DNA of 64,000 nucleotides from Anaeramoeba ignava BMAN (Eukaryota > Protista > Anaeramoebae): assembly GCA_028826165.1 (NCBI GenBank), contig JAPDFW010000023.1:10273-74272 (forward strand), written 5' to 3'. Made by a program: the position numbers and the translations under genes. Below the pieces are notes generated by a model. That model ran no database searches. It was not told the DNA's origin and saw nothing but the letters and a program-made list of their open reading frames with translations. Shown here piece by piece: positions 1 through 64,000 of the stretch. How positions within the stretch are numbered: the first letter of the stretch is position 1; each line of letters begins with the position of its first letter.

Positions 1-21
1 AAAAAATTATGAATAAAATCA

Positions 22-52
<31 letters not shown>

Positions 53-1520
53 GGAAATATTAAATATCTTGAAATTATTCTTAATTCAAATAAATATATT
101 GAAAATAATATTCAAAAAAAAAAATTCAGAAAAAAAACAATTTTTTAATTAATTAATTAAGGTTTATAATCAATTTAAATAATATTTCAAATCATTTATA
201 AAATAATTATTTATAAAATAACAATTCTTACATAATTATATTATGTAACAAAAACCCTAATAATATTATTATTATTAATAAAAAGAAATAATATCAAAGA
301 ATAAATTTAATTGTTAATAAACATATTAAATCAAGTTTTATTTAAAAAAAATTAATTTATATTCATATATTTTGACTTTTTGGAATGAAATAAACATTTC
401 TAATTTCATAATTCAAATAAATATAAGAAGATAGAAAATAATAGAAAAAAATTAAAATAAAATTAGAAAATCTTAATTCAAGAAATTATATTCAATCTTT
501 ATAAATAAGATAGAAATAAGGAATACAAAATATTTCAAAATAATTCAAAGAATATTTATTTTTTAGAAAGATAAAAAGAAATTAGAATGAATCAAGGATA
601 GAAAAAAAAATAATTTATTTAGAAATAATTAAATTATAAACCAAAAAAAAAATCAAAGAATAAAAAAATATCTAAAATATCAATAAAAAAAATATTATTC
701 TTCTAAAATTAATAATTTTCATAAATGGAATCAATAAATATACTTATTAAATGAAAAAAAAATAATAATATGAAATATATCTATGTTATTTAAAGAAAAG
801 AAAAGAAATATTAAATTATTTTCTTTATTTGTAAATATTAAATTTATCAAGAAATAAGAAATAAATGAATAAAAATCAATTCATTCAATTAAATAAATAA
901 ACAAAAACTAATAAAAGAAATTAACAGAAGGTAAATATATGAAAAAATAAACAATAGAATATATTCAGAAGATATTTGAAATTATATCATAATTTATAGT
1001 TAATGGGAAATAGAATATAATATAAGAAAGATGAATAGAAAATGAGAAATAATGAAGAAAATCAAATTCAAAATCAAATTCAATAATGATAATAAAATTA
1101 ATAAGATAAATAACAAGGATAATTCTGAAAATAAAAACAAATTCAAAAATAAAAACAAATTCAAAAATAAAAACAAATTCAAAAAAGAAAGAAAAATTCA
1201 AAGAAAATAAATTATAACAAAGAAAATAAATCTAAGAAAGGATATAAAGAATATTTGGAAATATAAATTAACAAAGATATCAGAATTAGAGTTAGAATCA
1301 AAATAATGAAAAGAATAATCAGAATATTATACAGATTATTTGATAGATTATTCTTAATTGAAAGATTAAATAGAATATGATTATAAAAATTAATTTAAAA
1401 ATGAATTATTCCATTTTCCTTTATTTTCTTTTTATCAAAATTACTTCAAAAAAAACATAAAAAAAACATGTAGAAATCTCACTTATGATTTTCTTAATAA
1501 AATTAAAAATCAAAATCTTA
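1..1520 (+). pseudogene. Decayed 3' part of a non-LTR retrotransposon of the same family as 4707-10078 (runs off the window start)
   Basis: Colinear by-eye similarity to ~7523-8570 plus 9638-10236. Examples: 55-115 (aatattaaatatcttgaaattattctt) vs 7580-7640 (aatgttaaatatcttgggattatactt); 913-980 vs 8379-8450; 1227-1340 (aaatctaagaaagg...tacagattat) vs 9916-10032; 1467-1518 (catgtagaaatctcactt...) vs 10187-10236. Many stops and indels. Confidence 0.9.
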
Positions 1521-1590
1521 TTTGATATTTCCCCAATTTCAAATTAAATTAAATTAAATTAAATTTAAAATTAAATTTAGATTATTTTTT

Positions 1591-3466
1591 TCAAATGAAC
1601 TAAATAAATATTATTTTATTTGGGAAATTTGTTTTTGTTTTTATTCAAAAGAAAAATCACAAAAAAAAATGTTTATTTTTACATACTATTTTTTTTCAAA
1701 ATAAAATAAAAACAAATTTTCATTCAATAAATAATTCATTTTTTTCAAAAAGGAAAAAAAGAAAAAAAAGTAAATTTTGATTTTGATTTATTTTTACTTC
1801 CTATTATAAATAATTTAATATTATTCAATTTAAAATAAAAATTGATTATTTTTGATATTTATTTATTATTTAAATAAAATAATTTTAAATTTAATTTTAA
1901 TTGTTTTTGTTTTTGTTTTTTGAATAATAAAAATGTAATTTAAATTGGAAAAAATTTTATATTATTTTACATCTTGTTTATTCCAATCAGCTCCTGATTT
2001 AATAAAATGATTAAAAAGATCCTTATTAATTGGTTTCTTTTGTGCAAAATAATGTAATAAAGTTGCTCCATTCTTTTTTATTTTTGTTTTTAAATTTAAT
2101 ATTGGAAAAACAAAATAATTCAAAAAAGAAATGAATTAAAATAAATTATTCATAATTTAAATAATAAAAATGAGTTAATAAATTAAAGAACTAATTGTTG
2201 TTAATTTTAATCAAAAAAATAATTCAAACCTCCTCTTTCTAAATTTATTTTTTAAATTAAATAAATTAAATTAAAATTAAATTAAAAATATTAAAAATGT
2301 TTTTGTTTTGTTTTTGTTTTTGTTTTGAATTACATAATCTGATTTGTTAAATTCATCTTCCAAAAGCTTTAATTCCTTTTCAATTTCAACAGTATTGATC
2401 TTTAAATTTGTAAAATTTTTTTGTTAAAATTAAATAATAAATCAAAATAGATTAATTTTTTTTTCCAAAACAATAATAAATATTAATTTAATATATTTTA
2501 ATATTAATTTCTTTTTTTTTTTAAATTTAATTATTTACTGGCTATTTATTAAATTGAATAATAAATAATTAATTAAAAAAGGATTGTGAAGAAAAAAATA
2601 GGCAAAAAAAAAGATATTTACTTCCTATTTATTTTATGAATAATTATTTTTGAGTTAATAAATTTTTAAATATTTTATGAATAAATTAAAATAATTAGGT
2701 TTAAAAAAAAGAAAAAATATTTAATTTTTAAATTCCACAAATGAACAAAATGGCAAGGAAAATATATTTACTTTCTATTTATTAAATAATAAATAATTAT
2801 AAATAAATAAAAAGAATTGAGCATAAAAAAAAGGAGAGAATATTTATTTTGAAATTTCTCAAATTAAAAAAATTGGGAAAATGAGAAAAAATGGGAAATG
2901 AAAAATATATTTACTTTCTATTTTATAAATAATTTTCATTTTTGTTTTGAGAATTGTTTTTTGTTTTTAAATATATTAATTTACAGGCTATTTTGTTTTT
3001 ATTAAATATTTTCAATTCAAATTATTTAAAATAAATTTATTAATTTAAAAAAATAATTACTGGCTATTTTTATTTGAATGAAAATTAATTAATTAGTTTT
3101 GGAAATAAATATATTAATAATTAATAAATTAGAGATTAATTAAATTCAAATTATATTTTTTATTTAAATTTGAAAAATATATATATTAATTTGAAATAAA
3201 ATTACTTCTTTTTCGTTCATTAATTCTTGTTCTTTGTTGATTAATTCTTGTTTTTCTTTCATTAATTTTTGTTCTTTGTTAATTAATTCTTGTTTTCCTT
3301 TCATTAATTCTTGTTCTTTGTTAATTAATTCTTGCTTTCCTTTCATTAATTCTTGTTCTTTGTTAATTAATTCTTGCTTTTCTTTCATTAATTCTTGTTC
3401 TTTGTTAATTAATTCTTGTTTTTCTTTCATTAATTCTTGTTCTTTTTTTGTAGTAAAATTTTCCAT
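1591..3466 (-). CDS. Predicted spliced gene (~156 aa): 14-aa coiled-coil repeats, micro-exon-encoded linker, one ankyrin repeat
   Basis: Phase-0 GT-AG exons: 3466-3206 (87 aa); 3-nt exons 3063-3061, 2987-2985, 2917-2915, 2774-2772, 2624-2622, 2541-2539; 2399-2334 (INTVEIEKELKLLEDEFNKSDY); 2238-2230 (KEE); 2072-1971 (NGATLLHYFAQKKPINKDLFNHFIKSGADWNKQD, ankyrin-like GxTxLH...GAD.N.xD); 1800-1798; 1685-1683; tentative last exon 1599-1591 (FI*). First and last exons are uncertain, and an AATAG precedes the ATG. Confidence 0.7.
3213..3445 (-). repeat. 42-bp coding tandem repeat (two 21-bp halves), ~5.5 copies, encoding KEQELMKEKQELIN
   Basis: Repeated aattcttgttctttgttaattaattcttgtttttctttcatt; heptad periodicity in ORF 3164..3466. 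Confidence 0.92.
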
Positions 3467-3559
3467 CTATTTTTATTTTTATTTTTATGTTTTTGTTTTG
3501 ATATTTTTAAATTAATGAATTTTTTGTATTGTTTGTTTTTGGAATAATTAAAATTAATA

Positions 3560-4420
3560 ATATTAATTAATAGTTTATAAATATTTTGATTATTTAAATA
3601 ATTTAAATAAATAATTTATGTTTAAAATAATAATTTAATATTTTTAATTTAATTATTTTTTAATTTTTTAATTTGTTTTTTTTTTTTCCTTTTTTTTTAA
3701 TAAATAAAATAAATAAAAATTAAATAATATTAATTAAATAATTTATAAATATTTTGATTATTTAAATAATTTAGATAAATAATTTATGTGTAAAATAATA
3801 ATTTAATATTTTTAATTTAATTTATTTTTTAATTTTTAATTTGTTTTTTCCTTTTTTTTAATAAATAAAATAAATTTAAATTAAATAATATTAATAAATA
3901 ATTTATAAATATTTTGATTATTTCTTTTTTTAGATAAATAATTTATGTTTAAAATATTCAAATTTAATATTTTTAATTTAATTATTTTTAATTTGTTTTT
4001 TCCTTTTTTTAATAAATAAAATAAATTGAAATTAAATCAATATTAATTAATAATTTATAAATATTTTTATTTAAATAATTTAAATAAATAATTTATGTGT
4101 AAAATAATAATTTAAAATTTTTTAATTTAATTATTTTTAATTTTTAATTTTTAATTTATGTTTTTCCTTTTTAATAAATAAAATAAATTTAAATTAAATA
4201 ATATTAATAAATAATTTATAAATATTTTGATTATTTAAATAATTTAAGATAAATAATTTATGTTTAAAATAATATTTTAATATTTTTAATTTAATTATTT
4301 TTAATTTTTAATTTATGTTTTTTTCTTTTTTTTAATAAATAAAATAAATTTAAATTAAATAATATTAACAAATAATTTATAAATATTTTGTTTATTTAAA
4401 TAATTTAGATAAAAAATTTT
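3560..4420. repeat. ~160-bp AT-rich tandem repeat, ~5-6 copies
   Basis: ttataaatattttgattatttaaataattta...ttatgt recurs at ~3575, 3743, 3903, 4055, 4217, 4378. Confidence 0.85.
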
Positions 4421-4706
4421 TAAAAAATAAATAAAAAATAAATATTTTTTATTTTGTGTTAACTTTTAAGATGAAAAATGAAAAATGAAAAATTTGTTTT
4501 TATTTTTTTAATTAAAAAAAAAGAAAAAAGAAAAAAGAAAAAAGAAAATTTCTTATTTATTAAGTTTTGAATAAATTTCAAAACAAATTGTTTATTTAAT
4601 TTCTTTTTCAAAAATGAAATAAAATTGATAAAATTGTTCTTAATCATAATTTTGAATTTTTTTAACTAAATTTATTTATTTTATTTTTTTCTTTTCTTTG
4701 AAAAAA

Positions 4707-7700
4707 ATGGTCAAATGGGGAAACCTGTATGTTTATGCAGACTCTCCATTAATTTCAAAACATGTCTTCTTTGACATATTAAAACCATATAAAATAGTGA
4801 GAGGATACTTGAGAAGGAATAAGGATAGTACCGATGGACACTTTAAAGTAATTCACGATAAGAAAGCAAGAAAAGAACAAAGAAGAACATGGAGAGAAGG
4901 TTATTCAATTACAGTATCTAAAGCAAGAGAGAGTTACACTTCAAAAGAAAATCAACTTGAGAAATTAAAAGAAAAAATAACGGATCGAAATCAACGGTCA
5001 CATAAAGAAAATATAGAAAAAATAATTTATCAAACATTGAATTCAAATAACTTTATTAAGAATCCATTAATAATTAAGAAGAAAGAAATTGAAAACATTC
5101 AATCTAATCAAGAGAAACATGAAAATATTTTAAATGAGATCAAAGAAACAATACAAAAAGCAATTCCTCAAATGAAATCAAAGAGAATAATTCAAAAAGA
5201 TTTACAAGAATTTATAAATAAAAGCGTTAATTATTCTTATTTAAAAACTTATAAACAACATAATCCATATAGTTATCAGAGAACTCACAATTTACAACAA
5301 GAAATTTCAGATTCTCTGATTCAACACAATTGGGAAATTGATACAAATTTAAGAAAAACAATTAATTATCGAAATTCAAAATATTATATGGAAACAAATT
5401 TTAACAAGATACTACAAATTTTAGATTCATATAAATTAATTATCAGAAAATCATTTCTTAATATATTTGAAATTCTTAACATCATTAACAATTTTCACCC
5501 ACTGAGAATCATTCAAAAAGGGAATCATCAAGCTGAGATATGGGATCGAAAAAATAACATATTAAATCTTTTTCGAGATTGTAAAAATGAAAGAAATAGA
5601 ATACCAAGAAATTTCAAAATTCAATTAAAAACAACAGAAGGAAACAAAATTGAAACAATAAAAGGAACTAAATTAACAAAAATAAATCAATTCTCATTCA
5701 GAATAGCATCTATAAATATCAATGGATTAAATAAAATAGGAAAGATCCAAAAATTAGAAAAAATATTCCTCCAACAAAGAATAACAATTGCTATTATACA
5801 AGAAACTCACTTGAGAAAAAGATTATATTTTGAAAACTATCATTCATTTGAGAAACAAGGATATGGAACAATAGCACAAGGAGGAATAGCAATAATCATC
5901 AAAAAATGTATATCAAAATATGCTCAAGAAATAAAACATCCAGATAAGGATATTATACAAATTAAAATAGGAGAATTAAATATTATTGGAGTCTATATGA
6001 GACATGGAACACAATCTCAAATGATGAGTCAATTAAACGATATTATTGAAAAATTAGGAGAGGAAAGATATATAATAGCAGGAGATTTTAACCAAACAGA
6101 CAAAGAAATGGAAAAACATTTCAGATTTAATACTCAAATAATACATAATACTGAGAATAGTGCAATAAGAAATATTGATCATTTCTGCGTCAAAAATCAA
6201 AATAGAGAAATTTTATCACAAACAGTAAATATTAATCAAGAAGAAAATCTCTCAGATCATAAAATGATAGTTACAATTGAGAAAATCAATATATTGAGTG
6301 AAGAGAGAAAAGAATATTACCAACCGACAAAACAACAATTCCAAGATATGATAATAGAAAAATTAATAAAACAAAATTTATCTGAGAAATCAATGCTCAA
6401 CATTTCAATAATTAAAAATGTAAAAGAAAAATTCAAAAAAAGAAGTATCATCCATATAAATACAAAAAATAAGATAGGAATTAACTTAACAGAATTTAAC
6501 TCAAAAAATAAATATAATTGGAAACAAGCTCTGAGGAAAAGGTGGAGAGAAACCATGAGAGGGATAGAAATAGATAACCAAAGCAAAACAAACTATTGGA
6601 CAGAAGTAAAAAGGATAACAAAAGCTAGAAAAGATATTATATTTAATAATAATGAAAAAGAAAAAGAATTTAAACAACTTATAGATAAAATTAAAATTCC
6701 AGTTCAAGAATCAATACTTCAAGAAATAGAAAATAAAATAATAAATATAGAACCTGATATAAGATCAATCAAACAAATATTTCCCCATGATAAATTAATA
6801 AAAACAATTCAAAACTCAAGAAATAGTTCTACTTGTGATTATGATAAAATCGAAATGTATCAAAATCCTTATATTGAAAGAGAACATCCAAAATATTATG
6901 AATTTATCAAATCAGTAAACAGAATGATGAGAGAATGGATAAGAGATCCCAACCAAGAAGTAATAAAATATATGCTTTCAAGAAGAATGGTGTTCATCTT
7001 TAAACAAGGGGATCCTAACCAAATCTCTAATTATCGCCCAATATCTATAAATAATGCTTTAGTAAGAATATTTTTGAAAAGAATACTTGAAGAAATTGAA
7101 CCAATATGGGAATACATCTCGTATCAACAAATGGGTTTTAGAAAAATGATGGATACAAGAATAGCAGTCTTAGAGTTACAAAAGAAATTGAAAGAAATAA
7201 AAGAACCATATATAATAAGTATAGACATTCAAAAATGTTTTGATACTATTGATCATGGATTAATTAGAAAAGTTATTAATAAATTCATCAGCAATAATAA
7301 TATTAAAAAACTATTAAATGAATATTATAAGGGAAATGGATGTGGCATCTATCAAGGAGATCCATTATCACCTTTAATATTTGGAATGGTCAGTCACTTT
7401 ATAATTGAGGAAATAAAAATAAGGGTTGATCATATACAAATGTATGCTGATGATATGATACTATTAGTAAAAAATTCTTATAATAAAGTCATAACTAAAG
7501 TTCAATCAATATTACAAATTCTTGAAAATTATGGATTAAGACCTAATAAAAATAAAACTATAATAACAAAACAAAAAAGAAATGTTAAATATCTTGGGAT
7601 TATACTTGATGCAAAGAAACATATAGAAAATAATATAGAAAAATGTGAAAAAACTTTTCAAAAATTGAGATTTATAATACAATCCAACCAAATTTCTAAT

Positions 7701-10078
7701 CACTTGAAAATTATAATTTATAAAATGACGATTCTTCCACAACTATATTATGGCACAGAGGCATTAATACTCAGAAAGAAACAATATCAAAAAATGGATT
7801 TAATGGTGAACAAACATATGAAATTAATTTTAAAAATAAACTTTCATTCACCTACGCTTACCTTTCGAAATGAAACGAATACCCCCAGTTCCAGAACACA
7901 AATAAATGTGCGTAGGTGGAAAATAAGAGAAAAATTAGATAAAATTGAAAAATCAGAACTTAAAGAATTATGTCCAATCTTCACAAATGAAAGAGAGAGA
8001 AATGATAAAATATGGGAGAATCAAAACTTGAAAATCATCCAAAAATATTTATGTTTAGCAAGGCACCAAGAAATGAGTATCAATTCAGGATGGAAAACAA
8101 TAGCCTATTCAGAAATTACTAAATTAGAACCTAAAAAACCAAAAATAAAAACATATTTAAAATATCAAAAAAGTACTATATTAATGAAATTAAGAATATT
8201 CACAAATGGACTTAAATCATATAGCCACCACATGAGAAATAGTGATGTGAAATGTCCATGTTGTGGAGAAGAAGAAGAAACATTGGATCATTTTTTTTGG
8301 AAATGTCCAATGTATCAAGAGATAAGAAATAAATGGTTGAAATCAATACATCCAATAAAACAAACAATTAAATTAATGAAAGAAATTAGCAGAAAGGGAA
8401 TATATGACAAAACTATAGAATATATTCAAAAAGCTTTTGAGATTAGATCAGAAATGATAATGGATGAGAATATAATTGAGATAGATGAAGAGAATATTGG
8501 AAATGAAGAAAGAAATCAAAATGAAAATCAACAACAAAGTGACATGAATAATGAAAATAATGAGAATAATAGAGGTTGGGATGGAATCCCTCTTGGTTCG
8601 CGGATATCTATATTTGGTCGCGGATGTTCTTTTGTATCCACGAACAAAAAATTATCCTCGAAATTTTTTTTTCCGTAGATGTTAATTGAGATTCGCGAAA
8701 AATGATTAATTCGCTAAAATGAGGAAGTTCGGAAAATGTCCCTATTTGATCTCGGTGAATTATTTTGAAAAAAATTATTTTTGATCATTTTTTTCTTATG
8801 GAAAATTCGTTTTAATTTTATCAAAATTCTCAATAAAATCGCTAACCAATTCTTCTTGAAGAATTTTCTGATAGTGAAGAAGAAATTAGAGATTTTGATT
8901 CAATAAAATTTGAAGAACTGCAAGCAACTAATAATGAACAGAGATTAGAAATTCTAACCAATTTTGGATTTCAAGATTTTCTCAGTTTATTTCAATTAGT
9001 CGAACTCGATTTTCAATATCAGGGAAGAGGAGCTAGAAGAATGAAGCAAACAAATGAAACAACTTTTCTCATGGCCTTGGTATGGAAGATTTTTTCAAGA
9101 ATATTCATTAATAGTTGATAAAGCATATTATGATCTTCAAAATGAAATTCAAATTGTGATCCCTTTCAAAAAACCGAGAGGATGTGAACTCAATCAAGAA
9201 GAACATTTTTTTAATGTTAGATTATCTTCTCTTTGGATCCAAATTGAGCATTATTACGGAAGATTAAAAGTTCTATGGTCATGCATGTCCAATAATTGGT
9301 GTGGAGAAAGAGAATATTTTTATCAAAAAGTTTTTGGAGTTTGTGTTTCCTTAACTAATTTTGAGATTCGATCTGGCCATCCTCTATCTTATAATGATTA
9401 AATTAAAAAGAAGAACAACAATCATTTTCATTTTTCAAACAATAATTTTTTTTCATAACAAATCTCTTTCTTTTTTTTTCTCATTTCAATTCCTTTTTCC
9501 TTTTGGAAATGAAAGAAAATAAAAAATTCTCAAAAAAAAATTTTTTTTTATTCCGAACAACTTAAAATAAGCGGAAATCAATTTTTTCGCGAATAGATTG
9601 ATTTCCGCGAACCAGAGGGGATTCCATCCCAACCTCTAATGATGAAAATAATAAGAATAATAATGAAATTAATAATGAAATTAATAATGAAAACAATAAT
9701 GAAAATGATAATGAGAATAAAAACAAACCCAAAAAGGTAAGGAACAAATCAAAAAAGAAGAAATCAAATCAAAAAGAAATGAAGATCAAAAAAAAGAAAA
9801 AGAAAGAAAGAAAAAAGAAAGAGAAAAAGAAAGAGAAAAAGAAAAAGAACAAAAAAAGAGAAACCAATGAAAAAGAGAAAAAAACAAAGATAATAAAGAG
9901 TAATAACAGAAGAAGAAATCTAAGAAAAAATCCAGAGAAAACTTGGAAATATCAATTATCGAAAATATCTGAATCAGATTCAGAATCAGAAACAAAGTCA
10001 TGGGAAAAAGAATCGGAATATGATACAGATTATGCTCCAGATTCTTCTTCCTTGGAAAGCTCAATAGAGAGCGACTAA
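4707..10078 (+). CDS. Non-LTR retrotransposon single ORF: APE endonuclease + reverse transcriptase + CCHC zinc finger + low-complexity tail, interrupted at 8571-9637
   Basis: APE motifs ASININGL, IQETH, GGIAII, AGDFN, IDH, SDH; RT motifs FIFKQG..YRPISI, QMGFR, DIQKCFD, QGDPLSP, YADD, KYLG; zinc finger CPCC..ETLDHFFWKC. First ATG is 4707 (the ORF track starts at TTG 4698). As written it stops at 8678 inside the inserted transposon; without the insert the frame is open to TAA at 10076-10078 (~1430 aa). Confidence 0.95.
8571..9637 (+). mobile_element. 1067-bp non-autonomous DNA transposon (PIF/Harbinger-ISL2EU/IS5-like) with 34-bp TIRs
   Basis: Left TIR 8571-8604 agaggttgggatggaatccctcttggttcgcgga; right TIR 9604-9637 reverse complement agaggttgggatggaatcccctctggttcgcgga (31/34 identical). 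Flanked by AAT/AAT (or TA/TA if the ends are 1 bp shorter). Subterminal TCGCG motifs at ~8598, 8618, 8693, 9587. Confidence 0.93.
8798..9401 (+). pseudogene. Internally deleted DDE_Tnp_4-like transposase
   Basis: C-terminal half in ORF 9054..9401 (IVDKAY...IPFKKP...EE..FN..LS...IEH.YG.LK..W, carrying the second D and the E). An N-terminal fragment lies in a different frame (..LEILTNFG.QDF..LF.LV..GRGARR..FLMAL, ~8846-9080). The first catalytic D region is missing. Confidence 0.82.
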
Positions 10079-10186
10079 ATATAGTCAAAAATGAGATGTT
10101 CCACTTACTCTTCTTTTTTAAAGTTTTTAAATTTTTTTTTATCTTCATTTCTTATTTTTCATTTCAAAAATTATTTACAAAAGAAG

Positions 10187-10222
10187 CATGCAGGAATCTC
10201 ACTTGAGATTTCCTTAATAAAA
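10187..10222 (+). other. Conserved 3'-UTR stem-loop followed by AATAAA at the LINE 3' end
   Basis: ggaatctca-ct-tgagatttcc then ttaataaa; equivalent gaaatctcacttatgattttc-ttaataaa at 1473-1501 in the decayed copy. Confidence 0.6.
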
Positions 10223-10479
10223 TCAAATCAAAATCTAAATTTATTTATTTTTTCCAAATAAAAATCAATTAAAATATTTTTTTTGAAAGAATTTATAAAT
10301 AAATTAAATCTATTTAAATATTGAATTTCTTTCTATTTTTTTTTTGGAAATAATTTAATAATAATTTTTAAATCAAAACAATTCAATTCTATCTATTTTT
10401 TTTTGGAATTTAAATATTAATTCTATTAACAAAAAAGAGAAAATTTTTGAATATTTTATATTTTGTAATAAAAAATCAA

Positions 10480-13400
10480 GAAATATTTCTTTTTTTGGAA
10501 ATGTTTTGATTTGAGTTTGAGGTTTATAAAGGAAATAAATTTGGAAATAAATTTGGAAATTTTGTTGAATAAGAAAGGAATGAATGAATAAATAAATAAT
10601 AAATAGTTTTTTTCAAAGTTATTCAAAAGTAGAATTAAATAAAATCTTCCAAAATTTGAAGATAAATATTTTAAAGAAGATTTGTTGAGTATTTATATAA
10701 TAATTGATTTATCTTTATAATATTTGTGAATTTGGAAATATTTTGAAATCAAATTTGTTTTGAATTATATTTTGGATTAAGTAAATGAACAGATATCATG
10801 TTTTTTAAAAAGAATTTTGAATATTTCTTGATTAAATTGATTTAAATAATAAATTAAATAAGAGTTAGAATTTTGATATTTATATCATTTTCCAATATTT
10901 AAGTAAAGAGAATTGAAATTTAAAAGTGATTTGGGGATTTTGAAGATTATTTTCATTTGTTTCATTTTGTTTTTCCAATAAGGATTTAATTTCTCAATTT
11001 TAAAGAAGTTAGAATTTATAAATAATTTTTTTTGTTGTTGTTAAATAATTAAGATTAATGAACAGAAATAACTTGTTATTGTTTAGAATTTTGTGAATTT
11101 AAATTGGATTTGAAATTGAATTTAATATTTTGAAAAAGAATTTTCTTGTTTGATATTAATGGAAATCTTTTCAAAATGGAATGATTAATAAATATTTATG
11201 ATTAGGAATTTTGTAACTTTATCAATTATTTTGGAGAAATGAAGAATAATTTTGTATTAAATTAAATTAAATTAAATTAAATTAAATTAAATTAAATTAA
11301 ATTAAATTAAATTTATTGATAAAATTGAGTTCTATCTATTATATTTTTTGAATAGATTAAATAGAAGTATATTTCCTTGAAATAAATAAAGAATTTGTGA
11401 ATATTATTGAAATTATTAAGAAATGTATTTTCAATTCAATTCAATTCAATTTAATATTCTTTTTCTTGAAGAAAATAATTGAATAATAATTTTTGAAATG
11501 GAAATAAATAATATTCTGGAAACTGGAAATATTTCTAAAGAGAAAGGATATATAAATTATTCAAAAATGTTGTTGAATTTTGTTAATTTTGTTTTAAAAT
11601 ATAAAAAGTTGTAATTAATCATCAATTTCAAAATATTTGTGGAAAATATTCTTTTTGTGTGTGTATTGAATAATTGATATTTACAAATAAAAGGAGAAAT
11701 ATTTTGTGAAGATTTGTGAAAATAAGTATTCATTGATATCAGTAATTTTTTATTCAAAAAAAAATATTCAAGAAATATATTTTGATTTTATCTTTTTTTT
11801 CAGTTTCAAGAAAATGGAAAAATTTCCATAATTTCAATATTTGGTTAATTGTTTATTTGTGATATTTTGATTCAAGAAAGAAATAAATATCCAAATTATT
11901 GTTTTAAGTTATTGAATATATGTATCAAGTGTTTCCAATGCAAAAGTAAATTGAAGATATTTAAATAATTTTCATAAATTCTTGAAATAATAAAAATGGA
12001 AATAAGTATTTCTGTTTATGGATTAAATTGTTGAATATATGTAAGATAGATATTTTAGTTGTTGATAATAATTCAAATTCTTCTTTCTTTTCATAATATA
12101 AATAAAATAAAATAATCTTGAAAAATTGTGAGATTTGAGAAATATTGATTAAATTGGAAGAAAATATTTCTGTAATGATGTAAACAGTTAGAAAGTTTGT
12201 TTTTGAAAGGGAAATGAATGAAAATTGTTGTATATTCAATATTAAAAGATCAAATAATTGTTGAAATATTTTGGAAATCAAGAATATTTTCTTTTCTTTT
12301 CATTGTAAATGTTTCAATTTGTGGATTATCTCTTAATTGTTATTCTATTTTTTTCTTAATAGAAAAATTTATATTAAATAAAATTCTTTCTTTCTTTCTT
12401 TCTTCTTTTAAATTTCTTTTTAAAATATCCAGTAATGTTAAATATCAATACTTTTCATTTAATTCAAATATTAAAATGAATTCTGTAATAAGATCTATAA
12501 AAAAAACAGGAGAAACAAATAAGAATTAATAAAATATTTCATGTGTTAATTATAGATTTTAAGGAAATATTTTGGTTATTAATTTAATTCCACAAATTTC
12601 TTCTTCTTCTTCTTTTTCGAATAAGAAATAACATTAAAAAGAGAATATAAAGGTTTTTCTTTATAATATCAATAAATAGATTATGAAAATACAGTAAGTT
12701 TGTTATTGTTTGTTTTATGTTAAATTCTTTTTTTGATTTTGAAATGTAGAATTGTTTTAAAATATCAATTTTTAAGTTCTTTTTCTTCTGTAAAATATTC
12801 CATAATAATATTTGGTTTTATCTTGATATTTGATTTATTGATTTCAAATTTTTTTCCAATTAGATTCAATCTATTTTCTTTGTGTTTCTATTCAAAGATT
12901 CTGTTTTAATATCAATTTTATCAACTGAAATATATTTTTTTTATTGTATTATTTTTGAATTGAGAAAAGAGATATAATGTTATTGGTGAATTTTTTTTTT
13001 GATTTAATACAAAGGTGAAAACTTGAATATTTATCAATTTGATTTCCTTTTTCTTTTATTATTATTTTTTTTGTTTTTGTAATTAAATTTTCATAATCAA
13101 AATTAATGTAAATTTGATTTGATTTATTTTAAATATTATGAAGAGATATATTTATTTTGTTGATTATAATTTTGTTTGAATTTCATTTCAATTTGTAAAT
13201 AATTTGATAATTTAAATTATTTGTGTTTTGATAATTGAAATTTATTGTTAGATTTCTTTTTTTGTAGAAAATGTATCAATTTTGATTTTTTGATTTGGGA
13301 ATTTTGTTTCATAATTTTATTCAATTAATATAATAAGTTTCATTTTCAAAATTATTTTTTTTTGAATATAAAGAAATAATTTATAAATTTTTGAGAGTTT

Positions 13401-13600
13401 TTATTTAATAAATTCTATTGTATTCCTTTTTTAAATAAATAAAAAATTATTTTGGAATTTGAATTAAAAAAAATTTTAAATCAAATAAAATAATTTACTA
13501 TTGAATAATAACAATCATCTTCAATTTTCTAAATTGTTTTAATAATTATTTCTTGAATAAAATCAGCAATTTCAAATCATTTTTGAAGCAAAGAATTTTG
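10480..13600 (-). pseudogene. Heavily decayed coding-like relic, possibly a Penelope-like element RT
   Basis: Non-repetitive, strand-skewed, no long ORF. Minus-strand remnants IHK (~12015-12023), NIEIMEIFP (11815-11841), QNISPFICK (~11680-11708), FEIDD (~11618-11634) and PF (~11500) fall in the order and rough spacing of PLE motifs PKxHK, DxxSLYTNIP, MGSPLSP, YxDD, FLD. Each match alone is weak. Confidence 0.3.
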
Positions 13601-14199
13601 AAATTTTCTTTAATAATAATATCTAAATATTTCTTCAATTTTAATTTCTTCATTATTAATTTTAACATATTTATATCTATTTTTAAATCTATTTTGAATT
13701 AATTTAGATAATAAATTCTTTTTATAAATTATATAAATAAATTATTTTATATTTTAATTTTAATTTTTATTATTTAATTTTTTGATTAAATTTATATTAA
13801 AAATGATTAAATTATTTTGTTAATTATTTAATAAGAAATTAAATAATAAAATTATATTTTATATTATTAATTTATTTCAAATTAATTTATAATTTAAATT
13901 TAATTAAATATTATTATTTAGATTTATTTAATATTATTTTATTTTTGGAAATAAAATTAATTAAATTTATTTTTTTTTGATTTAAATTTATTTTTATTTT
14001 TAAATCAATTTTGAATTAATTTAGATAATAAAATCTTTTTATAAATTATATAAATAAATTATTTTATATTTTAATTTTAATTTTTAAAATTTTTTTTATT
14101 TTTATTAATTTTATTTTTGAAATTTTTATTTGATTTTTTCTTTTTTTCTTTTTATTTTTTTAATTTAGAAAAAAACAAAAAAAATGAAAAAAATGAATA

Positions 14200-14710
14200 A
14201 AAGTTTTAAAATCATTTCTTAATTAATTTTTTATTGCAAAATAATAAATAAATTATTATTAAAAATTAAGTAAAATAATAAATAAAATATTTTAATTAAA
14301 TTTATTTCATTATTTTTAATAATAATAATTTAATATTAATAATAAATTCTTTTTGAAATCATTTCTTAATTAATTTTTAATTGCAAAATAATAAATAAAT
14401 AATAATTAAAAATTAAATAAAATATTTATCTTAATTTTTGTTTCAAATTTATTTCTTTATTTTTAATAATATTTATTTATTATTAATAATAAATTCTTTT
14501 AAAATTATTTCTTAATTAATTTTATTTTAAAAATAATAAATTAATTATAATTAAAAATTAAATAAAATATTTATCTAATTTTTGTTTTAAATTTATTTCT
14601 TTATTTTTAATAATATTTATTTAATATTAATAATAAATTCTTTTTAAAATCATTTCTTAATTAATTTTATTACAAAATAATAAATTAATTATTATTAAAA
14701 ATTAAATAGA
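14200..14710. repeat. ~146-bp tandem repeat, ~3.5 copies
   Basis: aaatcatttcttaattaatttt..caaaataataaa at ~14208, 14356, 14500, 14647. Confidence 0.8.
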
Positions 14711-14719
14711 ATTGAATAT

Positions 14720-15422
14720 TTTTTTAGTGTTTGGTATTTCCTTTCATTTTCTAAAGGTAATTTTTATATTTATATTTATATTTATAAATATTCTTTGAAA
14801 AGAAAAAAAAATGAAAAATGAAAAATGAAAAATGAATTTGGAAATTTAAAAATAAAAATTATTAAAAAACAAAAACAAAAACAAAAACAAAAAACAAAAA
14901 ATGAATTAGAAATAAATTATTGATTTATTTTATTTTATTATTTATTAATCAATTAATGATATTTTCCAAAATCAAAATCAAAATGTATTTATTATTTAAA
15001 AATAAAAATAAAAATAAAAATAAATAAAGTAATTTAAAATGATAAATAATTTAGAATAATAGATAAATCTAATCTAATTTAATCTAATTTAATTTAATTG
15101 AAAAAAGAAATTCCATTAATTAATTTTGATAAATTATAATTATAAATAATGATAGATATTAATAAATATAAATTTAGATTTTTTTTGGAATTATTTTTAT
15201 TTTGGAAATGGAGATGAATAAAATAAAATAAAATAAAATAAAATAAACATTTTATCTAATATAAATATAAATATAAAAATAAATTAGAATAAATATTAAT
15301 TATAAATAGAATAAAATTAATTAATTTATTAATTTATTTTTGGAAATTAAAATAAACTTACAAATAATAAATTAGTTAATAAAGTAATTTTTGGATTTAG
15401 ATATTAAATTTACTTGAAATAA
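14720..15422 (+). repeat. Dispersed repeat block X, diverged copy (relatives at ~18565-19140, 19790-20050, 56770-57470, 58330-59020)
   Basis: Shared motifs gaattagaaataaattattgat, gatattttccaaa, gaaaaagaa, ggagatgaataaaata, ttaataaagta..gatttagatattaaatt. Confidence 0.8.
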
Positions 15423-15488
15423 AATATATAAATATAAATATATAAATATAAATATAAATATAAATATAAATATAAGAAAGGATCATAT

Positions 15489-15636
15489 CGCGTACTTTGT
15501 CGTTTTTCGAGTAAATGCCCCAATGTCTTTCAACTTCACCTCCCCCAATGCACCGGCCTTCGGCCTCTCCGCTACGCTACGGCGGGGAGGCTCAGTTGAC
15601 GACTTGGGGCTTTACACGAAGACGACAAATGTCGCG
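15489..15636. other. GC-rich ~148-nt imperfect rod hairpin of unknown class (ncRNA or ssDNA structure)
   Basis: Nested pairings cgcg/cgcg, tttgtcgt/acgacaaa, ttcg/cgaa, gtaaa/tttac, gccccaa/ttggggc, gtc/gac, caact/agttg, cctcccc/ggggagg; the apex holds ggcc-ttc-ggcc and gc-tac-gc. Confidence 0.8.
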
Positions 15637-15762
15637 TTTCTTATTTATTTCTTTTCATTATTGTTCTTATATTGTTCAATTTTGATTAGAATTATTAATT
15701 ATTAAATTGATTTTAAATTGATTTAATTTGGATTGATTAATAATTAATAATTAGAAATAAAT

Positions 15763-15870
15763 AAGGGCGTAGACTCGGGTGAGTATGTTAACACCAGCTT
15801 TTTCTTTGGGCGGGTGGCTAATTTCAAAGCTTAAAACATTGCCAAAGATGAACATCCCCTTTTTTTTATT
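15763..15870 (+). ncRNA. Candidate ~100-nt small structured RNA ending in oligo-T (family unknown)
   Basis: GC-enriched island; terminal complementarity aaggg/ccctt; internal stems ggtg/cacc and tctttgg/ccaaaga; followed by a run of 9 T resembling a Pol III terminator. Confidence 0.4.
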
Positions 15871-16559
15871 TTTATTTTTATTTTTATTTTTATTTTTATT
15901 TTTATTTTCAAATTTTCAATAGATTTATTTATATATTATATATATAAAAAAAAAGAAAAATGAAAGAAGAAGAAAAAAATGAATTCCACTTTTTAAAAAA
16001 AAAAATCCACAAAAACATTTTTTTTCCATTTTTTCTTTCAATTTTTTTTATTTAAATTTAGAATAATTTTAATTAAGGAATTGTATCTAAATTTCAATTA
16101 CTTTGAAAGTTTATATTTATATTTATTTTCATTTTCATTTTTTTTGTTTATATTATTTATTTACTTCAATCTTTTATTATTTATTTATTTATTTATTTAT
16201 TAATTAATTAAAATCTAAAATAATTTTTAATTTATAAATAAATAAATAATAAATTAATTAATTAATTACATTCAAAGTTTACATGATTTTTATTTTTATT
16301 TTGATTTTGATTTTGATTTTGATTTCAAAAATGTTAAATAAATAAATAAATAAATAAAAAATCATTTCTTTTTATTTTATTTATTGAAAATATAAATATA
16401 AATATAAATATAAATATAAATATAAATATAAATATAAATATAAATATAAATGTTATTTTTTATTTAAATATAAAATTCTTAAAATGAAAATAAATCAATT
16501 CATTTTTTTTTGTAAAAATTTATTTATTCAATAAAAAAATAAATAAAATAAATCATTTT

Positions 16560-17688
16560 AAAAAATAAATCTAAAAATAAATCTGAAAATAAATCTGAAA
16601 ATAAATCTGAAAATAAATCTGAAAATAAATCTGAAAATAAATCTGAAAATAAATCTGAAAATCAATCTGAAAATAAATCTTAAAATAAATCTAAAAATAA
16701 ATCTGAAAATAAATCTGAAAATAAATCTAAAAATAAATCTGAAAATAAATCTTAAAATAAATCTGAAAATAAATCTGAAAATAAATCTAAAAATCAATCT
16801 GAAAATAAATCTGAAAATAAATCTAAAAATAAATCTGAAAATAAATCTGAAAATAAATCTGAAAAAAAATAAATCTGAAAATAAATCTGAAAATAAATCT
16901 TAAAAATAAATTAAAAATAAATCTAAAAATAAATCTGAAAATAAAATAAATCAAAATAAATCTGAAAATAAATCTGAAAATAAATCTGAAAATAAATCTT
17001 AAAAATAAATCTGAAAATAAATCTGAAAATAAAATCAAAATAAATCTTAAAAATAAATCTGAAAATAAATCTGAAAAATAAATCTGAAAATAAATCTGAA
17101 AATCGAAAATAAATCTTAAAATAAATCTGAAAATAAATCTGAAAATAAATCTGAAAATAAATCTGAAAATAAATCGAAAATAAATCTGAAAATAAATCCA
17201 AAAAATCAATCTTAAAATAAATCTGAAAATAAATCTGAAAATAAATCTTAAAAAATAAATCTGAAAATCAATCTGAAAATAAATCTGAAAATAAATCTGA
17301 AAATAAATCCAAAATAAATCTAAAAATAAATCTGAAAACAAATAAATCTAAAAATAAATCTAAAAATAAATCTGAAAATAAATCTGAAAAATAAATCTGA
17401 AAATAAATCTAAAAATAAATCTGAAAATTGAAAAAAATCTGAAAATAAATTTGAAAATAAATTAAAAATAAATGAAAATAAATCCCAAAAAATCTGAAAA
17501 TAAATCTGAAAATAAATCTAAAAATAAATCTGAAAATAAATCTGAAAATAAATCTAAAAATAAATCTGAAAATAAATCTAAAAATAAATCTGAAAATAAA
17601 TCTGAAAATAAATCTGAAAATAAATCTGAAAATCAATCTGAAAATAAATCTTAAAATAAATCTAAAAATCAATCTGAAAATCAATCAA
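16560..17688. repeat. 12-bp tandem array (AAAATAAATCTG)n, ~90 copies
   Basis: Directly visible, with variants TCTA, TCTT and ATCAATCTG; it generates the spurious FRFI and KSEN ORFs. Confidence 0.97.
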
Positions 17689-20049
17689 TTTATTTTTCGT
17701 TATTTTTGTTTTAAATTATCAACAACAACAACAACAAGAACAATAACAACAATAAGAAATTTCCTTCAATAAATGTAAATTAAAATTAAAATTAAAAATT
17801 AAAAATTTAGAATTAATATTAATAAATTTATTTTGTTAATGAATAGTTTTTTTTGTTTTGATTATTGATATTGAAAGAAAAATTGATTTTAATATTATTA
17901 TTAATATTAATATTGATTATTTTTTGATTTTTTGATTTTTGATTACATTTTAAATAATTAAAAAGATTTTGTTAATTATTTTTGAATCTTATATTAATTA
18001 ATTTAGAATCAATTAATTAATTATAAATTCTTTTCATTTTTGATTTTTGATTTTTGATTTTTGATTTTTGATTTTTGATTTTATAAAGATTACATTAATT
18101 AAAATGTTTTTGAAAGTGAATATATTTTTGTTTTTGTTTTTAAAAAATAAAAGCACTAATCAAAATTTTCAATTTAAAACCTATTTAACCTAATAAAAAA
18201 TAATAAATAAATAATTATAGAAAATAAAATAAATATAAAATTAATAATAGAAATAAAATAATTAATTTAAAATTTATTATTTAATTATTTATAATTGAAA
18301 TAAAAATAATAATAATTAAAATAATTAAATAATTAATAATAAAAATAAATAATAAAATATAATTTTATAATTTAAAATAAATATAAAATTAATAATAGAA
18401 ATAAAATAATTAATTTAAATTTATTATTTAATTATTTATAATTGAAATAGAAATAAAATTAAATTTTTAAATTTTTAAGTAAATAAATAAATAAATTTAC
18501 TTTTGAATTGAATTGAATTGAATTTGAATTGGATTGAATTGGATTGGATTGGATTGAATATTTTATTAGTTTTTGAGATTTCCTTTCATTTTGTGAAGGT
18601 AATTTTTATTTTTATTTTATTTTATTTTTATTTTTATTTTTATTTTTATATTTATTCTCTGAAAAAAATGAAAAATGAAAAAAATGAAAAATGAAAAATG
18701 AAAATTAGAAAAATAATTTATTTATTAATTATTAATGATATTTTCCAAATCAAAAATCCATTTATTTATAAATAAAAATATAAATAAAAATAATTTGGAA
18801 TAAATTAATAAATGAATAATAAATAAATAAATAAATAATCAGATAAATTGAATCTAATATAATCTAATCTAATCTAAATGAAGTGAAAAAGAAGTTTCAT
18901 TAATTCAATAAATAAATAAATAATTAATTAATTTTGGTAAATTGTGGATTATAAATAATGATTTTTTTTTTGGAAGAATTGAAAATGAATAAAATAAAGA
19001 TTTTATCTAATATAAATATAAGTAAAATTAATTAATTAATTTATAAATTTATAAATTTTGTGAATTAAAATAAACTTACAAGTAAATTAGTTAATAAAGT
19101 AGTTTTGGATTTAGATATTAAATTGTCTTGAAATAAAAAGTTTTCAAAATAAATAAAAATAATTAAATAATTAATAATAAAAATAAATAATAAAATATAA
19201 TTTTATAATTTAAAATAAATATAAAATTAATAATAGAAATAAAATAAATAATTTAAATTTATTAATAATAAAAATAAATAATAAAATATAATTTTATAAT
19301 TTAAATTAAATATAAAATTAAGAATAGAAATAAAATCAATAATTTAAATTTATTAATAATAAAAATAAATAATAAAATAATAAAATGATAAATATTTTAA
19401 AATGAATACAGACATTTTAAGGAATTCCAAAAACTTATAAAAAAATTAATAATCAATTTTTATTTTTATTTTTATTTTTATGGAATATTTTGAATCAATA
19501 AAAAGAAAAGAAAAGAAAAAGAAAAATTGGATTTTTAATTTATTTATTTTAGATAAAAATATTAAAAGAAATGAAACAAACAAAACAAAACAAATTTGAT
19601 GATTTTTTTTTGTTTCTAAATAAAACATATAAAAATAATATCAATTTGATTTTTTTTATATTTATATTTAGATTTTTATTTTCAGAACAAATTATCAATA
19701 GATTTTGAATTTTGATTTAATTTAAATTTGGATTTTAATTTTGAATTTAAATTTTTAAATTTGATTTAAATTTAAAATTTTTTGAAATTTAAATTTTGAA
19801 AATGGAAAAAAATGAAATGAATTAGAAATAAATTATTGATTGATTATTAATTAATTGATTGATATTTTCCAAAATCAAAATTTATTTAATAAAAATAAAA
19901 TAATTTAAAATAATAAATAAATAATAGATAATAATCAGATAAATTGAATCTAAATGAAGTGAAAAAGAAATTTAATTAATTACCTTTGATAAATTATAAA
20001 TATAAATAATGATATAAATAAGTATAAATTTAGATTTTTGAAATTATTG

Positions 20050-21640
20050 ATTTTTTATTTTTGAATTTAAATTATTAAATTATTTATTATAAATTTGTTT
20101 ATAATATATATAAATAAATTGATTTTTATTTTTAATTTAAATTATAAATAAATTGAAAATTAAATTTATATATTTTATATATAGAGAGAAATTGATTTTT
20201 TATTTTTTGAATATAAATTATAAATAAATTGAAAATTAAATTAATAAATTATTTTATTATAAATTTGTTTATAATATATATAAATAAATTGATTTTTTTA
20301 TTTTTAATTTAAATTATAAATAAATTAAAAATAAATTTATATATTTTATATATAGAGAGAAATTGATTTTTATTTTTGAATATAAATTAAATAAATAAAT
20401 TGAAATTAAATGAAATTAAATTATTCAAATTATAAATTAAATTTTATATAAATATATATAAATTTTGATTTTTATTTTAAATTGAAAATTATAAATAAAT
20501 TGAAAATTATATTTAAAATAAAATTTAAAATAAATTAAATTTTTTATATATAAATGAAAATAAATTGATTTTTATTTTTGAATATAAATTATAAATAAAA
20601 TCCAAAAAAATTAAATTAATAAATTATTTTATTATAAATTTTATTTATATTATATATATAAATAAATTGATTTTTATTTTTTTAATTTAAATTATAAATA
20701 AATTAAAATTAAATTTATATATTTTATATATATAGAGAGAAATTGATTTTTATTTTTGAATATAAATTATAAATAAATTGGAAATTAAATTAATAAATTA
20801 TTTTATTATAAATTTGTTTATAATATATAAATAAATTGATTTTTATTTTTAATTTAAATTATAAATAAATTGAAAATAAATTTATATATTTTATATATAG
20901 AGAGAAATTGATTTTTATTTTTTTGAATATAAATTATAAATAAATTGGAAATTAAATTAATAAATTATTTTATTATAAATTTGTTTTATAATATATATAA
21001 ATAAATTGATTTTTTATTTTGAATTTAAATTATAAATAAATTGAAAATTAAATTTATATATTTTTATATATAGAGAGAAATTGATTTTTATTTTTGAATA
21101 TAAATTATAAATAAATTGAAAATTAAATTAATTAAATTATTTTATTATAAATTTGTTTTATATATATATAAATAAATTTTTATTTTTTTTTAAATTTAAA
21201 TTAAAATAAAATTAAAAAAAAAATAATTTTATATATTTTATATATAGAGAGAAATTGATTTTTATTTTTGAATATAAATTATAAAAATAAATTGAAAATT
21301 AAATTAATTAATTATTTTTATTATAAATTTGTTTTAAATATATATAAAAAAATTGATTTTTATTTTAAATTTAAATTATAAATAAATTAAAAATTAAATT
21401 TATATATTTTATATATAGAGAGAAATTGATTTTTATTTTTGAATATAAATTATAAATAAATTGAAATTAAATTAATTAATTATTTTATTATAAATTTGTT
21501 TTATAATATATAAAATAAATTGATTTTTTATTTTTAATTTAAATTATAAATAAATTGAAAATTAAATTTATATATTTTATATATAGAGAGAAATTGATTT
21601 TTATTTTTGAATATAAATTATAAATAAATTGAAATTCAAA
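20050..21640. repeat. ~170-bp satellite (TATATAGAGAGAAATTG landmark), ~8-9 copies
   Basis: GAGAG landmark at 20184, 20355, 20735, 20900, 21073, 21247, 21418, 21586 (adjacent spacing 165-174 bp). Confidence 0.95.
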
Positions 21641-23259
21641 TTAATTATATAAATATTAAAAATGAAAATGAATTGAAATGAAATGAAATTAAATTATATT
21701 TAAAATAAATTAAATTGTAAATGAAATTAAAATGAAATTTTGAATAAAATAATAAATGAAAATAAATAAATAATTATTCTAAAAATATAAAAAGAATTAC
21801 AAAATAAAAATCAAATCCAAAAAGAATATTTAATAAAAATATATTTTTATTAATATATTTATTATTCTGATATTATATTTATTATATTATTTATTAATAT
21901 AATATTGATAATAAATTTGATTCCATTATTATATTAATTTTGAATATATATTTTGATTTAATATTTATTATTTAAAAATGTTTAAAATATATAAATTGGA
22001 ATAAAATTTGATTTTTTTATTTTTTTTGATTTATATTTATATAAATTGAAATAAAGTTGATAAAAATATTATTTATTTTGATTTATACTTTTAAAAATTT
22101 ATTTTTATTTTTAAACATTTTATATTATATATATTTTGAATTTATATTTATTATTATATATTTATTAATTATATATTCATTCATTATATTTATATAATAT
22201 AATTAATATTCATTTTTATTTATTATTTTTCATTTCAAATTTATTTATTTTAATAATTAATAATAATAAATTTTGATTTATAATTAATTAATTAATTAAT
22301 TTTAATATTTTTATTTTATTAATAATTCAATTATTATTTTCAAAATTTATTTTTATTTATTTTATTAATTTTATTTTTGATTTTTCAAAATTCATTTACA
22401 CAAAATAAAATGAAAATAAAATAAATTACAATTAAAAATATTTTATTTATTTAATTTATAAAATATAAAATATGAATTAAATTGAATTAAAATTAAATTA
22501 AATTGAAAATTAAAATGAAAATAGAAATTAAATTGTAAAATGAAAATGAAATTGAAAATGAAAATTAAATTAAAATTGAAAATGAAATTGCAAATAAATA
22601 AATAAATAAATAAATAGAAGAAGAAGAAAAAGAAGATAAAATATATATTATATTTTAAAAATTGATTATTAATAATTAAATTAATAAAAAAAAACAAAAA
22701 TTAAAATTAAATTAAATTAAATTAAATTAAAATAAATATTTATTTATAAATATTTTAATTTACAAAATACTAAAAATATATATATCAAATATAAAAATAA
22801 ATTTCAAAATTAAAAACATAAATTAAAAATAAAAATAAAAAATAAATTAAATTATGAATAAATTATGAATAAATTATTATTAATCCCCTTATGCTCCTTC
22901 AACCCAAACCAATTTTAATTTACTTTTTATTTCCTTTATAAATTAACTATAAATGAAATTGAATATAAATTTGAATTAAAATAAATGTAAATCAAATGGA
23001 ATTATGTTGTAAATTAATTCAAAACATACTTCAATTTTGTTTTACAATTAAAGTGAAATAATTATTTTATATTAAATCAAATAAAAAATATAATAAAATA
23101 ACTCAATTCAATATTGGTTTATTTTTTGTTCTATTTTAATTCAAAATAATTGAAAATCAAAATAAATCAATGAAAATCAAATAAAATTGAAATAAAATTG
23201 AAAAATAACTTTTTAAACATAAATTCGTTTTAATAAATAAATAAAATGAAAATAAAATA

Positions 23260-26200
23260 AAATGTAATTTAATTTAATGAAATTAAATTGATTTTATTAA
23301 TTTAATTTAATTATAAATTGAATTAATTGTTTATTTATTTAATTGTAAATTGAATTATTTTATATTTAATTGTAATTGAATTTATTTATAAATTAAATTG
23401 AATTATTTATTTAATTTAATTGTAAATTGAATTAATTATTTATTTAATTTAATTGTAAATTGAATTAATTATTTATTTAATTTAATTGTAAATTGAATTG
23501 AATTTATTTAATTTAATTGTAAATTGAATTATTTATTTAATTTAATTGTAAATTGAATTAATTTATTTAATTTAATTGTAAATTGAATTAATTTATTTAA
23601 TTTAATTGTAAATTGAATTATATTTATTTAATTTAATTGTAAATTGAATTATATTTATTTAATTTAATTGTAAATTGAATTTATTTAATTTATTTAATTT
23701 AATTTATTTAATAAATTGAATTAATTATTTTATTTAATTTAATTTAAATTAAATTTAATTAATTTTAATTTAATTGTAAAATTGAATTAAATTTATTTAA
23801 TTGTAAATTGAATTATATTTATTTATTTAATTTAATTGTAAATTGAATTATATTTATTTAATTTAATTGTAAATTATATTTATTAATTTAATTGTAAATT
23901 GAATTTAATTTATTTAATTTAATTGTAAATTGAATTGAATTTATTTAATTTAATTGTAAATTGAATTTATTTATTTAATTGTAAATTGAATTAATTTATT
24001 TAATTTAATTGTAAATTGAATTTATTTATTTAATTTAATTGTAAATTGAATTATTTATTTATTTAATTGTAAATTAATTGAATTTTTATTTAATTTAATT
24101 GTAAATTGAATTTTATTTATTTAATTTAATTGTAAATTGAATTTATTTTATTTAATTGTAAATTGAATTATATTTATTTAATTTAATTGTAAATTGAATT
24201 ATATTTATTTAATTTAATTGTAAAATTGAATTTATTTATTTAATTTAATTGTAAAATTGAATTTATTTATTTAATTTAATTGTAAATTGAATTATATTTA
24301 TTTAATTTAATTGTAATTTTAAATTAATTTAATTTAATTTAATTGTAAATTGAATTAAATTCAAAATAAAAATAAAAAGAAAAATTTAATTAAAAATGAA
24401 AAATTGAAATGAATATTGATTGAATTTTTTTAATTTATTTGTAAAATTGAATTAATTTATTTAATTTAATTGTAAATTGAATTTATTTATTTAATTCAAA
24501 TTGAATTTAAAATTCAAATTGAATTTTCAAAAATTGAATTGTAAATTGAAATTAAAATTTAATTTAAATCCAAATTAAATTAAATTGTAAATTGAAATTA
24601 TTTAATTAAATTCAAATTCAAAATTCAAATTAAAAAATTTAATTTAATTCAAATTGAATTTATTTAATTTAATTGTAAATTGAATTTATTTATTTATTTA
24701 ATTTAATTCAAAATTGAATTTTTTATTTATTTAATTTAATTTAAATTGAATTTATTAATTTAATTGTAAATTGAATTTATTAATTTAATTGTAAATTGAA
24801 TTTATTAATTTAATTGTAAATTGAATTTATTAATTTAATTGTAAATTGAATTTATTAATTTAAAATTAAATTGCTTAATTCAAAATAAAAATAATAAAAA
24901 TCAAAAAATAAATCAAAATGAAATTCAATTGATTTTTGTGTTCAAATCAATTATAAAAAATTCAAATTAAATTGAAAATTTAAAAATTCAAATTCAAATT
25001 CAAATTCAAATTCAAATTCAAATTAAATTCAAATTAAATCCAAATTAAATTCAAATTTAAATTCAAAATGAAAATGAAAATGAAAATGAAAAAAATGAAA
25101 ATGAAATTAAATTATATTTAAAATAAATTAAATTGTAAATGAAATTAAATGAAATTTGAATAAAATAATAAATAAAAATAAATAAATAATTATTCTAAAA
25201 ATAAAAGAATTACAAAATAAAAATCAAATCCAAAAAGAATATTTAATAAAATATATTTTATTAATAAATTTATTATTCTGATATTATATTTATTATATTA
25301 TTTATTAATATAATATTGATAATAAATTTGATTTCATTATTATATTAATTTTGAATATATATTTTGATTTAATATTTATTATTGAAAATGTTTAAAATAT
25401 AAATTGAATAAAATTTGATTTTTATTTTTGATTTATATTTATATAAATTGAAATAAAGTTGATAAAAATATTATTTATTTTGATTTATACTTTTAAAAAT
25501 TTATTTTTATTTTTAAACATTTTATATTATATATATTTTGAATTGATATTTATTATTATATATTTATTAATTATATATCCATTCATTATATTTATATAAT
25601 ATAATTAATATTCATTTTTATTTTTATTTTCATTTTCAAATTTATTTATTTTAATAATTAATAATAATAAATTTTGATTTATAATTAATTAATTAATTAA
25701 TTCTAATATTTTTATTTTATTAATAATTCAATTATTATTTTCAAAATTTATTTTTATTTTATTAATTTTATTTTTGATTTTTCAAAATTTAATTTACACA
25801 CAAAAATAAAATGAAAATAAAATAAATTACAATTAAAAATATTTTATTTATTTAATTTATAAAATATAAAATATGAATTAAATTGAATTAAAATTAAATT
25901 AAATTGAAAATTAAAATGAAAATAGAAATTAAATTGGAAAATGAATTTGAAATTGAAATTAAATTAAATTAAATTGAAAATGAAATAAATAAATAAATAA
26001 ATAAATAGAAAAGAAGATAAAATATATATTATATTTTAAAAATTGATTATTAATTCTAAATTAATAAAAAACAAAATTAAATTAAATTAAATTAAATTAA
26101 ATTAAAATTAAAATAAATATTTATTTATAAATATTTTAATTTACAAAATACTAAAAATATATATATCAAATATAAAAATAAATTTCAAAATTAAAAACAT

Positions 26201-29200
26201 AAATTAAAAATAAAAATAAAAAATAAATTAAATTATGAATAAATTATGAATAAATTATTATTAATCCCCTTATGCCCCTTCAACCCCAACCAATTTTAAT
26301 TTCCTTTTATTTCCTTTATAAATTAACTATAAATGAAATTGAATATAGATTTGAATTGAAATAAATATGAATTAAATGAAATTCTGTTTTAAATTAATTC
26401 AAAACATAATTCAATTTTGTTATATAATTGAAGTGAAATAATTGTTTTATATTAAATCAAATAAAAAATATAATAAAATAACTTTATTCAATATTGATTT
26501 ACTTTTTGTTCTGTTTTAATTCAAAATAATTGAAAATCAAAATAAATCAATGAAAATCAAATAAAAATCAAATAAAATTGAAAAATAAGTGTTTGAACAT
26601 AAATTCATTTTATTGATAAATAAATAAAATGAAAACAAAATGTAATTTAATTTGATTTAATTGTAAATTGAATTAATTTTTGATTTAATTGTAAATTGAA
26701 TTATTTATTTAATTTAATTGTAAATTGAATTATATTTAATTGTAAATTGAATTTATTTAATTTAATTGTAAATTGAATTTATTTAATTTAATTGTAAATT
26801 GAATTTATTTATTAATTTAATTGTAAATTGAATTGAATTTATTGAATTTAATTGTAAATTGAATTTATTTAATTTAATTGTAAATTGAATTACTTATTTA
26901 ATTGTAAATTGAATTATTTATTTAATTTAATTGTAAATTGAATTCAAAATAAAAATAATAAGAAAAATCAAAATAAAAATCAGAAATGAATATTGATTGA
27001 TTTTTTTTGTGTTTATTTATTATGTAAAGTTGATTGTAATCTAAATTGAAAATTAAATTAAATTCAATTTAAATTCAAATCAAATTAAATTCAAATTCAA
27101 ATTCAAATTAAATTCAAATCAAATTCAAATCAAATTCAAATTCAAATTAAATTCAAATCAAATTCAAATTAAATTCAAATCAAATTCAAATCAAATTCAA
27201 ATTCAAATTAAATTCAAATTAAATTCAAATCAAATTCAAATTCAAATAAAATTAAAATCAAATCAAATTAAAATCAAATTAAAATCAAATTCAAATTAAA
27301 TTTAAATTCAAATTCAATTTAAAATCAAATTCAAATTAAATTCAAATTAAATTCAAATTCAATTCAAATTAAATTCAAATTAAATTAAATCCAAATCAAA
27401 TTAAATTAAATCCAAATTCAAATTCAAATTCAAATCAAATTCAAATCAAAATCAAATCAAATCAAATTCAAATTCAAATCAAATCCAAATCAAATTCAAA
27501 TTCAAATCTAAATTGAAAATGAAAATGAAAATGAAAATGGAAATTAAATTAGATTTAAAATAAATTAAATTGTAAATGAAATTAAAATGAAATTTTGAAT
27601 AAAATAATAAATGAAAATAAATAAATAATTATTCTAAAAAATATAAAAAGAATTACAAAATAAAAAATCAAATCTAAAAAAAAGAATATTTAATAAAATA
27701 TATTTTTATTAATATATTTATTATTCTTATATTATATTTATTATATTATTTATTAATATAATATTGATAATAAATTTGATTCCATTATTATATTAATTTT
27801 GAATATATATTTTGATTTAATATTTATTATTGGAAAAATGTTTAAAATATATAAATTAGAATAAAATTTGATTTTTTTTGTTTTTGATTTATATTTATAT
27901 AAATTGAAATAAAGTTGATAAAAATATTATTTATTTTGATTTATACTTTTAAAAATTTATTTTTATTTTTAAACATTTTACATTATATATATTTGGATTG
28001 ATATTTATTATTATATATTTATTAATTATATATTCATTTATTATATTTATATAATATAATTAATATTCATTTTTATTTATTATTTTTCATTTCAAATTTA
28101 TTTATTTTAATAATTAATAATAATAAATTTTGATTTATAATTAATTAATTAATTAATTCTAATATTTTTATTTTATTAATAATTCAATTATTGATTTTCA
28201 AAATTTATTTTTATTTATTAATTTTATTTTTGATTTTTCAAAAATTCATTTACACATAAAATAAAATGAAAATAAAATAAATTACAATTAAAAATATTTT
28301 ATTTATTTAATTTATAAAATATAAATTGAAATTGAAATTGAAAATTAAAATTTAAATTAAAATTTAAGTTGAAAATTGAATATAATTGAATTAATATTAA
28401 ATTAATTATTATTTAATATTTTATATATTAATTATTTTTGAATGAAAATTAAATTATTATTTATAAATATTATTTATATTTTTGATAAAGAATAATAAAA
28501 TAATAAAATAATAAAGAAATAAAAATAATTAAAAACAACTATCAATTTTATATTTATTTTTCTCCTTTTTAATTTATAATTTTATTTTCTCCATTTCAAA
28601 AATACTTTTTATCTTTTAAAAATACTTTTTATCTTTTCTATTTTTCTCCTTTTTAATTTATAATTTTATTTTCTCCATTTCAAAAATACTTTTTATCTTT
28701 TTATTAAATTAAATTAAATTAAATTAAATTAAATTAAATTAAATTAAATTAAATTAAATTAAATTAAATTAAATTAAATTAAAACTTTTAATTGTATTTT
28801 TGATTAATTTAAATTCAAAATATCTTTTATTTATTTATTTATTAATTTTTGTTACAAAATTTTCAATAAATTAATTTAAAATGAGATTAATGAATAAAGA
28901 ATAAATCAAATAAATAAATCAAATAAAATGAATAGATATATAAATAGTTATTAATAATAATAATGAATATAAATAGAATATTTATTTAATATTAATTAAT
29001 TATTAATTTAAATTTAATTTCATTTATTTTATAATTCAAAATTAAATTCAAAATGAAAATGAAATTGAAATTGAAAATAAAATGAAATTATATTTAAAAT
29101 AAATTAAATTGTAAAATGAAATAAAAATGAAATTTTGAATAAAATAATAAATGAAAATAAATAAATAATTATTCTAAAAATATAAAAAGAATTACAAAAT

Positions 29201-32200
29201 AAAAATCAAATCTAAAAAGAATATTTAATAAAATACATTTTTATTAATATATTTATTATTCTTATATTATATTTATTATATTATTTATTAATATAATATT
29301 GATAATAAATTTGATTTAATTATTATATTAATTTTGAATATATATTTTGATTTAATATTTATTATTGAAAAATGTTTAAAATATATAAAATTAGAATAAA
29401 ATTTGATTTTTATTTTTGATTTATATTTATATAAATTGAAATTAAGTTGATAAAAATATTATTTATTTTGATTTATACTTTTAAAAATTTATTTTTATTT
29501 TTAAACATTTTATATTATATATATTTTGAATTGATATTTATTATTACATACATATTTATTAATTATATATTCATTATTTATATTTATATAATATAATTAA
29601 TATTCATTTTTATTTATTATTTTTCATTTCTGAATTGAAATAAATGTAAATTAAATATAATTATGTTGTAAATTAATTCAAAATATACTTCAATTTTGTT
29701 TTACAATTGAAGTGAAATATTTGTTTTATATTAAATCAAACAAAAATATAATAAAATAACTTAATTCAAAATAGATTTACTTTTTGTTCTGTTTTAATTC
29801 AAAATAATTGAAAATCAAAATAAATCAATGAAAATCAAATAAAAATCAAATAAAATTGAAAAATAAGTGTTTGAACATAAATTCGTTTTGTTAATAAATA
29901 AATAAAATGAAAACAAAATGTAGAATTTTTAATTTAATTGTAAATTGAATTTATTTATTTAATTTAATTGTAAATTGAATTATATTTATTTAATTTAATT
30001 GTAAATTGAATTATATTTATTTAATTTAATTGTAAATTGAATTATTTATTTAATTTAATTGTAAATTGAATTAATTTATTTAATTTAATTGTAAATTGAA
30101 TTATTTATTAATTTAATTGTAAATTGAATTATTTATTTAATTTAATTGTAAATTGAATTTATTTATTAATTTAATTAAATTGAATTTAATTTATTTAATT
30201 TAATTTAATTGTAAATTGAATTTATTTAATTTAATTGTAAATTGAATTTATTTAATTTAATTGTAAATTGAATTAATTTATTTAATTTAATTGTAAATTG
30301 AATTAATTTATTTAATTTAATTGTAAATTGAATTTATTAATTTAATTGTAAATTGAATTATTTATTGATTTAATTGTAAATTGAATTATTTATTAATTTA
30401 ATTGTAAATTGAATTATTTATTTAATTTAATTGTAAATTGAATTATTTATTTAATTTAATTGTAAATTGAATTATTTATTGATTTAATTGTAAATTGAAT
30501 TATTTAATTTAATTGTAAATTGAATTATTTAATTTAATTGTAAATTGAATTATTTATTTAATTTAATTGTAAATTGAATTATTTATTGATTTAATTGTAA
30601 ATTGAATTATTTATTTAATTTAATTGTAAATTGAATTATTTAATTTAATTGTAAATTGAATTATTTATTTAATTTAATTGTAAATTGAATTATTTATTTA
30701 ATTTAATTGTAAATTGAATTGAATTTATTTTATTAAATTTGAATTTAATTTAATTGTAAATTGAATTATTTATTAATTTAATTTAATAAATTGAATTTAT
30801 TTAATTTAATTAATTAAATTGAATTTATTAATTTAATTGTAAATTGAATTTATTTATTAATTTAATTGTAAATTGAATTATTTGATTTAATTGTAAATTG
30901 AATTTAATTGAATTTAATTTAATTATAAAATTTTAATTTAATTTAATTTAAATTAAATTTGAATTTAATTTAATTGTAAATTGAATTTAATTTATTTAAT
31001 TTGAATTGTAAATTGAATTTAAATTGAATTTATTTAATTTAATTGTAAATTGAATTATATTTATTTAATTGTAAAATTGAATTAATTTAATTGTAAATTG
31101 AATTTAATTTATTTAATTGTAAATTGAATGTAATTTAATTGTAAATTGAATTAATTTATTAATTTAATTGTAAATTGAATTATTTATTTAATTTAATTGT
31201 AAATTAAATTGAATTTATTTAATTTAATTGTAAATTGAATTTATTTAATTTAATTGTAAATTGAATTTATTTAATTTAATTTAAAAATTGAATTTAATTT
31301 ATTTATTTAATTGTAAATTGAATTAATTATTTAATTTAATTTAAATTGAATTTAATTTATTTAATTTAATTGTAAAAATTGAATTATTTATTTAATTTAA
31401 TTGTAAATTGAATTTATTTATTTAATTTAATTGTAAATTGAAATTGATTTAATTTATTTTAATTTAATTGTAAATTGAATTTATTTAATTTAATTGTAAA
31501 ATTGAATTATTTATTTAATTTAATTGTAAATTGAATTTATTTAATTTAATTGTAAATTGAATTGAATTTATTTAATTTAATTGTAAATTGAATTTATTTA
31601 ATTTAATTGTAAATTGAATTAATTTATTTAATTTAATTGTAAATTGAATTATTTATTTAATTTAATTGTAAATTGAATTATTTATTTAATTTAATTGTAA
31701 ATTGAATTTATTTAATTTAATTGTAAATTGAATTATTTAATTGATTTAATTGTAAATTGAATTTATTTTAATTTAATTGTAAATTGAATTTAATTTATTT
31801 AATTTAATTGTAAATTGAATTTAATTTATTTAATTTAATTAAATTGAATTTAATTTATTTAATTTAATTGTAAATTGAATTATTTATTTAATTTAATTGT
31901 AAATTGAATTATTTATTTAATTTAATTGTAAATTGAATTAATTTATTTAATTTAATTGTAAATTGAATTATTTATTTAATTTAATTGTAAATTGAATTAA
32001 TTTATTTAATTTAATTGTAAATTGAATTATTTATTTAATTTAATTGTAAATTGAATTTATTTAATTTAATTGTAAATTGAATTGAATTTAATTTATTTAA
32101 TTTAATTGTAAATTGAATTAATTTATTTAATTTAATTGTAAATTGAATTTAATTTATTTAATTTAATTGTAAATTGAATTTATTTAATTTAATTAATTTA

Positions 32201-35200
32201 AATTTATTGAATTTAATTTATTTAATTTAATTGTAAATTGAATTTAATTTATTTAATTTAATTGTAAATTGAATTTATTTAATTTAATTGTAAATTGAAT
32301 TAATTGAATTTATTTAAATTTAATTGTAAATTGAATTTATTTAATTTAATTGTAAATTGAATTTATTTATTTAATTTAATTGTAAATTGAATTATTTATT
32401 AATTTAATTGTAAATTGAATTTAATTTAATTTAATTGTAAATTGAATTAATTTATTTAATTTAATTGTAAATTGAATTATATTTATTTAATTTAATTGTA
32501 AATTGAATTATTTATTTAATTTAATTGTAAATTGAATTTATTTAATTTAATTGTAAATTGAATTTATTTATTAATTTAATTTAATTGTAAATTGAATTTA
32601 TTTATTTAATTTAATTGTAAATTGAATTTATTTATTTAATTTAATTGTAAATTGAATTTATTTAATTTAATTGTAAATTGAATTTATTTATTTAATTTAA
32701 TTGTAAATTGAATTCAAAATAAAAATAATAAGAAAAATCAAAATAAAAATCAGAAATGAATATTGATTGATTTTTTTTGTGTTTATTTATTATGTAAAGT
32801 TGATTGTAATCTAAATTGAAAATTTAAATGAATTCAAATTAAATTCAAAATTAAATCCAAATCAAATTCAAATTAAATTAAATTCAAATTAAATTAAAAT
32901 CAAATTCAAATTCAAATTCAAATTCAAATTCAAATTAAATTCAAAATCAAAATTCAAATCAAATTCAAATTCAAATTAAATTCAAATCAAATTAAATTCA
33001 AATTCAAATTCAAATTCAAATTAAATTCAAATTAAATTCAAATTAAATTCAAATCAAATCAAATTCAAATCCAAATTAAATTGAAAATGAAATTCAAAAT
33101 GAAAATGAAATTAAATTATATTTAAAATAAATTAAATTGTAAATGAAATTAAAATGAAATTTTGAATAAAATAATAAATGAAAATAAATAAATAATTATT
33201 CTAAAAAATATAAAAAGAATTACAAAATAAAAATCAAATCCAAAAAGAATATTTAATAAAATATATTTTTATTAATATATTTATTATTCTGATATTATAT
33301 TTATTATATTATTTATTAATATAATATTGATAATAAATTTGATTCCATTATTATATTAATTTTGAATATATATTTTGATTTAATATTTATTATTGAAAAT
33401 GTTTAAAATATATAAATTAGAATAAAATTTGATTTTTTTTTATTTTTTTTTTGATTTATATTTATATAAATTGAAATAAAGTTGATAAAAAAATATTATT
33501 TATTTTGATTTATACTTTTAAAAATTTATTTTTATTTTTTAAACATTTTACATTATATATATTTTGGATTGATATTTATTATTACATATTTATTAATTAT
33601 ATATTCATTCATTATATTTATATAATATAATTAATATTCATTTTTTATTTATTATTTTTCATTTCAAATTTATTTATTTTAATAATTAATAATAATAAAT
33701 TTTGATTTATAATTAATTAATTAATTAATTCTAATATTTTTTATTTTATTAATAATTCAATTATTATTTTCAAAATTTATTTTTATTTATTTTATTAATT
33801 TTATTTTTTTTGATTTTTTTCAAAATTCATTTACACACAAAATAAAATGAAAATAAAATAAATTACAATTAAAAATATTTATTAAATTGTTTACAAAATA
33901 TAAATTGAAATTGAAAATGAAAATTAAAATTAAATTAAATTTTAAGTTGAAAATTGAATATAATTGAATTAATATTAATATTAATTATTATTTAATATTT
34001 TATAGATTAATTATTTTTTTGAAATGAAAATTAAATTATTATTTATAAATATTATTTATATTTTTGATAAAAGAATAATAAAATAATAAAATAATAAAAT
34101 AATAAAGAAATAAAAATAATTAAAACAATTATCAATTTTATATTTATTTTTTTTCTCCTTTTATTTTTTATATTTTTCTCCATTTCAAAAATACTTTTTA
34201 TCTTTTTTAAAAATACTTTTTATTTTTCATTTTTTATCTTTTTAATTTATAATTTTATTTTCTCCATTTTCAAAAAATACTTTTATCTTTAAATTAAATT
34301 AAATTAAATTAAATTAAATTAAATTAAACAACTTTTAATTGTATTTTTGATTAATTTAAATTCAAAATATCTTTTATTTATTTATTTATTTATTTTTGTT
34401 ACAAAATTTTCAATAAATTAATTTAAAATGAGATTAATGAATAAATAAAGAATAAATCAAAATAAATAAAATCAAATAAAATGAATAGATATATAAATAG
34501 TTATTAATAATAATGAATATAAATAGAATATTTATTTAATATTAATTAATTATTAATTTTATTTAATTTCATTTATTTTATAATTCAAATTTAAATTGAA
34601 ATGAAAATGAAATGAAAATGAAAATGAAATTAAATTATATTTAAAAATAAATTAAATTGTAAATGAAATTAAAATGAAATTTTGAATAAAATAATAAATG
34701 AAAATAAATAAATAATTATTCTAAAAAATATAAAAAGAATTACAAAATAAAAAATCAAATCCAAAAAAAAGAATATTTAATAAAATATATTTTTATTAAT
34801 ATATTTATTATTCTGATATTATATTTATTATATTATTTATTAATATAATATTGATAATAAATTTGATTCCATTATTATATTAATTTTGAATATATATTTT
34901 GATTTAATATTTATTATTGAAAAATGTTTAAAATATATAAATTAGAATAAAATTTGATTTTTTTTATTTTTTTTTTGATTTATATTTATATAAATTGAAA
35001 TAAAGTTGATAAAAAAAATATTATTTATTTTGATTTATACTTTTAAAAATTTATTTTTATTTTTTAAACATTTTATATTATATATATTTTGAATTGATAT
35101 TTATTATTATATATTTATTAATTATATATTCATTCATTATATTTATATAATATAATTAATATTCATTTTTTATTTATTATTTTTCATTTCAAATTTATTT

Positions 35201-38200
35201 ATTTTAATAATTAATAATAATAAATTTTGATTTATAATTAATTAATTAATTAATTCTAATATTTTTTATTTTATTAATAATTCAATTATTATTTTCAAAA
35301 TTTATTTTTTATTTATTTTATTAATTTTATTTTTTTTTGATTTTTTCAAAATTCATTTACACACAAAATAAAATGAAAATAAAATAAATTACAATTAAAA
35401 ATATTTTATTTATTTAATTTATAAAATATAAAATATGAATTAAATTGAATTAAAATTAAATTAAATTGAAAATTAAAATGAAAATAGAAATTAAATTGTA
35501 AAATGAAATTGAAATTGAAAATTAAATTAAATTAAATTGAAAATGAAATTGCAAATAAATAAATAAATAAATAGAAGAAGAAGAAAAAGAAGATAAAATA
35601 TATATTATATTTTAAAAATTGATTATTAATTCTAAATTAATAAAAAACAAAATTAAATTAAATTAAATTAAATTAAATTAAATTAAATTAAAATAAATAT
35701 TTATTTATAAATATTTTAATTTACAAAATACTAAAAATATATATATCAAATATAAAAATAAATTTCAAAATTAAAAACATAAATTAAAAATAAAAATAAA
35801 AAATAAATTAAATTATGAATAAATTATGAATAAATTATTATTAATCCCCTTATGCCCCTTCAACCCAACCCCATTTTAATTTCCTTTTTATTTCCTTTAT
35901 AAATTAACTATAAATGAAATTGAACATAAATTTGAATTGAAATAAATGTAAATTAAATGAAATTATGTTGTAAATTAATTCAAAACATACTTCAATTTTG
36001 TTTTACAATTGAAGTGAAATAATTGTTTTATATTAAATCAAATAAAAAATATAATAAAATAACTTAATTCAAATATTGATTTACTTTTTGTTCTGTTTTA
36101 ATTCAAAATAAATAAAAATCAAAATAAATCAATGAAAATCAAATAAAATTGAAATAAAATTGAAAAATAAGTGTTTGAACATAAATTCGTTTTATTGATA
36201 AATAAATAAAATGAAAACAAAATGTAATTTATTTAATTTAATTGTAAATTGAATTGAATTTATTTAATTTAATTGTAAATTGAATTTATTTTTAATTTAA
36301 TTGTAAATTGAATTATTTATTTATTGATTTAATTGTAAATTGAATTTATTTAATTTAATTGTAAATTGAATTATTTATTTAATTTAATTGTAAATTGAAT
36401 TATTTATTTAATTTAATTGTAAATTGAATTTATTTATTTAATTTAATTGTAAATTGAATTAAATTATTTATTTAATTTAATTGTAAATTGAATTAATTTA
36501 TTTAATTTAATTGTAAATTGAATTAATTTATTTAATTTAATTGTAAATTGAATTTATTTATTAATTTAATTAATTTAAAATTATTTATTTAATTGTAAAT
36601 TGAATTATTTATTTATTTAATTTAATTGTAAATTGAATTTATTTATTTAATTTAATTGTAAATTGAATTATATTTATTTAATTTAATTGTAAATTGAATT
36701 TATTTTTAATTTAATTGTAAAATTGAATTTATTTATTTAATTTAATTGTAAAATTGAATTTGAATTTAATTTAATTTAAATTTTATTTATTTAAAATTGA
36801 ATTATTTGTAAATTTAATTAATTTAATTTGAATTTAATTGTAAATTGAATTTATTTAATTTAATTGTAAATTGAATTAAATTTATTTATTTAATTTAATT
36901 GTAAATTGAAATTTAATTTAATTAATTGAAATTATTAAAAATCAAGAATTGTAAATTATTAATTTTTTAAAATTTATTTATTAATTTAATTGTAAATTGA
37001 ATTATTTATTTAATTTAATTGTAAATTGAATTATATTTATTTAATTTAATTGTAAATTGAATTATTTTTTATTTAATTTAATTAAATTTAATTGAATTTT
37101 AATTTAATTTAATTGTAAATTGAATTATTTATTTAATTGTAAATTGAATTTATTTAATTTAATTGTAAATTGAATTAATTATTTATTTAATTTAATTGTA
37201 AATTGAATTAAAAAAAAATTTATTTTAAATAATAAAAAAAAATAAAAATAAAAATCAAAATAAAAATCAGAAATGAATATTGATTGATTTTTTTTGTGTT
37301 TATTTATTATGTAAAGTTGATTGTAATCTAAATTGAAAATTTAAATTAATTCAAATTCAAATCAAATTAAATTCAAATTCAAATTCAAATTAAATTCAAA
37401 TTCAAATTCAAATCAAATTCAAATTCAAATCAAATTCAAATCAAAATTAAATTCAAATTAAATTGAAATTAAATTGAAAATGAAATTGAAATTGAAAATG
37501 AAAATGAAATTAAATTATATTTAAAATAAATTAAATTGTAAATGAAATTAAAATGAAATTTTGAATAAAATAATAAATGAAAATAAATAAATAATTATTC
37601 TAAAAAATATAAAAAGAATTACAAAATAAAAATCAAATCCAAAAAAAAAGAATATTTAATAAAATATATTTTTATTAATATATTTATTATTCTGATATTA
37701 TATTTATTATATTATTTATTAATATAATATTGATAATAAATTTGATTTCATTATTATATTAATTTTGAATATATATTTTGATTTAATATTTATTATTGAA
37801 AAATGTTTAAAATATATAAATTAGAATAAAATTTGATTTTTTTTTATTTTTTTTTGATTTATATTTATATAAATTGAAATAAAGTTGATAAAAAAAATAT
37901 TATTTATTTTGATTTATACTTTTAAAAATTTATTTTTATTTTTTAAACATTTTACATTATATATATTTTGAATTGATATTTATTATTATATATTTATTAA
38001 TTATATATTCATTCATTATATTTATATAATATAATTAATATTCATTTTTTATTTATTATTTTTCATTTCAAATTTATTTATTTTAATAATTAATAATAAT
38101 AAATTTCGATTTATAATTAATTAATTAATTAATTCTAATATTTTTTATTTTATTAATAATTCAATTATTATTTTCAAAATTTATTTTTTATTTATTTTAT

Positions 38201-41200
38201 TAATTTTATTTTTTTTGATTTTTTCAAAATTCATTTACACACAAAATAAAATGAAAATAAAATAAATTACAATTAAAAATATTTTATTTATTTAATTTAT
38301 AAAATATAAAATATGAATTAAATTGAATTAAAATTAAATTAAATTGAAAATTAAAAATGAAAATAGAAATTAAATTGTAAAATGAAATTGAAATTGAAAA
38401 TTAAATTAAATTAAATTGAAAATGAAATTGCAAATAAATAAATAAATAAATAGAAGAAGAAGAAGAAAAAGAAGATAAAATATATATTATATTTTAAAAA
38501 TTGATTATTAATTCTAAATTAATAAAAAACAAAATTAAATTAAATTAAATTAAATTAAAATTAAAATTAAAATAAATATTTATTTATAAATATTTTAATT
38601 TACAAAATACTAAAAATATATATATCAAATATAAAAATAAATTTCAAAATTAAAAACATAAATTAAAAATAAAAATAAAAAATAAATTAAATTATGAATA
38701 AATTATGAATAAATTATTATTAATCCCCTTATGCCCCTTCAACCCAACCCCATTTTAATTTACTTTTTATTTCCTTTATAAATTAACTATAATTAAAATT
38801 GAACATAAATTTGAATTGAAATAAATGTGAATTAAATGTAATTATGTTGTAAATTAATTCAAAATATACTTCAATTTTGTTTTACAATTGAAGTGAAATA
38901 ATTGTTTTATATTAAATCAAATAAAAATATAATAAAATAACTTAATTCAAAATAGATTTACTTTTTGTTCTGTTTTAATTCAAAATAAATGAAAATCAAA
39001 ATAAATCAATGAAAATCAAATAAAAATCAAATAAAATTGAAAAATAAGTGTTTGAACATAAATTCGTTTTATTGATAAATAAATAAAATGAAAACAAAAT
39101 GTAATTTAATTGTAAATTGAATTGTTATTTAATTGTAAATTGAATTGTATTTAATTGTAAATTGAATTAATTGTAATTTAATTGTAAATTGAATTATATT
39201 TATTAATTTAATTGTAAATTGAATTTATTTATTTATTTTTAATTTAATTGTAAATTGAATTAATTTATTAATTTAATTGTAAATTGAATTTATTGAATTT
39301 AATTGTAAATTGAATTAATTATTTAATTTAATTGTAAATTGAATTATATTTATTTAATTTAATTGTAAATTGAATTTAATTTATTAATTTAATTGTAAAT
39401 TGAATTTAATTTATTAATTTAATTGTAAATTGAATTTATTTAATTTAATTGTAAATTGAATTATTTATTAATTTAATTGTAAATTGAATTATTTATTTAA
39501 TTTAATTGTAAATTGAATTTATTTAATTTAATTGTAAATTGAATTATTTATTAATTTAATTGTAAATTGAATTATTTATTTAATTTAATTGTAAATTGAA
39601 TTATTTATTAATTTAATTGTAAATTGAATTATTTATTAATTTAATTGTAAATTGAATTATTTATTAATTTAATTGTAAATTGAATTATTTATTAATTTAA
39701 TTGTAAATTGAATTTATTTAATTTAATTGTAAATTGAATTTAATTTATTTAATTTAATTGTAAATTGAATTTAATTTATTTAATTTAATTGTAAATTGAA
39801 TTATTTATTTAATTTAATTGTAAATTGAATTTATTTAATTTAATTTAATTGTAAATTGAATTTATTTTTAATTTAATTGTAAATTGAATTAATTAATTTA
39901 ATTGTAAATTGAATTTAATTTAATTGTAAATTGAATTTAATTTAATTTAATTGTAAATTGAATTTAATTTAATTGTAAATTGAATTTAATTTAATTGTAA
40001 ATTGAATTTAATTTAATTGTAAATTGAATTTAATTTAATTGTAAATTGAATTTAATTTAATTGTAAATTGAATTTAATTTAATTGTAAATTGAATTTAAT
40101 TTAATTGTAAATTGAATTTAATTTAATTGTAAATTGAATTGAATTTAATTTATTGAATTTAATTTAATTGTAAATTGAATTATTTATTTAATTTAATTGT
40201 AAATTGAATTAATTTATTTTTAATTTAATTGTAAATTGAATTAATTTATTTAATTTAATTGTAAATTGAATTTATTTTTAATTTAATTGTAAATTGAATT
40301 TATTTTTAATTTAATTGTAAATTGAATTTATTTATTTAATTTAATTGTAAATTGAATTTATTTAATTTAATTGTAAATTGAATTTGAATTATTAATTTAA
40401 TTGTAAAATTGAATTTATTATTAATTTAATTGTAAATTGAATTTATTATTAATTTAATTGTAAATTGAATTTATTATTAATTTAATTGTAAATTGAATTT
40501 ATTATTAATTTAATTGTAAATTGAATTTATTATTAATTTAATTGTAAATTGAATTTATTATTAATTTAATTGTAAATTGAATGTAATTTAATTTAATTGT
40601 AAATTGAATTATTTATTTAATTTAATTGTAAATTGAATTATTTATTTAATTTAATTGTAAATTGAATTATTTAATTTAATTGTAAATTGAATTATTTATT
40701 TAATTTAATTGTAAATTGAATTATTTATTTAATTTAATTGTAAAATTGAATTAATTATTTAATTTATTTAATTTAATTGTAAATTGAATTTATTTATTAA
40801 TTTAATTGTAAATTGAATTTAATTTATTTAATTTAATTGTAAATTGAATTAATTTATTTTAATTTAATTGTAAATTGAATTTATTTATTAATTTAATTGT
40901 AAATTGAATTATTTATTTTAATTTAATTGTAAATTGAATTATTTATTTAATTTAATTGTAAATTGAATTATTTATTTAATTTAATTGTAAATTGAATTAT
41001 ATTTATTTAAAAATAATAAATTAATTTAATTTTATTTTATTGTAAATTAAAATTAATTTATTTAATTTAATTTAATTGTAAATTGAATTTATTTATTTAA
41101 TTTAATTGTAAATTGAATTATTTATTTAATTTAATTGTAAATTGAATTATTTATTAAATTTAATTGTATATTGAATTGAATTTATTTAATTTAATTGTAA

Positions 41201-44200
41201 ATTGAATTATTTATTAATTTAATTGTAAATTGAATTATTTATTGATTTAATTGTAAATTGAATTATTTATTTAATTTAATTGTAAATTGAATTTATTTAA
41301 TTTAATTTAATTGTAAATTGAATTAATTTATTTAATTTAATTGTAAATTGAATTTATTTATTTAATTTAATTGTAAATTGAATTATTTATTTAATTTAAT
41401 TGTAAATTGAATTATATTTATTTAATTTAATTGTAAATTGAATTATTTATTTAATTTAATTGTAAATTGAATTTATTTATTAATTTAATTGTAAATTGAA
41501 TTAATTTATTAATTTAATTGTAAATTGAATTAATTTATTAATTTAATTTAATTGTAAATTGAATTATTTATTTAATTTAATTGTAAATTGAATTATTTAT
41601 TTAATTTAATTGTAAATTGAATTAATTATTTATTTAATTTAATTGTAAATTGAATGAATTTAATTGTAAATTAAATTGAATTTATTTAATTTAATTGTAA
41701 ATTGAATTTAATTTATTTAATTTAATTGTAAATTGAATTTAATTTAATTTAATTGTAAATTGAATTATTTATTTAATTTAATTGTAAATTGAATTATTTA
41801 TTTAATTTAATTGTAAATTGAATTTATTTATTTAATTTAATTGTAAATTGAATTTATTTATTTAATTTAATTGTAAATTGAATTATTTATTTAATTTAAT
41901 TGTAAATTGAATTGTATTTATTTAATTTAATTGTAAATTGAATTTATTTTATTGATTTAATTGTAAATTGAATTTATTTATTGATTTAATTGTAAATTGA
42001 ATTTATTTATTGATTTAATTGTAAATTGAATTATTTATTGATTTAATTGTAAATTGAATTATTTATTGATTTAATTGTAAATTGAATTATTTATTGATTT
42101 AATTGTAAATTGAATTTATTTATTGATTTAATTGTAAATTGAATTTATTTATTGATTTAATTGTAAATTGAATTTATTTATTAATTTAATTGTAAATTGA
42201 ATTTATTTATTGATTTAATTGTAAATTGAATTGAATTTAATTGTAAATTGAATGTAATTTAATTGTAAATTGAATTAATTTAATTGTAAATTGAATTTAT
42301 TTATTGATTTAATTGTAAATTGAATTTATTTATTGATTTAATTGTAAATTGAATTTATTTATTGATTTAATTGTAAATTGAATTTAATTTATTTAATTTA
42401 ATTGTAAATTGAATTATATTTAATTTATTTAATTAATTTAATTGTAAATTGAATTTATTTTAATTGTCAAATTGAATTTGTTTAATTGTAAATTGAATTG
42501 TATTTAATTGTAAATTGAATTATATTTAATTGTAAATTGAATTATTTATTTAATTGTAAATTGAATTATATTTAATTGTAAATTGAATTATATTTAATTG
42601 TAAATTGAATTATATTTAATTGTAAATTGAATTATATTTAATTGTAAATTGAATTATATTTAATTGTAAATTGAATTTATTTATTAATTTAATTGTAAAT
42701 TGAATTTATTTAATTGTAAATTGAATTTATTTAATAAATTTAATTAAATTTAATTGTAAATTTAATTGTAAATTTAATTGTAAATTTAATTGTAAATTTA
42801 ATTGTAAATTTAATTGTAAATTTAATTGTAAATTTAATTGTAAATTTAATTGTAAATTTAATTGTAAATTTAATTGTAAATTTAATTGTAAATTTAATTG
42901 TAAATTGAATTTAGTAAATTTAATTGTAAATTTAATTGTAAATTTAATTGAATTTAATTTAAATTTAATTGTAAATTTAATTTTAATTTAATTGTAAATT
43001 GAATTGTAATTTAATTGAATTGTAATTTAATTGTAAATTGAATTTAATTTAATTGTAAATTGAATTGTAATTTAATTGTAAATTGAATTGTAATTTAATT
43101 GTAAATTGAATTGTAATTTAATTGTAAATTGAATTTATTTAATTTAATTGTAAATTGAATTTAATTTATTTAATTTAATTGTAAATTGAATTATATTTAT
43201 TTAATTTAATTGTAAATTGAATTTATTTATTTAATTTAATTGTAAATTGAATTGAATTTATTTATTTAATTTAATTGTAAATTGAATTTATTTATTTAAT
43301 TTAATTGTAAATTGAATTATTTATTTAATTTAATTGTAAATTGAATTAATTTATTAATTTAATTGTAAATTGAATTTATTTAATTTAATTGTAAATTGAA
43401 TTTATTTATTAATTTAATTGTAAATTGAATTTATTTATTAATTTAATTGTAAATTGAATTTATTTATTAATTTAATTGTAAATTGAATTTATTTAATTTA
43501 ATTTAATTGTAAATTGAATTTAATTGTAATTTAATTGTAAATTGAATTATTTATTAATTTAATTGTAAATTGAATTATTTATTTAATTTAATTGTAAATT
43601 GAATTTATTTATTAATTTAATTGTAAATTGAATTATTTATTTAATTTAATTGTGAATTGAATTTATTTAATTTAATTGTGAATTGAATTCAAAATAAAAA
43701 TAATAAGAAAAATCAAAATAAAAATCAGAAATGAATATTGATTGATTTTTTTTGTGTGTTTATTTATTATGTAAAGTTGATTTTAATCTAAATTGAAAAT
43801 TTAAATGAATTCAAATCAAATTCAATTCAAATTAAATTCAAATTAAAATTAAATTCAATTCAAATTAAATTCAAATTAAATTGAAAATTAAATTCAAATT
43901 AAATTCAAATTAAATTCAATTCAAATCAAATTAAATTCAAATCAAATTAAATTCAAATTAAAAAATCAAATCAAATTCAAATTAAATTGAAAAATGAAAA
44001 TCAAAATCAAATTGAAAATGAAAATGAAAATGAAAATAAATTATATTTAAAATAAATTAAATTGTAAATGAAATTAAAATGAAATTTTGAATAAAATAAT
44101 AAATGAAAATAAATAAATAATTATTCTAAAAAATATAAAAAGAATTACAAAATAAAAATCAAATCCAAAAAAAAGAATATTTAATAAAATATATTTTTAT

Positions 44201-47200
44201 TAATATATTTATTATTCTGATATTATATTTATTAATATAATATTGATAATAAATTTGATTTCATTATTATATTAATTTTGAATATATATTTTGATTTAAT
44301 ATTTATTATTGAAAAATGTTTAAAATATATAAATTAGAATAAAATTTGATTTTTATTTTTGATTTATATTTATATAAATTGAAATTAAGTTGATAAAAAA
44401 TATTATTTATTTTGATTTATACTTTTAAAAATTTATTTTTATTTTTTAAACATTTTACACTATATATATTTTGAATTAATATTTATTACATATTTATTAA
44501 TTATATATTCATTATTTATATTTATATAATATAATTAATATTCATTTTTATTTATTATTTTTCATTTCAAATTTATTTATTTTAATAATTAATAATAATA
44601 AATTTTGATTTATAATTAATTAATTAATTAATTCTAATATTTTTATTTTATTAATAATTCAATTATTATTTTCAAAATTTATTTTTATTTTATTTTATTA
44701 ATTTTATTTTTGATTTTTCAAAATTTATTTACACACAAAAATAAAATGAAAATTAAATAAATTACAATTAAAAATATTTATTTATTTAATTTATAAAAAT
44801 AAAATATGAATTAAATTGAAAACAAATTGAAAATGTAATTGAAAATTGAAATTAAATTATAAAAATGTAATTGAAATTAAAAATTTGAAAATGAAAAAGA
44901 AAATAAAGAAAAAAAAAAATAAAATTTGAAAATTTAATTAAAATTAAATTAAAATATAAAATTGAAATTGAAAATAAAAATGAAATTGAAAATGAAATTA
45001 AATTATATTTAAATTCAAATTCAAATTCAAATCAAATTAAATTCAAATCAAATTCAAATCAAATCCAAATTCAAATCAAATTAAATTCAAATCAAATCAA
45101 ATTAAATTCAAATTAAATTCAAATTAAATTCAAACAACTAAATCAAATTCAAATTCAAATTTATTTTCCAAAATTCAAATTAAAATTAAATTAAATCAAA
45201 TAAAATTAAATTAAAATTAATATTAAATTTCAAATCAAATTCAAATTAAAAATTTAAATTCAAATTAAATTCAAATTAAATTCAAATTAATAAATTCAAA
45301 TTAAATTAAATTAAAATTAAATTAAATTCAAATTGAAAATTCAAAAATTAAATTAAAAATTCAAATCAAATTCAATTCAAATTAAATTCAAATTAAAATT
45401 AAATTCAATTCAAATTAAATTCAAATTAAATTGAAAATTAAATTAAAATTCAAATTAAATTCAAATCAAATTCAAATCAAATCAAATTCAAAATTAAATT
45501 AAATTCAAATTAAATCCAAATCAAATTCAAATTAAATTCAAATTCAAATTAAAATGAAATTGAAATGAAAATGAAATTGAAAATGAAATTAAATTATATT
45601 TAAAATAAATTAAATTGTAAATGAAATTAAAATGAAATTTTGAATAAAATAATAAATGAAAAGAAATAAATAATTATTCTAAAAAATATAAAAAGAATTA
45701 CAAAATAAAAATCAAATCCAAAAAAAGAATATTTAATAAAATATATTTTTATTAATATATTTATTATTCTGATATTATATTTATTATATTATTTATTAAT
45801 ATAATATTGATAATAAATTTGATTCCATTATTATATTAATTTTGAATATATATTTTGATTTAATATTTATTATTGAAAAATGTTTAAAATATATAAATTA
45901 GAATAAAATTTGATTTTTTTATTTTTTTTGATTTATATTTATATAAATTGAAATTAAGTTGATAAAAAAATATTATTTATTTTGATTTATACTTTTAAAA
46001 TTTATTTTTATTTTTAAACATTTTATATTATATATATTTTGAATTGATATTTATTATTATATATTTATTAATTATATATTCATTCTTTATATTTATATAA
46101 TATAATTAATATTCATTTTTATTTATTATTTTTCATTTCAAATTTATTTATTTTAATAATTAATAATAATATATTTTCATTTATAATTAATTAATTAATT
46201 AATTCTAATATTTTTATTTTATTAATAATTCAATTATTATTTTCAAAATTTATTTATTTATTTTATTAATTTTATTTTTGATTTTTCAAAATTCATTTAC
46301 ACACAAAATAAAATGAAAATAAAATAAATTACAATTAAAAATATTTTATTTATTTAATTTATAAAATATAAATTGAAATTCATTGAAAAATGTAATTGAA
46401 AATGAAATTGAAAATTAAATTGAAAATCAAATTAAAATTAAATTGAAATTGAAAATGAAAATTAAAAAATTGAAAATTGAAAAATGTAATTGAAAATTAA
46501 AATTGAAAATGTAATTGAAAATGTAATTGAAAATGAACAATTGAAAATGTAATTGAAAAATGTAATTGAAAAAATGTAATTGAAAATGTAATTGAAAATG
46601 TAATTGAAAATGTAATTGAAAATGTAATTGAAAATGTAATTGAAAAATGAAAAAAAGAAAAAAAAAAAATTAATTAAAAAAAATAATTAAATTAATTATT
46701 TATTAAAATTTTAAATTCAAATAAATTTAAATTTAAATTAAATTAAAATATTTTGAAAATTCAAATTAAAAAAATTCAAATTGAAATTAAATTAAATTAA
46801 AATTAAATTATTTTTAAATTAAATTTAAATTAAAAATTAAATTAAATTTTTTTAAATTCATTTCAAAAAAAATCAAATTAAAATTAAAATTTAAATTATT
46901 ATTTTTTAAATTAAATTTAAATTAAAATTAAATTAAATTCAAATTTAAATTTAAAATTTGAAAATCAAATTTAAATCAAAATCAAAAATTAAATTAAAAA
47001 ACAAAAAATTAAATTAAAATTAAATTAAATTAAATTCAAATTCAAATTCAAATTCAATTTAAATTCAAATTTAAATTAAAATTCAAAATTTCAAATTAAA
47101 TTAAATTTCAAAATCAATTTCAAATTCAAATTAAATTTCAAATTAAATTTAAATTTAAATAAATTAAAATTTTAAATTCAAAATTAATTCAAATTTTTAA

Positions 47201-50200
47201 ATTCAAATTAAATTAAATTAAATTTTAAAAATCAAATTAATTTAAAATTTAAAATTAAATTTAAATTAAAATAAATTTTAAATTCAAATTCAAATTCAAA
47301 TTCAAAATTAAAATTAAATTAAATTCAAATTAAATTCAAATTAAATTAAATTGAAAATTCAAATCTAAATGAAAATCAAAATCGAAAATGAAAATGAAAA
47401 TGAAATTAAATTATATTTAAAATAAATTAAATTGTAAATGAAATTAAAATGAAATTTTGAATAAAATAATAAATGAAAATAAATAAATAATTATTCTAAA
47501 AATATAAAAGAATTACAAAATAAAAATCAAATCCAAAAAGAATATTTAATAAAATATATTTTTATTAATATATTTATTATTCTTATATTATATGTATTAT
47601 ATTATTTATTAATATAATATTGATAATAAATTTGATTCCATTATTATATTAATTTTGAATATATATTTTGATTTAATATTTATTATTGAAAAATGTTTAA
47701 AATTTATAAATTAGAATAAAATTTGATTTTTTTTTTTATTTTTTTTTGGATTTATATTTATATAAATTGAAATAAAGTTGATAAAAATATTATTTATTTT
47801 GATTTATACTTTTAAAAATTTATTTTTATTTTTAAACATTTTACATTATATATATTTTGAATTTAATATTTATTATTATATATTTATTAATTATATATTC
47901 ATTTATATTTATATAATATAATTAATATTCATTTTTATTTATTATTTTTCATTTCAAATTTATTTATTTTAATAATTAATAATAATAAATTTTGATTTAT
48001 AATTAATTAATTAATTAATTAATTCTAATATTTTTATTTTATTAATAATTCAATTATTATTTTCAAAATTTATTTTTTTATTTATTTTATTATTTTTTTT
48101 GATTTTTCAAAATTCATTTTACACACACAAAATAAAATGAAAATAAAATAAATTACAATTAAAAATATTTTATTGATTAATTTATAAAATATATAAAATA
48201 TGAATTAAATTGAATTAAAATTAAATTAAATTGAAAATTAAAATGAAAATAGAAATTAAATTGTAAAATGAAAATGAAATTGAAAATTAAATTAAATTAA
48301 ATTGAAAATGAAATTGCAAAAAATAAATAAATAAATAAATAAATAGAAGAAGAAGAAAAGAAGATAAAATATATATTATATTTTAAAAATTGATTATTAA
48401 TTCTAAATTAATAAAAAACTAAATTAAATTAAATTAAATTAAATTAAAATTAAAATAAATATTTATTTATAAATATTTTAATTTACAAAATACTAAAAAT
48501 ATATATATCAAATATAAAAATAAATTTCAAAATTAAAAACATAAATTAAAAATAAAAATAAAAAATAAATTAAATTATGAATAAATTATGAATAAATTAT
48601 TATTAATCCCCTTATGCCCCTTCAACCCAACCCCATTTTAATTTCCTTTTTATTTCCTTTATAAATTAACTATAATTAAAATTGAATATAAATTTGAATT
48701 GAAATAAATGTAAATTAAATTGAATTATGTTGTAAATTAATTCAAAACATACTTCAATTTTGTTATATAATTGAAGTAAAATACTTGTTTTATATTAAAT
48801 CAAACAAAAAATATAATAAAATAGCTTAATTCAATATAGATTTACTTTTTGTTCTGTTTTAATTCAAAATAAATAAAAATCAAAATAAATCAATGAAAAT
48901 CAAATAAAATTGAAATAAAATTGAAAAATAAGTGTTTGAACATAAATTCGTTTTGTTAATAAATAAATAAAATGAAAACAAAATGTAATTTAATTTGATT
49001 TAATTGTAAATTGAATTATTTATTGATTTAATTGTAAATTGAATTAATTTATTTAATTTAATTGTAAATTGAATTAATTATTTATTGATTTAATTGTAAA
49101 TTGAATTATTTATTGATTTAATTGTAAATTGAATTATTTATTGATTTAATTGTAAATTGAATTAATTATTTATTGATTTAATTGTAAATTGAATTAATTT
49201 ATTTATTAATTTAATTGTAAATTGAATTTATTTATTGATTTAATTGTAAATTGAATTTATTTAATTTAATTGTAAATTGAATTTATTTAATTTAATTGTA
49301 AATTGAATTTATTTATTTAATTTAATTGTAAATTGAATTATTTATTAATTTAATTTAATTGTAAATTGAATTTATTTATTTAATTTAATTGTAAATTGAA
49401 TTAATTTATTTAATTTAATTGTAAATTGAATTTATTGATTTAATTGTAAAATTGAATTATTTATTTAATTTAATTGTAAATTGAATTAATTTTATTTTAA
49501 TTTAATTGTAAATTGAATTTATTTAATTTAATTGTAAATTGAATTATTTATTTAATTTAATTGTAAATTGAATTATTTATTTAATTTAATTGTAAATTGA
49601 ATTATTTATTTAATTTAATTGTAAATTGAATTAATTTATTTAATTTAATTGTAAATTGAATTATTTATTTAATTTAATTGTAAAATTGAATTATTTATTT
49701 AATTTAATTGTAAATTGAAATTAATTTATTTAATTTAATTGTAAATTGAATTAATTTATTTAATTTAATTGTAAATTGAATTATTTATTTAATTTAATTG
49801 TAAATTGAATTATTTATTTAATTTAATTGTAAATTGAATTGAATTTATTTAATTTAATTGTAAATTGAATTTATTTATTTAATTTAATTGTAAATTGAAT
49901 TTATTTATTTAATTTAATTGTAAATTGAATTAATTTATTTAATTTAATTGTAAATTGAATTTATTTATTTAATTTAATTGTAAATTGAATTTAATTTAAT
50001 TGTAAATTGAAATTTAATTAAATTGAAAAATTGAATTTAATTTTTAATTGTAAATTGAATTGTAATTTAATTGTAAATTGAATTTAATTTAATTGTAAAT
50101 TGAATTGTAATTTAATTTAATTGTAAATTGAATTGTAATTTAATTTAATTGTAAATTGAATTTAATTTAATTGTAAATTGAATGTAATTTAATTGTAAAT

Positions 50201-51370
50201 TGAATGTAAATTAAATTTTTTTAATTTAATTGTAAATTGAATTTAATTTAATTTTAAATTGAATTTATTATTTAATTTAAAATTGAATTTAATTTAATTT
50301 AATTTAAATTGAATTATTTATTTAATTTAATTGTAAATTGAATTTATTTATTTAATTTAATTGTAAATTGAATTTATTTAAATTTATTTAATTTTAATTG
50401 TAAATTGAATTTATTTAATTTAATTGTAAATTGAATTTATTTAATTTAATTTAATTATAAATTGAATTTAAAATTTTATTTATTTAATTTAATTGTAAAT
50501 TGAATTTAATTTATTTAATTTAATTGTAAATTGAAATTGAATTTATTTATTTTAATTTAATTGTAAATTGAATTTATTTATTTAATTTAATTGTAAAATT
50601 GAATTTAATTGAATTTAATTTATTTGTAAATTGAATTTATTGAATTTTATTTAATTTAATTGTAAATTGAATTTATTTATTTAATTTAATTTAAATTGAA
50701 TTTATTTATTTAATTTAATTGTAAATTGAAATTTAATTTATTTAATTAAATTTTATTTAATTTAAATTAAATTGAATTTATTTAATTTATTTTTAATTTT
50801 GATTTTATTTATTTTAATTGTAAATTGAATTAATTTATTTAATTTAATTGTAAATTGAATTTATTTATTTAATTTAATTGTAAATTGAATTTATTTAATT
50901 TAATTGTAAATTGAATTTATTTATTTAATTTAAATTGTAAATTGAATTATTTATTTATTTAATTTAATTGTAAAATTGAATTTATTTAATTTAATTGTAA
51001 ATTGAATTTATTTAATTTAATTTTAATTAAAATTTGAATTTAATTTATTTAATTATAATTTTAAATTGAAATTGAAATTAATTTAATTTAATTTAAATTT
51101 GAATTTAATTTATTTAATTTAATTGTAAATTGAATTTAATTTATTTAATTTAATTGTAATTGAATTAATTTAAAAATAAAATAAAATTGAAATTTATTTA
51201 ATTTAATTGAAAAAATTTAATTTTTTAAATTGAATTATTTAATTTAATTGTAAATTGAATTTATTTAATTTAAAAAAAATTGAATTTTTTATTGAAATTG
51301 AAAATTTAAATTAAATCAAATTATTTTAAATTTCAAATTGAAAATCAAAAATTTATTTAATTTAATTGTA
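23260..51370. repeat. Six minisatellite tracts with core TTTAATTGTAAATTGAAT plus short variable A/T linkers (unit ~22-34 bp)
   Basis: Tracts at ~23260-24860, 26640-26940, 29925-32712, 36225-37210, 39100-43688, 48985-51370. Confidence 0.95.
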
Positions 51371-51770
51371 AATTAAAATTAAATTAAATTAAATTAAATT
51401 GAAAAATTAAAATTCAAATTTAAATTGAATTATTTAAATTTAAAAATCAAAATTCAAATTCAAATTCAAATTAAAATCAAATTTAATTTTTAAATTCAAA
51501 TTAATAAAAAATTAAAAAATTTAAATTCAAATTCAAATCAAAAAGAAAATTCAAAATAAAAATCAGAAATTAAATTCAAATCAAAATTGTGTGTTCAAAT
51601 TCAAATTCAAATCAAATTCAAATTAAATTGAAAATTCAAATTCAAATCAAATTAAATTCAAATTCAAATTCAAATTCAAATTTAAATTTAAATTAAATTG
51701 AAATCAAAATCAAATTAAATTCAAATTCAAATTAAATCAAAATTAAATTCAAATCAAATTCAAATGAAAT
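24960..51770. repeat. Degenerate (TTCAAA/TTAAA/ATCAA)n microsatellite tracts preceding block A
   Basis: Tracts at ~24960-25070, 27050-27510, 32830-33080, 37345-37470, 43808-44000, 45010-45550, 46700-47350, 51400-51765. Confidence 0.9.
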
Positions 51771-54329
51771 GAAATTAAATTATATTTAAAATAAATTAAA
51801 TTGTAAATGAAATTAAAATGAAATTTTTGAATAAAATAATAAATGAAAATAAATAAATAATTATTCTAAAAATATAAAAAGAATTACAAAATAAAAATCA
51901 AATCCAAAAAGAATATTTTAATAAAATATATTTTTTTATTAATATATTTATTATTCTTATATTATATTTATTATATTATTTATTAATATAATATTGATAA
52001 TAAATTTGATTCCATTATTATATTAATTTTGAATATATATTTTGATTTAATATTTATTATTGAAAAATGTTTAAAATATATAAATTAGAATAAATTTGAT
52101 TTTTTTATTTTTTTGATTTATATTTATATAAATTGAAATAAAGTTGATAAAAAAATATTATTTATTTTTGATTTATACTTTTAAAAATTTATTTTTATTT
52201 TTAAACATTTTACATTATATATATTTTGAATTGATATTTATTATTATATATTTATTAATTATATATTCATTCATTATATTTATATAATATAATTAATATT
52301 CATTTTTATTTATTATTTTTCATTTCAAATTTATTTATTTTAATAATTAATAATAATAAATTTTCATTTATAATTAATTAATTAATTAATTCTAATATTT
52401 TTTATTTTATTAATAATTCAATTATTATTTTCAAAATTTATTTTTATTTTATTAATTTTATTTTTGATTTTTCAAAATTCATTTACACAAAATAAAATAA
52501 AAATGAAAATAAAATAAATTACAATTAAAAATATTTATTAAATTGTTTATAAAATATAAAATGAAATTGAATGAAAATAAAATTAAATTAAATTTTAAGT
52601 TGAAAATTGAATATAATTGAATTAATATTAATATTAATTATTATTTAATATTTTATAGATTGATTATTTTTTGAAATGAAAATTAAATTATTATTTATAA
52701 ATATTATTTATATTTTTGATAAAAAGAATAATAAAATAATAAAATAATAAAATAATAAAGAAATAAAAATAATTAAAACAATTATCAATTTTATATTTAT
52801 TTTTCTCCTTTTATTTTTATATTTTCTCCATTTCAAAAATAATTTTTATCTTTTTTTATTTTTTTTTAAAAATACTTTTTATCTTTTCTATTTTTCTCCT
52901 TTTTAATTTATAATTTTATTTTTCCATTTCAAAAATACTTTTTATTTTTAAAAATAATTTTTATCTTTAAAAAAATACTTTTTATTAAATTCTATTTAAT
53001 TCCTTTTTAATTTATAATTTTATTTTCTCCATTCAAAAATACTTTTATCTTTTATTAAATTAAATTAAATTAAATTAAATTAAATTAAATTAAATTAAAT
53101 TAAATTAAATTAAATTAAAATTAAACAACTTTTAATTGTATTTTTGATTAATTTAAATTTAAAATATCTTTTATTTATTTATTTATTTTTGTTACAAAAA
53201 TTTTCAATAAATTAATTTAAAATGAGATGAATAAATAAATAAAATAAATCAAATAAATAAATCAAATAAAAATGAATAGATATATAAATAGTTATTAATA
53301 ATAATAATGAATATAAATAGAATATTTATTTAATATTAATTAATTATTAATTTTATTTAATTTCATTTATTTTATAATTCAAATTGAAAATCAAATTGAA
53401 AAAAATGAAATTGAAAATGAAATTAAATTATATTTAAAATAAATTAAATTGTAAATGAAATTAAAATGAAATTTTGAATAAAATAATAAATGAAAATAAA
53501 TAAATAATTATTCTAAAAATATAAAAAGAATTACAAAATAAAAATCAAATCCAAAAAGAATATTTAATAAAATATATTTTTATTAATATATTTATTATTC
53601 TGATATTATATTTATTATATTATTTATTAATATAATATTGATAATAAATTTGATTCCATTATTATATTAATTTTGAATATATATTTTGATTTAATATTTA
53701 TTATTGAAAAATGTTTAAAATATATAAATTAGAATAAAATTTGATTTTTTTATTTTTTTGATTTATATTTATATAAATTGAAATAAAGTTGATAAAAAAA
53801 TATTATTTATTTTGATTTATACTTTTAAAAATTTATTTTTATTTTTAAACATTTTATATTATATATATTTTGAATTGATATTTATTATTATATATTTATT
53901 AATTATATATTCATTATTTATATTTATATAATATAATTAATATTCATTTTTATTTATTATTTTTCATTTCAAATTTATTTATTTTAATAATTAATAATAA
54001 TAAATTTTGATTTATAATTAATTAATTAATTAATTCTAATATTTTTTATTTTATTAATAATTCAATTATTATTTTCAAAATTTATTTTTATTTATTTTAT
54101 TAATTTTATTTTTTTTTGATTTTTTTCAAAATTCATTTACACACAAAATAAAATGAAAATAAAATAAATTACAATTAAAAATATTTTTATTTATTTAATT
54201 TATAAAATATAAAATATGAATTAAATTGAATTAAATTAAATTAAAAATCAAATTAAAAATTCAAAAAATTAAAATCAAATTAAAAATTCAAATTCAAATT
54301 CAAATTAAAATGAAAAAATTAAAATTAAA

Positions 54330-56762
54330 TTAATTAATTATTTTGTTATAAATTTGTTTATAATATATATAAATAAATTGATTTTTTTTATTTTGAATTT
54401 AAATTATAAATAAATTGAAAAATAAATTTATATATTTTATATATAGAGAGAAATCGATTTTTTATTTTTGAATTTAAATTATAAATAAATTGAAAATTAA
54501 ATTAATAAATTATTTTATTATAAATTTGTTTATAATATATATAAATAAATTGATTTTTTTATTTTTAAATTTGAATTAAAATAAATTGAAAATTAAATTT
54601 ATATATTTTATATAGAGAGAAATTGATTTTTATTTTTGAATATAAATTATAAATAAATTGAAAATTAAATTAATTAATTATTTTATTATAAATTTGTTTA
54701 TAATATATATAAATAAATTGATTTTTTTATTTTGAATTTAAATTGAAAATTAAATTTATATATTTTATATATAGAGAGAAATTGATTTTTATTTTTGAAT
54801 ATAAATTATAAATAAATTGAAATTAATTAATTATTTTGTTATAAATTTGTTTATAATATATATAAATAAATTGATTTTTATTTTTAATTTAAATTATAAA
54901 TAAATTGAAAAATAAATTTATATATTTTATATATAGAGAGAAATTGATTTTTTATTTTTTGAATATAAATTATAAATAAATTGAAAATTAAATTAATAAA
55001 TTATTTTATTATAAATTTGTTTATAATATATATAAATAAATTGATTTTTTTATTTTTAATTTAAATTATAAATAAATTGAAAATTAAATTTATATATTTT
55101 ATATATAGAGAGAAATTGATTTTTATTTTTGAATATAAATTATAAATAAATAAATTGAAATTAAATTAATTAATTATTTTGTTATAAATTTGTTTATAAT
55201 ATATATAAATAAATTGATTTTTTTATTTTTAATTTAAATTATAAATAAATTGAAAATTAAATTTATATATTTTATATATAGAGAGAAATTGATTTTTTAT
55301 TTTTTGAATATAAATTATAAATAAATTGGAAATTAAATTAATAAATTATTTTGTTATAAATTTGTTTATAATATATATAAATAAATTGATTTTTTTATTT
55401 TTAATTTGAATTATAAATAAATTGAAAATTAAATTTATATATTTTATATATAGAGAGAAATTGATTTTTTATTTTTGAATATAAATTATAAATAAATTGA
55501 AAATTAAATTAATTAAATTATTTTTGTTATAAATTTGTTTTATAATATATATAAATAAATTGATTTTTTTTATTTTTAATTTAAATTATAAATAAATTGA
55601 AAATTAAATTTATATATTTTATATATAGAGAGAAATTGATTTTTTATTTTTGAATATAAATTATAAATAAATTGGGAATTAAATTAATTAATTATTTTGT
55701 TATAAATTTGTTTATAATATATATAAAATAAATTGATTTTTTTTATTTTTAATTTAAATTATAAATAAATTGAAAAATAAATTTATATATTTTATATATA
55801 GAGAGAAATTGATTTTTTTATTTTTTGAATATAAATTATAAATAAATTGAAATTAAATTAATTAATTATTTTATAAATTTGTTTATAATATATATAAATA
55901 AATTGATTTTTTATTTTTAATTTAAATTATAAATAAATTGAAAATTAAATTTATATATTTTATATATAGAGAGAAATTGATTTTTTATTTTTGAATATAA
56001 ATTATAAATAAATTGGAAATTAAATTAATTAATTATTTTGTTATAAATTTGTTTATAATATATATAAATAAATTGATTTTTTTATTTTTAAATTTAAATT
56101 ATAAAATAAATTGAAAATTAAATTTATATATTTTTATATATAGAGAGAAATTGATTTTTTATTTTTTGAATATAAAATTATAAATAAATTGAAAATTAAA
56201 TTAATAATTATTTTGTTATAAATTTGTTTATAATATATATAAATAAATTGATTTTTTTATTTTTGAATTTAAATTATAAATAAATTGAAAATTAAATTTA
56301 TATATTTTATATATAGAGAGAAATTGATTTTTTATTTTTGAATATAAATTATAAATAAATTGGAAATTAAATTAATTAATTATTTTGTTATAAATTTGTT
56401 TATAATATATATAAATAAATTGATTTTTTTATTTTTAATTTGAATTGAAATAAATTGAAAAATTAAATTTATATATTTTATATATAGAGAGAAATTGATT
56501 TTTTATTTTTGAATATAAATTATAAATAAATTGGAAATTAAATTAATAAATTATTTTATTATAAATTTGTTTATAATATATATAAATAAATTGATTTTTT
56601 TATTTTTGAATTTAAATTATAAATAAATTGAAAATAAATTTATATATTTTATATATAGAGAGAAATTGATTTTTTTATTTTTGAATATAAATTATAAATA
56701 AATTGAAAATTAAATTAATTAATTATTTTGTTATAAATTTGTTTATAATATATATAAATAAA
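54330..56762. repeat. ~170-bp satellite, 14 copies
   Basis: 14 TATAGAGAGAAAT landmarks between 54446 and 56658; same unit and orientation as 20050-21640. Confidence 0.95.
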
Positions 56763-56764
56763 TT

Positions 56765-59020
56765 GATTTGATTTTGATTTAAATTTTGGAAATGAAAAAA
56801 AAATGAAATGAATTAGAAATAAATTATTGATTGATTATTAATTAATTGATTGATATTTTCCAAATCAAAATTTATTAATAAAAATAAATAATTTAAAATA
56901 ATAAATAAATAATAGATAATAATCAGATAAATTGAATCTAAATGAAGTGAAAAAGAAATTTAATTAATTACCTTTGATAAATTATAATTATAAATAAATA
57001 TAAATTTAGATTTTTGAAATTATTGATTTTTTATTTTTATTTTTATTTTAGGAAATTGGAGATGAATAAAATAAAATAAAATAAAATAAAATAAAGATTT
57101 TATCTAATAGAAATAAATAGAATAAATTAAATAAATTAATTCAGAATTTGAAAATAAATAAATTTAAAAGTAAATTAATTAATAAAGTAATTACAGATTT
57201 AGATATTAAATTGATTTAAAATAAATAAAAAGAAGAAGAGTTTTATTTGGGAATATTTTGGTTTTTATTTTTTATATTTTGGAGTTTGAATTTTTTAAAC
57301 AAAAATAAATTTAATATAAATTTAATATTAATTTTTTTGTATTGATTTAATTTTGTATTATTTTATTCTAAATTTATAATAAATTTTTGAATTTTTAATA
57401 TTTTTTTGGAATAAAATTAATATTAATTTTACATCATTTTTACATCATTAATCATAAATTTTATCCTCACTTACAATAAAATGTCTGTATAAATAAATTG
57501 AAAATTAAATTTATATATTTTATATATAGAGAGAAATTGATTTTTTATTTTTTGAATATAAATTATAAATAAATTGAAAATTAAATTAATTAATTATTTT
57601 ATTATAAATTTGTTTATAATATATATAAATAAATTGATTTTTTTTATTTTTAATTTAAATTATAAATAAATTGAAAAATAAATTTATATATTTTATATAT
57701 AGAGAGAAATTGATTTTTTATTTTTTGAATATAAATTATAAATAAATTGGAAATTAAATTAATTAATTATTTTGTTATAAATTTGTTTATAATATATATA
57801 AATAAATTGATTTTTTTATTTTTGAATTTAAATTATAAATAAATTGAAAATTAAATTTATATATTTTATATATAGAGAGAAATTGATTTTTATTTTTGAA
57901 TATAAATTATAAATAAATTGAAAATTAAATTAATTAATTATTTTGTTATAAATTTGTTTATAATATATATAAATAAATTGATTTTTTTATTTTTAATTTA
58001 AATTATAAATAAATTGAAAATTAAATTTATATATTTTATATATAGAGAGAAATTGATTTTTTATTTTTGAATATAAATTATAAATAAATTGAAATTAAAT
58101 TAATTAATTATTTTATTATAAATTTGTTTATAATATATATAAATAAATTGATTTTTTTTATTTTTAATTTAAATTATAAATAAATTGAAAAATTAAATTT
58201 ATATATTTTATATATAGAGAGAAATTGATTTTTTATTTTTTGAATATAAATTATAAATAAATTGGAAATTAAATTAATTAATTATTTTGTTATAAATTTG
58301 TTTATAATATATATAAATAAATTGATTTAAATTTGATTTAAATTTTGGAAATGAAAAAAATGAAATGAATTAGAAATAAATTATTGATTGATTATTAATT
58401 AATTGATTGATATTTTCCAAATCAAAATTTATTAATAAAAATAAAATAATTTAAAATAATAAATAAATAAATAATAGATAATAATCAGATAAATTGAATC
58501 TAAATGAAGTGAAAAAGAAATTTAATTAATTACCTTTGATAAATTATAAATATAAATAAATATAAATTTAGATTTTTGAAATTATTGATTTTTTATTTTT
58601 ATTTTTATTTTAGGAAATTGGAGATGAATAAAATAAAATAAAATAAAGATTTTATCTAATAGAAATAAATAGAATAAATTAAATAAATTAATTCAGAATT
58701 TGAAAATAAATAAATTTAAAAGTAAATTAATTAATAAAGTAATTACAGATTTAGATATTAAATTGATTTAAAATAAATAAAAAGAAGAAGAGTTTTATTT
58801 GGGAATATTTTGGTTTGTATTTTTATATTTTGGAGTTTTTGAATTTTTTAAACAAAAATAAATTTAATATAAATTTAATATTAATTTTTTTGTATTGATT
58901 TAATTTTGTATTATTTTATTCTAAATTTATAATAAATTTTTGAATTTTTAATATTTTTTTGGAATAAAATTAATATTAATTTTACATTATTTTTACATCA
59001 TTAATCATAAATTTTATCAT
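56765..59020. repeat. Two near-identical ~700-bp copies of block X (56765-57470, 58325-59020) separated by 5 copies of the 170-bp satellite (57490-58322)
   Basis: Direct duplication, e.g. agaagaagagttttatttgggaatattttgg at 57231 and 58783. Confidence 0.93.
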
Positions 59021-59034
59021 TCATTTTAATTAAT

Positions 59035-59178
59035 TAATAAAAATAAAAATAAAAATAAAAATAAAAATAAAAATAAAAATAAAAATAAAAATAAAAATAA
59101 AAAAAAATAAAAATAAAAAAAAAAAAATAAAAATAAAAAAAAAAATAAAAATAAAAATAAAAAATAAAAATAAAAATA
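59035..59178 (-). repeat. (AAAATA)n tract, T-rich on the rRNA-sense strand immediately 3' of the LSU; possible Pol I termination/release region
   Basis: Hexamer run lies ~40 nt past the LSU end; the terminator role is inference. Confidence 0.75.
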
Positions 59179-59219
59179 AGATGTTTTTCCCCTTAAATAA
59201 TATTTTTTTATTTTTAAAA

Positions 59220-59651
59220 ATATAAGAACAAAAGGTTAAATCTCAATAGATCGTATTTATTTTTAAATAAATAAAATATAAAATAAATTATTTATTTAAA
59301 AATCTTACTCTACTACTTACAATCCCTTGTTCTATTTTAAAGTCGTTTACTGAATATTTTTATTCTTCATTTTTTTATATATAAATATTTTTCAATTTTA
59401 TTAATATAAAATTTATTTTAAATTATGTTTTTGAATAAATGAAGTTTTGATTTTTAAAATGAGTATTTTATTAATTTAGTTTGGTTTCTGGCTTAGAGGC
59501 TTTCAGCCATAATCCTTCAGATATAAGCTTCTAATCATTGCTTATTCATCCAAATCATTTTACCTTTAATCTGAAACAACAGTTCCTCTCGTACTATGTT
59601 GTATTACTATCAAAATACTTTTATTTTTTATTTTATTTATTTAAATAAATG

Positions 59652-59705
<54 letters not shown>

Positions 59706-60430
59706 TTAACGGGTGAACAATCCGACCCTTATTCCCTTATACAAGAATAGGATAGGAAGAGCCGACATCGAAGAATCAAAAAGCAACGTCGCTTTGAACG
59801 CTCGGCTGCCACAAGCCAGTTATCCCTCAGGTAACTTTTCTGACACCTCTAATTTCATTATCTACTTTAAATGTATAGATTTCATTGAATATTTTTAAAG
59901 GATCGCTAGGCCATGCTTTCACACTTTTTATTCTTACTGAAAATTTAATTTAAAGAAGCTTTTACCCTTATGTTCTAAACATGATTTCTGTTCTTCTTGA
60001 GCTTCTCTTAGGACGTCTGCGTTATTTTATAGCAGTCGTGCCGCCCCAGCCAAACTCCCCACCTGATCTTGTTTTTGTTGTTTTTATATTTCAATAAAAT
60101 AATTTAAAAAAATATAAAATTTTGGATTGGGTTTTTATTATTTTTATTTAAAATTAATATTATAAATAAATTAGAATAAAATAATTTATTTATTTACCCA
60201 CTTAAACAAATTAGTAATATGATACCAAGAGTAGCGGTATTTCACTTTTGTTTTTCATTTAAATAAATAAATAAAAAACTCCCGCCTATCCTATACCTCT
60301 TAGACCATTTTACTTCATCAGACTAGAGTCAAGCTCTAAAGGGTCTTCTTTCCCCGCCATTCGTACGAAGCCCGTTCCCTTCGCTGTTGGTTCGCTAGAA
60401 GGTAGATAGGGACAGTAGGAATCTCGTTGC

Positions 60431-60516
<86 letters not shown>

Positions 60517-62861
60517 CTTTGAATTTCTTCACTTTAACTTTCAGAGCACTGGGCAGAATTCACATTATGTCTAATTCTATTTCAAAACTTTCATAATGCT
60601 ATGTTTTAATTAAACAGTCGGATTCCTCTTGTTAGCTTCAGTTCTGTTTTATTTTTTAATTAATTTAAAAAAAATCAGAGCCAATCCTTCTCCCGAAGTT
60701 ACGGATCTATTTTGCCGACTTCCCTTACCTACTTTATTCTACTTAGCCAGAGGCTTTTAACCTTGGAGACCTGTTGCGGTTATTGGTACGTTCTTTTCCG
60801 AATTTTAAATATTACTAATTTTTTAAATATTATTAAATAATTTATGATAAATTCTATTATTTAAGAATTATTCTTCCAAACTTTTTTCCATTTCTCCAGT
60901 TAATCTGTTTCAATGGTAAAAATTATATAATTAATTTATAAAAATTAAATATATTTATTAATATAAATAAAAGTTTGTTAAAAAGAAAAGAAATCTCTTC
61001 TCATATTATTTAATAATGTTTTTAGTAATATTTTATGTTACCATTTTAAACCGATATTTAAATAAAATTTAAAATTTAAAAAAAAAAGGTTCAGGAATAT
61101 TAACCTGATTCTCTTTTGAGTTTTTATATTTATATAAAAAAAAATAAATATTCTGTAAATAATCGCAATTAAGCTAAACTCTTAGAAACGACTAACCCAG
61201 ATTCAATCACAGTTCATCTGGAACCCTTCTCCACTTCGGCCTTCAAGATTTTAACTTGAATATTTGCTACTACATCCAAGATCTGCACTATTGTTAATTT
61301 CATTTGATTTTAAAATCTTATAACTTCTATATTAACAATACGCCCTCCTACTCAATTAACTGAAAAAAAGTTAATTGGATATGAATAGGATAAATTTATT
61401 TTATTTTAAAAAAAGTTAAAGCGCCATCCATTTTCAGGGATAATCAATTCGATGGGTGAATTGTTACAAACTCCTTACCGGATTTCTATCACCAGGAACA
61501 CCGCCCCACTGTCTTCATCGATTATCTCCTTTTATGGTATCCATTGTACTTATATTTTGGCTCCTTATCATATCTCTCGGTTCATCCCGTTTTGCCATTA
61601 CAGATTACCCGTAATGGCCCACTCAATGCTATTAAATTTTTTTATATTTAATAAAAATAAAATTAATTTATTTTTATATTAATTTGCCAATTTGGAGTTT
61701 GAGAATAGGTTAAAATCAATAAGATTCCAAATCCTCTAATCATTAGCTCTACTTGACATAACTTTTTAATAATAATTTATTTAAGCATTGGCTATCCTGA
61801 GAGAAATTTCGGAGGGAACCAGCTACTAAATGGTTCGATTAGTCTTTCGCCCCTATAGCCACATTTGACGAACGATTTGCACGTCAGTACCGCTACGAAC
61901 TTCCTCCGAATTTTCATCCGGTTTCATTCTATGCAGCCATAGTTCACCATCTATCGGGTCCTAATATTTCTGTTCTTTCTAATTTTCTTAATAAAAAGAA
62001 AATTGATTTAAAATGATATTTTCACTTTCATTATGCATTATAAATTTAATAAATTATAATACTTACAAAAATATTAGACTCCTTGGTCCGTGTTTCAAGA
62101 CGGGTCCTTATTTTTCTTTATTTTATTTAATTTTAAATAATTTAAAAATAAAATTAAATTAATAATTATATTAAATAATAATCAATAATATTTTTATCAT
62201 TTTAATTTCAAAAGAAAAAAAAATAAAAAAATAAAACCAATTTATTTACCATTATTTAATTTTTATTTCATTTTTTAATTATTTTTTAATTTAAAAAAAA
62301 AAAAGAAGGATTCATAAAATAACAATTTCAAGTCCTATTTCACTCTCTTTTCAAAGTTCTTTTCATCTTTCCATCACTGTACTTGTTCACTATCGGTTTC
62401 TCGTTAATATTTAGTTTTAACTGATGATTACCAGTTTCTAAAAAAAAAATAAATTTAATTTTTTAGTTTTTATTAAGAGTGCAATCTCAAACACCCTGAC
62501 TCTTTATAAGTAATATTTAAAAAATTTATTATTAATTTAGAAAATTATTTTATAAATAAAACCTATTCAAATACGGGATTTTCACCCTCTTTGATTTTAT
62601 AAATAAAAATATTATTCCAAATATTTTATAATAGGTTAATAATAATTAATTTAAATATTTACTTTTTTAGTTTACAATACTAATTTATTTATATTAATTT
62701 TATTAAATAAAAAATAATTTTAAAATAAATAAAATTAGTTTTAAAATTTGAACTTTTATGTTTTCACTCGCCGTTACTAACATAATCATTGTTATTTTCT
62801 TTTTCCTCTGCTTATTAATATGCTTAAATTTAGCAGGTAATTTTATCTAAAATGAGGTTAA
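59220..62861 (-). rRNA. LSU (28S-like) rRNA, ~3.64 kb, with AT-rich expansion segments
   Basis: Reverse-complement conserved cores: acctgctaaatttaagcatat (5' end), gacccgtcttgaaacacggaccaaggag, ttaaggtagccaaatgcctcgtc, gatgtcggctcttcctatc, sarcin-ricin loop agtacgagaggaac, cgatctattgagatt (3' end). Ends are approximate. Confidence 0.98.
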
Positions 62862-62941
62862 TAAAAATAAAATTTAAATTTAAATTAATTTAAAAAATCT
62901 ATTTTAATTAAAAAATAAATTTTCAATTTATATAATATAAA
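62862..62941 (-). other. ITS2 (~80 nt, almost pure A/T)
   Basis: Between the 5.8S 3' end and the LSU 5' end. Confidence 0.8.
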
Positions 62942-63115
62942 ATAACACTCATTTAGAAATACTTTTTATTAAAATATTAATAAAAATATAAAAATAAAAA
63001 GTGCAATATGCGTTCAAAAATTCAATTATTCACAAACATTGCAATTCATATTATTTATCACATTTTGCTGTGTTCTTCATCATTACGAGAACCAAGATAT
63101 CCATTGTTATTTTTT
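62942..63115 (-). rRNA. 5.8S rRNA
   Basis: Reverse complement aacaatggatatcttggttctcg..gatgaagaacacagc..gaattgcaa..tttgaacgcatattgcac..tgagtgtt. Confidence 0.95.
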
Positions 63116-63191
63116 TTATTTATTTTTTATTTTATTTAAAAAAAGAATTCTTTTTATTTATTTAAAGTTTAAATTAAATTATTTTTTATGT
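63116..63191 (-). other. ITS1 (~76 nt)
   Basis: Between the 18S end (GGATCATTA) and the 5.8S start. Confidence 0.8.
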
Positions 63192-63326
63192 TAATGATCC
63201 AGCACCAAATTCATTTAGCGCTGCCTTGTTACGACTTCTCCTTCCTCTAGATAACATGATTTAATTATCTTTCCATTTTTTAAAAATAATTTTTAAGAAA
63301 TAGTCTAAAAATTTCATCGGGTTATC

Positions 63327-63372
<46 letters not shown>

Positions 63373-63897
63373 ATCAATGTAAAATTATGATTTACATTTA
63401 CTAGGAATTCCTTGTTCAAGATTAATAATTTCAATAATCTATTCCAAGCATGTTAATATTTTCTAAGTTTACCTAAATAAAAAATAAAAAATAAAAATAA
63501 ATCTTTTCTTTTAAAATTCTTTTCAGATTAGGTTATATTCATTTTAAAAATAAATTTAAGATGAATAATTACTTATTGTTATTAACATTGTAGCACGTGT
63601 GCAGCCCAGAACATCTAAGGGCATCACGGACCTGTTGTTGCCTTTATCTTCCTTTCATTAAAAAATGAATAGTCCTTCTAAGAAATTAAATTATTTTTAT
63701 TAATTTAAAAAAATATTTAATTAGTTAGTAAGTAAAGGTCTCGCTCGTTTACGGAATTAACACAGACAAATCACTCCACGAACTAAAAACGGCCATGCAC
63801 CACCATCCATAAAATCATGAAAGAGCTTTTAATCTGTCAATCCTTATTATGTCCTGATCTGGTAAGTTTCCCCGCGTTGAGTCAAATTAAGCCACAA

Positions 63898-63943
<46 letters not shown>

Positions 63944-64000
63944 ACTTATGTCCATACTCCCCCTCAAGTTTCCATATACTTATGCGATTTCTCGCTGTTT
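63192..64000 (-). rRNA. SSU (18S) rRNA, 3' portion (runs off the window)
   Basis: Reverse complement aaacttaaaggaattgacggaagggcaccaccagg, gtgatgcccttagatgttctgg, tgtacacaccgcccgtcgc, gaagtcgtaacaagg..ggatcatta. Confidence 0.99.

Follow-up and report, generated by a model that had tools for sequence, protein, structure and literature searches.

Candidate one-codon exons in a multicopy gene of Anaeramoeba ignava and a genome-wide class of three-nucleotide pieces between splice sites

How short can an exon become, and how many such exons may follow one another? The question is raised by Anaeramoeba ignava BMAN, an anaerobic metamonad protist, and more precisely by a gene on the minus strand of the 64-kb stretch of DNA analysed here (hereafter the window), in which single triplets are enclosed between a 3' and a 5' splice-site motif. 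An exact pattern search returned eight matches to AATAG-NNN-GTAA, all on the minus strand and with no other in the window, while dinucleotide-preserving shuffles of the same sequence set the chance expectation at 0.45, with a maximum of 2. When the spacer of TAG-N(k)-GTAA was varied over k = 0-15, the minus strand peaked with 8 sites at k = 3. A runner-up of 6 sites was recorded at k = 6, all six located in a repeat tract at 22-62 kb, outside the gene. Every triplet and coordinate that the original prediction had assigned to the eight sites was exact on the minus strand, and the larger exons of 261, 66, 9 and 102 nt that it had placed among them are present, all in phase 0, with micro-exon-bounding introns of 67-170 nt (Table 1). 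As argued below, the eight triplets are probably one-codon exons, retained in the mRNA and belonging to a class distributed across the A. ignava genome. An assembly artefact can be ruled out, the structure recurring across many loci and paralogs.

Table 1. Features of the window gene in order of transcription (positions in the window). The intron lengths, in the same order, are 142, 73, 67, 140, 147, 80, 139, 95, 157, 170 and 112 nt.
Feature	Position	Strand	Preceding intron	Remarks
Exon 1, 261 nt	3206..3466	-		ATG at 3466; coiled-coil heptad-like repeats; ends GAA/GTAA; N-terminus of P0085
Micro-exon 1, CCA (Pro)	3061..3063	-	142 nt, 3064-3205	ATAG/GTAA flanks invariant in 7 paralogs
Micro-exon 2, CCT (Pro)	2985..2987	-	73 nt, 2988-3060	
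Micro-exon 3, AAA (Lys)	2915..2917	-	67 nt, 2918-2984	
Micro-exon 4, AAA (Lys)	2772..2774	-	140 nt, 2775-2914	GAA in six other paralogs
Micro-exon 5, GAA (Glu)	2622..2624	-	147 nt, 2625-2771	
Micro-exon 6, CCA (Pro)	2539..2541	-	80 nt, 2542-2621	CTA in one paralog
66-nt exon	2334..2399	-	139 nt, 2400-2538	Helical segment ..EKELKLLEDEFNKSDY; included in P0085
9-nt exon, AAAGAGGAG (K-E-E)	2230..2238	-		Flanks TTTAG / GTTTGA; absent from published model
102-nt exon	1971..2072	-		One ankyrin-like repeat (..GATLLHYF..SGADWNKQD); in P0085
Micro-exon 7, GAA (Glu)	1798..1800	-	170 nt, 1801-1970	AAA or GGA in paralogs
Micro-exon 8, TAT (Tyr)	1683..1685	-	112 nt, 1686-1797	

What protein this gene would encode is best approached through its relatives. 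A Pfam search with P0085, the published model of the window gene, gave no domain at E <= 0.01, and the ankyrin identity of the gene is suggested by its paralogs: in those with several repeats, the first ankyrin exon is 72-75% identical to the 102-nt exon, and the models of these paralogs are named ankyrin proteins. The 66-nt exon has a homologous counterpart ahead of the ankyrin exons of two kinase-SH3-ankyrin genes, L050 and L052, and micro-exon 7 occupies the place of the first hairpin-loop residue past the ankyrin exon, where L051 has AAT and L052 has AAA. The third hairpin micro-exon of L051 and L052 is missing from the window copy. The next ankyrin exon (WSPVHYLC..) lies beyond the window, at C25:6587-6682 and 5.3 kb from micro-exon 8, with one further 3-nt exon ahead of it at C25:6884.

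The arrangement extends far beyond this gene. In the 42.8-Mb assembly, AATAG-N3-GTAA occurs 1421 times, as compared with 267, 174 and 228 times for spacers of 2, 4 and 6 nt, and the zero-spacer form followed by GTAAAT is found only 25 times, fewer than its reversed-pattern control. With a peak at k = 3 and none at 0 or 6, the excess is tied to 3 nt as such and does not extend to multiples of 3, and the genome-wide enrichment at this spacing that the original prediction had expected is indeed present. The expected scarcity of stop codons was likewise observed, TAA or TGA filling 13 of the 1421 matches and 79 of the 767 in the reversed-pattern control. Matches are clustered, the loci examined including arrays of 63, 43, 38, 36, 32 and 25 consecutive units with a period of 60-110 nt and introns of about 71 nt, and the arrays are hosted inside TLDc domains, in BTB genes and downstream of a RING-kinase gene. 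The array of 63 units spans C137:610.5-615.2 kb and, if included in full, would add 189 nt to a transcript. Since 3-nt exons of ankyrin genes also use CTAG, TTAG and AAAG acceptors, the figure of 1421 is an underestimate. Two junction families can be recognized, one (family A) common to BTB and kinase-linked arrays and the other in TLDc genes. Family A was found in the BTB genes L011 and L018 and beside the RING-kinase gene (L015, L016), on three contigs, with a similarity that low-complexity A+T sequence inflates; the flanks of micro-exon 6 in the window agree with its junction, ..TTTAATAAATAG NNN GTAAATAATTAAAT... Array L018 also contains two 2-nt spacers (AA and CA), which would shift the frame if used and may stem either from decay or from homopolymer errors in the long-read assembly.

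How do the published gene models deal with these sites? The A. ignava genome contains 80.65% A+T and its 32,108 introns 91.9%; the length of these introns has its mode at 76 nt and extends to 4168 nt at most, and GT-AG borders are found in 99.8% of them (PMC11550330). RNA-seq reads (stranded TruSeq, 100-nt pairs) were mapped by HISAT2, and micro-exons go unmentioned in the main text and supplements of that study (PMC11550330). In P0085, a protein of 145 aa, position 3206 is spliced to 2399 and 2334 to 2072, which leaves out the 9-nt exon and all six triplets of the linker. The model continues past the 102-nt exon for two codons of intron sequence and stops there. Transcripts with a direct 3206-to-2399 join had been named by the original prediction as the outcome that would speak against it; in P0085, this join is a prediction from HISAT2 mappings, not a transcript, and it is in our judgement unlikely that HISAT2 or other standard short-read aligners place 3-nt exons. 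Because the frame is kept with or without the triplets, the gene itself cannot decide on their inclusion. Taken at face value, the models would mean that the triplets are non-coding, with 2400-3205, and each array elsewhere, forming one long intron of tandem intron copies that is spliced out whole between its outermost GT and AG, and the internal AG-NNN-GT junctions representing duplication scars. This account, which we consider improbable, would explain why P0085 and other A. ignava models skip the triplets, and it is compatible with the upper limit of known intron lengths (4168 nt, PMC11550330) and with the good alignment of an intron-less TLDc paralog to an array-bearing one when the entire array is skipped, which preserves the frame. 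It would also require the spliceosome to ignore as many as 63 consecutive units that have full consensus sites and near-modal length, which is mechanistically odd.

The composition of the triplets argues more directly against a non-coding origin. Array triplets were read in the phase fixed by the flanking exons, so that after a phase-0 exon each triplet is a codon; TLDc arrays were read in phase 1, because the preceding exon stops after the first base of a codon and the remaining two bases come from the exon that follows. Scars lying within introns should decay to the introns' own composition, with 5% GC and about 15% stops. Instead, none of 248 array triplets is a stop, against 14.6% of the trinucleotides taken from the introns of the same arrays, and the TLDc arrays read in the wrong phase (phase 2) give 19 stops in 71. 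The GC content is 26.3% for triplets, 26.1% for codons of long ORFs and 5.0% for introns. A log-likelihood ratio of codon usage versus intron composition reached +480 bits for the triplets, on a scale where simulations gave means of +444 for coding and -589 for intronic triplets. Genome-wide, TAA or TGA accounts for only 0.9% of the matches, whereas TAT makes up about 8% of the first 100 matches listed, and the deficit therefore concerns stops and not A+T-rich triplets in general. Constraint by the splice consensus was considered as a source of this composition and rejected, the common triplets (GAT, TCT, AAA, AAT, GAA and AGA) not being NAG-like and AAG occurring once in 177. In the older array L013, the introns of which have diverged, the pieces are still codon-like, which is again not what decaying scars would produce.

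A similar picture emerges from the family of the window gene, which comprises seven or more copies with about 90% identity, the majority situated 2-12 kb from contig starts. All eight sites and the reading frames are intact in seven of seven paralogs. None of the 64 columns of the splice flanks (ATAG/GTAA) varies among them (P ~0.003), while 8.6% of the intron-interior columns vary by substitution and 13.1% when gaps are included; a long intron carrying inert junctions would not be expected to hold its flanks invariant as its interior varies. Triplet columns vary at 16.7%, similar to the large exons (about 15%), and exon 1 is strongly divergent across the seven paralogs. Exons thus evolve faster than introns in this family and have gained no stops. 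The 9-nt exon behaves in the same way, its flanks being constant in 10 family copies and in the distant paralog L052, and its content varying without stops (KEE, KKE, KNK, KKK and KKM). The TAT micro-exon is kept in all seven family copies and in the distant paralogs L051 and L052, the introns of which have diverged.

The geometry of the ankyrin repeats provides a further line of evidence. In kinase-SH3-coiled-coil-ankyrin relatives, 32-aa ankyrin exons are split by one-codon exons, as in ..WNKQD-K-Y-N-WSPVH.., and the histidine-to-histidine spacing amounts to 32 aa when the triplets are skipped and to 35 aa when three triplets are included. Intron-less ankyrin genes of A. ignava have a spacing of 33-40 aa, with 32 aa in none of 64 repeats, and the A. 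flamelloides homolog P0091 has a spacing of 35 aa, that is 32 + 3. Among 150 relatives collected across the library, repeated 32-aa spacings (at least two per protein) were confined to A. ignava proteins, such as the models KAJ5069518.1 and KAJ5075244.1, and each of the three models compared with the DNA (P0085, P0135 and P0086) skips micro-exons. Treating the arrays as long introns would therefore imply an ankyrin period that is otherwise unseen. In the P0086 gene, repeats that are contiguously encoded have the loop KNNIIKD, and in split repeats the loop consists of 3-nt exons spelling K-N-R-(ER)-P and I-N-N-K-K-G-K-I-(K)-R-K; there are 4-11 one-codon exons per split repeat, with a similar K/N/I flavour at the place of the loop. 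TLDc genes offer a comparable case. In annotated TLDc paralogs, the loop at the array site is hypervariable, ranging from 1 to 10 residues with Y, S, G, D, N and W well represented, and the arrays read in phase 1 spell strings of Y, D, N, S, P, F and W. The long TLDc loop of P0055, mapped back to the genome, is encoded contiguously. Composition, freedom from stops, invariant flanks, ankyrin spacing and the peak at k = 3 are independent and indirect lines of support for the one-codon exons of the original prediction, and from them we infer that the triplets are present in mRNA, a reading that is held with good confidence for the class and is reasonably probable for the window copy.

Whether the window copy is itself active is a separate matter, and it may not be expressed, since it is subtelomere-like, multicopy and interrupted by the 5.3-kb gap. 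The class could be real and the window copy a decaying or silent subtelomere-like fragment, with micro-exons that are relics. We regard this as unlikely, albeit worth weighing: the position of most of the at least seven nearly identical copies close to contig starts, the missing third hairpin micro-exon, the distance to the next ankyrin exon and the lack of a Pfam domain in P0085 would all fit a fragment of this kind, which would hardly be expected to retain undamaged reading frames and the full set of 8 x 7 splice-site pairs, nor to have stop-free exons that change faster than its introns.

If the triplets are one-codon exons, how would they be spliced? An order of events can be proposed from the anatomy of the gene. 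Each short intron (GTAAAT...AATAG, about 95% A+T, 67-170 nt) would most likely be recognized singly by intron definition, and the introns would be removed successively, the 5' exon end regenerated at each step serving the next one in a manner resembling recursive splicing. With 3 nt and not 0 remaining between the 3' and 5' splice sites, every unit would leave one codon in the mRNA. Six triplets would in this way build a P-P-K-K-E-P linker from the coiled coil to the helical segment, and two others (E and Y) would supply loop residues past the ankyrin exon. The original prediction had also entertained recursive-like stepping sites. Strict zero-length sites do not describe the gene, the k = 0 form being rare, and what may survive of this idea is the stepwise analogy, with 3 nt left behind. 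A further suggestion was that any one-codon exon can be skipped, giving up to 2^8 isoforms; on this view, the arrays might act as a somatic generator of loop and linker diversity. Every unit is frame-neutral, micro-exons occur at variable sites (ankyrin hairpin loops, the hypervariable TLDc loop and linkers), and triplet diversity far exceeds intron diversity. Optional use nevertheless appears doubtful to us, as the near-identical strong splice sites offer no obvious handle for regulated choice and the conserved TAT (Tyr) micro-exon looks constitutive. A broader proposal, which we put forward tentatively, is that A. ignava possesses a genome-wide "one codon per exon" system, in which arrays of near-identical introns and hypervariable codons would assemble and remodel the surface loops and linkers of expanded protein families codon by codon, perhaps into many isoforms. 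Its propagation would be intrinsically specific to 3 nt, because neither the 0-nt nor the 6-nt form is enriched.

The origin of the arrays must account for this association of uniform introns and variable codons. Within arrays, diversity is 0.03-0.10 per site for introns and 0.24-0.77 for the three exon positions, and identity between adjacent triplets is no higher than chance in the six arrays tested. Duplication of blocks is apparent in L016 and L018, where triplets repeat at lags of 7 and 3 units, respectively; no such lag was seen in the largest array, L015. The same array illustrates the death of units, with two clear examples in which mutation of a GT or AG has joined neighbouring introns into one of 145-148 nt. 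By analogy with these two examples in L015, the 140-147-nt introns of the window might be regarded as double units; a search at their middle for decayed junctions with up to 2 mismatches found none. Of the nine window introns that end at a micro-exon or at the 66-nt exon, only I4 to I6 are alike and the mean column identity is 45%. The duplication of codon-plus-intron units advanced by the original prediction is supported by the repeat lags and near-identical introns of arrays elsewhere and receives little support in the window itself. The arrays are likely to have arisen by duplication of such units or of blocks of units, through unequal recombination between near-identical introns, and a unit would disappear when mutation of a splice site merges the introns on either side of its triplet. 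Simple tandem duplication of single units is not supported as a full account: neighbouring triplets are no more alike than expected by chance, and it does not explain hypervariable triplets between near-identical introns. Two explanations are conceivable: selection diversified the codons while the introns remained uniform, or a pre-existing coding sequence was interrupted by an identical intron every 3 nt.

Mobile elements were considered as well. Members of the Harbinger superfamily generate 3-bp target-site duplications, the window contains a Harbinger-type DDE fragment, and family A junctions are shared by arrays from no fewer than two unrelated types of gene, on three contigs, so that the units might be seen as introner-type elements inserting with a 3-bp target-site duplication. 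We give this very little credence, since adjacent triplets are identical only at chance level in six of six arrays, the copies follow one another in tandem, always 3 nt apart, and are not dispersed, and no transposase is associated with the arrays. The target-site-duplication model as such was rejected on the chance-level identity of adjacent triplets in the six arrays.

Were transcripts to confirm the one-codon exons, A. ignava would have the most extreme exon architecture known to us, with more than 1000 exons of 3 nt and more than 60 of them consecutive in places, and current ideas on the joint use of splice sites lying 3 nt apart would be challenged. The published proteome would then be wrong at micro-exon sites and the 32-aa repeat of the ankyrin models unnatural. 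Such arrays would also offer a tractable case of gain and loss of single residues by birth and death of intron-plus-codon units, and they would pose a sharp question, namely how codons that are hypervariable came to lie between introns that are almost the same. For annotation pipelines, the sites constitute a warning, exons of 3 nt being in our opinion unlikely to be placed by standard aligners.

A search of the literature found no description of tandem one-codon exons or of a genome-wide exon class peaking at 3 nt, and several known systems invite comparison. Neural micro-exons of 3-27 nt and a 1-nt exon in Arabidopsis are well-known cases of ultra-short exons. In human MAP4K5, a 3-base exon has been described (PMC8632122). 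These isolated exons illustrate that exons of 1-3 nt can be retained by the spliceosome, but they stand singly between ordinary exons, in contrast to the tandem arrays of A. ignava and their class peaking at 3 nt. Introners, as described in PMC3609843 and PMC3879977, are near-identical introns multiplied in one genome, dispersed and inserted one per site. The many near-identical introns of A. ignava similarly imply a recent multiplication of intron sequence; their copies differ in being tandem, with a strict 3-nt offset, hypervariable codons in between and no target-site-duplication signature. Rogers' model reportedly explains intron gain by duplication, in tandem, of an AGGT-containing stretch of exon. 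A duplication that spans a splice site can give rise to an intron together with a small exon, and block duplications are visible in L016 and L018; the model also predicts identical neighbours and no advantage of a 3-nt spacer relative to 0 or 6 nt, neither of which holds in A. ignava.

Recursive splicing provides a parallel for the proposed order of events. Ratchet points of Drosophila and vertebrates are found within very long introns and retain 0 nt between the two splice sites. The 3' splice site directly precedes the 5' splice site in both systems, and stepwise intron removal is implied in both, yet A. ignava sites leave 3 nt, separate segments of 60-170 nt and are rarely found in the 0-nt form (25 genome-wide). 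As for exon architecture, a related system is that of the micro-exon genes (MEGs) of Schistosoma, in which symmetric exons of 6-36 nt hold most of the coding sequence and encode secreted proteins of these flatworms. Protein searches detected no homology to Schistosoma MEG families. The resemblance lies in runs of very short symmetric exons, any subset of which keeps the frame, and in variable proteins and the expansion of gene families. Unlike those of MEGs, the putative exons of A. ignava measure exactly 3 nt, with no enrichment at 6 nt, follow one another in runs of up to 63 and are separated by introns that are near-identical within an array, and their hosts are of intracellular type (kinase, BTB, ankyrin and TLDc).

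At least seven copies were found of the block that carries the window gene, an ankyrin-like gene with eight putative 3-nt micro-exons (window 1400-3500; loci L002-L010), and their location, mostly 2-12 kb from contig starts, is subtelomere-like. Between these copies, the exons have diverged more than the introns, with coiled-coil exon 1 being affected above all. The published A. ignava model P0088 (KAJ5072428.1) appears to take retained introns as coding sequence (..NLEG-GVKQ..), adjoining 32-aa ankyrin repeats, the period seen when micro-exons are skipped; this apparent translation of introns is a further sign that models of these genes are unreliable.

Micro-exon arrays also occur in TLDc genes. 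The two neighbouring TLDc genes of locus L012 differ at the variable loop, where one has no intron and the other carries, exactly at this point and in phase 1, an array of seven units, each a micro-exon with its intron. The array of locus L018 is regular apart from two minus-strand units, at 4837 and 5379 (contig C57, ~594.6-595.2 kb), which display 2-nt spacers (AA, CA) between AG and GT. The short spacers could be homopolymer errors, this repeat being difficult to polish, or the array could be decaying. At locus L015, the intron immediately 3' of the final unit of a 63-unit array harbors a G+C-rich near-palindrome, GGGCCTGTCCCAGGCCC (~7240-7275; contig C137, ~615.2 kb), followed by simple repeats, and no exon was found downstream of the array in this region.

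Features identified in the window and at locus L012
Feature	Location	Strand	Details
Non-LTR retrotransposon ORF	window 4698-8678	+	1326 aa, intact; endonuclease/exonuclease/phosphatase, reverse transcriptase and zf-RVT domains
Harbinger/PIF-type DDE transposase	window 9054-9401	+	fragment; DDE_Tnp_4, E = 5e-10
TLDc gene without intron at variable loop	L012, pair 7324-7998 vs 3080-3760	- (both)	neighbours
TLDc gene with 7-unit array	L012, same pair	-	neighbour of the preceding
rDNA unit	window 59216-64000	-	at contig end
LSU	window 59216-62860	-	
5.8S	window 62943-63115	-	
SSU	window 63192-64000	-	truncated by contig end

The genes of the window are separated from the rDNA unit, whose expansion segments are very A+T-rich, by ~38 kb (window 20000-58000) with a GC content of only 6-9%. 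Some 2-kb stretches of this tract lack cytosine altogether (at 30-32 kb and 40-42 kb, the GC skew is 1.0), and internal repeats recur at offsets of ~1.55 and ~2.85 kb. Mobile elements are represented by a transposase fragment and a non-LTR retrotransposon, and the intact 1326-aa ORF of the latter shows that the organism uses the standard genetic code.
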